Shown here: one piece after another, positions 1-64,000 of the stretch
Position numbering within the stretch: the first letter of the stretch is position 1
How the letters are laid out: each line of letters starts with the position of its first letter
From: a virus
Taxonomy: Duplodnaviria; Caudoviricetes
Strand: one strand, 5' to 3'
DNA: 64,000 nucleotides
Virus record (IMG/VR): IMGVR_UViG_3300014205_000175
Location: 1 to 64,000 of that record
Notes under the pieces: generated by a model
What the model was told of the DNA's origin: nothing
The model's input: the letters and a program-made list of their open reading frames with translations, nothing else
Databases searched by the model: none
Position numbers and translations under genes: made by a program

Positions 1-717
1 ACTGCTACCAAACTCGCCACTGCACGTACAATTAACGGGGTGAGCTTCGATGGTAGTGCTAACGTCACGATCAACGCGGTAGATGCTACGGCACGTATCG
101 CGGCATCTGAAAAGGGTGCAGTCAACGGCGTTGCAACGCTAGATGCAGGCGGCAAAGTGCCTAGCGCGCAACTACCGGCTTTCGTTGACGATGTGCTCGA
201 ATATGTCAATCTAGCGGGTTTCCCTGCTACCGGTGAAACGGGTAAGATCTATGTAGCGCTCGATACGAACAAGACCTACCGTTGGTCTGGCACTGTTTAT
301 ATCTATATTACATCGGGTGCGGTCGATTCTGTCGCTGGTAAAACTGGTGTTGTAACGCTGGTTAAAGCCGATGTCGGATTGGGTAGCGTTGACAACACTG
401 CCGATAGTGCGAAAAACGTGTTGAGCGCCACCAAACTTACGACTGCGCGTACGATCGCCGGTGTATCGTTTAACGGTACGGCTAACATCGCCATTCCGTT
501 CTCGGGTATTTCGAGCCGTCCGACGACCATTGCTGGTTACGGCATTACTGACGCTGCGCCTTCGAGTCACGTAGGCAGTGGCGGTACTTCTCACGCCTTG
601 GCTACCACTGGCGCCAACGGTTTCATGTCGGCAGCCGATAAAGCCAAGCTAAATGCTATCGAAGCTGAAGCCACCAGTATCAGCATGGCGGCATTCATGT
701 TTATGAAGATGATGTAA
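1..717 (+). CDS. Tail fibre protein, C-terminal part (5' truncated by window)
   Basis: Frame is open from base 1 (TATKLATARTINGVSFDG). Repeated ATKLxTARTIxGVSFxGxAN motifs, VKADVGLGSVDNT and GFMSAADKAKL are typical of phage tail fibres. Confidence 0.8.
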   Translation, partial: TATKLATARTINGVSFDGSANVTINAVDATARIAASEKGAVNGVATLDAGGKVPSAQLPAFVDDVLEYVNLAGFPATGETGKIYVALDTNKTYRWSGTVYIYITSGAVDSVAGKTGVVTLVKADVGLGSVDNTADSAKNVLSATKLTTARTIAGVSFNGTANIAIPFSGISSRPTTIAGYGITDAAPSSHVGSGGTSHALATTGANGFMSAADKAKLNAIEAEATSISMAAFMFMKMM

Positions 718-723
718 CGGCAC

Positions 724-765
724 TACCCAGACACCAGAGGCCATTACGCCTCTGGTGTCTGGGTA
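724..765. terminator. Perfect 18-bp hairpin without U-tract
   Basis: TACCCAGACACCAGAGGC-CATTAC-GCCTCTGGTGTCTGGGTA directly after the stop codon. Confidence 0.6.
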
Positions 766-822
766 TCGCTGCTAGGAGTAATGACGAAAGATTACTATTG
801 ATCCAAGACCCATTTATCTTTA

Positions 823-831
823 ATCAAGTGG
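823..831 (+). promoter_or_regulatory. Candidate late promoter ATC-N3-TGR
   Basis: ATCAAGTGG, 29 nt before ATG 861. The same motif precedes many structural genes. Confidence 0.55.
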
Positions 832-860
832 TAGTCAAATATCTCATCAAGGAGAGCAGT

Positions 861-2942
861 ATGAGTCGTTCTATTTACGATCCGTCTATTAGCAACAATC
901 TCGGCCTCAAAGCCATTGTGCCAATCAAACTCGGTGGCACCGGTGCTACTAGCGCTGGTGTCGCTGATGACACACTTGACGTGCTGAGTGAAGAAGATCT
1001 CAACATCGCTCAAGGCGTACTTAGCATCGGTGCCGATGGTAAGATCGCTCTGGCACGAGTACCTACAGGTGTCAGCGGCGGTGCTATCACGATGAACGCG
1101 GACGGTGAGATCAGCGCGACTGTGATCCCTAGTGATGTTGGTAGCGGTGCTGTCGCCGTCGATGGTACCACTACCGCATATCTCGATCATGACAACCTCT
1201 ACACCATTAGCAACTATGATAGTTTTAATAGCTATACCGTTAGCGCTACTAACGGCACTGTAAGTCGTGCAGGTAGCATTATCACTTATCGTCCCTTGAC
1301 AGCAGGCTCAGGTGGGTTCACTGTCAACGGTAAAGTGTTCACTATCCCTGTGGCGGCTAGCGGCGTGGTTACCCCTGACATCACTTCCCCGGTTAATAAC
1401 GCTACTGAAATCTCGCAGCTACCTACTTTCACGTCGTCTGCATTTGGTTACATCGGTGGTGCACAGACGCAAGACCAGGTACGCTGGGAGGTTTCTGCAG
1501 CATCTAACTTCGCTACGCTCACCCAGTACTATGAAGGGACCTCGAACCTCACTAGCTGGACAGTACCTACAGAGCTTGTACAAGGCGGTCACTACTACGT
1601 GCGCGTCAAGCACCATAGCGTGCTGGGTGGATGGTCGGCATGGTCGGCTACAATCGCGTTTGACGTATATGTGTTCCAAGGCTGGGTGCGGAAATTTACT
1701 GCTACTACTAGTAGTGAAGATATCTACGGCGTTGCTACCGACAGTTCTAATAACGTCTATGTAGTCGGACGTTATGCTGTTTCCAGTGTTTACTATGCCT
1801 GGATTAGCAAGTGGACTCCTGAGGGTACGTTTGTATGGTCGCGACAAGTAATTACTCCAGGCGGCATCTATACTGATAGTTATAATGACATAACCATAGA
1901 CCGTTACGATAACATCTATGTTGTAGGGCAAAGCGGAGGTAGCTCTGGGGAACCAGGACTATCTAGATGGGCAACTGACGGTACTCTGGTGTGGCATCGC
2001 CGGATTCCTGATAGCGATATTTCGAATTTTTTAACTGTGCTAACGGATGCTGACGGCAATATCTATACCGCTGGCTCATGGCTCACTGTAGGGGTTCCCA
2101 ACACTGCTGGTTCCCTGTTAGTTAAATGGTCGCCTGCAGGCAACATTCTGTGGCAACGTGATTTTACATCTACCAATGAGAATCCTTTTATTAGTTTAAC
2201 TTTGAGCGAATCGGGTAACATTTATACTGTTGGCCAGTATAATGAACTAGAAGCTACTCTGATGTGCTGGGATAACGATGGCACTTTGCTTTGGAATAAA
2301 CGCTTAAATAACAGCGCCTATAGTAAAAAACCTAATTTCCTATCGGTAACTACAGATGCTGATGGCAACATTTATGCGGCAGGCAGTGAGGCAACTAGTA
2401 GTTATACCTATGGGTTACTCACATGCTGGTCTCCCGATGGAACCCTGCAATGGCAGCGAGTAACGAATTCTAGTAATTATAAATTCACCAAGGTTGTCGT
2501 GCAAGGTGACAAAATCTATGTTGCTGGCACTAATTTCCCTAGTGATTCTGCCGGTTTTATCTCTTGCTGGAGTCTCGACGGATTAACTGTGTATTGGAAA
2601 AGAATGCTCGATTGGAGCGCTGGTAAGATTCAGTTTAGCGGTATGAGTATTGACAGCAATCAAGATTTATATGTTGCTGGAACCCTTATTCCTACCAGTG
2701 GTTCCAATTACGACAGCATACTTACCAAAGTGCCTAAGGGAGGATCTATACCTTCTGGCGCGCTTACTGGTAGTGGTATGACTGCTATAAGTTGGGCAAT
2801 CAATATGGCTACAGTTACAGGTGGTTTAACATCCGTAGTATCGCCATCTTTGCCAGTTCCCGTCGCTACTACCTGTTCTGTTACAGCTCCCGAACCCACT
2901 ATCACAACACCTGCGCTAACTCAGTATTTTTCCGAGTACTGA
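861..2942 (+). CDS. Tail fibre / receptor-binding protein with Ig/FN3-like domain and C-terminal beta-propeller
   Basis: AGGAG precedes ATG 861. GGTGAT fibre motif, FN3-like YYVRVKHHS..WSAWS, about 7 repeats of D.DGNIY.AG...W..DG.L.W.R. Paralogue of 24634..26751. Confidence 0.75.
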   Translation: MSRSIYDPSISNNLGLKAIVPIKLGGTGATSAGVADDTLDVLSEEDLNIAQGVLSIGADGKIALARVPTGVSGGAITMNADGEISATVIPSDVGSGAVAVDGTTTAYLDHDNLYTISNYDSFNSYTVSATNGTVSRAGSIITYRPLTAGSGGFTVNGKVFTIPVAASGVVTPDITSPVNNATEISQLPTFTSSAFGYIGGAQTQDQVRWEVSAASNFATLTQYYEGTSNLTSWTVPTELVQGGHYYVRVKHHSVLGGWSAWSATIAFDVYVFQGWVRKFTATTSSEDIYGVATDSSNNVYVVGRYAVSSVYYAWISKWTPEGTFVWSRQVITPGGIYTDSYNDITIDRYDNIYVVGQSGGSSGEPGLSRWATDGTLVWHRRIPDSDISNFLTVLTDADGNIYTAGSWLTVGVPNTAGSLLVKWSPAGNILWQRDFTSTNENPFISLTLSESGNIYTVGQYNELEATLMCWDNDGTLLWNKRLNNSAYSKKPNFLSVTTDADGNIYAAGSEATSSYTYGLLTCWSPDGTLQWQRVTNSSNYKFTKVVVQGDKIYVAGTNFPSDSAGFISCWSLDGLTVYWKRMLDWSAGKIQFSGMSIDSNQDLYVAGTLIPTSGSNYDSILTKVPKGGSIPSGALTGSGMTAISWAINMATVTGGLTSVVSPSLPVPVATTCSVTAPEPTITTPALTQYFSEY

Positions 2943-2955
2943 TTACAGTATAATG

Positions 2956-2996
2956 ATCTCCACTCTGCCTCCCTGTGTGGGAGGCAGAGTGGAGAT
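2956..2996. terminator. 18-bp hairpin between convergent genes
   Basis: ATCTCCACTCTGCCTCCC-TGTGT-GGGAGGCAGAGTGGAGAT. Confidence 0.7.
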
Positions 2997-3005
2997 ATAC
3001 GTCAA

Positions 3006-4550
3006 TCAAAAACTAAACAACTCAGCGTTCGCACTATCGCCTTCACCAGTGCCCTCAGTAGCCTCTTTTAGCGATGACCAGCCGCTGTCTTCACCATTGA
3101 TGTCGTGCGGTATCGGCATGCCGTTCTTAGGGAACTTGTAAAGCATGTATTTTTTTTCGTCCGGTAGTATGGTTGGGACACGATGTTTACCCCGCTGCAT
3201 GCTCAGGTAGGTTTCCTTCTTATATTTGAAGATGTGCAGGTGTAGCTCCAGGTCCAACTCCTGACAAAGTTGTTTTGATCCCGACCAGTAGCCGCGTTCT
3301 GCGACCTCTTTGACGAACCTGTCTTCCGGAATGCCATTACGAATAAGTTGCTTGGCATCGGTAGAGAGCTGATGGGGTGTCACACAACAGATCCTTTTTG
3401 GAGAACAGAAATTACGCATTCGACGAATCATGTCACGCATATCAGTACCCATAGGACCAATAGTGCATCCCGTGGTCGGCACCATTGCCAGATAGTCCAG
3501 CATCAGCATATGGATCTCGTAGCCTTGCGCTTCGAGTTCGACGATCTTGTTGCAGATGTTTTTATACGTCCATTGCGACGGATCGACGCGCATCAGCTTG
3601 ATATGATAGCCGTTGATGCGTAGATTATCACGCACGTAAGTCGCCATCTCTTCGGTACCGATGTCTTTGAGGCGAACGGGCTCTTTGGTCTCATTGTACT
3701 TGAGGTACTGGTACATAAACTGCATGTTGAGGTTCAGATCATCCTCAAACGAGATGCGTAGCAGCAGTGGCTTCTTGTTAGGGTCGATCATCGCCGGGGT
3801 GTTAAAGAGCGCGATCTGTTCGAACAACGATAGCGTGAAACCGGTTTTGTACTTGTGCTGCAGTGCACCGATCATAACGAAGTCACCACGCCTGAAGCCC
3901 CCTTGCAGCATATCGTTCATACGCTGCCAGCCGGTTTTCATCACGCTGCTACCATCGGTGCTCGATTTAACATCGCTAAAGATCGACTGCATCGCTTTGT
4001 CGTCACCGACGTCGATGTCGGTCACGACCGCCGGGTCTTTGTGCGGACCGTTCATCTGCAAAGGCTCTAGCTGCGCAATGACGCTATTGATAAAGGCATT
4101 AGCATCCTGGATCTCGTGGCGGTTGTATTTGAACTTGTAGGCGGCTTTTTGCAGGATCTCTTCGATCTGTTTGGACTTGAAATAGTTGTTGATGGTCTTA
4201 CGGATATTGATGACGGTGCGTTTGCATGACGGCACATCGTATTCGGTCGAGATGCCTTGCTCTAGTGTTTCATATAAGTTGTCATCATAGCCGCAGTTAA
4301 GCTTCAGTCGCTGTAGTAATGACGGCAAATCGTATTCATGATCTTTCGGGTTGTTACACATCTCAGCTGCCGTCTCGCGCAGCGCTTTGAGAATGTCGCG
4401 ATCGGTGTTCATGCCGATGAAGCCCTCGGGTAGCGTGATCGATTCAAGTACGGTGCGTACGAGATCTGCGCTATTTTCCGACATGTCAGGAAGCTGGCTT
4501 TCGCGATATAGGAGCGTGATGGTTTTGACGAGAAGTAGTTTGCTGTCCAT
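3006..4550 (-). CDS. dnaB: DnaB-like replicative helicase (phiKZ gp118-like)
   Basis: KTGW..MN.MLQGGFRRG, variant Walker A GALQHKYKT, ISFED, Walker B LMLDYL, PHQLS, QRGKHR. Likely start MDSKLL at 4550. Divergent from the capsid operon. Confidence 0.85.
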   Translation of the reverse strand: MDSKLLLVKTITLLYRESQLPDMSENSADLVRTVLESITLPEGFIGMNTDRDILKALRETAAEMCNNPKDHEYDLPSLLQRLKLNCGYDDNLYETLEQGISTEYDVPSCKRTVINIRKTINNYFKSKQIEEILQKAAYKFKYNRHEIQDANAFINSVIAQLEPLQMNGPHKDPAVVTDIDVGDDKAMQSIFSDVKSSTDGSSVMKTGWQRMNDMLQGGFRRGDFVMIGALQHKYKTGFTLSLFEQIALFNTPAMIDPNKKPLLLRISFEDDLNLNMQFMYQYLKYNETKEPVRLKDIGTEEMATYVRDNLRINGYHIKLMRVDPSQWTYKNICNKIVELEAQGYEIHMLMLDYLAMVPTTGCTIGPMGTDMRDMIRRMRNFCSPKRICCVTPHQLSTDAKQLIRNGIPEDRFVKEVAERGYWSGSKQLCQELDLELHLHIFKYKKETYLSMQRGKHRVPTILPDEKKYMLYKFPKNGMPIPHDINGEDSGWSSLKEATEGTGEGDSANAELFSF

Positions 4551-4656
4551 GATAGTTTTTAGCCTGTTTAGATATTCGTTTTTGATCTGACCAATGGATA
4601 GGGTCCGCATTTAAATCTTTCACTACTATTAACACTATCGTCGCACTAATACTACA

Positions 4657-4665
4657 ATCATTTGG
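4657..4665 (+). promoter_or_regulatory. Candidate late promoter of capsid operon
   Basis: ATCATTTGG, 26 nt before ATG 4692. Confidence 0.5.
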
Positions 4666-4691
4666 AAACCACATTTGAGGGGCTAACTTCT

Positions 4692-5186
4692 ATGCAGCTG
4701 CCGTCGCCTTCCCTACCCAAAGCTATTTGGGTGCCGTACTGGTTGCAACCGGTACTCGCACTCAACAGTCTAGATACAACCGCATTACTGGATCTAGATA
4801 CGCTATCACGCTACCTGTCGCATGAAGACATACAAATTTTTCTGGCTGTTAACAATCTAGTGAGCGACGTTACACCTAACTTCTACGCTAGGGATGTACC
4901 CAAGCTTTATAAGGACGATTGCATCGAAAGGCTGACTCTAGCTAATGATGCTGACATTTCCGACACCACATACAGGATTCAACACCACGATCCTGAAGTG
5001 TTCTTAATCTATGTGGAGCCAGGTTTCATGAATACTCTCAGGATTAGAGCGAGAGCCCTAGCTTTCGTCTCAGAGTGCCTGAAGGTCCAATATAGCCTTA
5101 TACATATGTCCCATGTTTCGCAGGGACTATTATTCCAAAAATATCTCAATCTGCTGAACCCGAAAGTACCTTTCCTCAAATTCTAG
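4692..5186 (+). CDS. Hypothetical protein upstream of major capsid gene
   Basis: GAGGGG precedes ATG 4692. Fills the gap between helicase and capsid genes. Confidence 0.7.
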   Translation: MQLPSPSLPKAIWVPYWLQPVLALNSLDTTALLDLDTLSRYLSHEDIQIFLAVNNLVSDVTPNFYARDVPKLYKDDCIERLTLANDADISDTTYRIQHHDPEVFLIYVEPGFMNTLRIRARALAFVSECLKVQYSLIHMSHVSQGLLFQKYLNLLNPKVPFLKF

Positions 5187-5200
5187 GAGTTTTTCTCAAA

Positions 5201-7366
5201 ATGACCACTCTGTTCGGTTCCAAGATTGCGCAAAATGGCGCACACGGTGTTTCCAACCAACTCACCCATCTCGTCGAGCACATCTCCAACGTCGTGAATG
5301 GCAGCCAGATCGCTTCGGCTAGCGTTGCCCGTGCGGCGATTTCGACCGAGAGCCTGCGTGACGAAGAAGTGCGCTCGCTGCAAAGCTCGGTGGAAAACCT
5401 CTCGACCAGCCTCGAAGCGATCTCGCATACGCTGGGTCTGGAAAGTATCATGCAGGCTTCGCAGATCAACGCGGCTACGGTCGCCGGTCTCGTCGCTGCT
5501 GATGCCAATGCGTTCTTCGCTAACCGCGTCAAGCCCGCTGTGTCGACTGAGAACATGCAAGTTGTTCAGTACTCGGGCGCCGATGGTTTCGATGCTCGTC
5601 CGCTCGCATTGGAAGCCTACGACGAACGCGACAACCGTAACGCTGCCGTGTTCTCGATCGCTTACAACATGCAAGCATCGCGTCAGGATGAATTCGGTGA
5701 GACGCTGTTCCCGACGATCGTTGTCACGCCTGACCAAGTTGGTCTGTCGGTGACTGTGCGTCTGATGACGGTCTACAATGAGCTCTATCGCCAGATCTCC
5801 GGTGCGATCGATCAGTACGCGAAGAAGAACATCATTCGCGCTATCGCTGATCCGACGATCCTGAAGAACGAGATGACGCGTATCATCCCGGTGCATCGTG
5901 CTGAGTCCACCGACAAGTTCGTCGACGGCGCGATCGTTGCCCCGCGTACGATCAGTCTCGAAGGTGAAGACATCGTCACCGCTCCGCTGGCTGTGGGTAA
6001 GAAGCTAAGCCTGCTCGGTATCAGTCAAACGGACGCGCTGCTCCAGTCTGGCGTGATGGACGTGACCGACAGCATCGAGCCGTCGATCCAGCTGCAGTAC
6101 GTCTACGTGCAAGTCGGTACCGACGTACTGAAGTTCGATTGCAGCAACCTGCCGCTGTCTGAGTTCGTTGCCGCGACGCAGAACAACTACCGCGTCATGC
6201 AGCTGAACTTCGAAACCAGCAGCGTGCTGCTCAACAAGGACACGATCAACGCCGATGGTTCCGCTCTCGACGCTGCTGGTCCTCTCGCTTCGCTGGCCGC
6301 CAACGATCTGATCGTGCGTCTGAGCCTGAACCTCTCGGGTAGCGTCAACATCGAACTCGGCGACACGCAAGTGTTCGGCAACATGGTCGATGTGTTCTCG
6401 GTGCAGAACAACGCTGGCGAGACCGTGAGCCTGTCGGCTGCTCCGGCCAACGCTCTGGTGGCGGCTTTCGCTGCTGCAAAGGTTGTGGGTTATGAACTGA
6501 TCGCGTATCGTTCGAACCTGAACCGTCGTCAACGTGGTCAGCTAATCGACACGACGTACTACACGCAGGTCTACAACATCATGTTCCGTAGCCCGATCTC
6601 GGCTATCCATCCGGTTACCATGGATGGTCAGACCGATGCGAGCGACCTGCAAGCTCTCGTAACGGCTACCCGCATCCGTACGTCGAACGCCGCTGTGCGT
6701 GCGCTGATGGATGCTGCCAACACGCTGCGCGAGTATGTCGATGCGCGTGACTACGTTGGTGTCGGTCCGGATACGCTCGGTATGGGTCGCTTCTTCGTGC
6801 GTCCGACGTACTTCGAAGAGACCGTCGACATGAACGATATCGTCGACTCGGTGAAGTCGCACGAGCGTGCTGCCGACATCCAAGCAGCGCTGGTCAACAA
6901 GATCCGTGACTACGCGTATCGCATGTATCGTGATTCGGAATACAAGGCTGCTGCTGATGCGCTGGCAGGTGGCGTGGCTCCGGTCCCGACCGTTATCGTC
7001 GCTACCGATCCGGTGCTGGCTCGTTACCTGACGGTGACGGGTGATCTGCGCACTCTGGGTGGTGAATTCAACGTGCGTGTGGTCTCGACTCTGGATCGTC
7101 GTGTCGCTGGCAAGATCTTCCTGACTTTTGGTGTGTTCGACGAATCGCGCAACACCGCGCCGAACCCGCTGAACTTCGGCAACATGGGTTGGAGTCCTGA
7201 ACTGACCGTCGTGCTGCCGATCAGCCGTAATGGCCAGATCTCGAAGGAACTGTCGGTCGCACCGCGTTTCCGTCACATCATCAACCTGCCGTGTCTGTCG
7301 GTGCTGCAAGTGACCAACGTGCCGGATGTGACGAACAAAGTCGCTCTGCACTTCAAGACGGTCTAA
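5201..7366 (+). CDS. Major capsid protein (phiKZ gp120-like)
   Basis: 721 aa, strong RBS, strongly biased codons. ALEAYDE, YN..ASRQDEFGETLFPTIV and N.NRRQRG.LID motifs. Lies between the helicase and RNAP beta genes as in phiKZ. Confidence 0.9.
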   Translation: MTTLFGSKIAQNGAHGVSNQLTHLVEHISNVVNGSQIASASVARAAISTESLRDEEVRSLQSSVENLSTSLEAISHTLGLESIMQASQINAATVAGLVAADANAFFANRVKPAVSTENMQVVQYSGADGFDARPLALEAYDERDNRNAAVFSIAYNMQASRQDEFGETLFPTIVVTPDQVGLSVTVRLMTVYNELYRQISGAIDQYAKKNIIRAIADPTILKNEMTRIIPVHRAESTDKFVDGAIVAPRTISLEGEDIVTAPLAVGKKLSLLGISQTDALLQSGVMDVTDSIEPSIQLQYVYVQVGTDVLKFDCSNLPLSEFVAATQNNYRVMQLNFETSSVLLNKDTINADGSALDAAGPLASLAANDLIVRLSLNLSGSVNIELGDTQVFGNMVDVFSVQNNAGETVSLSAAPANALVAAFAAAKVVGYELIAYRSNLNRRQRGQLIDTTYYTQVYNIMFRSPISAIHPVTMDGQTDASDLQALVTATRIRTSNAAVRALMDAANTLREYVDARDYVGVGPDTLGMGRFFVRPTYFEETVDMNDIVDSVKSHERAADIQAALVNKIRDYAYRMYRDSEYKAAADALAGGVAPVPTVIVATDPVLARYLTVTGDLRTLGGEFNVRVVSTLDRRVAGKIFLTFGVFDESRNTAPNPLNFGNMGWSPELTVVLPISRNGQISKELSVAPRFRHIINLPCLSVLQVTNVPDVTNKVALHFKTV

Positions 7367-7387
7367 GCGTTAGTCTATCGCTACCGG

Positions 7388-7427
7388 AAATCGCTCCGAC
7401 GGGTTCACGCCCGTCGGGGTGGTTTTT
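7388..7427 (+). terminator. Rho-independent terminator of capsid gene
   Basis: AAATCGCTCCGACGGG-TTCACG-CCCGTCGGGGTGGTTT followed by Ts. Confidence 0.75.
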
Positions 7428-7438
7428 AAAAGTTCTTT

Positions 7439-7447
7439 ATCCTGTGA
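7439..7447 (+). promoter_or_regulatory. Orphan candidate late promoter
   Basis: ATCCTGTGA, identical to the motif before ruvC (22179), but with no downstream ORF. Confidence 0.5.
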
Positions 7448-7603
7448 GAGTCAATTAACGTGTAAAAATAGCAACAGAACATAGGCTAGATAGCGTTTAG
7501 AGCGCCGCTACGCCGTTGTTGGACTAAGAGCTAAGACTAATCCTACCCTTTTCCGCACCCTCCCTCACAGGCCTTTTTACGGGCCTGTGAGGGAGGGGTT
7601 TTT
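7446..7603 (+). ncRNA. Candidate structured small RNA (~155 nt)
   Basis: Lies between the promoter motif and a second terminator. No ATG on the + strand. Nested pairings AGCAAC/GTTGTT, GGC/GCC, TAGCG/CGCTA. Confidence 0.4.
7557..7603 (+). terminator. Rho-independent terminator
   Basis: CCCTCCCTCACAGGCCT-TTTTAC-GGGCCTGTGAGGGAGGG followed by a T-run. Confidence 0.75.
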
Positions 7604-7621
7604 CTGTTTGGGCTATGGACC

Positions 7622-7633
7622 CATATATAATAC
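7622..7633 (+). promoter_or_regulatory. Candidate early promoter CATATATAATAC
   Basis: Exact 12-mer also at 10653 and 40493, with a one-mismatch copy at 44668. Resembles the phiKZ early TATATTAC motif. Confidence 0.65.
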
Positions 7634-7684
7634 TTGGACCCTGCCAAGTTGGTAAGTCTGTAAATCTGTTTTGAAAAGGTGTGA

Positions 7685-8977
7685 GTGATGCTCAGAGATC
7701 TAGTTTCCATCTCGGCTCGAACGGCGATTGCCACGAGCTACATCACACTGTCGGGCTATAGTAACAACAATCGCATGTTACTGCAGTCGAGTCAGTCTAT
7801 CACGTCACCGTCGTCGGCACCTAGCGTCTATATGCAAGACATCTATAGACTAGCTGAGAACCGCATGGTGTTATGTCAATATGTATATAATCAAACCAAT
7901 AGGGATGTATCACTAATACTGAGAACTGGGGTGCGACAGATCGTACCTCCGACTCCAGGACATTATTCAGGTACGGTTATTATCCGTAACGTTTATATCA
8001 TTCATAAAAGCAATACTCCGACACTCGACAAGTTTTACTATGACTCACTGAAGGATTCGCACCAGGAGAACCAAGAACTCGTCTATGTACGAGACCAGTA
8101 CCTGGAGTTCAGAAAAGCCTCTCAACCCGATCACATGTGTGTCATGATCGATGCCGTCGTCGACGGGACATTACTGGAGGAGCATCGCAGCCTGTATGTG
8201 CATAATCGCGATATGGTGCTATCGATCGAAGCGGTCGATGTTGCCCCGCATCATCCTTTTGATGCTTTAGAAAGCAGTAAGGAGCGTAACGAACAGCTAT
8301 TAAAAGACCATATCGGCGCCGGTGTGGTAGTGGAATTCATTGACAATAGCGGGGGTACTCAGGAGCGTTATTTCCATGTAGGGAAACAGATTTATTCAGT
8401 GCGCTCACGACGTGACCCGACGCGTGCTGATGGTATCTATGTGTTTAAGACTTATGTCGATGCAGGAGGTCAACGACATACCTTATCGAACTATTACGAG
8501 CTTAATAAAGCCGAAGAGGAGCTCGGTTTATACACTAGCTTTGAGATGGCGGTGAGCGGTGGCGATATCAAAACATTACGTGAACAGGAGCTAGAAAAAC
8601 GCAAACACGAAAACCGGCTACTGCAAACCGAACTCGAACAGCTCAAAAGCCATAGTGAACAAGAGCTGCTCGCTATCAAACTCGATAATACGCGTCAAGA
8701 GGTAAATTTTAAAGAACGGGTTAATCAGCTAGACCAGAGTTTGAAAGAATCCGAACATGCGCGTAAAATGGCGCAAGAACGCTGGGATCTAGAGAAGCTC
8801 GATATGCAACGACGCCTCGAATACGATCGCAACCGTTACGCCAACCAAGACATGGAACGCAAGGATTATTATGAGAATCGATCCCATGTTCGCAAGGATT
8901 TTACCGAAGGATTGAAGCTCTGGCCTGTGTTACTAACAGCTGCGGTAGGTGCTATCGCATATGTAACTAAAAAATAG
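7685..8977 (+). CDS. Hypothetical protein with coiled coil and C-terminal hydrophobic anchor
   Basis: 430-aa ORF, start uncertain. E/K/R-rich coiled coil and terminal LWPVLLTAAVGAIAYV. Confidence 0.75.
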   Translation: MMLRDLVSISARTAIATSYITLSGYSNNNRMLLQSSQSITSPSSAPSVYMQDIYRLAENRMVLCQYVYNQTNRDVSLILRTGVRQIVPPTPGHYSGTVIIRNVYIIHKSNTPTLDKFYYDSLKDSHQENQELVYVRDQYLEFRKASQPDHMCVMIDAVVDGTLLEEHRSLYVHNRDMVLSIEAVDVAPHHPFDALESSKERNEQLLKDHIGAGVVVEFIDNSGGTQERYFHVGKQIYSVRSRRDPTRADGIYVFKTYVDAGGQRHTLSNYYELNKAEEELGLYTSFEMAVSGGDIKTLREQELEKRKHENRLLQTELEQLKSHSEQELLAIKLDNTRQEVNFKERVNQLDQSLKESEHARKMAQERWDLEKLDMQRRLEYDRNRYANQDMERKDYYENRSHVRKDFTEGLKLWPVLLTAAVGAIAYVTKK

Positions 8978-8991
8978 CAAGGAGATTTTTT

Positions 8992-10623
8992 ATGCAACAC
9001 TTAATGCGACAGCTAATAGAGCAAGACGCGCCGAAGATGAATCATGTCATGGTGCGCGGGCTAGCGGCTTATAAGGTCAGTCGCATCGAACAATACATCG
9101 ATAATGTGTTTCGTTCGGCGGCACGCAGTTTTCCGGCTGGACTGGAGTATGTGGATTCACAGCGCTGCAGTCCACTCGAAGAGTATAGCGAAGCCACTCG
9201 TGTGCGTAACAATCGTCGCACTGCTGATATAGCTCGTTCTGACATTTATCTGTGTAAATACCAACTGCGCTGGCAAGGTCGTAACTTGCCGGTGAAGTAT
9301 ATCTATCTGCCGTTTTTGCGCGAGTCCGGCGTGATGTGGTTGGGAGGGGCGTGTTATCACGTCTCGCCGGTATTAACCGATCGGGTCATCTCGGTCGGCT
9401 CAGATAGTATTTTCGTGCGGTTACTGCGAGATAAGCTCACCTTTCGTCGCTGCTATCATGGTTACATCGTAGATGGTCGGCGTGAGACGGTACATGTGAT
9501 CTGGTCGCAGATCTATCGTAATAGCTCATCGAAGAAGAAAGTTCTCCCTACGACACGCGCCAACACTACGGTGCTGCATTATCTTTTCGCCAAGTTGGGG
9601 TTTAATGCAGCGATGCGTTTGTTGCTGGGTTTCGACCCAGTGCTCTCTGAGACCCAGTTCGATCCGGAGGCTTACCCGAAAAAGGACTGGGTGATTTGTT
9701 CCTCGAATCAGGTTAAACCCACGACATGTCTGGGAAACTTTTATAACCCCACCAACATCCAAATGGCTATTCCACGTAGCCGCTGGAACGCTACCGTGAA
9801 GAGTATCGTCGGTAGTGCTTTTTATCTATTCGATCACTTCCCATCACGCCTGACTCTTAACGCACTCGATAACACCAAGGTGTGGATGATTTTACTTGGC
9901 CACATCATTTTTAGTGGCAACTATACGGAGGGCAAGCTCTATGAGTCGATCAGCGAGCATTTTAATTCACTCGAAGAGTATGTCGATGAGGTGATCTTCC
10001 GTAAGCTCATGGAGTCAGGCTATCCGGTCAGTAACCTCTATGACCTCTTAGTGCTGATGGCGCAAAACTTCAACGACTGGATCGCCACCAACCAAGGTAA
10101 TCTCACCTCGGTATATGGTAAGGATCTGGAAGTCGAGTATTATGTCGCGTACGAGATCACTGCTGGGATATTTCGCTTTGTCTTTAACCTCAACAAACTT
10201 GCCGCACGGCGAGAACTGATGGAAAAAGACGTCGTCGACATGATGAAGCGCAACATCAAGACTCGGGCAGTGCATAAACTCACCTCAGGGAATCTTGCGA
10301 TCAGCGGTGTCAACTATTCGGGTGACAACATGTACCCGAAGGTCACCGCTATTCTAGCCGAGCAAGAAAGCCTGCCCGGACCCAAGCGCGGCAAGCATAA
10401 ACGTAAAGTCCCTGATGAGACCAAGCGCTTTCATACTTCGATGCTGGAGATCGGCTCGCTACTGTATTTGCCGAAGAATAAACCCAACTCGACTTCACGC
10501 ATGAACCCGTATACGAGCTTCGATCCTGAGCTCGGAACGATCGTGCCTAAGATGTATCAGGATCTCCTCAAGCGCACACAGTTGATGCTCGAAGGACACA
10601 TGCCAGAAGACCTGCCACGTTAA
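8992..10623 (+). CDS. rpoB: Non-virion RNA polymerase beta-like subunit (phiKZ gp123-like)
   Basis: YLPF...G.M.LGG..YHVSPVL.D, F..LLRDKLTF.R and terminal R.NPY. 543 aa, two genes after the capsid gene. Confidence 0.8.
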   Translation: MQHLMRQLIEQDAPKMNHVMVRGLAAYKVSRIEQYIDNVFRSAARSFPAGLEYVDSQRCSPLEEYSEATRVRNNRRTADIARSDIYLCKYQLRWQGRNLPVKYIYLPFLRESGVMWLGGACYHVSPVLTDRVISVGSDSIFVRLLRDKLTFRRCYHGYIVDGRRETVHVIWSQIYRNSSSKKKVLPTTRANTTVLHYLFAKLGFNAAMRLLLGFDPVLSETQFDPEAYPKKDWVICSSNQVKPTTCLGNFYNPTNIQMAIPRSRWNATVKSIVGSAFYLFDHFPSRLTLNALDNTKVWMILLGHIIFSGNYTEGKLYESISEHFNSLEEYVDEVIFRKLMESGYPVSNLYDLLVLMAQNFNDWIATNQGNLTSVYGKDLEVEYYVAYEITAGIFRFVFNLNKLAARRELMEKDVVDMMKRNIKTRAVHKLTSGNLAISGVNYSGDNMYPKVTAILAEQESLPGPKRGKHKRKVPDETKRFHTSMLEIGSLLYLPKNKPNSTSRMNPYTSFDPELGTIVPKMYQDLLKRTQLMLEGHMPEDLPR

Positions 10624-10652
10624 AAGGCTGGTGTCTGAAAGCGCCACAGACA

Positions 10653-10664
10653 CATATATAATAC
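10653..10664 (+). promoter_or_regulatory. Candidate early promoter CATATATAATAC
   Basis: Exact copy of the repeated 12-mer. Confidence 0.65.
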
Positions 10665-10715
10665 GTGGAAGCATTGTGGGTTTTAATACAAGGAGGTAGC
10701 GAACAACAGCACTTG

Positions 10716-10820
10716 AACACGGTTGACTGGCGTGAGTTCGTTAGGACCGCATGTCTGCACGATCATCTAGTTCTATAGTTAACTGCTACGGCGGACCGAG
10801 AACTAGTCGCAACCGTGTTT
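10716..10820 (+). ncRNA. Candidate structured RNA element in a long 5' leader
   Basis: AACACGGTTG pairs with CAACCGTGTT, and CTAGTTCT pairs with AGAACTAG, inside a ~230-nt non-coding stretch. Confidence 0.4.
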
Positions 10821-10891
10821 ACCATCTGAAAAATAACCGTGCGGAGCAATTCGAAAAAATGAAGAATGCAACATTTAGCTAGGAGAGCGAA

Positions 10892-12688
10892 ATGGCCTTA
10901 CCTGTGCCTCATGACATCTTTATCTCACAGCCAATAGAGTTTGCTGCCGGTCAACCTCCAGTGATGCCTCCGATATCGGCACCGCCGGACCTGGTGAGTT
11001 GGCTACCGTATATCGTATCGAGGGTAGCCAACGAGGTGACTTCCAAAGCCGGGGCTAACCCGTCGAGAGTTTTTACCTATAATCTACTTAGTCTCAATGG
11101 CTGGAACAATCAGTATTTTACCGAAGCGGTAGAGTTGGCAGTATGGCTAATCAAAATAGAGCTCAATCGCCGCACCCACACTAACGTCGAGGCAGCGATT
11201 CCCGATAGTGCTGAGAAAGCTGTCACTCTCATGACGTCGAAATACGTCTTCGAGTTTCCCGAACTAAAAGCATACTCACAGCCACAGTTGATCGATATCG
11301 CAATGACCAACTACGGCGTATTAAACTCACTCAAACAGGAAATAGCTAATATGCAACGTTTTGCCGGTCAAGCTCCGATGGCAGCACAGCAGCCGATGTA
11401 CCTGCAGCAGCAGCAGCCGATGTACCCGCAGCAACAACCGATGTACCCGCAGCAACAGATGTATCCTCAGCAGATGCCATCACCGATGATGCAGCAACAA
11501 CCCATGTATCCGCAGCAGATGTACCCTCAGCAGCTGCAACAGCCGATGATGCCGGCGGGTTTGGGTGTTGCTCAGACTGGGCAAATATCTTCTTCGGGTG
11601 GTGCACCCTTGCAACAGCAGATGGCTCAGTCGAATCGCTACTCAACTGCTGCCACTAAAACCACACCGGTTATCATTGTAGAAAAGGAAAAGGAGAACCG
11701 TTCCATGACTACTATCACTAACGTTGTTGTGAAGCCGCTTCAAGAGGCAGAAACGATGGACCGTCAGCAACACACCTTGTATTTTGCCGGTAACAGCTAT
11801 CCGCTCGATCGCTTTGCTCGTACAGCGGACATGGAACGCCAAGTGCGCGATATGGCTGAAGTGGATGATGGTGAGACTACTTCAGTGTATCTCAATCCGA
11901 CGGCCATCATGACGACGACACTGGAGAACGTGGTTTTCGAATCGCGTTTCATTCAGCGTCAGCGTCAACATGCCGGCGAAGAAGTCGATGTGTTCCGCTG
12001 CCTGGCGATCAACGTCATTCCGTTCATCTGCCATGAGTCGTATCGCGACATCATCGAGACCATCGTCAACAAGACGAGCCTGGCTGAAATGGCGACAGAG
12101 TTCAAGACGATCAGTACCAGTCTTGCCAATACCCAGGAGGCGAACTATCGGCTAGAGATGGTTGACATCCTCGAATACCTTGACCGCGAGATGACGAAAC
12201 TCATTCTGCGGTTCTTGCGTACTGAGATGGCAGCCGATATCAACATCGATTCGATGTCGGCTGATGGTAAAGACCTGGGTGCTTACATCGCTGGCAACTT
12301 TAGCGAACACCACATCGCAGCGTTCAATCGCTTCGAGAAGGAGCTCAGTAAATCGCTTAATTTCATGTCGCGTGAAGACGAGCAGTCGCTGCGGGAGACG
12401 ATTGTTGATGACAGTGGGTTGGAAGTGACGCTGGTAGCATCGTCGGTGTCGGTAACGGTCATCGATATGTATAATCGTGAGCTGGGCATCAATCTCAAAG
12501 ACGGTGCTTACATCATCGACGCCAATCGCCATCGGCTGCTCTATGAACTTGCCAGCAGTCTTGATAGCAACAAAGGAGCGAAGAACTGGGTGTCGAACAC
12601 CGACTACCTCGTGACGCGTGACGACGTTCGTTACACGTTGCACAAGAGCTACGTCACCGACAACCAGTACTTGATCCGTAAGGCGTAA
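10892..12688 (+). CDS. Hypothetical protein with internal Q/P/M/Y low-complexity region
   Basis: 598 aa, AGGAG RBS, QQPMYP repeats between two globular-looking regions. Confidence 0.8.
   Translation: MALPVPHDIFISQPIEFAAGQPPVMPPISAPPDLVSWLPYIVSRVANEVTSKAGANPSRVFTYNLLSLNGWNNQYFTEAVELAVWLIKIELNRRTHTNVEAAIPDSAEKAVTLMTSKYVFEFPELKAYSQPQLIDIAMTNYGVLNSLKQEIANMQRFAGQAPMAAQQPMYLQQQQPMYPQQQPMYPQQQMYPQQMPSPMMQQQPMYPQQMYPQQLQQPMMPAGLGVAQTGQISSSGGAPLQQQMAQSNRYSTAATKTTPVIIVEKEKENRSMTTITNVVVKPLQEAETMDRQQHTLYFAGNSYPLDRFARTADMERQVRDMAEVDDGETTSVYLNPTAIMTTTLENVVFESRFIQRQRQHAGEEVDVFRCLAINVIPFICHESYRDIIETIVNKTSLAEMATEFKTISTSLANTQEANYRLEMVDILEYLDREMTKLILRFLRTEMAADINIDSMSADGKDLGAYIAGNFSEHHIAAFNRFEKELSKSLNFMSREDEQSLRETIVDDSGLEVTLVASSVSVTVIDMYNRELGINLKDGAYIIDANRHRLLYELASSLDSNKGAKNWVSNTDYLVTRDDVRYTLHKSYVTDNQYLIRKA
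11385..11550 (+). repeat. Imperfect tandem repeat encoding QQ(P)MYPQ
   Basis: cagcagccgatgtacccg-like units repeated about 7 times. Confidence 0.85.
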
Positions 12689-12753
12689 GCTCCTCACATC
12701 CGCCACCCCTGACATGAGAGGTGGCGGGCATCAGACGTATCGGAGGAACACAT

Positions 12754-12990
12754 ATGAAAAAAGCTGTAATAGATCGTCCGGTAGATGCTGAGTATGTGTT
12801 TCATCAAATCATCAGCAGTCTGGTCAAAGATGGCGATATCATGACCTGTGATCTGGGTTATTGTAAGATCGATTTTCTGCCGGATGGATATCGCTTACTG
12901 CGCCGTAACGAAATGGGCCAGCTGGAGCTACAGCTACATACCCCTGATTTTCTCAATATCGTAGGAAGTGTATTGCTGCAGTGGTGGTAG
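12754..12990 (+). CDS. Hypothetical protein (78 aa)
   Basis: GGAGGA precedes ATG 12754. Confidence 0.65.
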   Translation: MKKAVIDRPVDAEYVFHQIISSLVKDGDIMTCDLGYCKIDFLPDGYRLLRRNEMGQLELQLHTPDFLNIVGSVLLQWW

Positions 12991-13023
12991 TACTCTCTTT
13001 TCTCTCATACAAGGATATATATC

Positions 13024-13569
13024 ATGATCGTCGATTTCACTGTTCACCTGCCGGAAACCGTTCAGTTGCTGAGTGATAATAAAGAGTTTACTTTTTACCC
13101 GACCGGCGAGCGTTTCTTCATCGGGTCTCAGCACGGCGGCGGCGATATATTCGGCATGCCCTATCGGTTTTACGTGCAGGACACACCGGAAGCGCGAAAG
13201 TTTTTGCAGGCTAACGGATTCACAGTCAGTGACAACGACCTAGGGAACTTTTTTAATCTGGGTCAATTTGCAATGTTTCCGCAGCCGTCGATGTATCCAC
13301 GACAGATGCAGCAACCGATGCACTCTAGTGGAGTGGCTGCTAAGGATAGTGAAACCGTGCGTGATGTCGTTTATTCTAAATGCACCCCGTCCAATCCTGC
13401 CCCGGTGTACGTGTGGCTGGTAGAATCTGTAGAAATGTTGCGTGAAGCTCACGAGTACCTTAACCGGACACGCATAAATGGGACGTTCATGGCGCCCAAC
13501 ACCTATCGTCAGATGCTCGAACTCATTTTGACCGTGTCTCAGCTAGACTCGACATCGCGTTGGGTCTAG
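13024..13569 (+). CDS. Degenerate nucleotidyltransferase-like protein, paralogue 1
   Basis: FYPTGERFF...PYRFYVQDTPEARKFLQANGF...VY....VYVWLV shared with three neighbouring ORFs. Confidence 0.6.
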   Translation: MIVDFTVHLPETVQLLSDNKEFTFYPTGERFFIGSQHGGGDIFGMPYRFYVQDTPEARKFLQANGFTVSDNDLGNFFNLGQFAMFPQPSMYPRQMQQPMHSSGVAAKDSETVRDVVYSKCTPSNPAPVYVWLVESVEMLREAHEYLNRTRINGTFMAPNTYRQMLELILTVSQLDSTSRWV

Positions 13570-13604
13570 CTTGTGTACAATTTTCTTTTACACGGAGGTC
13601 TCTC

Positions 13605-14060
13605 ATGATCCATAATCTCTCAGCGCACGACACCGTCCAACTGCCGGCAGCAGTCACGCTACTAGCCAATCAGGCGGAGATGGATTTTTATCTCACCGGC
13701 ACGCGTTATTTCGCTGGTCATCGCATCTCTCGACCGCCCCAATCGATTCGCTACGAGTTCTTCGCCACGGATACTCCGGCAGTGCGCGCGTTTCTCGTAG
13801 CGAACGGGTTTTCTCAGGTTACGCATCGCTACTCGCATCTGACGAAAATCCCGCCTGATGTGGTTTATCGCTGTGAAGGCAACGAAGTCGCTACGCGCGG
13901 CTGCACGGTGTTCACGGATGTATGGCTAGTCGATTCGGTCGAGGCTATGGTAGCGGCGCACGAATACGTCTACGAAGCTTTCCCTGGTGGGCTGCCTGGT
14001 GACTACTGGTACATGTCGGTGAAAGCTGCCCTCATCGTCCTTGAAAATGAAAAAGAGTAG
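13605..14060 (+). CDS. Degenerate nucleotidyltransferase-like protein, paralogue 2
   Basis: GGAGG RBS. FYLTGTRYF...RYEFFATDTPAVRAFLVANGF...VYR...TDVWLV. Confidence 0.6.
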   Translation: MIHNLSAHDTVQLPAAVTLLANQAEMDFYLTGTRYFAGHRISRPPQSIRYEFFATDTPAVRAFLVANGFSQVTHRYSHLTKIPPDVVYRCEGNEVATRGCTVFTDVWLVDSVEAMVAAHEYVYEAFPGGLPGDYWYMSVKAALIVLENEKE

Positions 14061-14106
14061 AAAAGAAAGCATCGTCCAAATTTAGACTACTACTTTGGAG
14101 CAGAAC

Positions 14107-14442
14107 ATGATCCACGATCTCAAGACCGATGCCAGTGCCTCACTGGTAGAGACCATCGTTATGATGGCTACTACGCCGTTTTTTAACTTCTATCCAACGG
14201 GTAAGCGTTTTTTCATGGGTGATAAACGCATCACCCCGCTAGCTGCATCTGAGCCGTATGGATTTTATACTCGGGACATGCCGGAGACGCGTGAGTTTCT
14301 TACCTCGATAGGGTTCTCGCTCGACACGACCGACGAGCCCATAAAGCGTGTACGCGGGTTTAGCTCGATCTATCGAAAAGCCTGCCGCGATTTTCCTTCT
14401 TGCATCGAGGTGCAGCTCGTGGCACTGCACGACAGTAAATGA
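14107..14442 (+). CDS. Degenerate nucleotidyltransferase-like protein, paralogue 3 (short)
   Basis: FYPTGKRFF...PYGFYTRDMPETREFLTSIGF...IYRK...IEVQLV. Lacks the C-terminal helices of the other copies. Confidence 0.6.
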   Translation: MIHDLKTDASASLVETIVMMATTPFFNFYPTGKRFFMGDKRITPLAASEPYGFYTRDMPETREFLTSIGFSLDTTDEPIKRVRGFSSIYRKACRDFPSCIEVQLVALHDSK

Positions 14443-14801
14443 CCAGCGAGCATAAGCTGATTGTCGCCGGAGGTCGGGACTTCGAAGACTACGCGCTACT
14501 CACGGAGAAGATCTTCAAGTACGTTAACACCGAACTCAACAATCAGACGCTAGCGATCGTGAGCGGCATGGCCAGAGGCGCTGATAGCTTGGCAGTGCGT
14601 TTCGCTCGTGAGCAGCGCGTTCGACTCTACGAGTATCCGGCTGACTGGAATCTCGGGCGCGGCGCTGGGTTCATTCGTAACAAAGCCATGGGAGATTTTG
14701 CCGATGGACTATTAGCGTTTTGGTCCGGTAGTAACGGCACGCGCAACATGATTGAATACATGTTGAAACTCAACAAGCCAGTACGCATAGTGCGATACTA
14801 G
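14439..14801 (+). CDS. SLOG-superfamily YspA/DUF2493-like protein
   Basis: IVAGGRDF.DY, IVSGMARGAD, YPADW..G..AG..RN..M, S.GT..M. Confidence 0.85.
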   Translation: MTSEHKLIVAGGRDFEDYALLTEKIFKYVNTELNNQTLAIVSGMARGADSLAVRFAREQRVRLYEYPADWNLGRGAGFIRNKAMGDFADGLLAFWSGSNGTRNMIEYMLKLNKPVRIVRY

Positions 14802-14822
14802 GAATCGTTCTCGGAGCCGTGA

Positions 14823-15182
14823 ATGAAGGAATACAAACTGATCATAACGGGCGATCGTAACTTCACGAACTACTCGTTACTGAGTCAGAAGATCTTCGAT
14901 TACATTAATAACGATGCTTGTGGTTATGCTGTTAGTATCGTTAGCGGTATGGCTAAAGGTGCTGATCTATTAGCGGCGCGTTTTGCCCGCCAGTATCGGG
15001 TTCATCTGTACGAGTTTCCTACCGATTGGAGTCAAGGTCCTGGAGCGGGGTATGCTCGTAATCGAACTATGGCGGATTTTGCTGATGCTGCATTAGTGTT
15101 CGGTTCCCGTGATAATGCTACCCGGCATCTGATCGAATATATGGAAAGTCTCGGTAAATCCGTAAGCGTGGTGCGTTACTAA
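14823..15182 (+). CDS. SLOG-superfamily YspA/DUF2493-like protein, tandem paralogue
   Basis: IITGDRNF.NY, IVSGMAKGAD, FPTDW..G..AG..RN..M. Confidence 0.85.
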   Translation: MKEYKLIITGDRNFTNYSLLSQKIFDYINNDACGYAVSIVSGMAKGADLLAARFARQYRVHLYEFPTDWSQGPGAGYARNRTMADFADAALVFGSRDNATRHLIEYMESLGKSVSVVRY

Positions 15183-15200
15183 CTAACCAAGGAGCATGCA

Positions 15201-15389
15201 GTGTACCGTGTAGACATTTACATCGACAGCAGGGGCAAAGCCCGTCGCGTCAAAAACGTCGCTAACAATATTCCGACGTTCGAAGAAGCCGACCGGCTGT
15301 GCTCGCAGAAAAATCGCGATCTCGGTATCGACCCTGATAAGATGAAAGTGCGACCGGGGCAGAAGTACTGCATGTTCGACAGCCGTTAA
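15201..15389 (+). CDS. Small hypothetical protein
   Basis: AAGGAG precedes the GTG start. In line with the operon. Confidence 0.6.
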   Translation: MYRVDIYIDSRGKARRVKNVANNIPTFEEADRLCSQKNRDLGIDPDKMKVRPGQKYCMFDSR

Positions 15390-15410
15390 TCACTTCAAGA
15401 AAGGGTTGTC

Positions 15411-15602
15411 ATGACGCCGTTGCAACAAGAGGTAGTGAATCGTGCTCGCGAGCGACTTAAAGATAAAACGTGGTTTCGCGGGCTGTGTCTCGATGGTTTG
15501 TGGGAAGATGAGGACATCCAGCGCGACGGAGTAGAAGCAGCGGCTACCGCACTAGCGATGGAAACCGCGATGTGGGACGCTCCCGATTTCTTTAACCCCT
15601 AA
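15411..15602 (+). CDS. Small hypothetical protein
   Basis: AAGGG RBS. Followed by a hairpin at 15625-15651. Confidence 0.6.
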   Translation: MTPLQQEVVNRARERLKDKTWFRGLCLDGLWEDEDIQRDGVEAAATALAMETAMWDAPDFFNP

Positions 15603-15679
15603 GCGTTCGAGTTAAATTCAGATCCCGTCCTTCCTACCCACGGAAGGGCGGTCATTACTCAATGGGAGATTTATTTGTT

Positions 15680-16144
15680 ATGATACCTCATTTCGACAAC
15701 TACCACCACATGCGTTTTCCAGTTAACGTCCGGCCTCTCATAGATACTCAGGCATTCGAGTTTCATCTCACCGGAGAGAGGTTCTTGGTCTATAAGGCTA
15801 AATGGGCGCTGGGGACTGACTACCAGTTTTTCACCGAGTGTAATCCTGAAGTTATCAAGTTTCTCAAGGCACAAGGGTTCGTGAAGATTAAAACTACCTG
15901 TCGGCGCGATCCGTTGTTGCTAAAAGTCTATCGTAAGTCATGCCACGATCTATTTTTTTATGGGTATGTGCCGTACGTCGAAGTACAGCTTGTGAAGATG
16001 CCCGAGCTAAAACTAAAAACACAACATAACCTACGACTCATCTATCCTCGCGGGTTGCCTAAAGACATCGATACACAGTATGAAATTTGGCATCTAGCCA
16101 CCCAGCTCACTGCTCTGAGTAGCCTGAATGCCGTGGTTAGTTAA
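15680..16144 (+). CDS. Degenerate nucleotidyltransferase-like protein, paralogue 4
   Basis: FHLTGERF...TDYQFFTECNPEVIKFLKAQGF...VYRK...VEVQLV. Likely start MIPHF. Confidence 0.6.
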   Translation: MIPHFDNYHHMRFPVNVRPLIDTQAFEFHLTGERFLVYKAKWALGTDYQFFTECNPEVIKFLKAQGFVKIKTTCRRDPLLLKVYRKSCHDLFFYGYVPYVEVQLVKMPELKLKTQHNLRLIYPRGLPKDIDTQYEIWHLATQLTALSSLNAVVS

Positions 16145-16148
16145 AGTC

Positions 16149-16200
16149 ACACCTTCCCGTCCTTCCCAACTGCGGGAGGACGGGAAGGTGTTTTTTTTTT
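16149..16200 (+). terminator. Terminator between convergent operons
   Basis: ACACCTTCCCGTCCTTCC-loop-GGGAGGACGGGAAGGTGT followed by a long T-run. Confidence 0.85.
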
Positions 16201-16204
16201 GCTT

Positions 16205-18877
16205 TTAGCTATTTACATCATCGAGCGAGACATCATCCTTACCACCCATTGCAGCAAAGTCATCCGTCACGTCGTCCATTCCCATATCGTCACCACCTGC
16301 ATCATCTTCATCACTGGAGCTGTCGTCTATAGTGTCTGTATCATCGCTACCGTAGTCACTGGAACTATCCGTATCGGGACCGGTACCGTTGACGTCCAGG
16401 TCTTCAACGTCCTGATCTGCGGCAGCTTTAGTAGCTTGCATCTTCTCGATGAACTTCAAGCTGCTGCGGATCACGCCCTGGATGTGTTCCTTGGACATGT
16501 CGTAGATATCGAGTACCGGCAAGCCATCGTCATCCATGCTGATAACATCACCGAGTTCAACCATATAGCCATTTTCAGCCATCCACTTACGCAGGAAATG
16601 CGCTTTGAGGCTGGCCTTGATCGCATCGACACTATTGGAGAATTCACCAGCGATCTCGGGGGTGATGAATTCACTTGACACCCAATATTCGAGCGTCTTA
16701 TCGAGTGCTTCGACATATTGATCGAATGCAGCCGTCTGAGTCTCAACGGTCGTGATGTCGGGTTTCGGTAGTGACAGCTCGATATATAGCGAGAACTTAT
16801 CGATCATGTATTCGAGGAACTTCCCCTCGTCCACATCACGCATTTGGCGTTCTTCTTGGCTGATGTATTTATCCAGACTCGCGAGGTTTTCCTTTAGTAC
16901 TTGAAGGATCTCGGATCTGAGCGTATAGTCGTTGATGATGAGCTTTTTGACATAATCGGTCAAGAGCGGGGTGAACTGCTCTTGGATCTGCATGACGCGC
17001 TTGGACAGTAGAATGTTGTTCGATACCACAGTCGTTGCGAACTCGCTGCTGAAACCGTTATCCACCGTTTCAGGACTCAGCCCTAATGCCATGATGGTTT
17101 GTTTGCGTAGGTTCTCTTCGAGCTCGCTATCGGGTACTTGATGTTGAAAGCTTTTCGATTCGAAGTCAAACTTCGTCGACGGCAATCCAGGATGGCCTTC
17201 GAACGTAAATTCAAACCCTGCTCTTTGAACCCAATCGACTAGATCGGTCGGGGTGTTGATGCCGAGCGGGAAGTACTGCTGACGCATCTTCATCACTTCA
17301 TTGACCGACATCTCGATGGTTTTTTGCGGATCAGGATCATTCGGGTCGAGGGTCATGTTGACTTTGGTGATGTTGATCGAGTTCTTCGCCGTAGCCATAA
17401 CTTTAGCGAAGAGCAAAATCGCCCGCAGACTCGTCAGTACTTTTAGATCATCGAGCAGCGATTTACCCGTACCGTTGTTGTTGTATTTAAGGGCGAAGTA
17501 GGTTACGAGCTCAGCCGGCATATAGAGGAGTCGCGTATATTGACCCGAAAGAGTACGTGCCATCATGATCTGATACACGTCGGTGCGCCGTGCGATCTCT
17601 AGCTTCGAGCCATGCGCGCCGTTTTTCAAGCGATTGACCAGATCCGACTCGATGATGCCCATATACACTTGGGCTTTGTCGGTGAGGTTGAGGTTCTTAC
17701 GCGTTTGCCCCATCAGGTTATAGGTGGCTTTTTGCGTCAACATGCTAGCGACTTGGTTGGTATGATCCGACATCGCTGAGTTCATGTTGCCGATCGCATC
17801 GCGACTCGCTTCGTACGTAATCGGGTTACCTTCTTCATCGAGGATCACGAAATAGCCGACGTGCGATTTCGGATCTCCCGGCACATATACCGGAATGATC
17901 GACTCGGTCGGAATCTTCAGTTCTAGTGGTCGACCGATCGAGCGACGGCGCGTCTGGTCACGGGTCTTAAACGCGACGAAGGGTTTTTCTTTGATGTCCA
18001 CCCGGCGAAAGAACATGTTCTCGATTTCTTGATTCGTGAACTTAGTCTCGTGCGATTCGGTGCTGTGACGATGGATCACGGAATTCATCTGGCTCGAACG
18101 CATGCGTCGGATGACACTCGGCAGCTTCAGGTATTTAAAGTTATCGGTGACTTCGACGAGATCGGCCATTTTCTTTTGCTGTACTGAACTAGCGTCCGGA
18201 ACATGAAGTCCGGGGCGATAGTCCGCTGTAGCGATACTGCGCGTGAGGCTTTCCAGCGTAATTTTTTTGCTGCCTCCAGTCGGGTTACCGAGAATCCCGA
18301 GGCTATCGGAATTTAGCACTTCACTGAGGCTCTCGGTTGACGGGTAGATATTAGAGTTGATCACCTCATCGATCGAACTCTCGGGAATCACCGCTTTAAC
18401 ATAGCTACCAGAAATAAACAAGCACTCGCGCAAAATATCCGGCAGCACGGTTTTGAGCTTGTAATATTGGGTGAGATTTTTCTCTAGCAGCTTAGTTAAT
18501 TGCATCGCGACATCGGCCGGCAACACCGCTTCCGACATCCTATAAATAATGTCGCTGTTGACCATATCTTTTGGTGATAAAATCGAGCTGATCAGGATCT
18601 GAGCAGCTAACTCCATATCCGGAAATAGCTGCATGATGTTCTCGCTATCATGCATGCGCTCGGAGATCGTATCCGCTACAGAGCGAAACGATGAGGTATC
18701 TAGGTTATAGAAACTGTTGGGGTTAGCGACATCGAACTCTTTGGCGTGTTGATTTTTGACGAGTTTACTGATGATCGCAGCATTGTCGACGTTGCGGTTC
18801 ACGAGCTGCAAAGCCGGGAACTTCTTGCCGCTGTTGATGTGCTGGATGACTCTTTTGAAACTTTCTTGGCTGCTCAC
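16205..18877 (-). CDS. Virion protein, probable portal (phiKZ gp129-like)
   Basis: 890 aa. LFPD.ELA.QILISSILSPKDM, GYFV.LDE.GNP, YN.NGTGKSL and an acidic tail. Divergent from the next structural gene as in phiKZ-like phages. Confidence 0.6.
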   Translation of the reverse strand: MSSQESFKRVIQHINSGKKFPALQLVNRNVDNAAIISKLVKNQHAKEFDVANPNSFYNLDTSSFRSVADTISERMHDSENIMQLFPDMELAAQILISSILSPKDMVNSDIIYRMSEAVLPADVAMQLTKLLEKNLTQYYKLKTVLPDILRECLFISGSYVKAVIPESSIDEVINSNIYPSTESLSEVLNSDSLGILGNPTGGSKKITLESLTRSIATADYRPGLHVPDASSVQQKKMADLVEVTDNFKYLKLPSVIRRMRSSQMNSVIHRHSTESHETKFTNQEIENMFFRRVDIKEKPFVAFKTRDQTRRRSIGRPLELKIPTESIIPVYVPGDPKSHVGYFVILDEEGNPITYEASRDAIGNMNSAMSDHTNQVASMLTQKATYNLMGQTRKNLNLTDKAQVYMGIIESDLVNRLKNGAHGSKLEIARRTDVYQIMMARTLSGQYTRLLYMPAELVTYFALKYNNNGTGKSLLDDLKVLTSLRAILLFAKVMATAKNSINITKVNMTLDPNDPDPQKTIEMSVNEVMKMRQQYFPLGINTPTDLVDWVQRAGFEFTFEGHPGLPSTKFDFESKSFQHQVPDSELEENLRKQTIMALGLSPETVDNGFSSEFATTVVSNNILLSKRVMQIQEQFTPLLTDYVKKLIINDYTLRSEILQVLKENLASLDKYISQEERQMRDVDEGKFLEYMIDKFSLYIELSLPKPDITTVETQTAAFDQYVEALDKTLEYWVSSEFITPEIAGEFSNSVDAIKASLKAHFLRKWMAENGYMVELGDVISMDDDGLPVLDIYDMSKEHIQGVIRSSLKFIEKMQATKAAADQDVEDLDVNGTGPDTDSSSDYGSDDTDTIDDSSSDEDDAGGDDMGMDDVTDDFAAMGGKDDVSLDDVNS

Positions 18878-18909
18878 GATAGCTGCCTCCTTAGCTGGGG
18901 AATCCGTTT

Positions 18910-21273
18910 ATGTTGGAAGAGTATTACAAGCTATATCTGGCAGACACGTTAAAGCTCGTACAGCTCTTAGCGGTCAAGCATTCAGATACGGCAACTTTGC
19001 AAAATGAGTTTGTCATGATTCGACATGGCCGTGAAGCCGTCGATCAAGACCATCCGGAAACATGGAAATACTATCTCAATCTGTCAGGACAGTATCATTT
19101 TGACGATACCGAGATGCGAATTTTCTCACTAGATACTGCCGAGGAAATAACATTTAACCGAGAAAATCTAGAGTTACATAGCGAAACCCGGCGCGTCTAC
19201 CGTACCCTAGGGGTACAGTATCACAACCTCGTCAATCGCTTTTCTGGACAGGAGATGCTGATCCGTGGAATATTGTTCCCGGCAGATATTACCACGGCAA
19301 TAGCGGCTGAGGATGGCACTATTCTAACGTATCCTACTGAACTCATTGAAGCACAAGAGATTACGCTCTTACACGACTTGGAAGCGTGGATCAAGAATTA
19401 TCTTGTCAGATGGCATATCGCTGCTTTCATGACGACAGATACCCTTTATCCTGCCAGTTACCAAGCGGTGCTGTATCTGAACATGTTGCCGCGCTTACTT
19501 AATTTGCGACTAGCACGAGCACGCACGGGTGAAGCACATAGTTTTCATATTCGTGCTTATCTCGCTTCTCACGGAGCATTAGATCGCTATTTTGACTATC
19601 TCATACCCGAACAACGTCTGTGGCTATATCGTAACATTCTCTATATCGAGACTCACTCTGGCATCAAACAAGATTTTAAAGCACTGATGTATTATCTACT
19701 CAGTCTGCGTAAGATCCCGTTATCAGAATACACTGCGCGTCAGTATGAAGGCTACGATGATGACTATTACGCTAATTATCATTATCGCAAGAATCCCCTC
19801 AACACTCCCTACAACATCCCCGGTAAAGACTACTACACGCTAGACGATATGCGGCATAAAGAAGCACTGATGGCGCCGTATAATGCCGAGTATTGGGAAG
19901 AGCAGTTTTTTAAAATTGAGAAGTCGTTTCAGAATTCAGGTAACGCGGTGATGCTTACCAAAGATCTGGAATCGACTATGTACGACTATGTTGATAGCGT
20001 ACCTCATCCGCTACCTACGGTGGTAGCTAATGAATGGGCGCACCATAGCTATCACGGTACATTTAAATCCCTTGTTAGTTTCAAACATCCGCATAAATCT
20101 ACCACTTACACTACTACTACTGATGTAGCTTACGTGTATATGGTGTATCTGACGCTACAGTTAGCTGGTATCGAATTACAAAAGTTACCGATAATGCATG
20201 CGGCGGGAGTATTGCGTCATCCGCCTCCCGATATAGCTGAACTTGTCGACGTTAGTGGTTTGGCTATGATGGAGAGCATAGATATAGCTGGAAGGCTTTT
20301 ACAAGGCGTTCACGGGGTTTCTAGGTTCTACTCTATACACGGCTTTGCCCAGCATACGCAAGCGCTCTACAGGGCTAGAATAGGTCATTGGATACTGGTA
20401 GCTAATACTCACGGCCTCAACGCACGTGCTTACATACAAGGTATGATTAACCGTTTATTCCAAGATGAAGTATTGGATTTTAACGTCACTTTAAATCCGG
20501 CTGGTCTGGGAATGCAGCAATGGCTCCAGGAGCAAAATCTTCCCACCGAACGATTTACGACAGTTGAAACGATGGATCTCATCACGCTACTGTTTAATCA
20601 ATCGACCGGTTATGGTATTGATAAAACATTAGTGCTAGCAAATATTCAGCGCACGATGGTTGCCATTATGAAACAGCTATCGAGTTACAGCGTGCAGTAT
20701 TTGCATAACATTACCGACAGCAATATCCGGCCGATTAACTGGACCAGTGCTCGTGTTGGCAATATTCAAACTGGCAGTGATTCGAGTACTCCGGTAGAGA
20801 GTATCCCTGGCTTGGTTGTCACTCCAGGTTACTATGGTTCTGATAGCGAACCAGATCCTGATGTTGATCCTGATCCCGATCCGGACCCCGATCCCGACCC
20901 GGACCCCGATCCTGATCCCGGTTCTGAAACTGAACCAGGCACCATTCCTATCAATCCCAGTAGCCCCATGGGTATTGAAAGATATCATGACTCACACATC
21001 GATGCAAGTCGCAGATTCTCTAGAGGTATTACACGCCTGCATTTCGATATCGATACAGTTGTGAAAAACTTTTCCGATTTGAAAACTGCGTCTGAGGCGC
21101 ACACTGTGGTTCATGAGTTAGGTATTATCGTGACCACTGAACGCAAAATCACTGCTGATATAACGGTTAATTTTAAAAACATGCACATCAAGGTATCTTT
21201 TGGTGACCAGCCCATGACTAGCTGGATGACACAGACTCTCACTCAAGACCAGCTCCAACAACTGATTATTTAA
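18910..21273 (+). CDS. Virion structural protein (probable baseplate)
   Basis: 787 aa. P.TWKYYLNLSG.YH..D, HSFH...YL.SH, Q.L.LYRN..YI and LSSYSVQ motifs recalled from phiKZ-like virion proteins. Confidence 0.65.
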   Translation: MLEEYYKLYLADTLKLVQLLAVKHSDTATLQNEFVMIRHGREAVDQDHPETWKYYLNLSGQYHFDDTEMRIFSLDTAEEITFNRENLELHSETRRVYRTLGVQYHNLVNRFSGQEMLIRGILFPADITTAIAAEDGTILTYPTELIEAQEITLLHDLEAWIKNYLVRWHIAAFMTTDTLYPASYQAVLYLNMLPRLLNLRLARARTGEAHSFHIRAYLASHGALDRYFDYLIPEQRLWLYRNILYIETHSGIKQDFKALMYYLLSLRKIPLSEYTARQYEGYDDDYYANYHYRKNPLNTPYNIPGKDYYTLDDMRHKEALMAPYNAEYWEEQFFKIEKSFQNSGNAVMLTKDLESTMYDYVDSVPHPLPTVVANEWAHHSYHGTFKSLVSFKHPHKSTTYTTTTDVAYVYMVYLTLQLAGIELQKLPIMHAAGVLRHPPPDIAELVDVSGLAMMESIDIAGRLLQGVHGVSRFYSIHGFAQHTQALYRARIGHWILVANTHGLNARAYIQGMINRLFQDEVLDFNVTLNPAGLGMQQWLQEQNLPTERFTTVETMDLITLLFNQSTGYGIDKTLVLANIQRTMVAIMKQLSSYSVQYLHNITDSNIRPINWTSARVGNIQTGSDSSTPVESIPGLVVTPGYYGSDSEPDPDVDPDPDPDPDPDPDPDPDPGSETEPGTIPINPSSPMGIERYHDSHIDASRRFSRGITRLHFDIDTVVKNFSDLKTASEAHTVVHELGIIVTTERKITADITVNFKNMHIKVSFGDQPMTSWMTQTLTQDQLQQLII
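20848..20922 (+). repeat. (Asp-Pro)n coding repeat
   Basis: EPDPDVDPDPDPDPDPDPDPDPDPG encoded by ga(t/c)ccN hexamers. Confidence 0.9.
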
Positions 21274-21281
21274 GGAAAAAC

Positions 21282-22115
21282 ATGGAACCTATTGTCCGTA
21301 CTATTCACGGGGCATATCTGCAAACGTGCCAGATCCTCAACTTACCGTTTGTCGCCAAAGCCCATAGCACGCTTAACGAGAAGTTTCTCGTGCATCAGGA
21401 TATTGAACTTACGCAGACCGAAATGCCATATGTGCATTATGTCGCAATCGGTAACGGCGGTCATCGTTTTACTACGGGTGCTGATGGTATCTCGAAACCT
21501 GATCCAGTGCAGCATTTGCCCAAACACGGGTCGCTCTATAATCATCTACCTTTCATCCTGCGTCCACTTGACAACGATCTGACTGCAGCTCAGCGTAGTC
21601 GTTATCGCATGCGTCGTATCGAAGAGCACAACGGCGTGCGTCACGCAGCGTATTATCTACGAGTACTTGATCTTTCTAATACCGTACCGCAGTTAGAGCT
21701 GCGGGAAGTCGATGCGGCTACAATCACCACAACACCTTACGTGTCAACAATCACAGATTTGAACCCTACTCCACCCGCTGTCGAACCCGGCATGGTGCTA
21801 ACCACTACGGGTAATTATATTGCTGCCACGGCGAAAGTATATTTCAGTCTGGATGAGTGGGAGATTAATGAGTTTTTGGCAGCGTGTAATATCGTCTATG
21901 GTGATGATCGCTACGGTATCATCTCAGAAGTAGCGCTATGTTCAGGTGTGGATCGTAGTGTAACCGGTGAGTTTTCTAACATGGTATCGGGTTATATCGA
22001 TGCCGTAGCAGTACAGGTGACGAGTTTCCTGAATGTTTTCCATGCAGCGAAGTTCACTAACACTGGCATCACATTGACGCTTGATATCGGTAGTGTAGAA
22101 CCACTGCTGTTCTAA
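21282..22115 (+). CDS. Virion structural protein
   Basis: STLNEKF, YVAIGNGGH, PFILR...NDL...R..YR.R, AYYL, ISEVALCSGVD. Confidence 0.7.
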   Translation: MEPIVRTIHGAYLQTCQILNLPFVAKAHSTLNEKFLVHQDIELTQTEMPYVHYVAIGNGGHRFTTGADGISKPDPVQHLPKHGSLYNHLPFILRPLDNDLTAAQRSRYRMRRIEEHNGVRHAAYYLRVLDLSNTVPQLELREVDAATITTTPYVSTITDLNPTPPAVEPGMVLTTTGNYIAATAKVYFSLDEWEINEFLAACNIVYGDDRYGIISEVALCSGVDRSVTGEFSNMVSGYIDAVAVQVTSFLNVFHAAKFTNTGITLTLDIGSVEPLLF

Positions 22116-22123
22116 TACTAACC

Positions 22124-22160
22124 ATCTACAGAGAAGCTCCACGAGGGCTTCTCTGTAGAT
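22124..22160. terminator. 16-bp hairpin
   Basis: ATCTACAGAGAAGCTC-CACGA-GGGCTTCTCTGTAGAT. Confidence 0.6.
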
Positions 22161-22207
22161 ATTAATTACCCTTTACACATCCTGTGACAAGAATCCAGGA
22201 GATACAA

Positions 22208-22768
22208 ATGAATAACAGTTTAGTGAGACTAATGGGCTTAGACCCTGGTAGTAATCACTGTGGTGTAGCGGTGATAGAATTTGATTACACGAACCTACAG
22301 CTTTATCGTGTTACTGGCACTACGCTCGAAGCAGCCAAGATCAAAATCCCGCTGGCTCAAGATCTAGTCGAGACGCATGGGGAGCGTTATGTTAAAACAT
22401 TTAGCATGGGTCAAGCACTCAAAGGGTTGTTAGAGTACTATGACCCACAACAGGTATGTTGTGAGTCGCCTTTTTACCACCGTCTACACCCAGGTGCTTT
22501 TGCACCTCTCGTGGAATCAGTGTATGCGCTACGTAATGCCGTAGCAGCTTTTAATCCGCTGATACCATTTACTACCTACGAACCACTAGTTATCAAGAAA
22601 ATCATGTCAGGTAAGGCTTTCGCAGATAAGGATCTTATGCGTACGAGTCTACTTAACAACAGTGAGATCACAGCAGTATTAGAAGTACCGGTTAGTCAAC
22701 TCAGTGAACACGCCATCGATGCGATTGCCATCGCATGGACACACTTACAACTAGCTTTTAAGAGGTGA
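22208..22768 (+). CDS. ruvC: RuvC-like Holliday junction resolvase
   Basis: LMGLDPGS..CGVAV, CESPF, P..IKK...GK.ADK, EHAIDAIAIA. AGGAG RBS and ATCCTGTGA upstream. Confidence 0.85.
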   Translation: MNNSLVRLMGLDPGSNHCGVAVIEFDYTNLQLYRVTGTTLEAAKIKIPLAQDLVETHGERYVKTFSMGQALKGLLEYYDPQQVCCESPFYHRLHPGAFAPLVESVYALRNAVAAFNPLIPFTTYEPLVIKKIMSGKAFADKDLMRTSLLNNSEITAVLEVPVSQLSEHAIDAIAIAWTHLQLAFKR

Positions 22769-22774
22769 ACAAAA

Positions 22775-23254
22775 ATGATGCAAGCCGCAGGACGTTATCT
22801 GGTACTAGGACTACTGACATTGCTAGCGATCATCGTGCTACCGAATATCGAACAACTCCAGGAAAAACTTGGATTCGATACCCGCGCTTCACTCAAACAG
22901 TCCCAACAACATCTCGAAGATTCGTTACAGCAAGTAGCTGAAACCAACCAACGCAACCTTGAGACCCAGCAACGCATCGAAGCTGACAAAAAGATAGCTG
23001 ATACAGCAACCGCAGAGGTAGTGGTTAAAAACACTGAGGTCGATAAACAACTGGTAGTCGTTTTGGAAAAACGCGATCGAACACTACGTAAGATCAAAAC
23101 TCCGCCACCGAATGCGATCAGCACAACGGAAAAAACTGAGACACCACCAACGGCTAACCTCGTTCAGGTAGACATGGATGCAGTCAACCAAGCATCGGAA
23201 GCCAATATTTCAGCTTTATGGGAGATCTACGATGCTAACAAAGGAGATGTTTAA
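22775..23254 (+). CDS. Candidate i-spanin (Rz-like)
   Basis: One N-terminal TM helix followed by a coiled coil. Immediately upstream of a lipoprotein gene. Confidence 0.6.
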   Translation: MMQAAGRYLVLGLLTLLAIIVLPNIEQLQEKLGFDTRASLKQSQQHLEDSLQQVAETNQRNLETQQRIEADKKIADTATAEVVVKNTEVDKQLVVVLEKRDRTLRKIKTPPPNAISTTEKTETPPTANLVQVDMDAVNQASEANISALWEIYDANKGDV

Positions 23255-23255
23255 A

Positions 23256-23537
23256 ATGCGTTTATTTTCTATGCTGGTGTTTTCAGCAGTCTTGTCGGGC
23301 TGTGCTTCTTTTAGTGAACCGATAGTAACTACCGAAACGGTTTACGTCAAGCAAGATATTCCGGCTACCCTGATGACAGCTACACCGCTACCACCTCCGC
23401 CTGATCGAACAGAGTATATGTCATATGACTGTATCGGTCGAGAAACGATGCTGACTAACTATACGGCACAGCTAATGGTACTTGTCGTACAAAGTAACAA
23501 TAAGCTTACCAGCATTCGCAAACTGGTGACGCAATGA
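23256..23537 (+). CDS. Candidate o-spanin lipoprotein (Rz1-like)
   Basis: MRLFSMLVFSAVLSG-C lipobox, Pro-rich IPATLMTATPLPPPP, C-terminal helix. Confidence 0.65.
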   Translation: MRLFSMLVFSAVLSGCASFSEPIVTTETVYVKQDIPATLMTATPLPPPPDRTEYMSYDCIGRETMLTNYTAQLMVLVVQSNNKLTSIRKLVTQ

Positions 23538-23923
23538 GTTGGGCATATCTACATAAACTACTCACGCAAGGCGATGCCCAGCCCGAAGAGGGTGACCGAT
23601 ATTACCGCATGGTGTTAAAGAACTTCGATAGCTTCGATGAGAATATCCGTTTATTAATTGCTGAGAAGATCATCCGTCACGCTCAGGACACCGGTAACGA
23701 GGGTCTGACTCCCGGATATATGCCTGGTACTGATGGCAGCATGGCTATAGATGAAGCGGATAACCGTGAGCTCAAGAAGTGGTTATTTAAGTTTCTAACC
23801 GTATTCTCAATGGGTTGTGTGGCATTATATCTAATGCTGGCACAGGTTATTGACTACGTTAAAAACGGTAACAGTAGCTTCTTGGAAGTTATCAAGGTGC
23901 TGCGAGTGATCATCGGTATTTAA
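23534..23923 (+). CDS. Membrane protein
   Basis: C-terminal TM segment. ATGA overlap with the o-spanin candidate. Confidence 0.65.
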   Translation: MSWAYLHKLLTQGDAQPEEGDRYYRMVLKNFDSFDENIRLLIAEKIIRHAQDTGNEGLTPGYMPGTDGSMAIDEADNRELKKWLFKFLTVFSMGCVALYLMLAQVIDYVKNGNSSFLEVIKVLRVIIGI

Positions 23924-23939
23924 ACATGATTGCAGATAT

Positions 23940-23975
23940 AGACAGCGAGGGCTCCGTGGGGAGCCCTCGCTGTCT
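23940..23975. terminator. 16-bp hairpin between convergent genes
   Basis: AGACAGCGAGGGCTCC-GTGG-GGAGCCCTCGCTGTCT. Confidence 0.7.
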
Positions 23976-23997
23976 GGTACTTACCTAGTGGTTACTA

Positions 23998-24606
23998 CTA
24001 AACGGTTACCGGTGTATTAATACTGGCAGTCTCAGGCCAACCAGCATAGATGTCGATGGCTTGGAGTGCTTCGATATCAGCTGCACTATCGATAGCTTCT
24101 GCCAGTGCACGCTCACGACTAAAGCAGGTCTGCACATGACTACCCACGGCAGATGCCAAAGCGATGATGGTAGCGCGATCGATCGCCGTCCAGCCCTCAG
24201 CACTCTTCCAGTTGACCACGGCCGCCGGATCAATGTCCGAAAAAGTCTTGGCGCCGGTAACAGTCGCTTGCGACTCACGATCAGTGCGAACCACTGAACC
24301 GCCGATTACCAGACCATCGGTTTCGATCTGATAACGATGTGCAGCTAACCGTGTTTTGATATCCTTACGAATGTCATCAAGATCGCGCGGCACTAGCGTC
24401 CAGTCGAGCTTATAAGTGTGCGGCATATCCCCCGACACCACCCCAGCTTCTTCGATCGTGTAGTAAGTACGATCATAAGCAATAGGTAGAATGCTAAACG
24501 GATACCAGCCCTTAGCTGCAGCGGTCTCAGCAGTAGCGCCATAACGCCGATACAGAATCGACTCGTTGATGCGTTGTTGCGTAGTAGGATTGTAGAAATA
24601 CAGCAT
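23998..24606 (-). CDS. DUF4376-like tail-fibre-associated protein
   Basis: LAAHRYQIETDG...TDRESQ...WK...W...HVQ.CF..E..L...I. Lies downstream of a fibre gene. Confidence 0.75.
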   Translation of the reverse strand: MLYFYNPTTQQRINESILYRRYGATAETAAAKGWYPFSILPIAYDRTYYTIEEAGVVSGDMPHTYKLDWTLVPRDLDDIRKDIKTRLAAHRYQIETDGLVIGGSVVRTDRESQATVTGAKTFSDIDPAAVVNWKSAEGWTAIDRATIIALASAVGSHVQTCFSRERALAEAIDSAADIEALQAIDIYAGWPETASINTPVTV

Positions 24607-24633
24607 GAGAAAAGCTCCTAGAAAAAGAGAAGG

Positions 24634-26751
24634 TTAGTATTCCGAAAAATATCGGGTAAGTGTGGGTGTTGTAACAGCTAAGGTAGGTGTCGTAATTTGT
24701 AATGAACTGGTGCCCGAAGTACCTGAAGGCGTAACACTGGATTCTGTTGGTGTTGAACCCGATCCTCCACCAGTATCCCATGACAGTCCTGTCATATTGA
24801 TACCAGTAAGGGCACCTAACGCTATATCGCCTGAAGACGGTATGCAACTTATGAGGGCACCTGAGACACCGTCTGCTTGAGTTCCTTGATCTCCTACCGC
24901 ATAGACGGCAATACCATTTGGCGATGCTGCAACTCCAGTGAAAGAGTTCTCTTCATCATCAGCAATATCGCCTAAATTATAATTATAATCCCATAATGAG
25001 TCACCAGTACTGTCCCAACAAGTAACATATGTTTTATTGTATGTCTGAGGGTCATACTGCCCTACTATATAGATAGCTGCACCATCAGGCGATATTGCAA
25101 CACCCCATAGATAATCATTGCCATTAGAATGACCTATCGAGCGTTGCCATGCTCTAGTACCGCTAGTATCCCATTTGGTGACATAGCCATTAATATCACT
25201 GCCTCCTAATCTATTGACATGTCCAACTGCGTATATCGCCGCACCATCTGGCGATATGGCAACATCGTAAAATCTACTGGTGTTACCTGATGCGGTTCGC
25301 GACCATATAAGACTGCCAGTATTACCCCACCGCGCAATATAGTAACCACCAGGAGGATAAATTCCTACTGTATAAATGGCAGCACCATCCGGCGACACTG
25401 CAACATTTCTCCACTCATTAGCGGTATTGGCATATGCTATCGAGCGTTGCCATATGAGGGCACCGGAAGCATCCCAGCGAGTGGTAAATGCTGCACCATA
25501 ACCTAATGTTTGAGAAGACTGATATCCTACTGCATAGATAGCTGTGTTGTCCGGTGATATATCGACCCCATAAAAGCGATCATCTCCAGTACCTCCTATC
25601 GCGCGCTGCCACACAAGACTACCGTCAGTATTCCAGCGAGTGATATAAGCATCACAACTACCGGCGGTCTGAGAATACTGACGTCCTACCGCATATATTG
25701 CTACACCGTCAGACGAAATAACGATATCCTCGAAATAGCTTGTGCTACTTCCATCTAGCGAACGCTGCCATACTAGAACACCGTTAATATCCCAACGAGT
25801 AATATATGCATCTGGTTGATCTGCGGTTTGAGAGGACTGGTACCCTACTGCATAGATAGCATTACCGTCAGGTGACACAGCGACTTTTGTAAAACAATCG
25901 GTAGAAGCGCTGTCCGCATTAGCTACCCAACCTTGAAATTCATAAGTGGTGAAAGCTACTGTTGCAGACCATGCCGACCATCCATATATCGCGCTATGAT
26001 GTCGAACACGCGCGTAATATTGGTTGTTTTCTGCTAAATAAGCACTAGGTAACCAATTCGTAAAGTTTGCCGTCCCTTCGTAATACTGGGTGAGCGTAGC
26101 AAAGTCAGGTGTCGCAGAGATCTCCCAACGTACCTGGTCTTGCGTTTGAATATCCCCATGGAATTGAAATGCCGATGAAATAAACTCAGGTTTCATAGAC
26201 ACCCCAGTAGCGCCATTAATCGGAGTGAGGATACTTGGTGTGGCGATCGAAGCTGCAATCACCGTGACGGCAAAGGCCTTGCCGTTGACAGTAAACCCCC
26301 CTGCGCCATTAGCGGCAGGCGTGTAAGTGATGACTTCACCGTTACGTACTACGTTACCATTAGTAGCTGTAATAGTGTACGTAGTGAAACTATCGTACGT
26401 AGTAAGGGTATAGGATGTCGCCTGACCGCGAGTGGTAGTTGTAGGACCTTCGATTGTAACGCCGCTATTGACGACGGTATCGGGCAACGATGTCAGCGGT
26501 AGCTTACCCGTAGCATCCAGCAACGCGAGACCGTTAGCGCCCGTTTTAAACAGACTGAGTGCTATTTTGCTATTAGCATCCAGTCCTACAATGCCGTTGG
26601 CGATGTTAATCGTGTTGAGCCGAAGTAGGTTGAGGTTATCCGAAGCAGCTACCGCGGTGATGGCACCAGTACCACCGAGCACCACCGGCACGACGTCATC
26701 TACACCGACGTCATTATTGTAGCCGGCAGGGTTAAACATGTAACGAGGCAT
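24634..26751 (-). CDS. Tail fibre / receptor-binding protein with beta-propeller
   Basis: Start MPRYMF after AGGAG. N-terminal half parallels 861..2942. Seven VA.SPDG.AIY.VG...W...G.L.WQR blades. Confidence 0.75.
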   Translation of the reverse strand: MPRYMFNPAGYNNDVGVDDVVPVVLGGTGAITAVAASDNLNLLRLNTINIANGIVGLDANSKIALSLFKTGANGLALLDATGKLPLTSLPDTVVNSGVTIEGPTTTTRGQATSYTLTTYDSFTTYTITATNGNVVRNGEVITYTPAANGAGGFTVNGKAFAVTVIAASIATPSILTPINGATGVSMKPEFISSAFQFHGDIQTQDQVRWEISATPDFATLTQYYEGTANFTNWLPSAYLAENNQYYARVRHHSAIYGWSAWSATVAFTTYEFQGWVANADSASTDCFTKVAVSPDGNAIYAVGYQSSQTADQPDAYITRWDINGVLVWQRSLDGSSTSYFEDIVISSDGVAIYAVGRQYSQTAGSCDAYITRWNTDGSLVWQRAIGGTGDDRFYGVDISPDNTAIYAVGYQSSQTLGYGAAFTTRWDASGALIWQRSIAYANTANEWRNVAVSPDGAAIYTVGIYPPGGYYIARWGNTGSLIWSRTASGNTSRFYDVAISPDGAAIYAVGHVNRLGGSDINGYVTKWDTSGTRAWQRSIGHSNGNDYLWGVAISPDGAAIYIVGQYDPQTYNKTYVTCWDSTGDSLWDYNYNLGDIADDEENSFTGVAASPNGIAVYAVGDQGTQADGVSGALISCIPSSGDIALGALTGINMTGLSWDTGGGSGSTPTESSVTPSGTSGTSSLQITTPTLAVTTPTLTRYFSEY

Positions 26752-26804
26752 CTTAAGAACTCCTGTGAAGAAATCTCTCTGTTTCCACACGATGACAAAG
26801 TATA

Positions 26805-26840
26805 ACAGACCAAGAGCTCTATGACGAGCTCTTGGTCTGT
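26805..26840. terminator. 15-bp hairpin
   Basis: ACAGACCAAGAGCTC-TATGAC-GAGCTCTTGGTCTGT. Confidence 0.6.
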
Positions 26841-26850
26841 ATCGGGTATA

Positions 26851-27174
26851 TTACGCTTGTTCCAAACCGTGTACGCGTACTGCAACACCGGCCTTGTTCG
26901 AATACACCATGATCTTCTCACCAGGCTGGCAGATTAGACACGGGTATTCATAGTTACCGCCGTTGGCATCGAGCGGGATGCCGTAGGCGAGGTATTCACC
27001 GGCCGAAGGCGTAGCTGCGGTGGTGATACCGATATTGACGACAGCATCTTCAGCACCGGTGTTAACCGCGCAGATGAACACCGTAGCGAACTGCACACCA
27101 GAAGCCGGTACGGTATATGCCGTCACGAAACTGTTGGCGACTGAAAGCTGCTTACCAAGTTTACCATTGGCCAT
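26851..27174 (-). CDS. Small beta-rich virion/tail-associated protein
   Basis: 107 aa. YTVPA..FATV...N.G...L.ANGG...EK..V......RV.GLE. Paralogue of the next gene. Confidence 0.7.
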   Translation of the reverse strand: MANGKLGKQLSVANSFVTAYTVPASGVQFATVFICAVNTGAEDAVVNIGITTAATPSAGEYLAYGIPLDANGGNYEYPCLICQPGEKIMVYSNKAGVAVRVHGLEQA

Positions 27175-27186
27175 TTCTATATCTCC

Positions 27187-27510
27187 TTAGATCTGTTCGA
27201 GGCCGAAGACACGGATACCGACGTTGCCGCTATCGGCTTTGACGATCAGCTTTTCGTTGGGCGACAGGATCATGTTCGTGCGACGCAGCGAACCACCATT
27301 GGCCGCGAGTTGCGTTGCGGTTTCGATATAGTCGACTGCCGTGAGCGAGGCATTGTTGGTGATACCCAGATGCACGGTGGTGGCAGCTGCGCCGACGTTG
27401 GTGAGGTTGACCGAGACGTTGGCGAATTGCTTATCTGCCGGCACGGTGTAGACGACGACTTCCACGTTAGCAGAGCTAACTGCTTTGGCTAGCATCGAAT
27501 TAAGAGCCAT
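27187..27510 (-). CDS. Small beta-rich virion/tail-associated protein, paralogue
   Basis: Same length and motif pattern as 26851..27174, with biased codon use. Confidence 0.7.
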   Translation of the reverse strand: MALNSMLAKAVSSANVEVVVYTVPADKQFANVSVNLTNVGAAATTVHLGITNNASLTAVDYIETATQLAANGGSLRRTNMILSPNEKLIVKADSGNVGIRVFGLEQI

Positions 27511-27581
27511 TTGAAACTCCTTGTAAACAAAAGAAAGAGGGCATTCCTCAAAAGATGAAGACTATAACAACTATTTCAACA

Positions 27582-30308
27582 TTAGTACCCTGCCAAATAC
27601 GACGTCAGTGTAGGTGTTGCGACTGGAAGTGTGCGTGTAACAACCGTTAGCGAGGGTGTAACCGCAGGTAGCGTACGTGTGGCAGCAGCTAACGTGGGTG
27701 TGCTTGCAATTAGAGTCGGGATACTCCAGCTCAACGACGCCATGTCAGTACCGGTCAACGGACCTTCCACTACTGCTCCAGTAGTCGCTATAGCCACAAT
27801 AAAGGCATCGTTGACGCCAGCAGTTTGAGAATTCTGTTCCCCAACTGCATAGATGGCGGTGCCGTCTGGCGATGCTACAACACCTTGGAAGCGATCGTAA
27901 TTTCCACTACCGCCGATCGAGCGCTGCCACACTAGGTTACCTGCTGTATCCCAGCATGCAATATATGCATCATTAGCACCGTATGTTTGGAACTGCTGAT
28001 ACCCTACTGCATAGATCGCGGTACCATCAGGCGATATGGCAACCCCCTCAAAACTATCATTATTGCTATCACCCACCGAGCGCTGCCACACGAGACTACC
28101 ATCAGCACCCCAGCGTGTGATATAGGCATGATCGTCATCAGCGACAGCATCGGAAGCTTGATATCCTACTGCATAGATGGCAGTACCATCAGGCGCTATC
28201 ACCACATTCTGGAAGTAATCACCCTGACTACCGCCTACTGAGCGTTGCCACGTCAGGTTACCGACAGCATCCCAACGCGTGATGTAAGCATCGTAACCAC
28301 CAGTTGATTGAGACTGCTGGGCTCCTACCGCATAGATAGTAGTGCCGTCTGGCGATACTGCCACCCCATTGAAACAGTCATCACTAGCACCACCTATTGA
28401 GCGTTGCCAGACCAATGTACCATCAGCATTCCAGCGCGTAATGTAAGCGTCATTCATGCCGTAAGTCACCGAACTTTGCTGCCCTACTGCGTAAACAGAC
28501 GTTCCGTTGGGTGAGACGATAACTGCCTGGAAGCGATCATCCATATTACCACCTATCGTACGTTGCCACATAAGAGTACCTGAGGCATTCCAGCACGTGA
28601 TGTAAGCATCAAAGCTACCGACTGCCTGAGATATCTGGTAACCCACCGCATAGATCGCAGAGCCATCTGGTGATACCGCCACGCCTTTGAAATAATCGCT
28701 ACTATTACCGCCAATCGAGCGTTGCCATACTAGAACACCGTTAGCGTCCCAGCGCGTAATATACGCATCATAACCGCCGGCAGATTGAGAGTATTGGTAT
28801 CCGACCGCATATATAGCTGTACCATCGGACGACATGGCAACTTCTTGGAAGCCTTCGGTGTTAGCACCACCTATGCGCGCTACCCATCCTTCAAACTCAG
28901 GTTCAGAGATGATAGAATCATTACCAGTACCTGTGGTGTGTGTTATGTCGATGGGCTCACCTACCAAGAATAGACGCGCGGGCGAGATATATTCCTGATG
29001 GGTAAAGTTAGTCGGGTCATTCACGATCGGCGGAATGTCTTCACTATACGTCTGATACAAAACGATCGGAGCACTGGTCGTCAATACCGTACCAGTGAGA
29101 CCCGCTAGTCGGACTGCGACACGAAATTCCTTATATCGTATCGCATCAGCTACGAGTTTCGCTGTGATCGCAAAACTTCCCTTACCCGTCGTATCGGTCG
29201 TAAATGCACCGAACATGTTCTCTAGATCGTCAACATCAAGACTGTCCGATTCTACTGTCCAGTATAGTGTTTTAGCATAAGGAACACCGATGCTATCGTA
29301 GCTGAACGTCAGAGTCTGGCCACCTTCGATAAGTAACGAACCAGGTGCTACACCGAAGACTTTTTCGATATAGGCATGATCGAGTAAGTTGATGATCTGG
29401 CGCAGTGTGGCATATTTGTTGACCGCCTGACGATTGAGGATATCGTACTCGCTCGCCATCGCATAGTTCTCAACGTTCCCCAATCCCACCTGTGCTTTGG
29501 TGACTTCATGCGGGTTGGCGAGATTGGCTAAATGCTCTAGCTGTGCTACAAGTCCAGTGGTGGCCCGTCCATCAATAGCAGTGATGCGTTCATCGATGTT
29601 GGTGAGCTTACTCTGAAGCGTTAGTGGTGTAATAAGGGTATCGAACGACACACCCGTGAGTGTTTCCGGAATAGTCGCTAGGCGCCAGTTTTGTAGATTG
29701 CCTAGACCGATTTGTTCTTTGGTGACCTCATGCGGGTTCTCATGGTTAGTGAGATGTCGAACTACGGTAGACGACTGACTACTGCCAATGATAGTGCTGC
29801 TGATTTGTGACAGTGCTCCGATCAACTCCTCTTGACCATAGAACTGATCATAGTCCTGATAGTGCGGCATTGGTGGGAAGACATCGGGTTTGTCAGTTAC
29901 AACATCCCAGACCGTCAGACGCGGGTTATAGACCTTCTCAGCTAGGTGCTGTAGCACATGCAACCGATCGACCACCCACTCCCCGCCTAGCGTTTGATAC
30001 TGAAATGCCAATATCCCGTTGGTGTCGAGGTTGTTGAGGGTCACTGCCCCATAGATCAGCTTACCGACAGAACGGATACCAGCCACATAGGGTAACGCAA
30101 AACTATAGTCGACATTCTCAGCTAGTTCGCGCTGCGTACCATTGAGGATATAGAGCAGCTTAAATCTATCCGTATAAAACGGTGCAAAATTAGGTACGAT
30201 GAAATAATAATCACGGTAGTTAGACTCCGATACCGTGTGTAGTTCGGATGTGATCAAATTGCTTGCTGCGACCCCTGAGGTATCCAAGGGGTAAGTTATG
30301 TTAGCCAT
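27582..30308 (-). CDS. Baseplate-attached tail fibre with C-terminal beta-propeller
   Basis: N-terminal YPLD.SG...N...E.H...VP.FAPFY...YQTLGG, two NPHEVTK.Q.GLGN repeats, an Ig-like segment, then seven ~52-aa blades. Confidence 0.75.
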   Translation of the reverse strand: MANITYPLDTSGVAASNLITSELHTVSESNYRDYYFIVPNFAPFYTDRFKLLYILNGTQRELAENVDYSFALPYVAGIRSVGKLIYGAVTLNNLDTNGILAFQYQTLGGEWVVDRLHVLQHLAEKVYNPRLTVWDVVTDKPDVFPPMPHYQDYDQFYGQEELIGALSQISSTIIGSSQSSTVVRHLTNHENPHEVTKEQIGLGNLQNWRLATIPETLTGVSFDTLITPLTLQSKLTNIDERITAIDGRATTGLVAQLEHLANLANPHEVTKAQVGLGNVENYAMASEYDILNRQAVNKYATLRQIINLLDHAYIEKVFGVAPGSLLIEGGQTLTFSYDSIGVPYAKTLYWTVESDSLDVDDLENMFGAFTTDTTGKGSFAITAKLVADAIRYKEFRVAVRLAGLTGTVLTTSAPIVLYQTYSEDIPPIVNDPTNFTHQEYISPARLFLVGEPIDITHTTGTGNDSIISEPEFEGWVARIGGANTEGFQEVAMSSDGTAIYAVGYQYSQSAGGYDAYITRWDANGVLVWQRSIGGNSSDYFKGVAVSPDGSAIYAVGYQISQAVGSFDAYITCWNASGTLMWQRTIGGNMDDRFQAVIVSPNGTSVYAVGQQSSVTYGMNDAYITRWNADGTLVWQRSIGGASDDCFNGVAVSPDGTTIYAVGAQQSQSTGGYDAYITRWDAVGNLTWQRSVGGSQGDYFQNVVIAPDGTAIYAVGYQASDAVADDDHAYITRWGADGSLVWQRSVGDSNNDSFEGVAISPDGTAIYAVGYQQFQTYGANDAYIACWDTAGNLVWQRSIGGSGNYDRFQGVVASPDGTAIYAVGEQNSQTAGVNDAFIVAIATTGAVVEGPLTGTDMASLSWSIPTLIASTPTLAAATRTLPAVTPSLTVVTRTLPVATPTLTSYLAGY

Positions 30309-30380
30309 AAAAAGCCCTCAAGCTTGCCGAATCTTCTGGAATTCGATTCAAATGTCCCAACTGATTAGAAAGGCTTGGCT

Positions 30381-31619
30381 ATGTATACTTATGTAAGATC
30401 CGTGATACTGGAAAGATCACTCGGGGCACAATGGAAAGATGCCCAACTAGCTGATACTTCGGTATATAGCATTTTCAACATGTTCAGTCGCACGGTGCAC
30501 GTGGTCACGCATCCCGACTATGCTTTTGAGCTATATATCGATTTCAATGCGCTTAAAACCCAACACAGCGGTTACAACAAAACACTAGCAGAATGGTTCG
30601 TCGAGATCGATAACTTGACTCTACCTAGGCTAGAGACTCTCCCTAGCACGCGCATCCGATACATCTCGTACAGTGACGCGCATCAGGCTGGTTATAAAAT
30701 TAGTGTTGAAACAGCAGGGGAATTCACACCGGATAATTTCCCGCGCGAGATGTCGCCCGATGCTAAACTCATTCGACCGCGCACCGACACCGATGTCACA
30801 CGACTACATAACCGAGCTTTGGTAACAGTCAATGGCTATCTACACTTAACCGATACGGATAACGAGCATCTATGGGTACTGGATGCCGCAAAGAGCATGC
30901 GTCACGCCAACATGAACCATCTGGGTATCATTAGCTTCGATCGCGTCTGCAGTCTCAAGAAACTCCCGATCACGTCAGACATGATTTATCCGGAAGTACC
31001 TGATCGGCCATTACGAGAGCATCTTAGCATTGTGCTAGATGAAGATATCGGTAATCGTTCGGTGCTAGTATCGGTCGGCGGGTACCTACAGCTAATCGAA
31101 CCGGGTGTGTGCTGGCAAAGTGGTGAACGAGCCATCACTATCTGTATCGATCGTCTACCGCACCGAGAGCGGTATCAGGAAAGCCGACAGTATTTAAATC
31201 TTGCATCGCTAGAGCTTACTCTCGACCCTAACAACCCGAGTGTGGTGATCAGCAATGAACTCTATAGTGATGCGGTACTGAAACGTTATCTGCAGCTACG
31301 TCAAAGTTTTGTCGTGTTGCTAGATATCCCTAATCTCTTCTACCGCAAGATCCACATCCGTCATAGCTCCCTACCAGGGATGTACGTCTCGCATCAAGAC
31401 CCTACCTATCCACAGATCACTGGTTACGGTAAGATCTCAGAATACTGGAAGGTCTATGAAGATGACCAATGGGCTGTCAATATAGTCGACGGCATTCAAA
31501 ACAACTACGTAAGTAGCTATCGCCCGATGCATGATTTGGAAATACTTAACGATCATCGCTTACCCGGTAGAAGCTATCGTCACAGTACCGGTTATCTACT
31601 AGAAATGGGCGGTTACTGA
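30381..31619 (+). CDS. Probable virion structural protein
   Basis: 412-aa ORF with LVTVNGYLH.T, divergent from the fibre gene. ATCTTCTGG upstream. Confidence 0.65.
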   Translation: MYTYVRSVILERSLGAQWKDAQLADTSVYSIFNMFSRTVHVVTHPDYAFELYIDFNALKTQHSGYNKTLAEWFVEIDNLTLPRLETLPSTRIRYISYSDAHQAGYKISVETAGEFTPDNFPREMSPDAKLIRPRTDTDVTRLHNRALVTVNGYLHLTDTDNEHLWVLDAAKSMRHANMNHLGIISFDRVCSLKKLPITSDMIYPEVPDRPLREHLSIVLDEDIGNRSVLVSVGGYLQLIEPGVCWQSGERAITICIDRLPHRERYQESRQYLNLASLELTLDPNNPSVVISNELYSDAVLKRYLQLRQSFVVLLDIPNLFYRKIHIRHSSLPGMYVSHQDPTYPQITGYGKISEYWKVYEDDQWAVNIVDGIQNNYVSSYRPMHDLEILNDHRLPGRSYRHSTGYLLEMGGY

Positions 31620-31625
31620 CCAACT

Positions 31626-31662
31626 ACACAGCTACCCGGCCTAGTGGACCGGGTAGCTGTGT
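31626..31662. terminator. Hairpin between convergent genes
   Basis: ACACAGCTACCCGG-CCTAGTGGA-CCGGGTAGCTGTGT. Confidence 0.7.
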
Positions 31663-31673
31663 TCGTACCATCA

Positions 31674-32453
31674 TCAAGAATATTTCAACTTGCCCTTCAC
31701 CTCGATATCACCCACCACCATTTTACCACTGACAGTCATCCCGCCTCCAACTGACAGCGCGCCCCCTATACTCAGATTACCGGTTACAACAACTTCAGGA
31801 GCATCGAGTGTAATGAGCTTAGATTTAAGAGTGATCTTTTCTAATGTCTCAACTTCTATCGCCATCTCTGGCGACACTAGCTTAACGAGATTACCCAAGT
31901 TATCTTTGACCAGAATCGAACCACCTTGAGTATCGATAATGATGTCGTATGCTGCTTTCTCGCCGTCATTATCGACCGTCTTTAGATGGATGACCTTATC
32001 TCTGGTCGATATCTTTACCGTGTAACTGGTATCTTCATTCCACGGATCTAACGGTTCAGTCTTATTACCATAGGCATGGATGACGTGTTCCAAACGTCTG
32101 ATATGGGGTTCGTGAAATATCGTGTCCCAATAGTAGGTCTCACTATCAGCAAAACGGTACAGTAGAACTGTTTCATTTTTGATGACGTCAGGTGCCGTAA
32201 TGCGATTACTCTGACTCAACGGCAACCATCGAGCAGTAATCCATGCCCGGCCTTCTACTTTGGATTGACGTGTTACTCCTTGAGCATCGGGTAGAGATAC
32301 ATCGTAAGTAGGCTTATAACGTATCAGTGGCATCTCTAGATTAGCAATATCCTCAATCGGTGTTACTGTAATATCCCAGCTACCGCTGAATTTATCCTCT
32401 AACACTATGCCTAAAGAGTAGAACTTAAATTTACTCTGACGATCGGCTAGCAC
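31674..32453 (-). CDS. Baseplate central spike / tail tip protein (phiKZ gp164-like)
   Basis: A.WL...SNRITAPDV...E.V.LYRFAD...YYW N-terminal region, then beta-helix-like V.GNL.I.G.L.V.G repeats. Confidence 0.7.
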   Translation of the reverse strand: MLADRQSKFKFYSLGIVLEDKFSGSWDITVTPIEDIANLEMPLIRYKPTYDVSLPDAQGVTRQSKVEGRAWITARWLPLSQSNRITAPDVIKNETVLLYRFADSETYYWDTIFHEPHIRRLEHVIHAYGNKTEPLDPWNEDTSYTVKISTRDKVIHLKTVDNDGEKAAYDIIIDTQGGSILVKDNLGNLVKLVSPEMAIEVETLEKITLKSKLITLDAPEVVVTGNLSIGGALSVGGGMTVSGKMVVGDIEVKGKLKYS

Positions 32454-32468
32454 TTTCTATATCCCCTA

Positions 32469-34948
32469 TTAACTTACAGTGATTACTTTATTTACCGCAC
32501 TACCAGCAGGCACTACAACGTTATCGGCATTGATAACAACGATGTCGGCGTTTTTGAGGCTGCCGTAAGAGTGCTCGTGGTGCGACACCATGAAGATTTG
32601 GCTGTAGTTACTTTGAGCGATCATTTTACTGATCGTATCGAAAGCCTTGGCACGGTGCGTGCTGTCCATGCTTTTACCAAACTCATCCATATAAATCGGT
32701 GAATGATCCAACCCCAGATAACTCATCGACACGATTCTGAAAGCCAGATCGATGACTTCACGCATCCCAGAGCTACATTTACCGATATCTGGAATCACGG
32801 TTTGGTGATTGACGTGCACTTCAAAACGGTAGTCAAGATCCACCCCGTCGTCAGATAAATCCAGCGGTAGAAGCTCAAAAGGATAAAGCCAGATCTGCCG
32901 AATGATGCGATTGATTTTCTCCACGAAGCTATTGATAAACCCCGATAGCGATTTGGCAATCAGGCCGTCTTTAGGTGAGAGCTCGGCTACCATAGCGGTC
33001 AGAGCATGTTGACGCACCGATAGCTGTTCGATGTTCTTACGAATGTTCTCTACCACTGCAGCTTGGCTATTGGTGATACTCAGTTGCTGCTGCTTCTCAT
33101 TGAGAGATAGTTGGGCATGACGGATAAGATCAGCGTAGATCGATTGACGCAGACTGTTGAGTTCTCCGTGGTAAGACTGTTGATGCTGACCTAGGGCTTT
33201 TTCTAGCGCCGTAGCGTATTTTTGCACGATATCGTAGAACGTCGTAAACGTCTGGTATATCTGTAGCTGTGCGCGTTGTTGGCGGATATTGTACTGGCTC
33301 GCGATGAGTTGTTCGTCTAGTAGTTGTGATTGACTCTTGAGTTTTTGAATATCGAGTACCTGGTTCGAGGACCGTAGCGTTACGAGTTTTTCTAGATCTT
33401 TGAGATGCTCGTTATGCTTTTTCATCTCCAGTAGTACCGGTACGTCGTATTTGGCTTTTTCCAACACCGCGATTACTTCAGCTGGGTTATGGATGACGAT
33501 CTCACCCGTATCGATATGACGCCACACGGCAGCTAGAATCGGCATCTGGTCGCGAGTTTTGACATAGATGCGATAGCGAGTGAAATACTCTTCGATTGCA
33601 GCGGCTTTAGTCTCGGCAGCCTCAATGCGTTTTTTCACCTCGTTAATACCGGTTACAACGACTGCGAGTTGTTGCTCGCCAGCATGGTATTGTTTATCGT
33701 CGTAACCTGGCACCCATGCATGACGACATTCAGGACAATTGATCTGGTTGTGTGATTTCAGATGTGCTAGGCGCGTGATGACTCCGGATAACTGAGCGTG
33801 CTTGGTCTCTTCAATCACAAGTACACGGCGATCGACGCTAAGCTGTTCTTTGAGCTCTTCGTAACGTGCTTACTAAAGAGTCGTTCGGTATTAGCCGGCA
33901 GATCTTTGAGCGCGTCATAAAGGCTATCATACGCCAGTTCGATAGCAGCACCGATCGTTACCGGGTCTTCTTGGACATTAAGATAGACGAGACGCTCGGT
34001 CAGATGATGAATCTGCTGACGTAGCGATGAAATCTGCTGATCGAGATTCTCTAGTTCGGTAGTAGAGACCTTTTCGACGTTACCGATCAAGGATTGGAGC
34101 TCTTCCAAGCGTTCGATGGTTTGCTTATAACGGTCTTGCTCGATCGCGATCTGATGTTCAGTGCGACTGATTAACTCAGGCAGCTTGATTGGCGAAGGGA
34201 TGTGGTGCGTGTATTCCAGACTTCGTAGCGCGGTCTTTAAGCCGTAGAGATCAACACTGAGTTGTTCATTGACTTGCTGTGTCGTTAACGGCGCGGTATT
34301 GTTATACGCAGCTTTGAGTTCCAGTAGTTGGTCGATAAAAGTTTTTGTCTCCGTCACTTCTTTTTTCAAAGCTTCGACAGCTATTTCATCGAGCAGCTTA
34401 GCCGATTCGGTAACGAGTAAGCTTTGCTGAAACTTCAGTGCTCCATCCGCATCACGTAGCTTTGTACGTAGATCCTGATACAGAGCTAGCGCGAAGTTAA
34501 AGTTGATGTTCGAGAGCCGCGTAAACCATTCACGCCGTGTTGCAACACTCATCGTCGAGAAAGCTGTCAGTCCCACCATAATGTCATGAACATCAGGAGT
34601 GATGTTAAAGTGACTGGCGACCAGCTCTTTTTGTACTTGCGCAGTCCCTCCTGAATTAAGCTCTTCTCCGTCTACAACAAAGCTATGCTTGGCACCACTA
34701 CCGAAAGCACTGGTGAGACGATACTGACGGCCACCTTGTTCGATAGTAACGATCTTATAACCGCCGGGTTTAAAATCAGCACTCACAGCCGGCAGCGGCG
34801 AGAGTTCACGCATCAGTGACGATTTACCGCAGCCATTAGTGCCTAGGATCAGCTGAATTTTATGTTCTGGCGTGTATTTGAAAACGTCATATTGAGTCAG
34901 AGCAAATCGTCTATAACCAGCTAGTTCAATAGCGATAATACGCATCAC
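32469..34948 (-). CDS. sbcC: SbcC/Rad50-like SMC ATPase, split by a 1-nt frameshift near 33870
   Basis: Walker A GTNGCGKSS in the 5' ORF. Zinc hook CPEC, signature CSSGMRE, Walker B IYMDEFG and VSHH in the 3' ORF. The downstream frame is open from about 33869. Confidence 0.85.
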
Positions 34949-35056
34949 GACACCTCTTATATTAAAGATTCCTAGTCACACTATGTTTCACGGCTTCGAT
35001 TTTTACCCCACGCACCACCCACCATTACGGCAGGCGATGGGTGGAGTGAGGTAACG

Positions 35057-35863
35057 TTAAAGCCAAATCGGTCGATCTTGCCAGTCACGTGTAGCTACTG
35101 CTACACCGCCTTGCATAATGCCGTAGAGATAATAGTCGATAGCCGTAGTAGCTATGATAGGTTGATAAGGAGAAGGATCACCGGCGTCGATATAACCGTT
35201 GATACCCGGTGAAACACTGTTGAATGAAGATAGAACGAAACCATTACCGGCATGATAACTTGCCAGCAGTGCCCCTTCTAGCCGACCTAGCAAGGAACGC
35301 AGATGACGATTTTCTTCTTCAAGCACCGCATTGTGTGCGCGATCGCTGTAAATGAATACTTTAAGATTACTGCGATTGACAAGATTGGTCTCATGCAGTT
35401 CATCGGAAACAAGACGACTACTACCGACGCTGAGCATTTTAAGCTCTGGCACTACACCGAGCATGTTTTGCGTAAGACTAGAAATCTGGGTCTGCAGCGT
35501 CGAAAGATCCGTATCGGCAGGTAATAGCGGAAGTCCGATACCTAGCATGTACTGCTGGTAAAGTACTCCTCCGGCCGACGGGAACTCCGTAATATAGCTA
35601 GTTGGCACATATTTCCAAATCCCGTCACTGCTTTGTAACGAGACGATGTAAACACCTGCAGCTAGATCACGCGCATAATCTTCACCGGTTAGACCAATGG
35701 CGAGATAAATCGTATTAAGAGGATCAGATTGCTGAGCGATGAGTTCATTGAAAGAACGAATGGTGTGACAGGTATAAACCGTCTGTGGGGCCAGGTATGC
35801 GTCCAAGGGCGGTTTTAACGTCCACAACCCACTCATCCCTACTGACGGGATAAACTGATCCAT
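35057..35863 (-). CDS. Hypothetical, probable virion protein
   Basis: 268 aa, translationally coupled to the upstream gene. Confidence 0.7.
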   Translation of the reverse strand: MDQFIPSVGMSGLWTLKPPLDAYLAPQTVYTCHTIRSFNELIAQQSDPLNTIYLAIGLTGEDYARDLAAGVYIVSLQSSDGIWKYVPTSYITEFPSAGGVLYQQYMLGIGLPLLPADTDLSTLQTQISSLTQNMLGVVPELKMLSVGSSRLVSDELHETNLVNRSNLKVFIYSDRAHNAVLEEENRHLRSLLGRLEGALLASYHAGNGFVLSSFNSVSPGINGYIDAGDPSPYQPIIATTAIDYYLYGIMQGGVAVATRDWQDRPIWL

Positions 35864-37158
35864 TACAAGCCCCCTAGCGTCGTTTTAGGCACTATGACGA
35901 AGTTGATGTTGTCGATGATACGCGATAGATAAATTTTATTCGACCGTCGGATGCGTTTCATCGTTTTCGGAATGAAACTATAGCGCGTCATCTTCTCAGC
36001 CACCAGCAACATCTCTTCGAGCTTATAGACGAGCTCTTGAGTTTTGATAGTCATGCGATTAAAGTCTAGCGACACACTTGGAATTGGCATGTAATCAGCA
36101 TAGAGGTCACTGAATACTTTGCGTCCGTCAATATTAAACTGACCGTTGATGATTTCCAACATTAGCGATTTATATGCACACGGCACTAGACAGATATTTT
36201 GTCGGGTGTGGATGGTGGTGTAAAAATCGATATGTTGTAGCGCAAAGCTAATCGCTTCATTAGGTTCAATCAAAGAACTGTAGAGACCGGTTTGCGTGAG
36301 CATATTCGGTGCAGCGATTTTGTCCCAGCGTGGCAGGACGATGAATTCGGTGCGTTTGAATATTTCAGGATAAATCGCTTCCCATTGACTACGAGTGTGG
36401 CTGGTATGCTGAAGGATATAGTCGATGATTGCGTCTTTGATACTATCGATGTTATCACCAGCATCACCGTAGATCAGAATCGGCCATAGGGTTTCGATTC
36501 GGCGTGTAGGGTTGGTCGGATCGATACGATCAAAACGATAGACTCGCGTATAGGTTTCAGGACGTGATTGTTTGGCATCTTCAGCACGCCGCATCAGTAG
36601 ATCGACCGGCTCTTCAACAATCAGATTGGCAACGGTATTAAACGGATAAAGAAGCGCGTCGATGTGAGGCAGTGGTGGCACAACAATGATATTGTAACCG
36701 TCGTATTGCTGGCGAAATGCTTCATCACATAACCAGATATAGAATTGATTACCGGTGGCGGCTTCGACGTATGAGATCCATTGCGGCAGACTTTTACCGT
36801 TTTGCGTCATGACATCACCTACTTCGAGCTGGGCGATCTGGTTCGGTAGCTCAGTGTAGAGATAGACACGTAAGTTGTCATGCGAATAAGGCGGTAGGCG
36901 CGAGCCATAATAAGCCATCAACGCCTGCATCACTCGCATCGTAAAAGTCACACTGGCTGCAGGCAGCACCTGCTCAGCACCTTGTTCATCAGCACAGAGA
37001 AAAGTTATCAGGTCATAATTTGGATAATCTTTGTTTTGATAAAAACCTTTCTCGAACGAATAGGTGTATCCTAATGCCGATAACTCCCCGATCACTGATG
37101 TATGTCCGGGGACGTTAGACAATAGCGAATGTACGTTTATAAAACCTTTAACAATCAT
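35863..37158 (-). CDS. Probable virion structural protein
   Basis: KGF......N.PG..S.IGELS, F..QYD.Y.I.VVPP, W..I.P.IFKRTEF...PRWD, DFNRM. Confidence 0.7.
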   Translation of the reverse strand: MIVKGFINVHSLLSNVPGHTSVIGELSALGYTYSFEKGFYQNKDYPNYDLITFLCADEQGAEQVLPAASVTFTMRVMQALMAYYGSRLPPYSHDNLRVYLYTELPNQIAQLEVGDVMTQNGKSLPQWISYVEAATGNQFYIWLCDEAFRQQYDGYNIIVVPPLPHIDALLYPFNTVANLIVEEPVDLLMRRAEDAKQSRPETYTRVYRFDRIDPTNPTRRIETLWPILIYGDAGDNIDSIKDAIIDYILQHTSHTRSQWEAIYPEIFKRTEFIVLPRWDKIAAPNMLTQTGLYSSLIEPNEAISFALQHIDFYTTIHTRQNICLVPCAYKSLMLEIINGQFNIDGRKVFSDLYADYMPIPSVSLDFNRMTIKTQELVYKLEEMLLVAEKMTRYSFIPKTMKRIRRSNKIYLSRIIDNINFVIVPKTTLGGL

Positions 37159-37234
37159 CGCGGTACTCCCTTCCTAAATCTAAATGCCGTGAGGCTCCAC
37201 ATAATACCAACTACGTAACACTCTAGGAGCATGT

Positions 37235-37525
37235 ATGAATTTCCAAATATTTTTAATCATATTTAGCTTCATGCGTGAGCTATTCTTTGATAAGAAAGAA
37301 GAAGCCGATTTTAAAAGTAAGCATTTTAAGCCCAAGCGCTGGATTGCTTTCTTCTTCACAGTGATAACTTTTAGTGCCAGTATTTTCATGAGCATGCGTC
37401 TTGTACAACTAGCTAAAGACTATACTGCCCTCAAAGCGAGTGTCAGCGATTGTGTTGTCAGTGAGGTAAAAAAGCCGGTACTAGTAACATCGGATGACTC
37501 AAGCCCTAAGGTAAAAATAAAATGA
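37235..37525 (+). CDS. Small membrane protein
   Basis: AGGAG RBS, hydrophobic N-terminus, TM segment WIAFFFTVITFSASIFM. Confidence 0.65.
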   Translation: MNFQIFLIIFSFMRELFFDKKEEADFKSKHFKPKRWIAFFFTVITFSASIFMSMRLVQLAKDYTALKASVSDCVVSEVKKPVLVTSDDSSPKVKIK

Positions 37526-38937
37526 CTAATCGTATTGTTATCTACATCGACGGCTCCTCTCGTCCGAACCCTGGTAAATCAGGGTGGGGAGCTCACGGTT
37601 ATAAATACTGTAAACCTTCAGTTAACCCACGCCGGCTCGATGACTACTACATCACCAGCGTGGGTTACTTGGATAAGCAACAATACGCCAAGCACCAAGA
37701 ATGCGTTGAACCGACGGAATTCTATGATTTTTGTGTCTTCGAGGATCAGTGCGAGACCAACAATGCGGCTGAACTATTCGCTCTTTATCGCACGCTCGAT
37801 TATTTCAAAAGCCATGAGCTAGAGCAGATCACTATCTATACCGATAGCGAATATGTCAGAAAAGGGTTAACCGAATACACTACCGTATGGATTAAGAACA
37901 ATTGGCGACGCGCTGATGGTCGCGAGATTCTCCATAGCTCGATATGGAAAGAGATTCTAGCCCATAAAGCTGCCTATGAAGCACGCGGCATCGTCGTCAA
38001 CCTTGAATGGGTCAAAGGTCATGCAGGAACCTATGGAAATATTTTAGCAGATCGTTTGGCATCTATCGCAGCACTTAAAGGTTACAGCCAGTTAGAATAT
38101 AGTGATTATGGACTGAGTCCGGCAGCGGGCTATGGTAAGGCTACGGTAGAGCGTCACCCATTCATCTGCTTTAAGCGACTGTATTTTAGCAGCTCTAGCG
38201 AAATCAGTGATGTCGGTAGGTACTTTATCGCTGAGCCCGGTGATGACTCCGACATCGGGCGTCGGATGAGTGAAGCTACGTATTCAGTTATCGCCAGCCA
38301 GATCAGTGATCCGGTACTGGAAGCGATCAAAGAAAAACAGCGTAGCGTCTCACGCGATCTTACTCGTACTGTCATGGTAAGACTCGATCGTGCTTACGAT
38401 AAAGATATCTATCCATACATCAGCCGGTATGGTAGTGATTGTCTCATCTCAACGGGTGACTATCGTGCTAATCTTAATTTTATCGATAGTCGTAACGTCA
38501 CCTCTGAGATGGTGCCAGCGGGCTTGTCGCTGAAGGCGATGGAGACATTTGCATTACTAGAGACACTATTGTGTCAGTATAGCCAGCAACAACTCTCTAG
38601 TGAATATCAAACCATCGACATCACTGATAGGTTTTATGATGTCACCGGCAGCAAAAGAGCTCTAAAGCCGGAATTTATCGTTGGCTTCAAAGATTTATCG
38701 CTGGCAGTTGAAATTCAACACAATGGCCAGACGCGCAGCATCTCAGTACCCTTATCACTCGGTGGTGACTTACTACCACGTAACAATCTCAAACGTATTG
38801 AAACCATGCAGCCTCAGATCACACTGTTGATTTGGGAAGAATCTTACAATGTTTACCGGTACGCCTGCGCGATTCAGGTTGAAGATGCATTGGGTATCTG
38901 GTCTAACTATTATTCGAACCGCATTTTGTTGGTTTAA
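37522..38937 (+). CDS. rnhA: Ribonuclease HI with long C-terminal extension (phiKZ gp155-like)
   Basis: IYIDGSSRPNPG..GWG, TNNAAEL, IYTDSEYV, WVKGHAG..GN..AD.LA. Confidence 0.9.
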   Translation: MTNRIVIYIDGSSRPNPGKSGWGAHGYKYCKPSVNPRRLDDYYITSVGYLDKQQYAKHQECVEPTEFYDFCVFEDQCETNNAAELFALYRTLDYFKSHELEQITIYTDSEYVRKGLTEYTTVWIKNNWRRADGREILHSSIWKEILAHKAAYEARGIVVNLEWVKGHAGTYGNILADRLASIAALKGYSQLEYSDYGLSPAAGYGKATVERHPFICFKRLYFSSSSEISDVGRYFIAEPGDDSDIGRRMSEATYSVIASQISDPVLEAIKEKQRSVSRDLTRTVMVRLDRAYDKDIYPYISRYGSDCLISTGDYRANLNFIDSRNVTSEMVPAGLSLKAMETFALLETLLCQYSQQQLSSEYQTIDITDRFYDVTGSKRALKPEFIVGFKDLSLAVEIQHNGQTRSISVPLSLGGDLLPRNNLKRIETMQPQITLLIWEESYNVYRYACAIQVEDALGIWSNYYSNRILLV

Positions 38938-39046
38938 ATACTTGATCGTGAGGTAGTGACGGCAGAGATCGATAATGGTCTCTATGGGGTTGTTCAACTT
39001 AACATGCAGTAGAATATCTGGCTGTATGTAGCTCTGGAGTGTCGCG

Positions 39047-39517
39047 ATGTCTAACATTTGGTTACGCCGAATGGTAGCACAAAAGTGTTCAACAATGTCT
39101 TGGCCACGCGCGAGGTGGCATCGGTTCTTATCCGATTTTCTTCCTACGCGAATCAAAAGACTGGTGTTTATCTCTTCAGTTTACGGTTACCTGAAAAACG
39201 ATGAGGTGGTGAGCGATGAGGTTCTGAAAAAACTAAATGTCGTATTGAGTCTGTCCAAAGATGATCAAGCCATCAAATTGCCACTGGTGATTAAAGACAT
39301 CGTATGGAAAGATTTGAGCCAGTCCTATTTTCTTGATAGTGTGCCGGTGGGGTATGAAGTCATGCAATCGCGTGAATACATCGGTGCTCTGATTAAAAGA
39401 AATCGTCTTGATGAGGCTATCACTACGCTGATAGATTGCGCGCCATGTTGGACTCTTTACGGGAGTAAAACCGATATTAGTTTTGATCTCAAAGTACTTA
39501 TCAGAAATTTCGCGTGA
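39047..39517 (+). CDS. Hypothetical protein
   Basis: GGAG RBS, 156 aa, followed by a hairpin. Confidence 0.65.
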   Translation: MSNIWLRRMVAQKCSTMSWPRARWHRFLSDFLPTRIKRLVFISSVYGYLKNDEVVSDEVLKKLNVVLSLSKDDQAIKLPLVIKDIVWKDLSQSYFLDSVPVGYEVMQSREYIGALIKRNRLDEAITTLIDCAPCWTLYGSKTDISFDLKVLIRNFA

Positions 39518-39520
39518 CTT

Positions 39521-39562
39521 GAGTCCTTCCCTGCCGTCCGTAGTGGAGGCAGGGAAGGACTC
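39521..39562. terminator. Hairpin between convergent genes
   Basis: GAGTCCTTCCCTGCC(G)TCC-GTAGT-GGAGGCAGGGAAGGACTC. Confidence 0.7.
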
Positions 39563-39570
39563 TGTATGGA

Positions 39571-40410
39571 CTAGGCTTTGACAATATGTTCGAGCAGATC
39601 ATTGTAACACTTCAGAAACACTGTCGTGTCATAATAGAGCATGCTCACCAGTTCAACATAACGCGCCGTTTCATACAACCCGGCACTAACTGTCTTGGCT
39701 ACAGCTGGCGTGATCGCTTTGACATCGGTGTCATTAAGCTGAGCTACTAGCATCGTCACGAGATCAGTGGTTTCTTGCGTCTGAGATTTAATCTCATTCA
39801 GTCGGTAACGAGCGATTGATTTACCGATAGTCGCAACATGTTCACGCATCGTATTGATGTCAGCAAAGCGATATAGAACATTACGAATTGCCTGTTTAGC
39901 TACCCCATTTTCCTCTGGGAAAAATAGCTGCAGATCACGCAAAATAGTTTCACGCTCTTGACCAGCTTCATGATACATGCGACTGACATCTTTGGTCGAG
40001 GTGTGTTGCTCGCGATTGGTTACGAGCACTGAGAGATAGCTATTGATATGTGCTAGCAATAGCACGATGCGATCATGCGCGATATTGAGCGAACGAGCTA
40101 GCGAAACTGCATAGTCGAGATAATGTCCAGAAAAATTCTCCGGTACACTGACGAGCGCTTCACCGTAGATGAGAAAATCTAGATGCTGTGCCTTGTAGTG
40201 AGCGCGCGGGGTAAATTTAAAAATTTCATTACAGTGCGAGGGTTGCTGCGTGTCGCCGAACAGATTTTTCAGACTGCCGAGCTCAGCGATAAAACTCGGT
40301 AGCGACTGACTGAGCATTTTTTTCATATCAGCCAAAAAACCGGCTTCTAGGGCAATACGTTCAACGTGACGTAGGGTGCTACGATTGGCAGCCAGTAAAG
40401 AGGGATGCAT
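39571..40410 (-). CDS. Probable internal head protein
   Basis: Start MHPSLL after AGGAG. N-terminal IALE-A fits the S/A/G-x-E protease motif. ATCTTTTGA upstream. Confidence 0.6.
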   Translation of the reverse strand: MHPSLLAANRSTLRHVERIALEAGFLADMKKMLSQSLPSFIAELGSLKNLFGDTQQPSHCNEIFKFTPRAHYKAQHLDFLIYGEALVSVPENFSGHYLDYAVSLARSLNIAHDRIVLLLAHINSYLSVLVTNREQHTSTKDVSRMYHEAGQERETILRDLQLFFPEENGVAKQAIRNVLYRFADINTMREHVATIGKSIARYRLNEIKSQTQETTDLVTMLVAQLNDTDVKAITPAVAKTVSAGLYETARYVELVSMLYYDTTVFLKCYNDLLEHIVKA

Positions 40411-40492
40411 GAGGGGTCTCCTGAAAATTACGCACTCAAAAGATATGCCTAACACTACTGCGCTGGGATCGGAATAGAAATGGTTATGATGA

Positions 40493-40504
40493 CATATATA
40501 ATAC
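40493..40504 (+). promoter_or_regulatory. Candidate early promoter CATATATAATAC
   Basis: Exact copy of the repeated 12-mer. Confidence 0.65.
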
Positions 40505-40537
40505 ATGAAGTACCACCATATCCTTTTGGAGACCGTG

Positions 40538-40867
40538 ATGATCAATAAAAATTGCATGCGTATCGTATTCGACAGTGAAAGACTGCATCTGTTGCGAGCT
40601 GAAGTTGTGGGATGTTTTTTCAAATATCTGAATCTCCCTATGGATGTTATCGTATTCGGCTATGTTGATAACTCTTATGAGCGCATCGAGCTAGGTACAA
40701 TTAGTGATGTAGGGATGCAGATCCGCATCGCTTCAATCGATGATGCTCGCTGCGAGCTCCTTGTAACTAGTAACGAAGAGCTTTATTGTTTCGTACGCCT
40801 ACTGCGTAAACATACTGGCGCATGGATCGATGCTCTAGATGAATTCACGCTATCACACCGGGCGTAA
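40538..40867 (+). CDS. Hypothetical protein
   Basis: GGAG RBS. Lies between the promoter motif and a terminator. Confidence 0.6.
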   Translation: MINKNCMRIVFDSERLHLLRAEVVGCFFKYLNLPMDVIVFGYVDNSYERIELGTISDVGMQIRIASIDDARCELLVTSNEELYCFVRLLRKHTGAWIDALDEFTLSHRA

Positions 40868-40878
40868 ATTGCCATAAC

Positions 40879-40912
40879 AGACCCTGTCATACTAAAAAAC
40901 GGGGTCTTTTTT
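40879..40912 (+). terminator. Rho-independent terminator
   Basis: AGACCCTGT...ACGGGGTCT followed by a T-run. Confidence 0.65.
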
Positions 40913-40966
40913 TCCAGACATGCATCATGTTCTGGCTAAAAGTAACAACATCCAAGGGAGTTTTTA

Positions 40967-42403
40967 ATGTTGCGCCCAGAATTCAAAGAATCACAGAACG
41001 TTAAGATCATGGTCAACATCGGGGCATTGCTCGATATCCCGACTGGTTATTATCTGAAAGGTCGCCACGGCGAGTCTATTCTCAATGGCGGTCTAGGTAT
41101 GCTCACCGGCGTGACGGGACTCGGTAATAACTTCAAATCTACGCTCATGCATTACATGATGCTCTCGGCAGCAGCGAAGGTCACTGAAGTCACCGACACC
41201 TACATGAATACCTACGACACCGAGATCAACATTCACGAAAACCGCCTGTTGGCTTTTTCGAAAACTTTCGATGTTTTCAAAGAACGTAACATCATCGCCG
41301 AACATATGTGGTCGATTACTGATAAGGCGGTGTATTACGGCAATGAATGGTACGAGGTACTGAAGTCCTATCTCAAGGAGAAAAAGAAAGCTGGTGAGAA
41401 GCTAGAACGGGAAACGCCATTCTTGATGCGAGATGGGAAAGCGCTTTTACGCACTACGGTGCCTACGTTCGGCGAGATCGATAGTTTTACGGAGTTTGAC
41501 ACGGAAGACATTGCACGTATTCAAGACGAGAATGAACTCGGTGATTCGGGCGGCAACACTATTCACATGCGTCAAGGGCTAGCTAAGCTACGCATGCTAA
41601 TGGAGCTACCGACACTATGTGGTGCGGTTAATCACTTCATGCTACTCTCGGCGCACTTCGGTAAAGATCTCGCGATTCAAGCCGGTCCATATGCGGCCCC
41701 GCCGTCGAAAAAACTCCAGCACCTTAAAGTCGGTGATAAAATCAAAGGGGTTACGGATAAGTTTCACTTTCTCACCAACAACTTCTGGCAGGTGTATAAC
41801 GCTTCGCCGCTACTGAACGACACGAGCAAAGGTCCGGAGTATCCGGTTAATTCCGGTGACCCGCAGCCAGGCAACATGGATCTGAACGTTGTCACAGTGA
41901 AGCTCTTACGCAGTAAATCCGGCCCGTCGGGCGCGACTTTCGAAATCGTCGTCTCGCAGTCCGAAGGAGTGCTGCCGAGCCTCACTGAGTTTCACTACAT
42001 CAAGTCGCAGAAGCGTTATGGTTTGGAGGGCAGTTTGCAAAACTTCCATCTCGACCTCTATCCTGATGCTAATCTCACGCGACCGACGATACGCTCAAAG
42101 ATCAAAGCTGACCGTAGACTACAGCGAGCACTGAACATCACTGCTGAGCTCTGCCAAATCACCAACGTGTGGCGTCATCTGGAATCCGATATTGTATGTA
42201 CGCCCAAAGAGCTTTATGAGGACTTGAAGAAACTCGGCTACGACTGGGATATATTGTTGACTACGCGAGGGTATTGGACGTTTGATAACGATAAACACCC
42301 GGTGCCGTATCTGTCGACAATGGACATGCTTAACATGCGGATCGGTAAGTATTTCCCGTACTGGATGAACGAAGACAAAACCATCAAACCCGGTTATTTC
42401 TAA
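40967..42403 (+). CDS. uvsX: UvsX/RecA-like recombinase (phiKZ gp152-like)
   Basis: NIGALLDIPTG, Walker A variant G.GNNFKST, YDTE, EIDSF, RSKSGPSG. Confidence 0.8.
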   Translation: MLRPEFKESQNVKIMVNIGALLDIPTGYYLKGRHGESILNGGLGMLTGVTGLGNNFKSTLMHYMMLSAAAKVTEVTDTYMNTYDTEINIHENRLLAFSKTFDVFKERNIIAEHMWSITDKAVYYGNEWYEVLKSYLKEKKKAGEKLERETPFLMRDGKALLRTTVPTFGEIDSFTEFDTEDIARIQDENELGDSGGNTIHMRQGLAKLRMLMELPTLCGAVNHFMLLSAHFGKDLAIQAGPYAAPPSKKLQHLKVGDKIKGVTDKFHFLTNNFWQVYNASPLLNDTSKGPEYPVNSGDPQPGNMDLNVVTVKLLRSKSGPSGATFEIVVSQSEGVLPSLTEFHYIKSQKRYGLEGSLQNFHLDLYPDANLTRPTIRSKIKADRRLQRALNITAELCQITNVWRHLESDIVCTPKELYEDLKKLGYDWDILLTTRGYWTFDNDKHPVPYLSTMDMLNMRIGKYFPYWMNEDKTIKPGYF

Positions 42404-42411
42404 CCACCCAG

Positions 42412-42450
42412 GACAGCCTTCTCCCTACCCGGAGGCTGTCTCTTTTTTTT
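42412..42450 (+). terminator. Rho-independent terminator
   Basis: GACAGCCTTC...GGAGGCTGTC followed by a T-run. Confidence 0.7.
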
Positions 42451-42464
42451 GAGGCTTTTTAAAA

Positions 42465-42821
42465 ATGACGACTACCGCTCAACCTGAATACATTAGCCAA
42501 TATCTGGCACCGTTGCAAGAGAACGAAATCGACCTGGTAGCTAAAGTGCGTGAGATCTTGCACTCTCATGGCCTGCATGCACAAGTGACTGCAGCTTATG
42601 ATAACCATCACCACATTCGCGAAGCCCAAGGTAAAAACGAGATTGTGCAGCGCTACTGGCTGAATCGTTACTGGAATCTACAGCTACTATCGTGCTCGCA
42701 GCCCTCGATGGAACAACGCTACTGTCTGATCCCGAACGGCAGCACTGCTGATTGGGTACGTCTGTTCAAAGCCAGCATTGCTCCGTTTTGCATGACGCAC
42801 AGTCTGCCGCGGGTGTTGTAA
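42465..42821 (+). CDS. Hypothetical protein
   Basis: 118 aa, with a TAATG overlap into the next gene. Confidence 0.7.
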   Translation: MTTTAQPEYISQYLAPLQENEIDLVAKVREILHSHGLHAQVTAAYDNHHHIREAQGKNEIVQRYWLNRYWNLQLLSCSQPSMEQRYCLIPNGSTADWVRLFKASIAPFCMTHSLPRVL

Positions 42822-43489
42822 TGGCAGGGAATCGCAAACAGGCGCAAGCGTATATACTCAAGTATATCGATCGACTAGCGCCAGGTGGACATAATCTCAA
42901 GCTCTATCAGGATTTGTTCGCGGCCATGAACGATGCCGAGTTCGATCGCTATATGCAAGATCTCAAGAGCGGACGCAAGTTCTTGAGTATTGTGGCGCCT
43001 AACTTCGGGACGACGAAGATCTCGGTGCAAAACAACCTCGCGATCGCCGACGAGATCGGGCATGATTTTTTCCAGCGGCTGTGGATTGGTCCGACCGACA
43101 AACAACCCGCGTATCTGACGCCGGTCAAATATCTCGTCATCGATCTGCCGCTACGACGTCAGTCCCAGCATTTGATCAAAAAGCGCAGCATCCCGGATAA
43201 TAACCGCGTCGTCGATCAGCTCACTGCCCAACCTACCGGTCCTTCCAAAGGAGCTAAGATCTCGTACCCGGAACTACAGATCTTGGCGGCTATGAACATG
43301 GATGAGTCTTTAACTGAGATGATCAAATTCCGCGGTGGTGATAAAGGCGGGTATAATGCAATGAATGCGATGATGCTACGCTACGGTACGGCAAGTCTCA
43401 AAACCCTTAACCAATATGCTACCGGTGTAGAGTCCACGAAGACCTTGAAAGTTTTCCTCACGGCAGCCCATCTACAGAACAACCTGTGA
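42821..43489 (+). CDS. rpoB: Virion RNA polymerase beta C-terminal subunit (phiKZ gp149-like)
   Basis: Start MAGNRK. LP.RRQ.Q...KK.S, D.LT.QPTG.SKG.KIS.PE.Q.L and E..K.RGGD correspond to the RpoB C-terminus. Confidence 0.85.
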   Translation: MAGNRKQAQAYILKYIDRLAPGGHNLKLYQDLFAAMNDAEFDRYMQDLKSGRKFLSIVAPNFGTTKISVQNNLAIADEIGHDFFQRLWIGPTDKQPAYLTPVKYLVIDLPLRRQSQHLIKKRSIPDNNRVVDQLTAQPTGPSKGAKISYPELQILAAMNMDESLTEMIKFRGGDKGGYNAMNAMMLRYGTASLKTLNQYATGVESTKTLKVFLTAAHLQNNL

Positions 43490-44217
43490 CAATGGACATA
43501 GATTACTCGGCACTATACATCGAACTTGACTGCCTGCTCGATACACGCATCTCGACACTGTTGTTAAGCTTCGGTCCTGAGGCAGTAAAAACCACACTAG
43601 CGCAAGGCTATCATACCCGTTGGGTTGATAAGTTTCCTAATATCAGTTACGATGATTTTCAAGCTGCTTACGCACAACGCGATAAACGCACCATACAGCA
43701 AGCGATCAAGACGCCTTTGACCAAGCTCATTCAGGAGTTTGTTTTAGGTACCAATGCCAACACTGCCAATACACCGTTTCACCATAACCCTAAGATCATT
43801 ATCAATATCCATCCCTATAAACTTACTCAAAATGAGATTCGAGTAGTGCGTGACGTGGTGGTGGCGCTAACCAAAGGTCAAGCTGACATTGAGATGGTGT
43901 CATTGAGTCTGGAAGAGATCACCCCGCGTTACGTCAATAATGAAATCTCACTGCTGGTAATGTACGATTACCATCTGTGGCTCGAAACACATAGTGCCAA
44001 TGATAATTTCAAAAAAGCCGCTTGTCCGCAGATCGGTTTATTTGCTCCGATGATGTTCAAAAAATATCCGGTTACTACCGAAGATAAAAAAATCATCCAA
44101 TCGCTCGACACACCCGTGTTTGATCATATCGCTCGCACTATCAGCCCATTCATCAGGGCTGTATTTTTGCCTGCTGAGAATTTCAGTCTGGCTGTCAATC
44201 CGTACAAGAAACCCTGA
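43486..44217 (+). CDS. Hypothetical protein of a phiKZ-like family
   Basis: LYIELDCLLDTR, IN.HPY.L, MYDY..WL. Confidence 0.75.
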   Translation: MTMDIDYSALYIELDCLLDTRISTLLLSFGPEAVKTTLAQGYHTRWVDKFPNISYDDFQAAYAQRDKRTIQQAIKTPLTKLIQEFVLGTNANTANTPFHHNPKIIINIHPYKLTQNEIRVVRDVVVALTKGQADIEMVSLSLEEITPRYVNNEISLLVMYDYHLWLETHSANDNFKKAACPQIGLFAPMMFKKYPVTTEDKKIIQSLDTPVFDHIARTISPFIRAVFLPAENFSLAVNPYKKP

Positions 44218-44246
44218 CACCGGAATACACCGGTGTCAGGATTCTG

Positions 44247-44627
44247 TCAGCCCATTCTGTTCATGAATTCTTCATAGGAGCCAGTTTCAACGCCGATATC
44301 GGTCTCCCCTTCGACAGGATTATCGCGTGCGATTGTGGTGTCGATGCGCGGTGTAGTACCCGGCACAGCTGGATTGGTCGATATGCGCAGCATCACGTTA
44401 GCGACCATGTCCTGCATCGCCGCTTGGTTCTTGTTAGCGGTCTCATCTAGCTTCAACCGTGCTTTACCAAGAATCGTGCGATCCATACCGTCCATCGCTT
44501 TAACTAAAAATTCTCTATCTTCTTTATCCCCTGGAATACGACCATTTTGGAAGAGTTGATCGACGATTTGTTCTCGCACCATCAACGTTTTATTGAGCAT
44601 CCTTTGTTCATCAGGATCGAGCGCCAT
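44247..44627 (-). CDS. Hypothetical protein
   Basis: 126 aa with RBS-like GGAG. Ends at the hairpin 44213-44240. Confidence 0.7.
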   Translation of the reverse strand: MALDPDEQRMLNKTLMVREQIVDQLFQNGRIPGDKEDREFLVKAMDGMDRTILGKARLKLDETANKNQAAMQDMVANVMLRISTNPAVPGTTPRIDTTIARDNPVEGETDIGVETGSYEEFMNRMG

Positions 44628-44667
44628 CTTGAAAAATCTCCGGTTGTGTTTGAAAAAGTCTTAATCT

Positions 44668-44679
44668 CATATATAGTAC
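44668..44679 (+). promoter_or_regulatory. Candidate early promoter CATATATAGTAC
   Basis: One mismatch to the 12-mer. Followed by GTGG as at 10653. Confidence 0.6.
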
Positions 44680-44705
44680 GTGGTCACATCGCTGTGAGGT
44701 TTTAT

Positions 44706-45182
44706 ATGTTTGGGTGGTTTAAAAAATCAAAACCTGTTCCAGATCCATGGGATGTAGCTATTCGCGATCTCGATAGTATGGACATGTTTGTTTTTCTCGG
44801 TGTCTATCGTTCGATCTATAGTGTAGAAACCTTGTCGGTAGTCTACCCGACTATTGTTGAATACACTCAGGCGTTGAAAAAGATTAATCACTATTTTGCC
44901 AGTGAACGCGTACTACCTGCATCAGAATACGTTCTAGAGCCTACTATAGCCGCTGTAAGCGATTTTTTCACTGACGGTCATGGTAACTATATCCAACCCA
45001 GAAAAGCAGCAGAGGAGTGGTCTAATCAAGTCAAGGAGTTTATCTCTCATATTCGGAAAGTGAATGATTCTTCCATCCACATTCGCAATAAGAACGTTAC
45101 GAGCCGTCTGGCCGGTAACATTATCAACACCATCTCTTCATTGAATAACCTTGCTAACATCACGGATAATTTTATTGTGTGA
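44706..45182 (+). CDS. Hypothetical protein
   Basis: GAGGT precedes MFGWFKK. Confidence 0.7.
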   Translation: MFGWFKKSKPVPDPWDVAIRDLDSMDMFVFLGVYRSIYSVETLSVVYPTIVEYTQALKKINHYFASERVLPASEYVLEPTIAAVSDFFTDGHGNYIQPRKAAEEWSNQVKEFISHIRKVNDSSIHIRNKNVTSRLAGNIINTISSLNNLANITDNFIV

Positions 45183-45223
45183 GGTGTATCCGATGACGAG
45201 GTGATATTAGAAAAGGACTTGTC

Positions 45224-45592
45224 ATGTCTAAAGACACACGACCGTTCGACGATATCATCACGACAGGCACTAGCGATAGTGTGCTAGCTTCCCTTTATCG
45301 ATCGATTTTGCATGACCTACAGATTAAACTGTATCGTTTCGATCAACTACTGGTGAACTACGTAGCTGTCATGCACCGGTCAGCTACCAACATTAAAGAC
45401 CGCACTTCGGTGAAGTCTAATCTCTACAAGGAGTTGCTGAAAAGTAAAATCACCTTCAAAGTGTTCATGAAAGGCTTGCGTGTTTTGAATATCAAGAAAT
45501 TCGATCTGGTAGTACGCCTGCACCACGCCAATGGCACTATTACTACCCATGAAAAAAGCGTTGTGTTAGAAGAAGACGATACGGAGGTATAG
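45224..45592 (+). CDS. Hypothetical protein
   Basis: AAGGA RBS, NL..EL....ITFKVF.KGL..L. Confidence 0.7.
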   Translation: MSKDTRPFDDIITTGTSDSVLASLYRSILHDLQIKLYRFDQLLVNYVAVMHRSATNIKDRTSVKSNLYKELLKSKITFKVFMKGLRVLNIKKFDLVVRLHHANGTITTHEKSVVLEEDDTEV

Positions 45593-45593
45593 T

Positions 45594-46085
45594 TTGAATA
45601 CACGTGATATAATTCTTCGCTCCGATGTGCTAACGGTAGACGAGCTCAAGCGTCTATTGGAGATAGTCAAAAATGCTGTCAACAACCAAGCCGCAGTTTA
45701 CCTGCAGCCTGAGATCGAACAGCACATCAAAACGTTCCTGGGTGAGATCATTAGCAACACCTGTTTTTATCAGGTGGTGTTAGAGAAACCGATCATGGAA
45801 CTAGTTGAACGTATCGCTAGCGATCGAGACATTTGTGAATTTGTATTATCGATCACTACTCTCGTCAGTCAGTGGATGGCTAGCGAAGATTTTCAGCACG
45901 CTCGCGTTATCAAGACCATCGCCAACAGCCTTGAATACAGCCAGTCGAATTATGGTGAGCTTACGCTGTTGCCGCAACAGATTCAAGATTCTATCCGGTT
46001 GGAGTCTGGCTGGGTAGATAGCTTGTTAGAACAAAACCTATGGTTAGTCGTTTTGTATTTGTACAATCTTGCCTCTAAGGAATAA
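45594..46085 (+). CDS. Hypothetical protein
   Basis: GGAGG RBS, TTG start, in line with the operon. Confidence 0.65.
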   Translation: MNTRDIILRSDVLTVDELKRLLEIVKNAVNNQAAVYLQPEIEQHIKTFLGEIISNTCFYQVVLEKPIMELVERIASDRDICEFVLSITTLVSQWMASEDFQHARVIKTIANSLEYSQSNYGELTLLPQQIQDSIRLESGWVDSLLEQNLWLVVLYLYNLASKE

Positions 46086-46090
46086 TCACT

Positions 46091-46864
46091 ATGAACTTCA
46101 CGCCGAAGCCCGAAACCCTGCTGTCGAAAAAACTCGCCGGTATCCGCAACAGTGTCCGTAGCACGGGGCGCTCTGATCGCAACCAAGATCGCTCCTATCG
46201 CGATCCGAAACCTTCGCCGATGTCCTGGATTCAAGACGGTATCGACCATATCAACATCTGGGAATATGGTGCAACCGAAATTGGTAAAGTGCTAGCACAT
46301 AACACTACGCTGCCTTTCCACCATCACATCTTCGGCAATTTTAACTGCATGGAAGCGTTCTGGCACTACATCTCCAGTGTCGAACACGATGACCGCATCC
46401 GCACCATGCGCGGGCGTTCACTCTATGAATTCTCGAAGAAGCTCACGAAGCTACAGGTGCCGAACTTTTGCGCGATCATCATCGACGCTAACTGGCAAAA
46501 GATCAAACGCTATCCTGAAATTCAGGAAGCTCTGATCGAGAGCACGCTGCCCTTTGACTGCTACTATACGCAGCGCAAGGCAGCCGGTATTCGTATCCGT
46601 ACGCCTTACGCATCGTGGTTGATTGATGGCTTCGAAGAGATCCGTCGTGCACTCAAAGAAGAGCGCGAACCGAATCTCACGAAGTTCCGCGATCCTAGCA
46701 ACGTAACGGAAGACATCTATGCGCAGCTGATGACTCTCATTACTAGCCATCAGACACGAGAGATTCATAAACCCGTGGAAGTAGTCGAGTCTTCCAAGGT
46801 CAGCGCTTTGCTGCGACAAAACAACGAAGAGCAAGTTGTCAACGAAACTTGTGTGGTTGAGTAA
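46091..46864 (+). CDS. Hypothetical protein, possibly NADAR / T4 gp30.3-like
   Basis: DGIDHINI....TEIGK.L....PF.H...G.F..MEAFWHY. Confidence 0.5.
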   Translation: MNFTPKPETLLSKKLAGIRNSVRSTGRSDRNQDRSYRDPKPSPMSWIQDGIDHINIWEYGATEIGKVLAHNTTLPFHHHIFGNFNCMEAFWHYISSVEHDDRIRTMRGRSLYEFSKKLTKLQVPNFCAIIIDANWQKIKRYPEIQEALIESTLPFDCYYTQRKAAGIRIRTPYASWLIDGFEEIRRALKEEREPNLTKFRDPSNVTEDIYAQLMTLITSHQTREIHKPVEVVESSKVSALLRQNNEEQVVNETCVVE

Positions 46865-46884
46865 TTTACTCCGGGTGCGAAAGG

Positions 46885-46921
46885 ACTACCTTCCCTAAAT
46901 GGGGAAGGTAGTTTTTTTTTT
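46885..46921 (+). terminator. Rho-independent terminator
   Basis: ACTACCTTCCCT-AAAT-GGGGAAGGTAGT followed by a T-run. Confidence 0.85.
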
Positions 46922-46955
46922 CGTTGCATCCAGTGGATAATTAGGAGCTCTCAAT

Positions 46956-48008
46956 ATGGCCATACCCAGTAAGCGCTTTGAATTTATCGACGATGAGAAC
47001 AAGATCGTTATTACAGATTTTAATAACGTTACTTCCAACGCTATATATAACTTCCCTCACGTGGAAGCTGATAGTTTCGAAGAGTTTTTTCGTCAGCTAG
47101 CTAATAGGAACGATGATGATGAGGAAGTAGTCCCGGTGATACCACCAGACCCCCCAGTAGACCCCGAGATACTGCCATATATCTCACTTGAGGCATTATA
47201 TCAGTTCTTTAATATGGAGCTTAACAACTTCCCTGTCGCCTATTTTAGTCCGGTATTCGATGGTAGTGCCTCGCGCGATCGGGTAGCCGAAACAATCGTC
47301 AGAGGGTTATTTCCTGTCGGCGGTCTTGACTCAGGCGATCCTGTTGATGAGGCTGAATTCACGGCTAAACACAGCCATAAAATCGAGATTCTCAAATACC
47401 TCATTCCTGCATTCCCGTCAGCACCAGTACCTCTCGATCTAAATAGCCCTAATTTGATGCACTACACTATTACCATGAGTAGCCTGCATAGTAATTATAA
47501 TGCAGAATTTAAAGCTTTTGTTATTAGTAACGGTGAAATCATCACTTACCAGATATTGTTTCATGTGTGGCGACCTATTATTGCTGCTGGTTACAGTTAC
47601 GGGTTCTATGGCCTATTAAACCACATGCTCACGGAGTTACCGGTAGCTGGTCAGTTGTATGTGGATATATCTTATTACACGCTTAAGGAGTACGGTCACG
47701 ATTCGTTGACGATGCTCGATATTGCTTCAGCAACGAATATCTCGCTCCTGGGTGCGTTATTTGTCCCATTGGGACCAGAGGTAATGGTTAAATTTACGCT
47801 CCCTCCACGGTTAAAACTAGCCGACTATATGGATTATTATGATATGGTCGATAAAGCGATGCAACGACTTAAGATCAAAAACACTTTTTTCGATGAGTCG
47901 CCTGACTTTACCCTATTGCAAGCTACTGCCTTAGTGCAAAAAATGGAGTCATTTGGTCAGCAGTCCCAACAGCTTTTACCCGATAGCGCCTACGCTATGC
48001 TGCTTTAA
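46956..48008 (+). CDS. Hypothetical protein, probably late/virion
   Basis: AGGAG RBS and ATCCAGTGG upstream. Confidence 0.65.
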   Translation: MAIPSKRFEFIDDENKIVITDFNNVTSNAIYNFPHVEADSFEEFFRQLANRNDDDEEVVPVIPPDPPVDPEILPYISLEALYQFFNMELNNFPVAYFSPVFDGSASRDRVAETIVRGLFPVGGLDSGDPVDEAEFTAKHSHKIEILKYLIPAFPSAPVPLDLNSPNLMHYTITMSSLHSNYNAEFKAFVISNGEIITYQILFHVWRPIIAAGYSYGFYGLLNHMLTELPVAGQLYVDISYYTLKEYGHDSLTMLDIASATNISLLGALFVPLGPEVMVKFTLPPRLKLADYMDYYDMVDKAMQRLKIKNTFFDESPDFTLLQATALVQKMESFGQQSQQLLPDSAYAMLL

Positions 48009-48013
48009 CACAC

Positions 48014-48058
48014 ATGCGTATAAGGGGGGTGGCAGCTAGCCACCCCCCTTATACGCAT
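48014..48058. terminator. 20-bp hairpin between convergent genes
   Basis: ATGCGTATAAGGGGGGTGGC-AGCTA-GCCACCCCCCTTATACGCAT. Confidence 0.7.
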
Positions 48059-48066
48059 AATGATTG

Positions 48067-50256
48067 CTATCTGTTAGGACCCGTAACAACATCGGAACCA
48101 CGTGAGCCCAGTTCCAATGCATTCATGCCTACTCCTAGTGGTGTATAAGACAATACCCCGGAAGTGGCCGAATCATGAATCGCCGAAGCCCAGTATGCCG
48201 ATGATGAATATTTACTTGCCTGCGTATACATGCGTGCTGCTTGCAAACGTGCTTTCGGTAGCGGGTAGATCTGGTTGTAGATATCTAAGCCTGCTACTAC
48301 CGCCATATAGTCCATTAGGATATTATCCTCATCCATCATCGGTAGAGTGTTACCGGCTGCCTGACTGATGAACTCCCAGATCGTACCGGTACCCATCGGC
48401 ATATGCATGATTGACGATAGATCGACAACGCTAAAAGTCACATCAACTGCCATCGGTTGACCCTTACGGTTAAAGGTCAGATTACTCGTACCGCGTGTGA
48501 TGCTAAGGGACTCAACCATGCCGAGCTGGATCTGACAGCGACCACGGTCGTAGACCTGACATAAGAATGGTGCACCATAAGTCTGTTTACCGGTAGAACG
48601 CGGTAACACCGATGCTAGTAACATGCAAAACGGGATATAGATGTTTTGTAGCTGCGAAAATGGATGCCCGTAGGGAGCTACGAGCTGAATAGTGTAGTTG
48701 GCACGCGGTAGGGTGGCAGTAGAGCTTTGCCACGTCTTAGGGATGTCGTAGTAACTACCGGCGAGTAAGGCGTGTAATCCATCGCTAAACCCTAGCGTCA
48801 AGCCACTTGCGGCACCTGCGACTATGTCTTTGATGCCAGTTACCCCGGCTTCCAAAGCATTGGCGATCAGACCGTCACCCAAATTACCACCGGCAAATGT
48901 AAAACTCATCTGACGCGCAGTACTCGATGACTGGTTGAGCTTTTGTGATAAATCGCTTTCCATCACTGAGTTACTAAAAGACTCTGAAGCCGCGCCGGTA
49001 CTGTCTACTTTAAATACCGCGAATGCCCCACCTTGTGAGAGCTCAGCATCAAGATAGGTAATGAGTTCTTCAGCCCACGATGGATTGGGGTTACTGCCAT
49101 CTTCTTGTGTGCCAGCGCGATGTTGTCCGGTGACAGGATCGATTTTTGGTGTTACTGAGGTGAGGGTGCGATCTGAATCATTCGGGATATTGAACCACGA
49201 CTGCAATTTACTGACTTCAGCGAGGATCGAGATCAGTGTGTGGTTGCCTTCGGGAGTGACGAAAATAGTGGTTTTACCAGTAGCGCCCTCGTTACGCACG
49301 TAACCCTCAAATGAACTGGGATCTCCGCTATTGAGCTGTTCATACTCTTTGAGAAACACCTGGTTAGCCATACGCTGTGCTTTGAGTGCTACGGCATAGA
49401 TATCGACACGTCCTTGTTCATTGAATATTTCAGGAAACCGTGCATGCATGTCATTGATAAAACCAGCATCGAAATTAAACGGATCGCCGATACGTTGTGT
49501 ACTTTGATCGCCGCCAGGGAACTTGGGCATCAAGCCTCGGTTGATTACAAGTGAGTTGACCAACATGTCGACGGCTGCCCAGTATAGAAACATCGTCGGT
49601 TTCATAGTGTAGAACTTACTTGTAGCGCGCGAGAAAAATTTACTGATGATGCGAGCACCGACTACCGCTGTAGTTAAGACCGGAAATGCCACTGCAGTAA
49701 ACACCGTACCGACGATTTGCCCGGCAGTATAAGCCCAGCCCTTAGCTTGACCAGTGTTGACAAGACTTGCCATACCAGGATTAAAAGCGTTGGTGAAAAA
49801 TGAGAACAGGGAATTATACTGCGGTACACCGAATCGTAGATATACGGTCTGAGCATTATCATCGATCGCTTCGCTATAGTAACGCCCCATACCGTGATTG
49901 CCCGTAGTGGCTCCGACGGTGACATCGGCGCGTCCTGCATAACGTCCTTTGATACGTACATCAGCATACCGGTTAAACTGTGGTCTGGCGTTTACTGCCG
50001 TGTTACCACCCATACGGGTATCAGTGAACTTGCGTGCAGCGCTAGACCAGTAACGGTTGGCGATGTCGTCTTGTACGTCAGAGGCGATTTGCTCGTTCTC
50101 TTCAGTGTGTGCAAGAGATGAATCTGACATCAAAAATGACATCTTAGCCCAGCTATTGTCAAGGATAGTGAAACTATCGCCAGTTGATGACTGTGTATTC
50201 ACACCTACTAGTGGACCTGCTGCGGTTTCGATTAGACGAGGATCTGCTGTAACCAT
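48067..50256 (-). CDS. Tail/baseplate hub-like virion protein
   Basis: KFTDT.MGGN..N..PQF..YAD, GMGRYYSEAIDDN, DIP..WQSS, L..PYG.P, S.SITRG. Follows the tape-measure-like gene. Confidence 0.7.
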   Translation of the reverse strand: MVTADPRLIETAAGPLVGVNTQSSTGDSFTILDNSWAKMSFLMSDSSLAHTEENEQIASDVQDDIANRYWSSAARKFTDTRMGGNTAVNARPQFNRYADVRIKGRYAGRADVTVGATTGNHGMGRYYSEAIDDNAQTVYLRFGVPQYNSLFSFFTNAFNPGMASLVNTGQAKGWAYTAGQIVGTVFTAVAFPVLTTAVVGARIISKFFSRATSKFYTMKPTMFLYWAAVDMLVNSLVINRGLMPKFPGGDQSTQRIGDPFNFDAGFINDMHARFPEIFNEQGRVDIYAVALKAQRMANQVFLKEYEQLNSGDPSSFEGYVRNEGATGKTTIFVTPEGNHTLISILAEVSKLQSWFNIPNDSDRTLTSVTPKIDPVTGQHRAGTQEDGSNPNPSWAEELITYLDAELSQGGAFAVFKVDSTGAASESFSNSVMESDLSQKLNQSSSTARQMSFTFAGGNLGDGLIANALEAGVTGIKDIVAGAASGLTLGFSDGLHALLAGSYYDIPKTWQSSTATLPRANYTIQLVAPYGHPFSQLQNIYIPFCMLLASVLPRSTGKQTYGAPFLCQVYDRGRCQIQLGMVESLSITRGTSNLTFNRKGQPMAVDVTFSVVDLSSIMHMPMGTGTIWEFISQAAGNTLPMMDEDNILMDYMAVVAGLDIYNQIYPLPKARLQAARMYTQASKYSSSAYWASAIHDSATSGVLSYTPLGVGMNALELGSRGSDVVTGPNR

Positions 50257-50290
50257 TGTAAAATCTCCTATATACTTTCAGAGGATATCC

Positions 50291-50324
50291 CCACCCCAGA
50301 CCTTCTTACGAGGGTCTGGGGTGG
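50291..50324. terminator. 15-bp hairpin
   Basis: CCACCCCAGACCTTC-TTAC-GAGGGTCTGGGGTGG. Confidence 0.6.
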
Positions 50325-50335
50325 AGGTTAGAATA

Positions 50336-53300
50336 TTAAATCACTTTACGATTGAGGCTGATCGGTAATTTATCCATCTGCGATGTTTTCAGTCGTGATG
50401 CCGGTGCCTGTGATGCTGGGGCAGTTTCACTAGGCATGGCTGATTTTAGCGCGGTAACGATCTCAGCGAATTTCTCGGCACTGATGTTACCCGAAATAGT
50501 CGTTAGCACTTGCAGCATCTGTTCTTGCAGGCTTACTGATTTACCCATTAGAGTTTCCACTCCGCTGAGTTGCTTGAGCATATCGGTGGCATTATAACGA
50601 CTACCGTTATCGATAGGAGTAACATTACTAGCAGTACGTGGTGCAGTAGGTACATTAAATGACGGTTGAGCGGCGGTTACCGCTGCCGGCTGACTACTAT
50701 TAGCCATCGCTGTACCGATAGCTGCTAGCGGACTACTAGCGCCAGTGGTACTGGTATCTTTGACTGGATTCGCTACCGCGACAGCATCAGAAGAAGCTGA
50801 TATAGGAGGTAGTCCGCTATCATTAGCCGCAGGAGCACCGATGTTAAACTCATTAGCTTTACTGGTAACCTTACCATCCAGATGAGCTAGTAGTTCTTCG
50901 ATTGTGCGCGGCTGATTATTGTTATAGAAAATTGGTGTATTGCTACGTGCTGCTTTGGGTAGCAACTCAGCAGCGATAGTGTCTGGACTGGCCGAGAGAA
51001 GCTTTTTCGCTCCCGATGGTCCTAGCATATGCGCTGCGTATAGTTCGACTGCCGATGCGTTAGGAGCTACATCGGATATTAAACGGGCATTAGCTTTCAT
51101 ATATTCAGCTGCCATCAGAGCATTAGCAACTGGATCGTTTTTCGACGTATTAGGTCCTAAGCCATATTGCCGACCGTGTTTACCGAGCATGTATTGCCAG
51201 GTCTTATCGACAAACTGAAATAGTCCGCCTGCAGAGCTTTGACTGCTGCGTGCAGTAGCTTTGAAGCCTGATTCGATTGCAGCGAACGTTTGCAGTGTAG
51301 TAGGATCGACTCCGGCGATCTGAGCGACTTGCTGCACCATGCGTTTGATCGCATCGGGGGATTTATAATTACCCGTAGATAGATCACGAATCGCATCCAT
51401 CGTACCGGGCTGAGCACCGAAACCAGCTTTACCGGCGACATCATTGATACCGTATTGGCCACGAATGTTAGCACTGGAGCTCACTGTAGCTTCACCTATG
51501 CTCACGATCCTGTCATCAACACCCATCGTGCGAGCAGTATTACCAGCCGTGCGTGCTGCGCCACGTGACGAGTTCAACCCACCATTACCGATGTCACGCG
51601 CCATACCTGCTGCGGCAGCACCGATGCTGGAAGTAGGCGTACTCATAGCAGGCTTAGCATCATTGGCTGCTGAAGGATACTTACCACCGGCAGCTAACGC
51701 TGGAGATGAGGCAGGTTTACCAAATGCATCAGGATCAAAGCCTTTGGTAGTGTAACTAACCTGCTCGGTTTTAGCTGGCGGTGCAACCTTACCTTTGCTG
51801 CCTTCCGGTGTCACCCCTTCGCTACTCAGAGCTATTTGAGTACTTGAAGGCGTGGGTTTCGAAGTGCTGCCGCTAGCGAGTATTTGCTGGGCAACTGCAT
51901 CATTACGTCGATATTTAACCGCACCGGGTTGTGCGCCATATCCTCCACCACCTCGATGCGCTGAAGCGAGTACTAGCTCACTGGCTAGTTGCGGGTTTTG
52001 ACGAACTGCGGTGAGTTTACCTTGAATGCCAGCTGGTTCGACATGCCAAGGTTCACCACCCACAGGTCGAGTAAAGCCGTATTTTTTCATTAATCCGAGC
52101 TGATCGAGTGCTGCAGCATCGGTGCTATTGATATCTACCGCGAGACCCGATTCATGTAGCGATCGTCCCGGCGGGGCAGCTTTACTAGGATTGGCGGCAT
52201 GCAGTGCAGCTTGTTTCTCATACGAGCGATAACCAGAGTTGACTTGAATCTTTTTCCCTGACATTTCGCCGTACTCTTGTGCCATCGCTTTGAAGCGCTG
52301 TAGCATCGTCGGATTGATTCCCTGTAGCTCTACACCACTACCAAGTTTTATGTAATTACCACCGCTCTCTCCACTACAGAGCTCGGGTGAAATAACACTC
52401 GTATTCTTTTGGAAAGCTTCATTATTAAGAATAGCTGGCTGAGATGCTTGAGCCAGTGGAGTTTTACTTGTACCGAGGATCTTATCGGCTGAAGATTGTA
52501 CCGAGGGTTGTGCGCTACCAGCTACTAATGAATCAGGCTCTTTAGAGGGAGCTACAGATGTTATTTCACCCACAGGCTTCGATGCAGCAGTAGCGATCGT
52601 AGTGGGTCGTTTCTGATATCTGGCTGGAGGCAAAGTCGCACGGGCGCGCGTTACGGCATCCAGATAATCGGCACGGCTGGCAGAGAGCAAATCTACTCCG
52701 GCAAACGGGCTTTCTTTGGTTTGATAAATATCATCAGGGACATCCAGAAGTGAGACGTACTTCTCGAAATTCTCGCTTTTGAGATTCGAGATCGACATTA
52801 GCGTCAAACGCGGATTGGTTGCCCACAAGGCATTACGGTTTTTTACATATGTCGGTATAAAGCGCTTGGACAACCATACAGCTAGTGTCTGGGCTTTAGC
52901 TAGACCAGTAGGAGTCTCGGGATCGACATCAAAGATCTCATAGACCACCTGCATTTCTATACGGTTATCCGAGACCGTAAAACCGTCGTTTTTAAAGACT
53001 TCGACTTTTTTCTGTATATAGTCTTCTAGTTTGAAGATCTGTTGATAGCGATCGTTCTCATCGCCATAGGACGGCAACCCATACTGGGCTAGGCGAATAT
53101 AGTCCAAGCGGCTAACATTTCGATCTTTGAAATACCGATATAATGCATAGACCGGATTAGCTTTGAGAGCTGTGATACCCATGCTTTTAAATAGATCTGC
53201 TGCCCGTCCGAGTACCGAAGAAGCTACGGCAGACTGGATCGTGCTAGGTAGGCCTGATTTTTCCACGGATGGCTTACCTCCTTCATCATTCTTAGAGGTA

Positions 53301-56300
53301 GGGTCAGACTTACTTACAGCAGCCGCAGCACCAGAGATTATTGCGGCTTTATTCATATCAGCTAGCGTCTTGGGTTCTTTAGCGGCTTTATCGAGCTTAT
53401 CGAGACCGAGGTCTTTCTTCGCCGCGACGATAGCAGCTTCGACATCTGACTTACCGGCTAAGAACTGCAGATAATCTTTGATCGGGCTATTGGTGACATT
53501 GTAATACGGAATGTCAACTTTGATCGCATCGATATAAATCTTGGCTTCAGCGAGTTTGAGTTTATCGATATCAGCGATAGCTAGTTTCGAGTTGGCTTTG
53601 AAAAGCGCCGTGCGATGCAGGTTGTATACATGGACGAAGCGTCCCAGAAACCATTCTTGTAGCGCTGCGATATGCTCTTCATCAGCTTCCGGGTCTAGAC
53701 CGAAGATCTCCAAGATCACATTGCCGTCGATCTTGCTCTGGTCGATCATCGCTTGTCCTTGCCGAATGACAGTAGCGTTGTCGCTGACATACTGTTCGAG
53801 CTTCAGTAGGTAATGGTAATACTCGCTATCAGCGGGCGGGATACCGTACTGTGCGAGACGAATAGCGGTGAGTTTAGAGGCACTGTTGCGAGTGAAAAAC
53901 TGGTAGCCTTTATATAACCCATAACCGACAGCACCGACGGCAGCAGCGCCAGCTATGAACGGCACCAGAGGGGAAGCAAGCATACCAGCACCCATTGCAC
54001 CGAATTGACCGATGCCAACAGCACCCAATCCAAGCCTGCCGACAGTAGTTACTGCCGACGCAGCGCTGGCGATACCACGACCAGCGAATAAAGCCCCTTT
54101 GCCGGCCATTTGCAGGCCTTTGACGGGGTTTAATGCGTAGTTAGCTACTGTGCCTACCCCACGGGCTACAGCGCCGACACCACGCCTTAAAATACCTGGC
54201 CTTCTAGCAGCCCCTCGACCTAACCCACGGCGTCCGCGTCGTCGACCCACTGCATCTCCCGCGCCACCTAGCATATCACCAATACTACCGCTAAGTGTAT
54301 CCATAACGCCACCGAACATATCTTTCATCGAGGCGATCTTATCTATCATCATATCGATAACATTACCACCACGATATCGTGCTTCTGATTTATTTTTGGC
54401 GTGCTCCTCAGCGCTTTTATGACGACGCTCCTCGGAAGCATTTTTCATTTTATCCAGCTTCTCTAACCAGCTGCCATCACGCCTGCCACTACCATCGACA
54501 TCATTAAAGTGCGTCAATCCACCGACACGATCTTTGACTGCCTTAGTAACGGTGTCATAACTAGTGCGAGCTTTATTGACAAGCTGATCTTTTTGCTCTT
54601 TGATACGTTCAGTCACCGATGGTGTGTCTGTCTCATCTTTGACCTTCGGAGGTTTAAGTTTGGACCATAGACCACTAATGCCAGAAACCATGGTATCGAT
54701 AACATTGTCACCGCGATACCATGGTTCGGGTTTGTCTTTGGCATGCTCCTCAGCGCTTTTACGACGGCGTTCTGCGGCAGCATTTTTCATCTTATCGAGC
54801 TTCTCTAACCAGCTGCCATCACGCCGGCCACTACCATCGACATCGTTAAAGTGCGTCAGGTCACGAATACGATCTTTGACGGTCGTGGCAGCAGTGTCGA
54901 AACGGGTACGGATTGTCGGCACTGGTTGGTCTGGTGTATCTGTGGTGACTGGAGTTTTCAGTTTGGACCGTAGGCCAGTAACACCCGAAGCTATAGTGCC
55001 GATAACATTATCGGCATGATGTTTATTAGCTGTGGTCAAGTCTTTTACGCGATCTCGTAATACGGTGCCGGTTTGTTTGACTCGGCCAAATAGTTTATCT
55101 GCACTGGCTGCAGTAGTAGATTTATTGATACCTTTCTCATCTTTAAAGCTACGTAGTCGCATCTTACCAGGACGACCAAGGAGATTTTTGATTGAGATAT
55201 CGCGTATGTCTAAGAGTACGTTATAGATATAACGATTATAGCCGCCCACACTACTGATGCCGTCACTGACTTTACTAGCAGCAGCTTGACCGAAAGCTTG
55301 GGTTTTACCCATCACCATACTGCCGAACTTGGCTACACGAGCGTAAGCGCTTTGGGCGCGTTCTTTGATAAAACGCATCGCCTTAGTCCTGATAGCTTCG
55401 ATCTCTACTCCTTGACTATTGATCAAACCGCGAGTGATATCTTCAGTAGTGAGTACAATATGTCCGTCAGTAGTAGCAACAGCACCCGTGATGAGTCCTG
55501 GGCGAGTGATCGCTTTACCACTGACCGTATCGATGTAACCGCCTAGACGCATGAGTTGAGCAGTCAGACGTGGTTCATTTTCCCCACGTACGTAAATATC
55601 GGTGGGTTCATCGAATAATTCAGCTACTGTCGTGCCGGCTTTCTTAACATTAGTCCACATGTCCTGCAAAGCTTGCGGGATCTTATTACGCACCACATCG
55701 GACGTGGTAGTGTAAATATCGCCAGCTAGATTCCACGCACCACTGATGAGTTTACCCAGACCGTCAGTAACTCTACCTTTGTTCTTTTTAATCTGCTCGC
55801 TGGCTAGATCGAACGTAGGTTTAGCGATACGGTCTTTAGTGAAGGTATAAGCACTCGTTGTGTTGTCTTGCAGTTTATTAAAAGCACCGATGCCACGTTT
55901 TTTGATGCCTGACAATAGTCGCGTAGCACGATCGCCAATACCGAGAGTAGCACTGGTAGGCACCTCTTGCAGAATCGCTGGAGAAGGCTGACTATCGGCA
56001 TTATTCCAACCGTCTTTGATATCTGACCATCCGCGTTTGAAACGACCGCCAGCCAGACGTGCAAATACTCCTAGACTTTGAAGTTTATCGCCAGCTTTAA
56101 AAGTAATACCGTTAAATAACTTACCATCCATACCGGCGATATGACTATCGATAGAAGCTGTATGGGTGCGGATCTCGCCTAGCACATCGAGCATCGCATC
56201 ACCGGTTTTGTTCGTAGCGATGCGAGTGTCGACTTTGGTGTTAAGATCTTGCACTGCCTGCATCGTCAAACCATTCATCGTTACCAGATCGATGCTCGTG

Positions 56301-58645
56301 CCACCTGGAGCAGCACCGTTACCGAAGCGCGACTGCACCTCCTGCGCCATCGGTCCTACATGTGCACCGCCATCACCACGACCTGCCTTATACTGCCACT
56401 GATAGTTTTTAACCGCAGCTAGCCTATCCAGTACGTTAGGTGCCGGACTAATGTTTTGCTTGGCGTGAATATCGGAGGTTGCATGATAAGGTTTGATATC
56501 GCGCTTGGCATGAATGTCTGATGTAACTGTACCAGGATCGGGCGGTTCGGGGTTTTTCCCGCGTGCATCTAAGAGCCTCTCGACATAGCTCGTCTTATCG
56601 AGTTCAGTGACGTTGTTTTTGGTTTTGGTGATTCCCATGTCACCCAACAAATCACCCATGCCAGCGTCGGTATATTGCTGTGCGATGCCTTGTTGAGCAG
56701 GGATGGTATTTTGAATATCACGACCGAACTTATCGACAGCGGATTTATACGTGGTGTCTCCATCACCGTCCATCATTTCACTAGCCCTACTCGCAATATC
56801 TTCAAGACGACTAGAGACACGTGAGCGATGGGCTTGATCGATATAGCGTAGGAACTTTTGATTAGTTAGAGTTTTGAATGTTAACGTATTCCCGTCCATC
56901 ATCCACCGCAGCAGGGCTTTTTTAAGCGCTGCGATCTGAGGTTCGGTAAGTATGCGATCGAGTTTAAACGTTTTAACAAAGCGTGCAAGCTCATCGTGGA
57001 GTTTGCCGTTACTCTCAGGATTGATGAGTTTTTTAGTGATGCTTTCTTTGATCGCAGATTCGGTATTAAATCTCCCTGACTCAAAATCAAAGCGTTGCAC
57101 TTCAACGCCATCGACTGCAGCCAATCCACTAGCGAAAGCAGGATCGTGTTCAACCCACATCCGTAGTAGTTTGGTCGAGCGAGTATTTTCCTGGAGGATT
57201 TTACCTAGGTAGCCAGGGATAATATCGGTGATGCTGCGATAGACGCGGTTATCAAAAATCGCATCGGGTTGCGTGAGATTACTCATGCCACCAGCGCCGA
57301 CTAGTTTCATATCGACATCTTGCTTGGCAAATGGTTCCAACAAGCTTCGAATAAAACTCTTGGCCGAATTACCATCGGCATCATTGAAGTAGTCGCTGTG
57401 ATAAGCGTCTTGCGCGAGACCTTGCGGGTTCATCGCAGCACCGACCCACTTCTTACCGAACTTATCAAGACGGCCGTTTTCTGGTGCGATGGTACGACGT
57501 AGCCGTGCACCGAGTTTAGCGGCAGCTTTGTTGACCGGGTTCTGCAGCAGCAGTGAAGCACCGATATTGCCAGCGGTGTTAGCGCCGGACATATCTCCCA
57601 TGTCCAAACCGTCACCGAGATCTTGCTGCTGCATCGAGAGTTGATCGATCGCATCGAGCGACATGTCCAAGCCCATCTGGATCGAGCTCGACATCTCTCG
57701 AATCTGATCGACCATGCGTTTTTTGATCTTCTCAAACCCCTTACCGATAACACTCTCGCTATTAAAGAGCTTACCTTGGATATTATTAAAAAGCTTATTA
57801 CGCGCGATATCTTTAAAGCGCTCAGTGTTCTGAATCTTCGTAAACTCAGGCAGTCCTGTATTTTTTACGACTGCGTCGTTTTGCGTCTTGAATATCTCGA
57901 AATATTCTTTGGATTTGGTCAGTAGCTCAGCATTAACAAAGTAGCTGCGGTACTGAAGCTCCAGGGATTTTTTCTGGTAGGCCTGTGTAACCTGCGTCTC
58001 ATAGTTACTGAGCGCCGCGAGGTTATGATCGATGCTGGTTAGTAAACCTTGTTGAGAAGTAAATCTTTTGGCTTCTACCTGTCGATCCAAATCTCCTTTG
58101 GTATCGTCACGAGCTTGTTGACGTGCCTGTAGGTCGATTTGGGTATTGAACACTTCAGCGAGTGAGCCGGCGATCGTCTGTTCTTCTTGTTGTTGCTTAG
58201 AAGGTCCTGACGGTGCATCGTAAATACCAAGAGCATCTTTGATTTTACTCGCGAGACGGCGACTACGCGAATTCTCGTCCGAGCTCATCTTCTCTAGCAC
58301 TTTGGTAAAGCGCTTGGCGGTCGGTTTGATTTCGCGTGCTGCCTCCCGATAGAGACTGGAGATATGCCCGGATACTTCCTCTACGCGCGAGCCGATGACT
58401 TGGTACTCTTTCGGCAAAGCTTCTTGCGCGAAAGTACGCAGCGTATTTTCCGACAACACGGTGCTTTTCGCACCACTGATCGCGCCCTTGAATGCACTGG
58501 TGACGGCACTGCGTTTTTTCGGATTGACATCACTACGAGCGCGAATGTCATTGACCCGTACGTCAGAGTCGAGTGTATCGAAATTTAGATCTTCATCAAA
58601 ATCGAAATCTAGGTCAAATGCCTCGTCTTGCTTCTTTTTAGCCAT
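50336..58645 (-). CDS. Tape-measure-like tail protein with S74-like, M15 peptidase and lytic transglycosylase domains (phiKZ gp181-like)
   Basis: 2769 aa. YQKKSLELQYR and ..IIPGYL.KI in the N-terminal part, SGYRS..Q...PGRS.HE.GLAVDI..EPWH (M15), AIESGF...SSAGGLFQF...TW...Y.AH.LG (transglycosylase). Divergent from the beta' gene. Confidence 0.85.
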   Translation of the reverse strand: MAKKKQDEAFDLDFDFDEDLNFDTLDSDVRVNDIRARSDVNPKKRSAVTSAFKGAISGAKSTVLSENTLRTFAQEALPKEYQVIGSRVEEVSGHISSLYREAAREIKPTAKRFTKVLEKMSSDENSRSRRLASKIKDALGIYDAPSGPSKQQQEEQTIAGSLAEVFNTQIDLQARQQARDDTKGDLDRQVEAKRFTSQQGLLTSIDHNLAALSNYETQVTQAYQKKSLELQYRSYFVNAELLTKSKEYFEIFKTQNDAVVKNTGLPEFTKIQNTERFKDIARNKLFNNIQGKLFNSESVIGKGFEKIKKRMVDQIREMSSSIQMGLDMSLDAIDQLSMQQQDLGDGLDMGDMSGANTAGNIGASLLLQNPVNKAAAKLGARLRRTIAPENGRLDKFGKKWVGAAMNPQGLAQDAYHSDYFNDADGNSAKSFIRSLLEPFAKQDVDMKLVGAGGMSNLTQPDAIFDNRVYRSITDIIPGYLGKILQENTRSTKLLRMWVEHDPAFASGLAAVDGVEVQRFDFESGRFNTESAIKESITKKLINPESNGKLHDELARFVKTFKLDRILTEPQIAALKKALLRWMMDGNTLTFKTLTNQKFLRYIDQAHRSRVSSRLEDIASRASEMMDGDGDTTYKSAVDKFGRDIQNTIPAQQGIAQQYTDAGMGDLLGDMGITKTKNNVTELDKTSYVERLLDARGKNPEPPDPGTVTSDIHAKRDIKPYHATSDIHAKQNISPAPNVLDRLAAVKNYQWQYKAGRGDGGAHVGPMAQEVQSRFGNGAAPGGTSIDLVTMNGLTMQAVQDLNTKVDTRIATNKTGDAMLDVLGEIRTHTASIDSHIAGMDGKLFNGITFKAGDKLQSLGVFARLAGGRFKRGWSDIKDGWNNADSQPSPAILQEVPTSATLGIGDRATRLLSGIKKRGIGAFNKLQDNTTSAYTFTKDRIAKPTFDLASEQIKKNKGRVTDGLGKLISGAWNLAGDIYTTTSDVVRNKIPQALQDMWTNVKKAGTTVAELFDEPTDIYVRGENEPRLTAQLMRLGGYIDTVSGKAITRPGLITGAVATTDGHIVLTTEDITRGLINSQGVEIEAIRTKAMRFIKERAQSAYARVAKFGSMVMGKTQAFGQAAASKVSDGISSVGGYNRYIYNVLLDIRDISIKNLLGRPGKMRLRSFKDEKGINKSTTAASADKLFGRVKQTGTVLRDRVKDLTTANKHHADNVIGTIASGVTGLRSKLKTPVTTDTPDQPVPTIRTRFDTAATTVKDRIRDLTHFNDVDGSGRRDGSWLEKLDKMKNAAAERRRKSAEEHAKDKPEPWYRGDNVIDTMVSGISGLWSKLKPPKVKDETDTPSVTERIKEQKDQLVNKARTSYDTVTKAVKDRVGGLTHFNDVDGSGRRDGSWLEKLDKMKNASEERRHKSAEEHAKNKSEARYRGGNVIDMMIDKIASMKDMFGGVMDTLSGSIGDMLGGAGDAVGRRRGRRGLGRGAARRPGILRRGVGAVARGVGTVANYALNPVKGLQMAGKGALFAGRGIASAASAVTTVGRLGLGAVGIGQFGAMGAGMLASPLVPFIAGAAAVGAVGYGLYKGYQFFTRNSASKLTAIRLAQYGIPPADSEYYHYLLKLEQYVSDNATVIRQGQAMIDQSKIDGNVILEIFGLDPEADEEHIAALQEWFLGRFVHVYNLHRTALFKANSKLAIADIDKLKLAEAKIYIDAIKVDIPYYNVTNSPIKDYLQFLAGKSDVEAAIVAAKKDLGLDKLDKAAKEPKTLADMNKAAIISGAAAAVSKSDPTSKNDEGGKPSVEKSGLPSTIQSAVASSVLGRAADLFKSMGITALKANPVYALYRYFKDRNVSRLDYIRLAQYGLPSYGDENDRYQQIFKLEDYIQKKVEVFKNDGFTVSDNRIEMQVVYEIFDVDPETPTGLAKAQTLAVWLSKRFIPTYVKNRNALWATNPRLTLMSISNLKSENFEKYVSLLDVPDDIYQTKESPFAGVDLLSASRADYLDAVTRARATLPPARYQKRPTTIATAASKPVGEITSVAPSKEPDSLVAGSAQPSVQSSADKILGTSKTPLAQASQPAILNNEAFQKNTSVISPELCSGESGGNYIKLGSGVELQGINPTMLQRFKAMAQEYGEMSGKKIQVNSGYRSYEKQAALHAANPSKAAPPGRSLHESGLAVDINSTDAAALDQLGLMKKYGFTRPVGGEPWHVEPAGIQGKLTAVRQNPQLASELVLASAHRGGGGYGAQPGAVKYRRNDAVAQQILASGSTSKPTPSSTQIALSSEGVTPEGSKGKVAPPAKTEQVSYTTKGFDPDAFGKPASSPALAAGGKYPSAANDAKPAMSTPTSSIGAAAAGMARDIGNGGLNSSRGAARTAGNTARTMGVDDRIVSIGEATVSSSANIRGQYGINDVAGKAGFGAQPGTMDAIRDLSTGNYKSPDAIKRMVQQVAQIAGVDPTTLQTFAAIESGFKATARSSQSSAGGLFQFVDKTWQYMLGKHGRQYGLGPNTSKNDPVANALMAAEYMKANARLISDVAPNASAVELYAAHMLGPSGAKKLLSASPDTIAAELLPKAARSNTPIFYNNNQPRTIEELLAHLDGKVTSKANEFNIGAPAANDSGLPPISASSDAVAVANPVKDTSTTGASSPLAAIGTAMANSSQPAAVTAAQPSFNVPTAPRTASNVTPIDNGSRYNATDMLKQLSGVETLMGKSVSLQEQMLQVLTTISGNISAEKFAEIVTALKSAMPSETAPASQAPASRLKTSQMDKLPISLNRKVI
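54355..55060 (-). repeat. Internal tandem duplication of ~100-120 aa
   Basis: Two near-identical LTHFNDVDGSGRRDGSWLEKLDKMKNA..ERR.KSAEEHAK.K.E..YRG.NVID blocks plus a partial third. Confidence 0.85.
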
Positions 58646-58711
58646 ACAACACCCCCTAATTCTTAAAGCTGGTCCAACGGATTCCTTGAACTATAGTCAG
58701 GAGACTTAAAA

Positions 58712-60328
58712 ATGTCAGCAGCAGACCTACCGTTTAATCTTGATTTACTTACTCCTACACTCGATCAACTAAAAAGCCTGCGTCCGATTCGCTCGCTCGA
58801 TATCTTCGAGAGCTCTACTAAAAACTTCCATCCCGAGGGTTTATTCAGTGTCGAGACCTTTGGTAAAGTAGGTACTGAAAACCGTAACCGCAGTTTTGGT
58901 TATATCGATATCATCGCTCCGATTCTGCATCCGGTAATCTACAAAGCATTAGCGGAACTGAAAGAACTCTATGGCGACATCATGAATCAGACCAAATACG
59001 CGCTATGGAATGAGAAGCTCAAGGATTTTGAAGTTGCCAGTGCGATAGATGGTGAGACAGGTATGGCGTTTTTCCTCCAGCACTATAAAGAGATCAAATT
59101 CCTCGATCGCAAAAGTGTCAAACGTTCCTTTAACATCGAACTGATAGAAAAATTCAAAGACCGCTCGCTCATCCAGTACATACTAGTGCTGCCGGCAGGA
59201 CTGCGTGATTATGAGATTGGCGATTCGGGTAAACCCGAAGAAGGCGAAGTTAACACGTTCTATCGTTCACTACTGTCACTCGCTAACCTCATCACTCCTG
59301 CGGTATTTAAAAACGATCCACGCGGCGTAGACTCTACACGCCATCGATTGCAGCTGACGATGATTGAGATCTACAACTACTACCGTGGACTAATCGAAGG
59401 TAAATCAAAATTCATCCAAAGCAAATGGGCTGCGCGTAAGATTTTTAACAGCACACGTAACGTCGCCTCCACGATCATCAACGAAGCGACTACCGCAGAT
59501 GACATCAACATCATCAAAGCCAATGAGACCGCGGTAGGACTGCATCAATACGCGCGCTCTACTGCACCGATGTCGCTACACCATCTGCGTGAGACGTTCC
59601 TGCACAAAGTTTTCACTGGTGCCAATACTCCGGCAATCTTGGTCAACGCTAAAACGTTGAAAAAAGAGATGGTTAATATCAGTGCCGATCACTACGACGA
59701 GTGGATGAGTTCCGAAGGGCTTGATAACGTCATTGCACGTTTTGGTGAGCGAGAGCTGCGTCACGAACCGCTGATGCTCGATAAACACTATCTAGGACTG
59801 ATCTATAAGGGTCCAGATATGACGTATCGGTTCTTGCAAGATATCGACGATCTGCCTGAAGCCGAGATGGCCAAATACGTCACACCAATCACCTTCTGTG
59901 AGCTACTGTATCTGTCGCTCTATAAAGATTCGCATACGGTGCCAGGATTTGTTACGCGCTATCCTATCACAGGCTACGGCAGTATCTACCCGTCCCTCAG
60001 TCACTTGAAAACCACGATGCCGTTTGAAGTACGTACCGAGCTCGATGACAACTGGCAGCCGACGGATTCAATCGCAAAGAACTTTCCTATCGCCGGTGCG
60101 AGTTTCTTTGATACCCTGGCACCAAATTTATGCCATTTGGGTAGATTAGGATTGGATTTTGACGGGGACGTTATTTCGTATATTTGCGTGGTAAGTGAAG
60201 AAGCTAAAGCCGAAGTGCATAGGAAGATGGCCTCAGCGAGCTACTATGTCGATGCTAATGGTAAGATGTATTTTAGTGCTGGCACTGAAACCATCGGCTA
60301 CGTGCTAGGCTACTTGACGGGTTCGTAA
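58712..60328 (+). CDS. rpoC: Virion RNA polymerase beta'-like catalytic subunit (phiKZ gp180-like)
   Basis: GLFS.E.FG, VLPAGLRD, GK....KW..R, TRYP and the catalytic LDFDGD. Confidence 0.9.
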   Translation: MSAADLPFNLDLLTPTLDQLKSLRPIRSLDIFESSTKNFHPEGLFSVETFGKVGTENRNRSFGYIDIIAPILHPVIYKALAELKELYGDIMNQTKYALWNEKLKDFEVASAIDGETGMAFFLQHYKEIKFLDRKSVKRSFNIELIEKFKDRSLIQYILVLPAGLRDYEIGDSGKPEEGEVNTFYRSLLSLANLITPAVFKNDPRGVDSTRHRLQLTMIEIYNYYRGLIEGKSKFIQSKWAARKIFNSTRNVASTIINEATTADDINIIKANETAVGLHQYARSTAPMSLHHLRETFLHKVFTGANTPAILVNAKTLKKEMVNISADHYDEWMSSEGLDNVIARFGERELRHEPLMLDKHYLGLIYKGPDMTYRFLQDIDDLPEAEMAKYVTPITFCELLYLSLYKDSHTVPGFVTRYPITGYGSIYPSLSHLKTTMPFEVRTELDDNWQPTDSIAKNFPIAGASFFDTLAPNLCHLGRLGLDFDGDVISYICVVSEEAKAEVHRKMASASYYVDANGKMYFSAGTETIGYVLGYLTGS

Positions 60329-60362
60329 TAGTGTGGCTATTTAGCACTAGAGGGAATACGCG

Positions 60363-60650
60363 ATGTGGCTGTATATCACTACCCAGGCCATGCTGGATAA
60401 TCGCGCACTAAGACTCGCATCCAGAGTAGAGATTATTCAAGACTGCAATACGTGTAGTCGTAATGACTGCATTCAATGTGAAGGGGCGACCGAGCTTATC
60501 CGAGCAGTGTGGCAACTCCCTGGTATCGCAGAACCGATCGTGAGTGATAGCGAAGAAGGATTGAAACTAGTTTTCAATGGTTACAATCCTATTTTGGCAA
60601 CGATATATAGCTGGATCAGACGCAATCGTATTCCGTACGCATTATACTGA
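60363..60650 (+). CDS. Small hypothetical protein with a Cys cluster
   Basis: GAGGG RBS, CxxCxxxCxxC-like segment. Confidence 0.6.
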   Translation: MWLYITTQAMLDNRALRLASRVEIIQDCNTCSRNDCIQCEGATELIRAVWQLPGIAEPIVSDSEEGLKLVFNGYNPILATIYSWIRRNRIPYALY

Positions 60651-60667
60651 GTTCGTTCATCCCTCCA

Positions 60668-60711
60668 CCTACCTGCCTTACTACGGGCAGGTAGGTAGGT
60701 ATTTTTTGTTT
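60668..60711 (+). terminator. Rho-independent terminator
   Basis: ACCTACCTGCCT-TACTAC-GGGCAGGTAGGT followed by T-runs. Confidence 0.7.
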
Positions 60712-60757
60712 TACCTAACCATCAAGTGGTTACTGTTTTTTGCGAAGGACAAATGAC

Positions 60758-63700
60758 ATGCTATTAGAATACAGTGTTTATTACAAGAAATTCGGCATTC
60801 GCCGTCTGGGACAGTTATTCAACCCGCCGATAAATACTCTTGACCAGCTTCATCTATCGCGCGAGAGCACCTATCACTATGTCTCTCACGATGTAGACGT
60901 AGTAATGCCTGATGCGAATAGTTCTCTTTTTAGCGGCTATGGCAAAAAAGTATGGGTTAGCCACGTTAGTACGTTGACGAGTACCGAAGGCGCACCAAAA
61001 CCACTGAACAAGCTAGTCAAAGCGCTATTTCGTGACTGGCATCTGAAAAACAACAAGCTCTTCAAGTACGTCGAAGATCCGACGGCTATTGTACCCGACG
61101 CACTTACGCTCGTCGTATATAACTACGGACTACTACATGCGACGTATCGTTATCTCAAGACACCGATGGCTGATTACTACCGATGGTTCAACATCGAGAA
61201 AACCCGCTGGGACAATATCGCTACGGTCGTGGATAAAACCCAACGCCAACAATTTGTCATAGTTGATACGCCCAAAGTGCTACCGTCGGTCGGCATGCTG
61301 AAGATGTTCAGCGGTAAAGTCAGTATTCGCACGACCAAGATCTTTGACAATTCTGAACGACGTATGGTTCTCGAACTATGGAAATGGATTGATCCGGCTA
61401 CACGTGGCGAGAGCACACTCAGTAGTCTCAGTAAAGAACAAGCGCTCTATACCAACGTTATATTCCGCTATGAGAATAGCTTCACTATCCTCAACCTCGG
61501 TAAGCTCGAAGAATGGCGTGCCGGTAACGAAGGCAACACCGAGAACGCAGGTCAGCCGATGCTGCCGGTATTCATGTTGCAGAAGTTCGTACTAAAGCTC
61601 ATGATGGGATTGCAAGCCAATGCTCCTGCGGCGGTAGACGAAGAAGATAGAGATGAAGAACTCTCTGAGCCTGATACGCATAGCGAGATGACCCAAGCAC
61701 TGATGCCCAACGTTACCGCTAATGCCACACAGACTGAGCCCGAATACGCCGACTCGTTCGTAAGTCATCTAAACAACCTCGATGATGATCTAGCGGTACT
61801 AGAGAAGCTCGATCAAGCGATGTACTCTGACGAAGAGACGGTTGCCACGGATAGCGACACCGAAGAAGAGGACGAACTGTCGGAGGTAGCACTGCAAGCC
61901 AATAGCGATGATGCAGCACGTATCACCGCATCGATCTACCAGCCCGCCGATGCAATGCAGCAAAACCGCAATACGGTAGCCCAACTCGCTGAAGACGGCG
62001 TTATCACCGCTGCCGCTTACAAGGATCTACTCAAACAAATCGCTGCTGCCGAACAGGTTAAAAATCCTTATGATAGCACGCAACTACTATCAGACTACAC
62101 ACCTATTGCTGCTGAAGAACTAGCACTCAGTGACGAAGGCCATATTGCTCCACATGCAGCCATCGCCGATAAGTCGATGGCTAAAACCACGCTGACGAAA
62201 TTCGATGCGAACTATGTAGGCAGTGTTATCAAAAAAGACATCCTCGCTGGCGTACAACATCTATCGAACGCAGGAGTATTGATCAAGGACTATCAAATCG
62301 AAAAGGAAATCTCAGCGCTTGGTAAGTACGAGATCCATAGCGTGAAGCTGCGGCCTTTGGATGGAGTCGAATCGACGGTGTATTTCCGTGTACCGGAGAT
62401 CGATCAAGACGGCGAGCTCTACATTGCCTCAAACAAGGCCAGAATGCGCAAACAGCGATCAGACCTTCCGATCCGCAAGATCTCTCATGACTCGGTAGCC
62501 CTATCGAGTTACTACGGTAAGGTGTTCGTCAATCGCACTGAACGGCGTCAGTATGATGAGGTTACGTGGCTTGCAGATATCATTCGTGAGATCGGTATGG
62601 CGGGTGGCAATGAGACGATACGTAAAGTCACACCGGGTAACGTCTTTAACAATCACCTAAAAGTGCCGCGTATCTATAGTGGCCTGTCGATGCATTTTAA
62701 GTATATCGATACGGCCAACTATCATCTTGTTTTCGATCATCAAGAACGACTAAAACTTCTTGACATTGAGCAGCTTGCTAAAATCGAAATCAATGGCTGG
62801 GTGTTGTGTGGTCATACGCGTAAGAAAGAGCCGATTCTCGTGAACCCTTCAGGATTGTTTTCGATCTATCGCGATAACAGCTATGTGGCAATCGGTAATG
62901 TCTATCAGCTCCTGATGCTCGATGCGAGTAAGGCACCGATCCAGTATAGCGAACTTAAGATATTCAGTAAAGCCGTACCGCTAGCGGTAGTGCTAGGGTA
63001 TTACTTCGGTTTGTCTGACATCATCAAACTCGTACAGGGTAACCCCAAAGTACTTAGCGCGAAAGCACGCTATACGCCCAGTAGTGACGAATGGGTGATG
63101 CGTTTTAGCGATTATAAGCTGGTGTTTAATAAAACCAACACTGCAGCCACACTACTACTCTCAGGAATGCTGTTCTATAAGGACACGTTACGGCAGTTTA
63201 AATATAGTGACTTCGATGCACGACATGTGTATATGAATGTCCTTGATCAGCGCGGTATCAACGTCCGCTATCTCAAAGAACTCGACACACTCAAACAACT
63301 CTTTGTCGACCCAATCACTCGCGGTGTGCTCGAAGAGATGCATGAACCGACGGCATTCACTGGGCTACTGGTGCGTGCTAATGAGTTATTGATGAGCGAC
63401 TGGCATCCTGATAGCAACGATCTACGTTATATGCGTATCAAAGGCTATGAGCGTGTGGCCGGGATGGTGTATAAGGAACTCGTCAACTCGGTGCGCGATT
63501 ATCGTTCGCGTAATATCCGCGGTAAATCACAGATCTCGATGGCACCTTATGCAGTATGGCGTGCGATTACTCAAGACCAAACGGTTAAAATGAGTGAAGA
63601 CATCAACCCCATCAATGATCTGAAAGAGATCGAAGCGGTGACGTACGTCGGTGCTGATGGTCGAGCCAAAGACGCGATGACCAAAACCGCCCGCGAGTAT

Positions 63701-64000
63701 CATAACAATGACATGGGAACGATCTCTGAATCCACTGTCGATAGCGGTGATGTGTCGATTAACACCTATATGTCAGGCAATCCGCAGCTCACCAACCTGC
63801 GTGGTGTGACGCGCGACTTTGATATGCAGCGAGACGGATCTACATCGTTACTGTCGAGCTCAGCACTACTAGCACCCGGTGCAGTGAACGATGATCCGAA
63901 ACGGGTAAACTTCATCGGCGTGCAAAATGCTCACACAGTAGCTTGTGCGGGGTATCGTCAACCGTATTTAAAAACCGGTTATGAATACGTCGTACCGTAT
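60758..64000 (+). CDS. rpoB: Virion RNA polymerase beta-like large subunit (phiKZ gp178-like), 3' truncated and absent from the ORF track
   Basis: Reads MLLEYSVYYKKFGIRRL. Segments translated by hand give RKQRSDLPIRKI, LSSYYGK, RIKGYER, EDINPI, ISESTVDSGDV and DDPKRVNF in the same frame up to the window end. Confidence 0.85.
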   Translation, partial: MLLEYSVYYKKFGIRRLGQLFNPPINTLDQLHLSRESTYHYVSHDVDVVMPDANSSLFSGYGKKVWVSHVSTLTSTEGAPKPLNKLVKALFRDWHLKNNKLFKYVEDPTAIVPDALTLVVYNYGLLHATYRYLKTPMADYYRWFNIEKTRWDNIATVVDKTQRQQFVIVDTPKVLPSVGMLKMFSGKVSIRTTKIFDNSERRMVLELWKWIDPATRGESTLSSLSKEQALYTNVIFRYENSFTILNLGKLEEWRAGNEGNTENAGQPMLPVFMLQKFVLKLMMGLQANAPAAVDEEDRDEELSEPDTHSEMTQALMPNVTANATQTEPEYADSFVSHLNNLDDDLAVLEKLDQAMYSDEETVATDSDTEEEDELSEVALQANSDDAARITASIYQPADAMQQNRNTVAQLAEDGVITAAAYKDLLKQIAAAEQVKNPYDSTQLLSDYTPIAAEELALSDEGHIAPHAAIADKSMAKTTLTKFDANYVGSVIKKDILAGVQHLSNAGVLIKDYQIEKEISALGKYEIHSVKLRPLDGVESTVYFRVPEIDQDGELYIASNKARMRKQRSDLPIRKISHDSVALSSYYGKVFVNRTERRQYDEVTWLADIIREIGMAGGNETIRKVTPGNVFNNHLKVPRIYSGLSMHFKYIDTANYHLVFDHQERLKLLDIEQLAKIEINGWVLCGHTRKKEPILVNPSGLFSIYRDNSYVAIGNVYQLLMLDASKAPIQYSELKIFSKAVPLAVVLGYYFGLSDIIKLVQGNPKVLSAKARYTPSSDEWVMRFSDYKLVFNKTNTAATLLLSGMLFYKDTLRQFKYSDFDARHVYMNVLDQRGINVRYLKELDTLKQLFVDPITRGVLEEMHEPTAFTGLLVRANELLMSDWHPDSNDLRYMRIKGYERVAGMVYKELVNSVRDYRSRNIRGKSQISMAPYAVWRAITQDQTVKMSEDINPINDLKEIEAVTYVGADGRAKDAMTKTAREYHNNDMGTISESTVDSGDVSINTYMSGNPQLTNLRGVTRDFDMQRDGSTSLLSSSALLAPGAVNDDPKRVNFIGVQNAHTVACAGYRQPYLKTGYEYVVPY

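Follow-up and report, generated by a model that had tools for sequence, protein, structure and literature searches.

Behind the major capsid gene of an uncultured phiKZ-like jumbo phage lies a 321-nt gap with two long hairpins, which raises the question whether the DNA between them encodes an RNA of its own and, if so, whether that RNA serves the assembly of the phage head. The window analyzed here comprises the first 64 kb of a virus record of 202.8 kb (~75% complete), the whole of which is referred to as G000. The capsid gap is among the longest gaps behind hairpin-bearing genes in G000, and only one other such gap has two long hairpins. The capsid protein shares 43–47% identity with its best named relatives (Burkholderia FLC9 and Ralstonia RP12), and the locus matches the gene order of phiKZ, in which a head gene, the capsid gene, the PHIKZ122-position gene and the gene of a non-virion RNA polymerase subunit follow one another. 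From the capsid gene onwards, the locus is laid out as follows:

5201–7366, + strand: major capsid protein gene of the phiKZ gp120 family (phrog_3231 major head protein, E 9e-182; PF25620 PhiKZ_MCP)
7386–7427, + strand: T1, a 19-pair hairpin (G-U included) running into a U-tract, z about -5.5; predicted terminator of the capsid mRNA
7439–7447, + strand: ATCCTGTGA, a putative late-type promoter motif of the form ATC-N3-TG(G/A)
7446–7557, + strand: 112-nt body of the predicted RNA, free of ORFs; in the predicted fold, the A-rich 5' third is unpaired and is followed by a weak irregular hairpin at 7478–7520 and a weak 3' part
7558–7603, + strand: T2, a 17-pair hairpin with its U-tail
7620–7638, + strand: early-type promoter motif (CATATATAATACTTG), 23.9 bits, predicted to serve the following operon without involvement of the unit
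7688–8977, + strand: gene at the PHIKZ122 position (phrog_7727/7286)
8992–10623, + strand: PHIKZ123-position gene for a subunit of the non-virion RNA polymerase (phrog_2943)

The original prediction read this arrangement as an orphan late transcription unit, in which a terminator of the capsid gene at 7388–7427 is followed by a start-codon-proximal motif, ~110 nt without ATG and a second terminator at 7557–7603. Folding bore out both hairpins, at 7386–7427 and 7558–7597, the latter with a U-tail to 7603. A hairpin followed by a late motif is the standard junction of G000: the motif comes 4–39 nt behind 17 of the 65 post-gene hairpins, and the commonest spacing at such junctions, 11 nt, is found exactly in three of them, T1 included. 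The TTAT(G) terminator tail that the cited part of PMC10914365 describes for phiKZ was rejected as a source of the motif; it occurs in 0/65 hairpins of G000 and therefore does not explain the 7439 site.

The 9-mer named in the original prediction is present at 7439–7447, but the literal sequence is not enriched, with two exact copies in the window and 10 matches when one mismatch is allowed, fewer than the 15.5 expected. It is the degenerate motif that is real. Unseeded motif discovery in 140 upstream regions yielded two motifs, the AT-rich early type CATATATANTACATG and ATC-N3-TG(G/A). A matrix of the latter, trained without the region upstream of 7688 and hence without the 7439 site, is sense-biased in G000 (33 versus 12 regions at 10 bits) and mostly hits 15–30 nt before starts. 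With 12.4 bits, the 7439 site ranks about tenth among all positions of the 203-kb genome, and its score is reached by 4/20,000 dinucleotide shuffles of the local stretch. The same matrix holds in an independent genome, G001, with 23 sense versus 4 antisense hits at 8 bits and 10 versus 1 at 10 bits. Moreover, the motif is kept 21–29 nt upstream of the first head-operon gene at six loci of the clade (L023, L026, L005, L011, L013 and L009), which is the position of the phiKZ late promoter p119L.

Late promoters of phiKZ consist of 5'-TATG-3', start at the G and are read by the non-virion RNA polymerase (PMC7598289, PMC12809450), which requires further, undefined downstream determinants beyond this core motif (PMC12809450). 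Similar to these promoters, the present motif is short, ends in TG, lies 15–30 nt before starts and precedes virion genes as well as, at the p119L position, the head operon. It differs in its longer consensus without the TATG core, the 7439 site reading TGTG. We infer that the 7439 motif is a late promoter, which acts like one by position but has a consensus different from that of phiKZ. By analogy with TATG(+1) of phiKZ, transcription would start at G7446 or the next base.

Other late-type sites in the window include those at 4657(+), 22179(+), 26793(-), 46928(+), 50286(-) and 60721(+). The + strand sequence TCCTGTGA at 26761–26768, read on the opposite strand, is the Shine-Dalgarno region of the gene 24634–26751(-); it was rejected as a promoter copy, the motif of that gene sitting at 26793(-).

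Among the 33 intergenic late sites of at least 10 bits in G000, 31 precede an ORF and one lies inside a palindrome; only the 7439 site leads into a terminator. The end of T2 is 158 nt from the predicted start, within the 250 nt allowed for the intrinsic terminator of phiKZ-type short RNAs. Because of the rank of the promoter, its terminator-bound position and the standard junction, a late RNA of about 155–158 nt is probably made from this unit. Thus sequence statistics (promoter rank, position and terminators) lend good support to the core of the original prediction, an orphan late unit from which an RNA of ~155 nt would be transcribed.

The body of this predicted RNA has neither coding content nor notable structure. 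The absence of ATG was confirmed for 7446–7557, where ~1.8 would be expected at the given composition and none would occur by chance about once in six. Six-frame reading and a search for Shine-Dalgarno sequences found no ORF of at least 10 codons behind such a sequence between T1 and T2 on either strand. An 18-codon ORF on the minus strand ending near 7427 was dismissed, having neither Shine-Dalgarno sequence nor promoter. A read-through tail of the capsid protein was also rejected; the stop is TAA, and the 20 codons that run through T1 are absent in relatives.

The claim that the RNA is structured did not hold. The stretch 7439–7603 as a whole folds with z -3.5 because it includes T2, and 7446–7557 alone gives -17.3 kcal/mol at z +1.47, with 94.6% of shuffles folding as well or better. 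The best sub-window, 7468–7525, has z -0.78, and none is significant. The complementary segments proposed to pair all lie where the original prediction places them, but as a set they score -9.8 kcal/mol, and only GGC/GCC (7484–86/7512–14) occurs in the predicted fold. Consistent with the remark that no known family was recognized, an Infernal-type Rfam check gave no match at gathering score in the window, phage pRNA, 6S, tRNA, tmRNA, CsrB/Rsm and CrcZ included; at E up to 10, there were only hairpin-type chance matches far below gathering. A tRNA-like fold was considered for its D-arm look (TAGC...AGAGC) and TTTAGAG loop and was rejected for want of an acceptor or T arm, and ARAGORN found nothing on the body at lowered score. 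At normal ARAGORN score, G000 as a whole (203 kb, record ~75% complete) has no tRNA gene.

To place the unit among relatives, about 40 distinct capsid loci were compared, the late-motif matrix being valid for the nearer clade only. In the tree, the window groups with L001, L005 and L085 (support 96/95), two of which have 82–86% capsid identity to it, and in all three the slot behind the capsid gene is empty. They have one terminator and a gap of 125–133 nt (117–133 nt with L022 included), compared to 321 nt here. T2 plus the DNA behind it aligns to this single terminator region (L005, 0/1000 shuffles; L001, p 0.001; L085, p 0.009), whereas T1 and the body align to none of the three, and T1 shows no similarity to the relatives' terminator. 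As T2 aligns and T1 and the body do not, T2 would most simply be the ancestral capsid-gene terminator, with T1, the promoter and the body gained on the window's branch:

7367–7550, + strand: lineage-specific extra block of ~185 bp (T1, promoter and body; ends approximate), absent in L001, L005, L085 and L022

A match of 13 of 15 bases between 7456–7470 and the bases behind the L001 capsid stop was not significant (p 0.064; L005, p 0.27). The combination of late motif, ORF-less stretch and second hairpin was found at none of the about 40 capsid loci, within the range of the matrix just given. The original prediction had named a lack of conservation of its motif and pairings in related phages as a refutation, and at this locus that is what the comparison shows. 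Two other assemblies carry the identical sequence (100%), possibly from the same sample as the window, and no relative was found with a capsid identity between 82–86% and 100%. Among sequencing runs, none of RNA is listed as containing the sequence, and the single DNA run spanning it may be the one from which the window was assembled. For the body, blastn gave no homolog in phages and plasmids, nor did blastn and nhmmer in G000 and the 165-kb G001. Five sequence patterns retrieved no homolog from viral contigs, the 12 matches of one 16-mer having random flanks. A single-sequence covariance model found no match over 523 kb of loci, G000 and five records; these records are only 44–84% complete, and absence elsewhere in those genomes is therefore not proven.

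The slot itself is labile. In L008, L025, L011, L013 and L082 it contains a single small gene or several, most of them preceded by an early-type promoter; in L036 it holds a TnpB-like stump, and in phiKZ PHIKZ121. The stump, about 200–420 nt behind the capsid stop of L036, is a TnpB-like N-terminus (KAFKYRLFPT...) without intact start, located behind the capsid terminator. The accessory ORF at L013:5293–5691 encodes a tandem-repeat protein with units of ~24 residues (…PELCMAAVQQ.G…). At the end of PHIKZ120 in phiKZ (L060:3010–3095), the capsid gene stops at TGA, followed by ~25 open codons before the terminator.

Our leading and still tentative reading is that the unit is a stranded accessory cassette of moron type that makes a dispensable late RNA. 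We propose that the phage's lineage acquired ~185 bp downstream of the capsid stop codon and upstream of the ancestral terminator of that gene. These would form an ordinary junction (terminator, 11 nt, late promoter and leader) that leads to no gene, most likely the remnant of an accessory cassette at a site where small genes come and go among relatives. T1 would now terminate the capsid mRNA, and late in infection the non-virion RNA polymerase would start at ~G7446 and halt at T2, yielding an RNA of ~155 nt with the terminator as its sole stable structure. This RNA would be dispensable for head assembly, and a selected structure is probably absent.

The stranded cassette is favored by the class and rank of the motif, its hold in G001 and before the head operon, the hairpin-to-motif junctions with three at 11 nt, the empty slot of the nearest relatives and the accessory genes behind their own promoter in others, as well as by the unstructured body and its lack of a found homolog. 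Similar to moron-type cassettes (PHIKZ121 and the small ORFs in L008, L011, L013 and L082), the insert occupies the same slot between conserved neighbors and brings its own terminator and promoter. It differs in having no protein-coding gene and no recognizable pseudogene, and in a late-type rather than early-type promoter. The last point argues against the stranded cassette, as the accessory genes of this slot in relatives use the early type. In addition, a lost gene has left no trace: the search for one found no Shine-Dalgarno sequence, no start codon and no translated match better than E 0.25. The intact promoter and T1 fit recent gene loss and equally selection for the RNA, and with all copies 100% identical (maybe one sample) there is no closer relative to tell drift from conservation of the body.

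It is possible, though on the unlikely side, that this lineage has instead gained a functional accessory sRNA of its own. Such an RNA "moron" would be produced late and would bind a host RNA-binding protein such as Hfq (class II-like) or pair with host mRNAs via a short seed. The top-ranked motif, the two intact long hairpins without ORF remnant and the position as sole promoter-to-terminator unit among the intergenic late sites all suit such a gene. Many base-pairing sRNAs fold weakly outside their terminator, which likewise fits this reading. A further hint, besides the U-tail, lies in the 5' part:

7464–7478, + strand: five A-R-N triplets in a row, unpaired; possible, weak Hfq distal-face site (five reached by 1.7% of shuffles)

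ARN runs of that kind occur three times in 37.6 kb of intergenic DNA. The run is one of several features tested and therefore not significant after correction, so it is a borderline signal that weakly hints at Hfq binding. Antisense to the phage's own genes is not above shuffles, with a longest stretch of 11 nt against a shuffled mode of 11–12 and a best duplex of -30.3 that 2/25 shuffles equal or better. The body has a single GGA, rather than the many in loops expected of a CsrA/RsmA-sequestering RNA, and is therefore not a CsrA/RsmA sponge.

Short RNAs between promoter and terminator are proven in phiKZ, where the cited part of Putzeys et al. (2024, PMC10914365) gives 17 candidates, among them the 141-nt TU237, which is ended by T131 and lies upstream of PHIKZ302, and a 71-nt RNA before PHIKZ221. 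For 201phi2-1, 11 sRNAs are given in the cited part of PMC11512511, and neither source, in these parts, reports one behind the capsid gene. According to these accounts, the present unit resembles them in phage group and design, being an ORF-less unit of less than 250 nt that runs from a phage promoter to an intrinsic terminator upstream of a same-strand gene. In contrast to the predicted unit, those RNAs are described there as seen by sequencing and northern blot, with several conserved among relatives; the unit has no sequence match to them, lies behind the capsid gene, and its terminator is followed by the next gene's own early promoter. With promoter, terminator and no ORF, it is thus a candidate short RNA of phiKZ type on sequence features, not homologous to any. 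The missing homolog counts against an accessory sRNA, since the phiKZ and 201phi2-1 candidates are, in the parts cited, conserved within or across genera. It is unlikely that this nucleus-forming jumbo phage has recently picked up an accessory gene that encodes only an RNA, transcribed late by the non-virion polymerase, whose product sequesters a host RNA chaperone through the ARN run and U-tail or silences host mRNAs; if true, it would mean that accessory slots of chimalliviruses trade RNA genes besides protein genes. Very little is known about what small RNAs do in lytic jumbo phages, for which a strong, late unit lacking an ORF offers a clean candidate.

An attenuated late leader is quite unlikely. 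It would yield mostly the short RNA, and some read-through of T2 would express the 7688–10623 operon late, with positive feedback through the polymerase subunit. There is precedent in phiKZ and five other phages, where, according to the cited part of PMC10914365, 34/42 5'-UTR terminators yield both a short and a long transcript, and the unit and the operon share a strand. In addition, 7441–7448 is identical to part of the T2 3' arm and could pair with the 5' arm (7564–7571). This antiterminator was rejected, as the terminator fold is stronger by 28 kcal/mol; the alternative pairing lies mostly upstream of the inferred start and could therefore form only in RNA that reads through T1. Moreover, an early promoter of the operon's own lies at 7620–7638, and L001, L005, L009, L015 and L022 have the same motif in that position. 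T2 appears to be the ancestral terminator, and the relatives manage without a late promoter. Elsewhere in the window (10653–10892), a very strong early-type motif (26.8 bits) stands ~240 nt upstream of the gene at 10892, an unusually long leader.

It is improbable that there is no separate transcript, a reading in which the strongly expressed capsid gene has tandem terminators with this stretch as a long spacer, and in which the motif is inactive or matches by chance. The downstream determinants required by the phiKZ late polymerase (PMC12809450) would allow for an inactive motif, and two or three hairpins stand behind the capsid gene in L030, L051, L054 and L057. The spacers at these four loci are 30–70 nt, not 130, and both the rarity of the motif score among shuffles and a T1-to-motif spacing equal to that of gene-bearing junctions speak against chance, mimicry of a TTAT tail being out as well.

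A structured, prohead-binding morphogenesis RNA is highly improbable. The pRNA of phi29 is essential and has a strong structure that its family conserves with covariation. The unit resembles it in length and as a phage non-coding RNA proposed for head assembly, and it adjoins the capsid gene and has a late-type promoter; it shows, however, no stable conserved multi-helix fold and no Rfam match, and no homolog was found, also in G001 and five other records, all incomplete. The morphogenesis role suggested in the original prediction is unlikely because the three nearest relatives lack the unit and no equivalent was seen in about 40 relatives. As the unit is confined to a single uncultured phage, lacks structure and has no homologs, comparison cannot put it to the test, and it tells little about conserved features of head assembly.

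Of wider use is the clade's late-promoter consensus, ATC-N3-TG(G/A), which exceeds the TATG of phiKZ in length and allows late promoters to be predicted from sequence within this clade. Beyond the window, at G000:141836(+), an early-type promoter is followed by a 17-pair hairpin 23–60 nt on and a gene start ~190 nt on, an arrangement that is possibly an attenuated leader or a short RNA.

Follow-up and report, generated by a model that had tools for sequence, protein, structure and literature searches.

Four catalytically dead nucleotidyltransferase-like genes in an accessory insertion of an uncultured phiKZ-like jumbo phage

Four genes of an uncultured phiKZ-like jumbo phage encode nucleotidyltransferase-like proteins in which the catalytic site has been lost. 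They lie in the window, the 64,000 nucleotides of DNA that were analysed (positions 1 to 64,000 of IMG/VR record IMGVR_UViG_3300014205_000175), and sequence profiles place them in a phage family of small Pol-beta nucleotidyltransferases that has not been catalogued. The best full explanation, to which we give about an even chance, is that the four are pseudo-enzymes kept as binders of the macromolecule that their ancestor targeted, and that the SLOG gene pair beside them is independent. The family is large, with at least 823 clusters, and has a textbook nucleotidyltransferase site, yet it is named in no curated library and was found in none of the cultured phages searched. In about five lineages this site has been lost in independent events with the fold kept. 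With the proposed SLOG link failing, this is a good lead and not a new system.

An earlier note on this DNA had described an accessory island, and comparison with the closest relative (G019) bears this out. In that genome, an orthologue of the 78-aa gene is followed directly by a terminator and the portal gene, and the insertion is missing (Table 1). The insertion site is variable, with unrelated inserts found there in other phiKZ-like phages, and the terminator at the right end separates the island from the convergent portal gene. The island is identical wherever it is covered in a groundwater run of 2022 that belongs to a different study. The covered part includes the codons for GE and DYQ in the 15680 copy, which are therefore not assembly errors.

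Table 1. Features of the island and its borders (window coordinates). For the four nucleotidyltransferase-like copies, the remarks give the residues at the GS, DxD and third acidic positions.
Feature	Coordinates	Strand	Remarks
78-aa gene	12754..12990	+	left boundary of island
Accessory insertion, ~3.2 kb, eight co-oriented genes	12991..16148	+	missing in G019
Dead NTase-fold copy P0003, 181 aa	13024..13569	+	GE / PYR / Y
Dead NTase-fold copy P0002, 151 aa	13605..14060	+	GT / RYE / D
Dead copy P0004, 111 aa, C-terminally truncated	14107..14442	+	GK / PYG / E
SLOG/YAcAr protein 1, 120 aa	14439..14801	+	keeps every position that is invariant among 50 phage relatives
SLOG/YAcAr protein 2, 119 aa	14823..15182	+	local duplicate of SLOG1 (56% aa, 67% nt)
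Orphan ORF, 62 aa	15201..15389	+	no match in searches
Orphan ORF, 63 aa	15411..15602	+	no match in searches
GC-rich hairpin without U-tail, P0001 leader	15623..15651	+	79% identical to terminator 3' of P0001
Dead NTase-fold copy P0001, 154 aa	15680..16144	+	GE / DYQ / E
Strong intrinsic terminator, 18-bp stem, T-run	16149..16201	+	z -6.85

The four reading frames carry Shine-Dalgarno-like sites. They lie at the starts given in the earlier note and begin with MI, as it had observed; this start is a habit of the whole family (consensus MIxN). Their paralogy is likewise upheld by BLASTP among the copies (E 1e-8 to 1e-15), and a phmmer search against all ORFs of the genome matches these four copies only. 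A profile search found no live family copy elsewhere in the genome, which is linear at 202.8 kb versus 205.4 kb and may lack 2-3 kb, so that a live copy could have been missed. P0002 and P0003 are sisters (tree support 97/80), while P0001 is probably a separate acquisition. A single clade of the four copies is not rejected (p-AU 0.81), yet it appears in 0 of 200 bootstrap trees, and the depth of the tree is unresolved. The copies do stand on both sides of the SLOG pair, but the flanking is uneven, with three upstream of the pair and the fourth beyond two orphan ORFs on the downstream side. P0004 ends before the C-terminal helices, in a stop codon that overlaps the SLOG1 start (ATGA). A frameshift fusion of the two genes was considered and rejected, as the overlap has no slippery run and the missing helices leave no remnant downstream.

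The live family consists of small proteins of 130-150 aa with the consensus LTGSRFFG..SDWDFF..DVQL. When the profile is restricted to live members, it still recovers the four copies, with E-values of 3e-24 to 1e-12 (2e-27 to 6e-14 in another search; 8e-13 for P0003). Among 144 relatives gathered with a profile of the dead copies, the site is intact in 142-143. The third acidic position is variable in these relatives (D in 94, H in 29, Q in 17, E in 3), so that the family site reads G-S...S-D-x-D with a variable third residue, and the third acid of the triad put forward earlier is not invariant. Searches of Pfam, PHROG, PDB sequences and Atlas features with the four copies directly returned nothing, and a word-index search with their alignment gave self-matches only, so a full HMMER scan was needed to find relatives. 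In cultured phages, tblastn with dead and live queries (E 0.01-1) found no family member, one match at E 0.04 being set aside. The neighbours of 100 family loci include no recurrent conserved partner. These loci were collected with a pattern requiring G-S-R, and counts of dead copies among them are lower bounds. The weak G056 match (L205) does not belong to the family.

That the copies adopt a Pol-beta nucleotidyltransferase fold, as first proposed from sequence, is supported by AF2 models of P0001 and P0002 (pLDDT 87.7 and 84.2), for which nearly all listed structural matches are Pol-beta folds; P0003 and P0004 are assigned by profile homology. P0001 aligns with GrpB 2nrk (Z 6.4, rmsd 4.7, 129 residues) and with the GrpB domain of CoaE (6n39, Z 7.0), other structural matches are tRNA enzymes (Z 5.9-6.0) and MenT1 (Z 5.8), and the Atlas shape matches are GrpB, DUF4269 and AbiEii. 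At Z-scores of only 5-7, the fold search indicates the superfamily but no function.

Comparison with known systems places the copies near several groups. GrpB/DUF4269-like proteins (2nrk, 6n39, PF04229, PF14091) are the best whole-domain match for the P0001 model (Z 6.4-7.0 over 129-139 aligned residues, with Atlas TM 0.53-0.60) and share with it a nucleotidyltransferase core followed by capping helices. However, identity to the window proteins is 8-11%, the latter have no Pfam assignment and have lost the catalytic site, and GrpB proteins are cellular, with no function assigned to them. The MNT antitoxin motif matches the G-S-R...S-D-W-D-F of the live family (E 0.088, 25 residues), and MenT/AbiEii (7ae2, 8an4) resemble the copies in fold, but the window copies are phage-borne and dead. 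The family has no NCBIfam match and faint PADLOC matches only; no HEPN or MenA partner occurs near 100 family loci, and the island holds no cognate toxin or antitoxin gene. The RlaP and CCA-adding nucleotidyltransferases of jumbo phages, which act in RNA repair (PMC7824862), are likewise phage-encoded Pol-beta folds, and tRNA-processing enzymes are among the top fold matches of the island copies. Nevertheless, none of 148 members has an RlaP Pfam match, no conserved RNA-ligase neighbour occurs near family loci, and the island copies are half the size of CCA enzymes. PHROG 15166 and PHROG 388 are sister families of similar size; each matches two of the 148 members, at E-values near 1e-4 to 1e-5, and neither matches the window proteins. 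Finally, CBASS CD-NTases (Z about 4-5) tie with or rank below other Pol-beta proteins, and the island copies are 150-aa single domains; no specific link to CBASS, Thoeris or MenT, which the earlier note had suggested, emerged from these comparisons.

The loss of the site is selective. Residue-by-residue comparison agrees with the motif states first read at the four starts, and no copy keeps the full site: the S of GS is lost in all four, the first D is retained in one, and the second D is lost in all four (E in one). The hallmarks of an active enzyme, a G-[GS] phosphate loop with two metal-binding acids in D-x-D/E, are found together in none of them. Across the four copies, 1 of 12 catalytic positions is kept, whereas 58 of the 78 remaining conserved positions are; Fisher's test gives p 2e-5, a descriptive value, since the site had been flagged for exactly such loss. 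The changes differ among the copies. P0001 retains R34, D77, Q103, K111, Q115 and W137, including a K/Q/W pocket, while the pocket residues Q, K and Q are W, M and H in P0002 and W, L and H in P0003, which also has a Q/P/M-rich insertion.

Some copies might still be enzymes with rebuilt active sites and another chemistry, a reading that we consider doubtful. Two acids are left in two copies, D47 and E101 in P0001 and E51 and D105 in P0002, and E101 of P0001 lies in an E-V-Q-L strand that we take to be similar to the E-I-Q strand of RelA/SpoT synthetases. The best PDB entries for P0001 in Foldseek are small alarmone synthetases, although the matches are weak (E at least 6e-3, TM 0.3, rmsd ~10), and GrpB and CCA folds rank above them in full alignment. 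Moreover, P0003 has no remaining acid, and the residues lost differ from copy to copy with no common new motif.

Another possibility is that the copies are drifting duplicates, products of recent amplification under relaxed selection that are open but functionless at present and will be lost. P0004 is truncated, SLOG2 is likewise eroded, the terminal branches are long, and the closest relative lacks the whole island. We consider this unlikely, though it is the strongest of the alternatives, because the copies are mutually 26-39% identical in amino acids with no DNA similarity, yet three are full-length with ribosome-binding sites. In simulations of neutral decay, the probability of meeting no stop is 0.04 before two of three site residues are lost and 0.004 before all three are lost, and core positions are retained where catalytic ones are lost. 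The pseudo-enzyme reading of the earlier note thus gains weight, as the simulation and the selection measured on a dead copy in G019 both agree with it.

Dead copies recur in four further lineages, namely L004 (1 of 7), L050 (a live and dead pair), P0028 and G019; they arose there independently, which makes about five lineages including the island phage. The G019 dead copy and its syntenic full-length orthologue have a dN/dS of 0.49 (95% 0.28-0.86, p 0.008), which shows that the pair is under purifying selection. The value is nevertheless high for this phage, a point in favour of drift; neighbouring genes have a dN/dS of 0.05, so that selection on the dead copy is ~10x weaker. The gene measured is not an orthologue of the window copies, which are known as identical sequences only. 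It had been considered as an orthologue of P0002 and P0003 for a shared Q-to-H change, but this was dropped when a profile test ranked the copy last of 233.

In three of the five dead-copy lineages (L004, L050 and G019), a live copy is present in the same record. This raises the idea of immunity or poison subunits, in which a dead copy would bind a live enzyme of the family and block it, whether that enzyme comes from the same phage, as a form of regulation, or from a competing one; G019, which probably competes for a similar host, has the live copy P0179. This seems highly improbable, as all four copies in the island phage are dead and its genome yielded no live one, and nothing points to the family oligomerising. 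A complex prediction for live P0179 with dead P0001 gave a modelled score of 0.28 against a mark of 0.32, which counts for neither side.

Both SLOG genes belong to the YAcAr family (PF10686, 55.6 and 49 bits against a curated cut-off of 28.2; PHROG 289), which confirms their first identification; relatives occur in 577 cultured-phage records, and SLOG1 has no sequence match in PDB. The tandem duplicate sets the island apart, since none of 65 other loci has two SLOG genes, and SLOG2 differs at two residues that are invariant elsewhere (A68T, G100A) and also carries S98D.

The earlier note had joined the dead nucleotidyltransferases and SLOG proteins in one module that would counter CBASS, Thoeris or MenT/AbiE-type defences by sponging nucleotides or acting as decoys. 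The island genes do share one transcription unit, with the ATGA overlap, and at a single locus in another phage (L229) a SLOG gene follows 19 bp after a live sister-family nucleotidyltransferase (phrog_15166), close to a NADAR-like gene. In addition, a role in handling NAD/ADP-ribose signals is predicted for YAcAr domains (PMC7824862), phage DruSM1 without its DprA/Smf-like gene has lower infectivity on AVAST III (10.1101/2024.04.14.589459), and P0001 retains its pocket. However, co-occurrence tested in both directions is essentially absent. No SLOG gene occurs in 490 kb of sequence flanking 100 family loci, and no family member lies near 65 SLOG loci, L229 being the sole echo. In the three genomes that carry both, the distance between them is 79, 57 and 35 kb, SLOG occurs in 17 of 50 phiKZ-like records compared to 1 of 50 for the nucleotidyltransferase, and G019 has live and dead copies with no SLOG gene in its record. 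Sponging of NTPs is also disfavoured because the lost residues are two phosphate-binding serines and the metal acids; the change of S to E, T or K together with acid loss would be expected to abolish triphosphate binding, and P0002 and P0003 have exchanged the pocket Q and K for W and M/L. The joint module is thus quite unlikely, and the SLOG pair seems to have no part in what the dead copies do, having merely entered the same insertion.

In the preferred explanation, the ancestor of the four binders would be a small nucleotidyltransferase of the uncatalogued family, from which the copies at 13024, 13605 and 14107 would have arisen by local duplication, the 15680 copy probably arriving separately. 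The metal and triphosphate site, made up of the S of GS, the S that precedes DxD and the two D residues, is destroyed and the fold retained, with selection presumably maintaining a folded scaffold. Live members would transfer NMP to a macromolecule of the host, either an RNA end or a protein, during takeover, and the dead copies would keep or re-aim the substrate-binding cleft, acting as stoichiometric binders that block or shield such targets and serving as accessory host-interaction or counter-defence factors. A bolder version, which we regard as rather improbable, is that phages repeatedly convert a widespread, undescribed host-modifying nucleotidyltransferase into catalytically dead binders, and that in this phage four of them with different clefts plus a live and an eroded SLOG form a decoy or inhibitor panel against nucleotide-based immunity; this would be a new class of pseudo-enzyme anti-defence proteins. 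Our literature search found nothing relevant on inactive or decoy phage nucleotidyltransferases. The same-genome live and dead pairs in G019, L004 and L050 offer a direct route to the substrate and to the purpose of the dead copies.

P0004, being truncated, may be a relic. The SLOG pair would be an independently acquired accessory gene, duplicated within the same transcription unit, in a phage that readily duplicates accessory genes and carries the insertion at a variable site; further tandem accessory arrays in the same genome comprise four genes of 188 aa and five of about 400 aa.

The window opens a virus record of 202.8 kb, which is found in runs from landfill and groundwater metagenomes. 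At 8992, a gene encoding 543 aa matches, at 30-40%, the beta-type RNA-polymerase subunits of phiKZ-like jumbo phages; the phage is therefore an uncultured phiKZ-like phage. The earlier note's view of the nucleotidyltransferase (NTase)-SLOG region as an accessory island holds: the region is absent from the same site in G019, the closest relative (portal 75% identical), in which a 78-aa gene leads directly to the terminator and portal. In other relatives the site is occupied by unrelated inserts (1-5 kb). The island sequence is identical, wherever covered, in contigs from a second study. Because other tandem accessory arrays occur elsewhere in the genome, and because SLOG2 is a local duplicate in which invariant residues are lost, the phage habitually amplifies accessory genes with divergence.

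Features of the island, of the rest of the phage genome and of related loci
Feature	Position	Remarks
P0003, dead NTase copy	13024 (start)	
Q/P/M-rich insertion in P0003	13281-13320	85% identity over 40 nt to genome 129213-129252
P0002, dead copy	13605 (start)	
P0004, dead copy	14107 (start)	truncated; stop overlaps SLOG1 start
SLOG1	14439..14801	
SLOG2	14823..15182	
Two orphan genes		
Hairpin	15623-15651	no U-tail; 79% to hairpin 16155-16183 on the other side of P0001
P0001, dead copy	15680 (start)	
Strong terminator		
Portal gene		convergent
Tandem array	G000:C1 66919-69358	outside window; four 188-aa paralogues, at the position of G019's live NTase
Tandem array	G000:C1 106696-113424	outside window; five paralogues of about 400 aa
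Family array, IMGVR_UViG_3300033149_003715	L004:1651-6485	seven copies in 5 kb (six live, one dead); phage of 144 kb
Adjacent tandem copies	L050:5512-6366	live and dead; dead copy GG / EWE / Y
G019 dead copy and orthologue	L106:1414-1938, L123:2132-2653	79% identity
NTase and Acb3 match	L112:3138-10414	phiKZ-like contig
Five-gene run	L229:2099-4351	

The four ORFs match their earlier description in starts and motifs, and they are paralogues (mutual homology E 1e-8 to 1e-15). No homologue was found elsewhere in the phage genome, and library searches returned no named family for any of the four proteins. An exhaustive HMMER scan with the four-copy alignment recovered 313 relatives. Though this query is the dead form, the relatives have a canonical Pol-beta site: G-S is present in 142/144, both aspartates of D-x-D are kept in 143/144, and D, H or Q occupies the third acid position. 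Searching with a profile built from live members, those with an intact site, yields at least 823 clusters, mostly of 125-160 aa, carried by phage contigs of 17 kb to 690 kb that include other phiKZ-like phages; no member was found in the cultured phages searched.

The proposed Pol-beta NTase-like fold is borne out by AlphaFold models of P0001 and P0002 (confidence 87.7 and 84.2), which match Pol-beta folds across lists (Z 5-7; GrpB/DUF4269 and tRNA-processing enzymes first). These matches establish the superfamily, not the substrate. PHROG 388/15166 matches and an MNT motif match agree, clusters matching the family in the Atlas carry the name nucleotidyltransferase, and Pfam NTP_transf_2 matches weakly in 14/148 members. 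The family is a previously undescribed branch of this known superfamily.

The genes around live members are small, accessory and variable, and none of them is a conserved partner. A P-loop kinase-like gene lies <3 kb from the live NTase at L002, L003, L010, L011 and L019 (one small-phage clade), and other loci (L007, L045, L054 and L116) have a metallophosphoesterase near it; these neighbours could hint at RNA-end repair, though the loci are mutually related. At L112, a live member and a gene that has a precomputed match to Acb3 (PF25187) lie 6 kb apart.

A live-only profile matches the four island copies (E 3e-24 to 1e-12), and with it no live copy was detected in the phage's record. The catalytic site is broken as described: together the copies keep 1/12 catalytic positions, compared to 58/78 other conserved positions, and all four lack the serine preceding D-x-D. 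Since the residues lost are the serines and acids with which Pol-beta enzymes bind triphosphate and metals, canonical catalysis and NTP binding are both unlikely, which counts against the earlier idea of a nucleotide sponge. P0001 retains the other invariant polar residues (R34, D77, Q103, K111, Q115, W137), while in P0002 and P0003 Q, K and Q become W, M/L and H; these positions presumably line the cleft. When random mutation of a live gene was simulated, a stop preceded loss of two site residues in 96% of runs and of three in 99.6%, and decay therefore poorly explains three dead genes of full length. The four copies are very probably pseudo-enzymes, and selection has likely kept them; the chances are about even that they bind targets of the ancestral type.

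Dead copies occur in other lineages as well, at L004, at L050 and as the further copy P0028. The L004 array sits among other tandem paralogue sets. G019 carries a live copy and a dead one, neither at the island's site. Its dead copy has a syntenic orthologue in a second phage and a dN/dS of 0.49 (0.28-0.86; p 0.008) compared to 0.05 for neighbours; constraint is relaxed yet present. Both orthologues carry a long Q/P/S-rich insertion within the phosphate loop. The window copies are not orthologues of the G019 dead copy, and the losses are therefore independent. The family has repeatedly been converted into dead copies that were retained.

Among the island copies, the tree pairs P0002 with P0003 as sisters. 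In profile rankings from this pair, P0004 is the next match and P0001 only the 24th; this rank, together with the related flanking hairpins, suggests that P0001 arrived separately from the other three. A single origin of the four copies is neither shown nor rejected by the trees. The hairpins are possibly cassette ends or a duplicated terminator. The P0003 insertion resembles a low-complexity tract in the gene at 10892 (598 aa) and was possibly captured from a core gene.

Both SLOG genes are confirmed as YAcAr (PF10686, scores above cut-off). That they and the dead NTases form a joint sponge module is improbable. Such a module would fit L229, one of 65 SLOG loci examined, where a live sister-family NTase lies 19 bp upstream of the SLOG gene with a NADAR-like gene nearby, but the expected co-occurrence failed to appear: with the window as positive control, 490 kb flanking 100 family loci held 0 SLOG genes. 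Moreover, YAcAr occurs in 2/18 NTase-bearing records, 79 and 57 kb away, and among 50 phiKZ-like records (YAcAr in 17, NTase in 1) the two are 35 kb apart. One case of adjacency among four genomes with both kinds is a hint but does not amount to a module. The L229 run (NADAR-like gene, two small genes, live PHROG 15166 NTase, YAcAr SLOG gene) is possibly an ADP-ribose-related cassette. The SLOG genes may act in counter-defence on their own: YAcAr domains in jumbo phages are predicted NAD/ADP-ribose handlers (PMC7824862), and against AVAST III the phage DruSM1 requires a DprA/Smf-like gene (10.1101/2024.04.14.589459).

Follow-up and report, generated by a model that had tools for sequence, protein, structure and literature searches.

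A Peptidase S74/ICA domain is embedded in the putative tape-measure protein encoded in the window analysed here, a 64,000-nt stretch (positions 1 to 64,000) of a 203-kb virus record (IMGVR_UViG_3300014205_000175; Duplodnaviria, Caudoviricetes) that carries phiKZ-type genes. We think it probable that in many uncultured phiKZ-like phages this autoprotease, minus its usual β-helix client, has been recruited as a cleavage switch built into the tape measure.

The host gene is a 2769-aa ORF (P0001; 50336..58645, on the minus strand, as are all parts of the protein given below), which matches PHROG 3201 (E 1e-214). It is divergent from two RNA polymerase subunit genes, including a gp180-like virion RNA polymerase subunit gene (58712..60328, plus strand; PHROG 2986, E 1e-184), and lies upstream of a 729-aa gene (48067..50256, minus strand) assigned to the phiKZ gp182 position by synteny, without direct comparison; phiKZ gp182 is the baseplate spacer ring (PMC13250141). 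The gene order is that of phiKZ gp178/180-gp181-gp182. By its N-domain homology, its C-terminal lytic domain and its position between the virion RNA polymerase gene and gp182, the ORF is classed among the phiKZ gp181-like tape measures, here with VanY and SLT domains at the C-terminal end, the context already proposed in a preliminary description of this DNA. The ruler role is a label from the literature: the gp181 counterpart of SPN3US, gp239, has been named tape measure (PMC10052503), and phiKZ orf181 is essential and "likely" a tape measure (10.1101/2025.11.23.690004). Its oligomeric state has been given as a "putative trimer" (PMC5380687); in the 2026 phiKZ atlas, which has gp164 as the spike and gp182 as the spacer ring, no model of gp181 is given (PMC13250141).

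The protein begins with a conserved N-domain (residues 1-691; 56573..58645), the predicted released fragment, which is defined by an N-end profile that stops at residue 691 and matches 12 cultured orthologues, and by an AlphaFold model with long helices at 47-340 followed by a compact helical domain at 370-693 (pLDDT 71.6 overall, 85-97 for residues 520-690). Fold searches with the model of the whole N-domain gave generic helical matches only. A Pro-rich linker (residues 694-707; 56525..56566; pLDDT <50 at 697-709) leads to a first copy of the Ser-Lys motif (residues 708-722, with S709 and K714; 56480..56524) and then to the S74/ICA domain (residues 723-810; 56216..56479), with its dyad S724/K729, W750/Y752, GPMAQ at 764-768, and a C-terminal helix. 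Farther on are the only strongly hydrophobic segment of the protein (residues 1550-1578; 53912..53998), possibly a membrane-contacting helix; a VanY/M15-type peptidase (residues 2111-2201; 52043..52315; Pfam 32.3 bits, cut-off 25) with H2164, D2171, and the EPWH motif intact, as read from the sequence; and a gp144-like soluble lytic transglycosylase (residues 2428-2595; 50861..51364; catalytic Glu about E2458). The tape-measure gene also contains a tandem duplication of about 114 residues (window 54347-55012; 342-nt period, 82% identity), a recent length change of the tape region. Across the 120 gp181 orthologues listed by an N-terminal search (P0001-P0120), the C-terminal lytic domains vary in Pfam assignment (SLT, VanY, M23, GH19, NlpC/P60, glucosaminidase) and are interchangeable.

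The preliminary description had recognized an S74-type domain from residues quoted in the translation, and the PF13884 HMM does match, at residues 724-772 (41.6 bits, E 1.5e-10; the cut-off is 22 bits); no other S74 match was found in the 203-kb record. A single-sequence search of the PDB with residues 700-830 returned nothing, while a profile of the orthologous segments retrieved 8JOV, 3GUD, and MyRF 7DC3, with S724/K729 aligned to the first residues of 3GUD and to MyRF 587/592. The S724/K729 dyad is invariant in alignment A2. In the AlphaFold model the S74 core has pLDDT mostly >90, and the top four of 48,161 chains in a structure search with it were 7DC3, 3GW6, 4UW8, and 3GUD (Z 6.2-6.8, rmsd 1.7-3.4 over 74-81 residues), representing four solved ICA families: the MyRF ICA, endoNF, T5 pb1, and GA-1 gp12. 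The top four VIA matches and the best Foldseek matches were all ICA structures, well above unrelated ones; an ESM Atlas search gave a sub-0.9 S74 lead only. W750 and Y752, which are 95% and 97% conserved, align with MyRF Y615/Y617, a pair whose double mutation blocks cleavage (PMC8326128). Profile, dyad, and fold all identify residues 724-810 as Peptidase S74/ICA (PF13884). The domain sits about a quarter of the way along the protein, with some 1960 residues after its end near residue 810 (2046 counted from S724), as had been noted from the sequence. An intein was rejected as an explanation (no HINT/intein family in the Pfam scan, and the fold is that of an ICA), as was a tailspike chaperone, which would be C-terminal and follow a triple β-helix.

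A homotrimer model of residues 640-840 scored 0.82 against 0.00 for the best control. Among solved homo-pairs 20 of 30 attain this mark, and among single chains 1 of 23; the score expresses likeness only, because similar trimers are already solved. Contact agreement between runs was at least 58%, and partner pLDDT at least 59. The confident interface begins at residue 717, takes in S724, and is dominated by the C-terminal helix; S709 and K714 fall in a low-confidence linker, in a model that is biased to copy 2 because its alignment registered single motifs there. A triple β-helix upstream of the S74 domain was looked for in the models and not found, the region consisting of helices, one hairpin, and then a disordered linker, though a short 7-residue stalk at 717-723 is compatible with the trimer model. 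The domain also lacks a long tentacle. The earlier label "autocleaving chaperone" is therefore only half retained: self-cleavage is supported by the family-wide conservation of the dyad (below), but the chaperone part is doubtful, with neither an upstream β-helix nor a tentacle.

Among the 120 gp181 orthologues that the N-terminal search listed, 27 have an S74 domain, the window protein being one of them. When a profile search was run over 1.84 billion representatives, the number of proteins with both a gp181 N-domain and an S74 core rose to 122, again with the window protein. In all 122 the domain is in the same place, and an intact Ser-Asp-x3-Lys lies upstream of GPxAQ, in a set that is biased to intact motifs and under-samples dyad-less domains because the search profile itself contained the motif. 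The dyad Ser is at residue 692 in the median and is followed by a median of 1775 residues, and the first dyad begins a median of 9 residues past the end of the conserved N-domain; the linker there varies freely in length. Mean identity is 50% for the S74 core against 28% for the N-domain, and for one pair (P0008/P0009) dN is 0.058 and dS 1.23, values that indicate strong purifying selection on the core.

The domain is nevertheless dispensable in many lineages. It was not found after the N-domain in the gp181 orthologues of 13 cultured phages (phiKZ and 12 others), and a tblastn search with it matched no cultured jumbo phage. Its presence or absence requires at least 10 changes on a quick, unrooted N-domain tree. 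One orthologue (P0068), 45% identical to an S74-bearing sister, has a decayed remnant at about residues 650-725, with Ala for Ser and no Lys; dyad and core are eroded, and the C-terminal helix is still alignable. S74 distances track those of the host N-domains (Spearman 0.43, 0/500 permutations), and the tape-measure S74s fall on one side of a branch (support 75, not starred, hence weak) from 33 small S74 proteins, mostly Ala-rich virion proteins of the PHROG 8003 type. Since the distances correlate and the tape-measure S74s group together, vertical descent with losses fits, and a single gain followed by many losses is the simplest reading of these quick, unrooted trees. One deposited Ralstonia phage record, RsoM3USA, ends inside a gp181 orthologue (L003:8900-13346); opposite-strand ORFs are annotated there and the gene is missing.

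The doubled dyad of the window protein, S709/K714 and S724/K729, is as first described, with codons at 56521-56519, 56506-56504, 56476-56474, and 56461-56459 respectively. What is duplicated is a 15-residue Ser-Asp-x3-Lys motif only; the domain itself is single. The copies differ synonymously (TCA/TCC, GAC/GAT, CAT/CAC), so the duplication is old, and an orthologue 43% identical (P0003) has the same 15-residue spacing. An assembly artefact is ruled out by the synonymous differences and the orthologues; no RNA data with the window sequence are listed, and of two DNA runs the first may come from the source sample while the second does not reach the motif region. Ser-Asp-x3-Lys alone arises in these proteins at a chance rate of 4e-4 per residue. 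On a profile from which Ser and Lys had been removed, copy 1 scores 32, where the 99.99% level of the background is 6.7.

The same Ser- and Lys-free profile gives 24 clear copies upstream, spread over 22 of the 106 proteins, two of them with three motifs, at spacings of 10-89 residues. Another seven "copies" upstream had low scores, lacked Ser or Lys, and were discarded (5.4 are expected by chance). In twelve other proteins the only dyad lies 58-121 residues from GPxAQ, against the usual 42 or so, as if the near copy had been lost and the far one kept. The doubled state requires 13 changes on the tree, 10 of these forced by starred branches, and is found in five of the six members of the window's clade. 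One protein (P0030, residues 965-1060) has a second Ser-Asp-x3-Lys and a helix inside the S74 loop rather than upstream.

From this family pattern we infer two things: each motif copy is competent to thread the trimer ring and cut, and selection acts against a copy that threads without cutting. It is possible instead, though rather unlikely, that only S724/K729 cuts, copy 1 being a slippage-type duplication that is slowly decaying or serves as a spacer. Such a reading would suit the confident trimer interface, which includes S724 and leaves S709/K714 outside, and the single dyad in most orthologues, among them the closest relative, the sister protein P0002. However, the interface comes from a model whose alignment set single motifs on copy 2, and copy 1 has retained its Ser, Asp, and Lys despite synonymous change and a saturated dS (P0001/P0003). 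In the wider family both Ser and Lys are kept in 24 of 24 extra copies even though the variable positions mostly differ between copies, and in doubled proteins it is copy 1 that usually lies at the ancestral 7-9 residue offset from the N-domain.

The mechanism that we propose draws on MyRF and endoNF for its chemistry. In MyRF, trimerization through the C-terminal helix activates the Ser-Lys dyad, which cuts before the Ser, and no contact with the upstream stalk is needed (PMC8326128). In the window protein, three chains would meet through the C-terminal helix, a motif would thread the trimer's ring, and its Ser, activated by the Lys, would cut the bond preceding itself, T723-S724. This would free an N-terminal part of about 80 kDa from a C-terminal part of about 2050 residues that begins with the S74 domain and bears the peptidase and transglycosylase. 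The upstream copy would offer an alternative register, threading in its turn and cutting T708-S709 with 15 residues looped out. A copy that could thread but lacked Ser or Lys would block the site, which we propose as the reason that every recognizable copy keeps both. Because the upstream region is helices and a Pro-rich linker, with no β-helix, the domain would have no usual client to chaperone, and the models point to an autoprotease triggered by trimerization more than to a chaperone of folding. The further step, that this uncultured phiKZ-like group matures its tape measure by a chaperone-free S74 at the N-domain boundary, with doubled and displaced motifs as functional registers, is offered tentatively.

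As to timing, which the preliminary description took to be assembly-triggered, we lean modestly toward cleavage during or just after tail assembly over cleavage at ejection. Tape measures of other phages are partly trimeric and cleaved (PMC10713586, PMC11972413). Cutting a ruler at about one quarter of its length has to be squared with length measurement. Delayed cleavage would avoid this difficulty: the domain would stay unfolded in the tail tube, so that the ruler is not cut before measuring, and trimerize after ejection, releasing the wall-lytic portion within the periplasm. In favor of this, ejection of tape measures is established (PMC10713586), and the nearest S74 relatives belong to small virion proteins rich in Ala (PHROG 8003, in 60-kb phages), not to fibers. 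Against it, expressed MyRF fragments cleave immediately on trimerizing (PMC8326128), and the Bacillus phage AgentSmith (MW749006; L013:9548-18936) has its gp181 orthologue divided between a coupled pair of genes of 1044 and 2081 aa, in which a TAGGAG Shine-Dalgarno ribosome-binding site overlaps the stop codon of the first. That first gene, annotated as a transglycosylase, matches the gp181 N-domain, whose end the N-end profile did not detect in AgentSmith; the split, at residue 1044, is some 250 residues beyond the N-domain end as read. Since the halves are two genes there, this one genome suggests that the two parts of a tape measure can work unlinked and need no link at the assembly stage. 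Shorter homologues were searched for further split N-halves; the one hit, a 1214-aa protein from a 4.8-kb contig, is no evidence of a split. On balance we regard delayed cleavage as unlikely.

A domain that does not cut at all, and acts only as a trimerization or registration module, appears improbable. The C-terminal helix does drive trimerization in MyRF (PMC8326128) and dominates the model interface here, and the internal chaperone cleavage of the X27 Tal protein is likewise unproven (PMC12403621). A purely structural role would not need the Ser and Lys that every one of the 122 domains and 24 extra copies keeps, however, and in the decayed P0068 remnant dyad and core are both eroded while the C-terminal helix remains recognizable. 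Very improbable is a selfish or neutral intein-like insertion, self-removing or merely tolerated in the freely variable linker, despite its patchy distribution at one site: S74 chemistry makes a single cut without re-ligation, there is no nuclease and there are no repeat ends, and both the correlation of S74 with N-domain distances and the (weakly supported) separation from the small S74 proteins speak against it.

Among known systems, the window S74 appears to work most like the MyRF ICA (7DC3; PMC8326128, PMC3742443), which gave the best Foldseek matches and the joint best Z. The two share an internal S74/ICA without a long tentacle, Ser and Lys five apart, the aromatic pair, a C-terminal helix, and retention of the domain on the C-terminal product; MyRF has an upstream β-helical stalk and one dyad in an ER transcription factor, whereas the window protein has helices and a linker upstream and a doubled motif in a phage tail protein. 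The chaperones of K1F endosialidase (3GW6), T5 pb1 (4UW8), and GA-1 gp12 (3GUD) share fold, dyad, and the G-x-x-A-Q motif, but are C-terminal, fold a triple β-helix (often via a tentacle), and are then discarded; the window domain has about 1960 residues after it and no β-helix client. With phiKZ gp181 and SPN3US gp239, a type of protein called tape measure (PMC10052503, 10.1101/2025.11.23.690004), the window protein shares gene order, N-domain, internal repeats, and an SLT domain, to which S74 and the VanY peptidase are added relative to phiKZ gp181. The Oenococcus phage X27 Tal (PMC12403621) is also a tail protein whose chaperone is not terminal and lacks a tentacle, and it too has two dyads. 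Those belong to two whole domains, each after β-helix and β-prism regions, in a fiber; the window protein, a tape measure, has a single domain and only the motif is doubled.

The closest S74 sequences (up to 48% identity) are in the small PHROG 8003 virion proteins (PBC5 gp19, PEp14, SopranoGao), which also join S74 to an Ala/Gly-rich passenger rather than a fiber, but are about 380-400 aa long with a C-terminal S74, in phages of about 60 kb. In five of these small proteins (PBC5 gp19, L005:8179-9381; P0166, P0168, P0185, and P0193), an intact terminal S74 directly follows a hydrophobic Gly-rich segment. Rich in Ala, Gly, and Gln, the PHROG 8003 proteins are a second non-fiber use of S74 and look like ejection proteins.

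Elsewhere in the window, a group of clustered small ORFs (13024-16144), paralogous to each other, has an FYPTG-like motif in common and includes two adjacent PHROG 289 paralogues (14439-15182). Two proteins of about 700 aa (861-2942 and 24634-26751), the second matching a virion structural PHROG, have a common N-terminal GGTGA motif and are probably paralogous fiber-like proteins.

The preliminary description had treated the internal position as unusual. The domain is indeed not C-terminal, but internality alone is not new, since MyRF (PMC8326128) and X27 Tal (PMC12403621) have internal ICA domains. In group 2 jumbo phages, S74 domains have been reported on fibers and spikes (Iyer et al., PMC7824862). 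A literature search, covering few subscription journals, found no published description of S74 in a tape measure or of a doubled scissile motif. What is new here is the tape-measure host and the recurrent duplication of the motif; the domain, its chemistry, and internal copies were already known.

Few of the proteases that cut myophage tape measures are known. Cleavage itself has been inferred from cryo-EM (PMC11972413). Here enzyme and site are both legible in the sequence, so that a single Ser-to-Ala change makes cleavage testable. In gp181, which is essential and has no model in the current phiKZ structure, the S74 domain shows where a functional boundary lies, and the natural series of single, double, triple, displaced, and decayed dyads tests the choice of scissile strand without a β-helix sensor. 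If the proposed reading is true, an S74 domain would be able to cleave a motif even where loops add up to about 80 residues to its tether, and a protease and its site would be named for the processing of a myophage tape measure.
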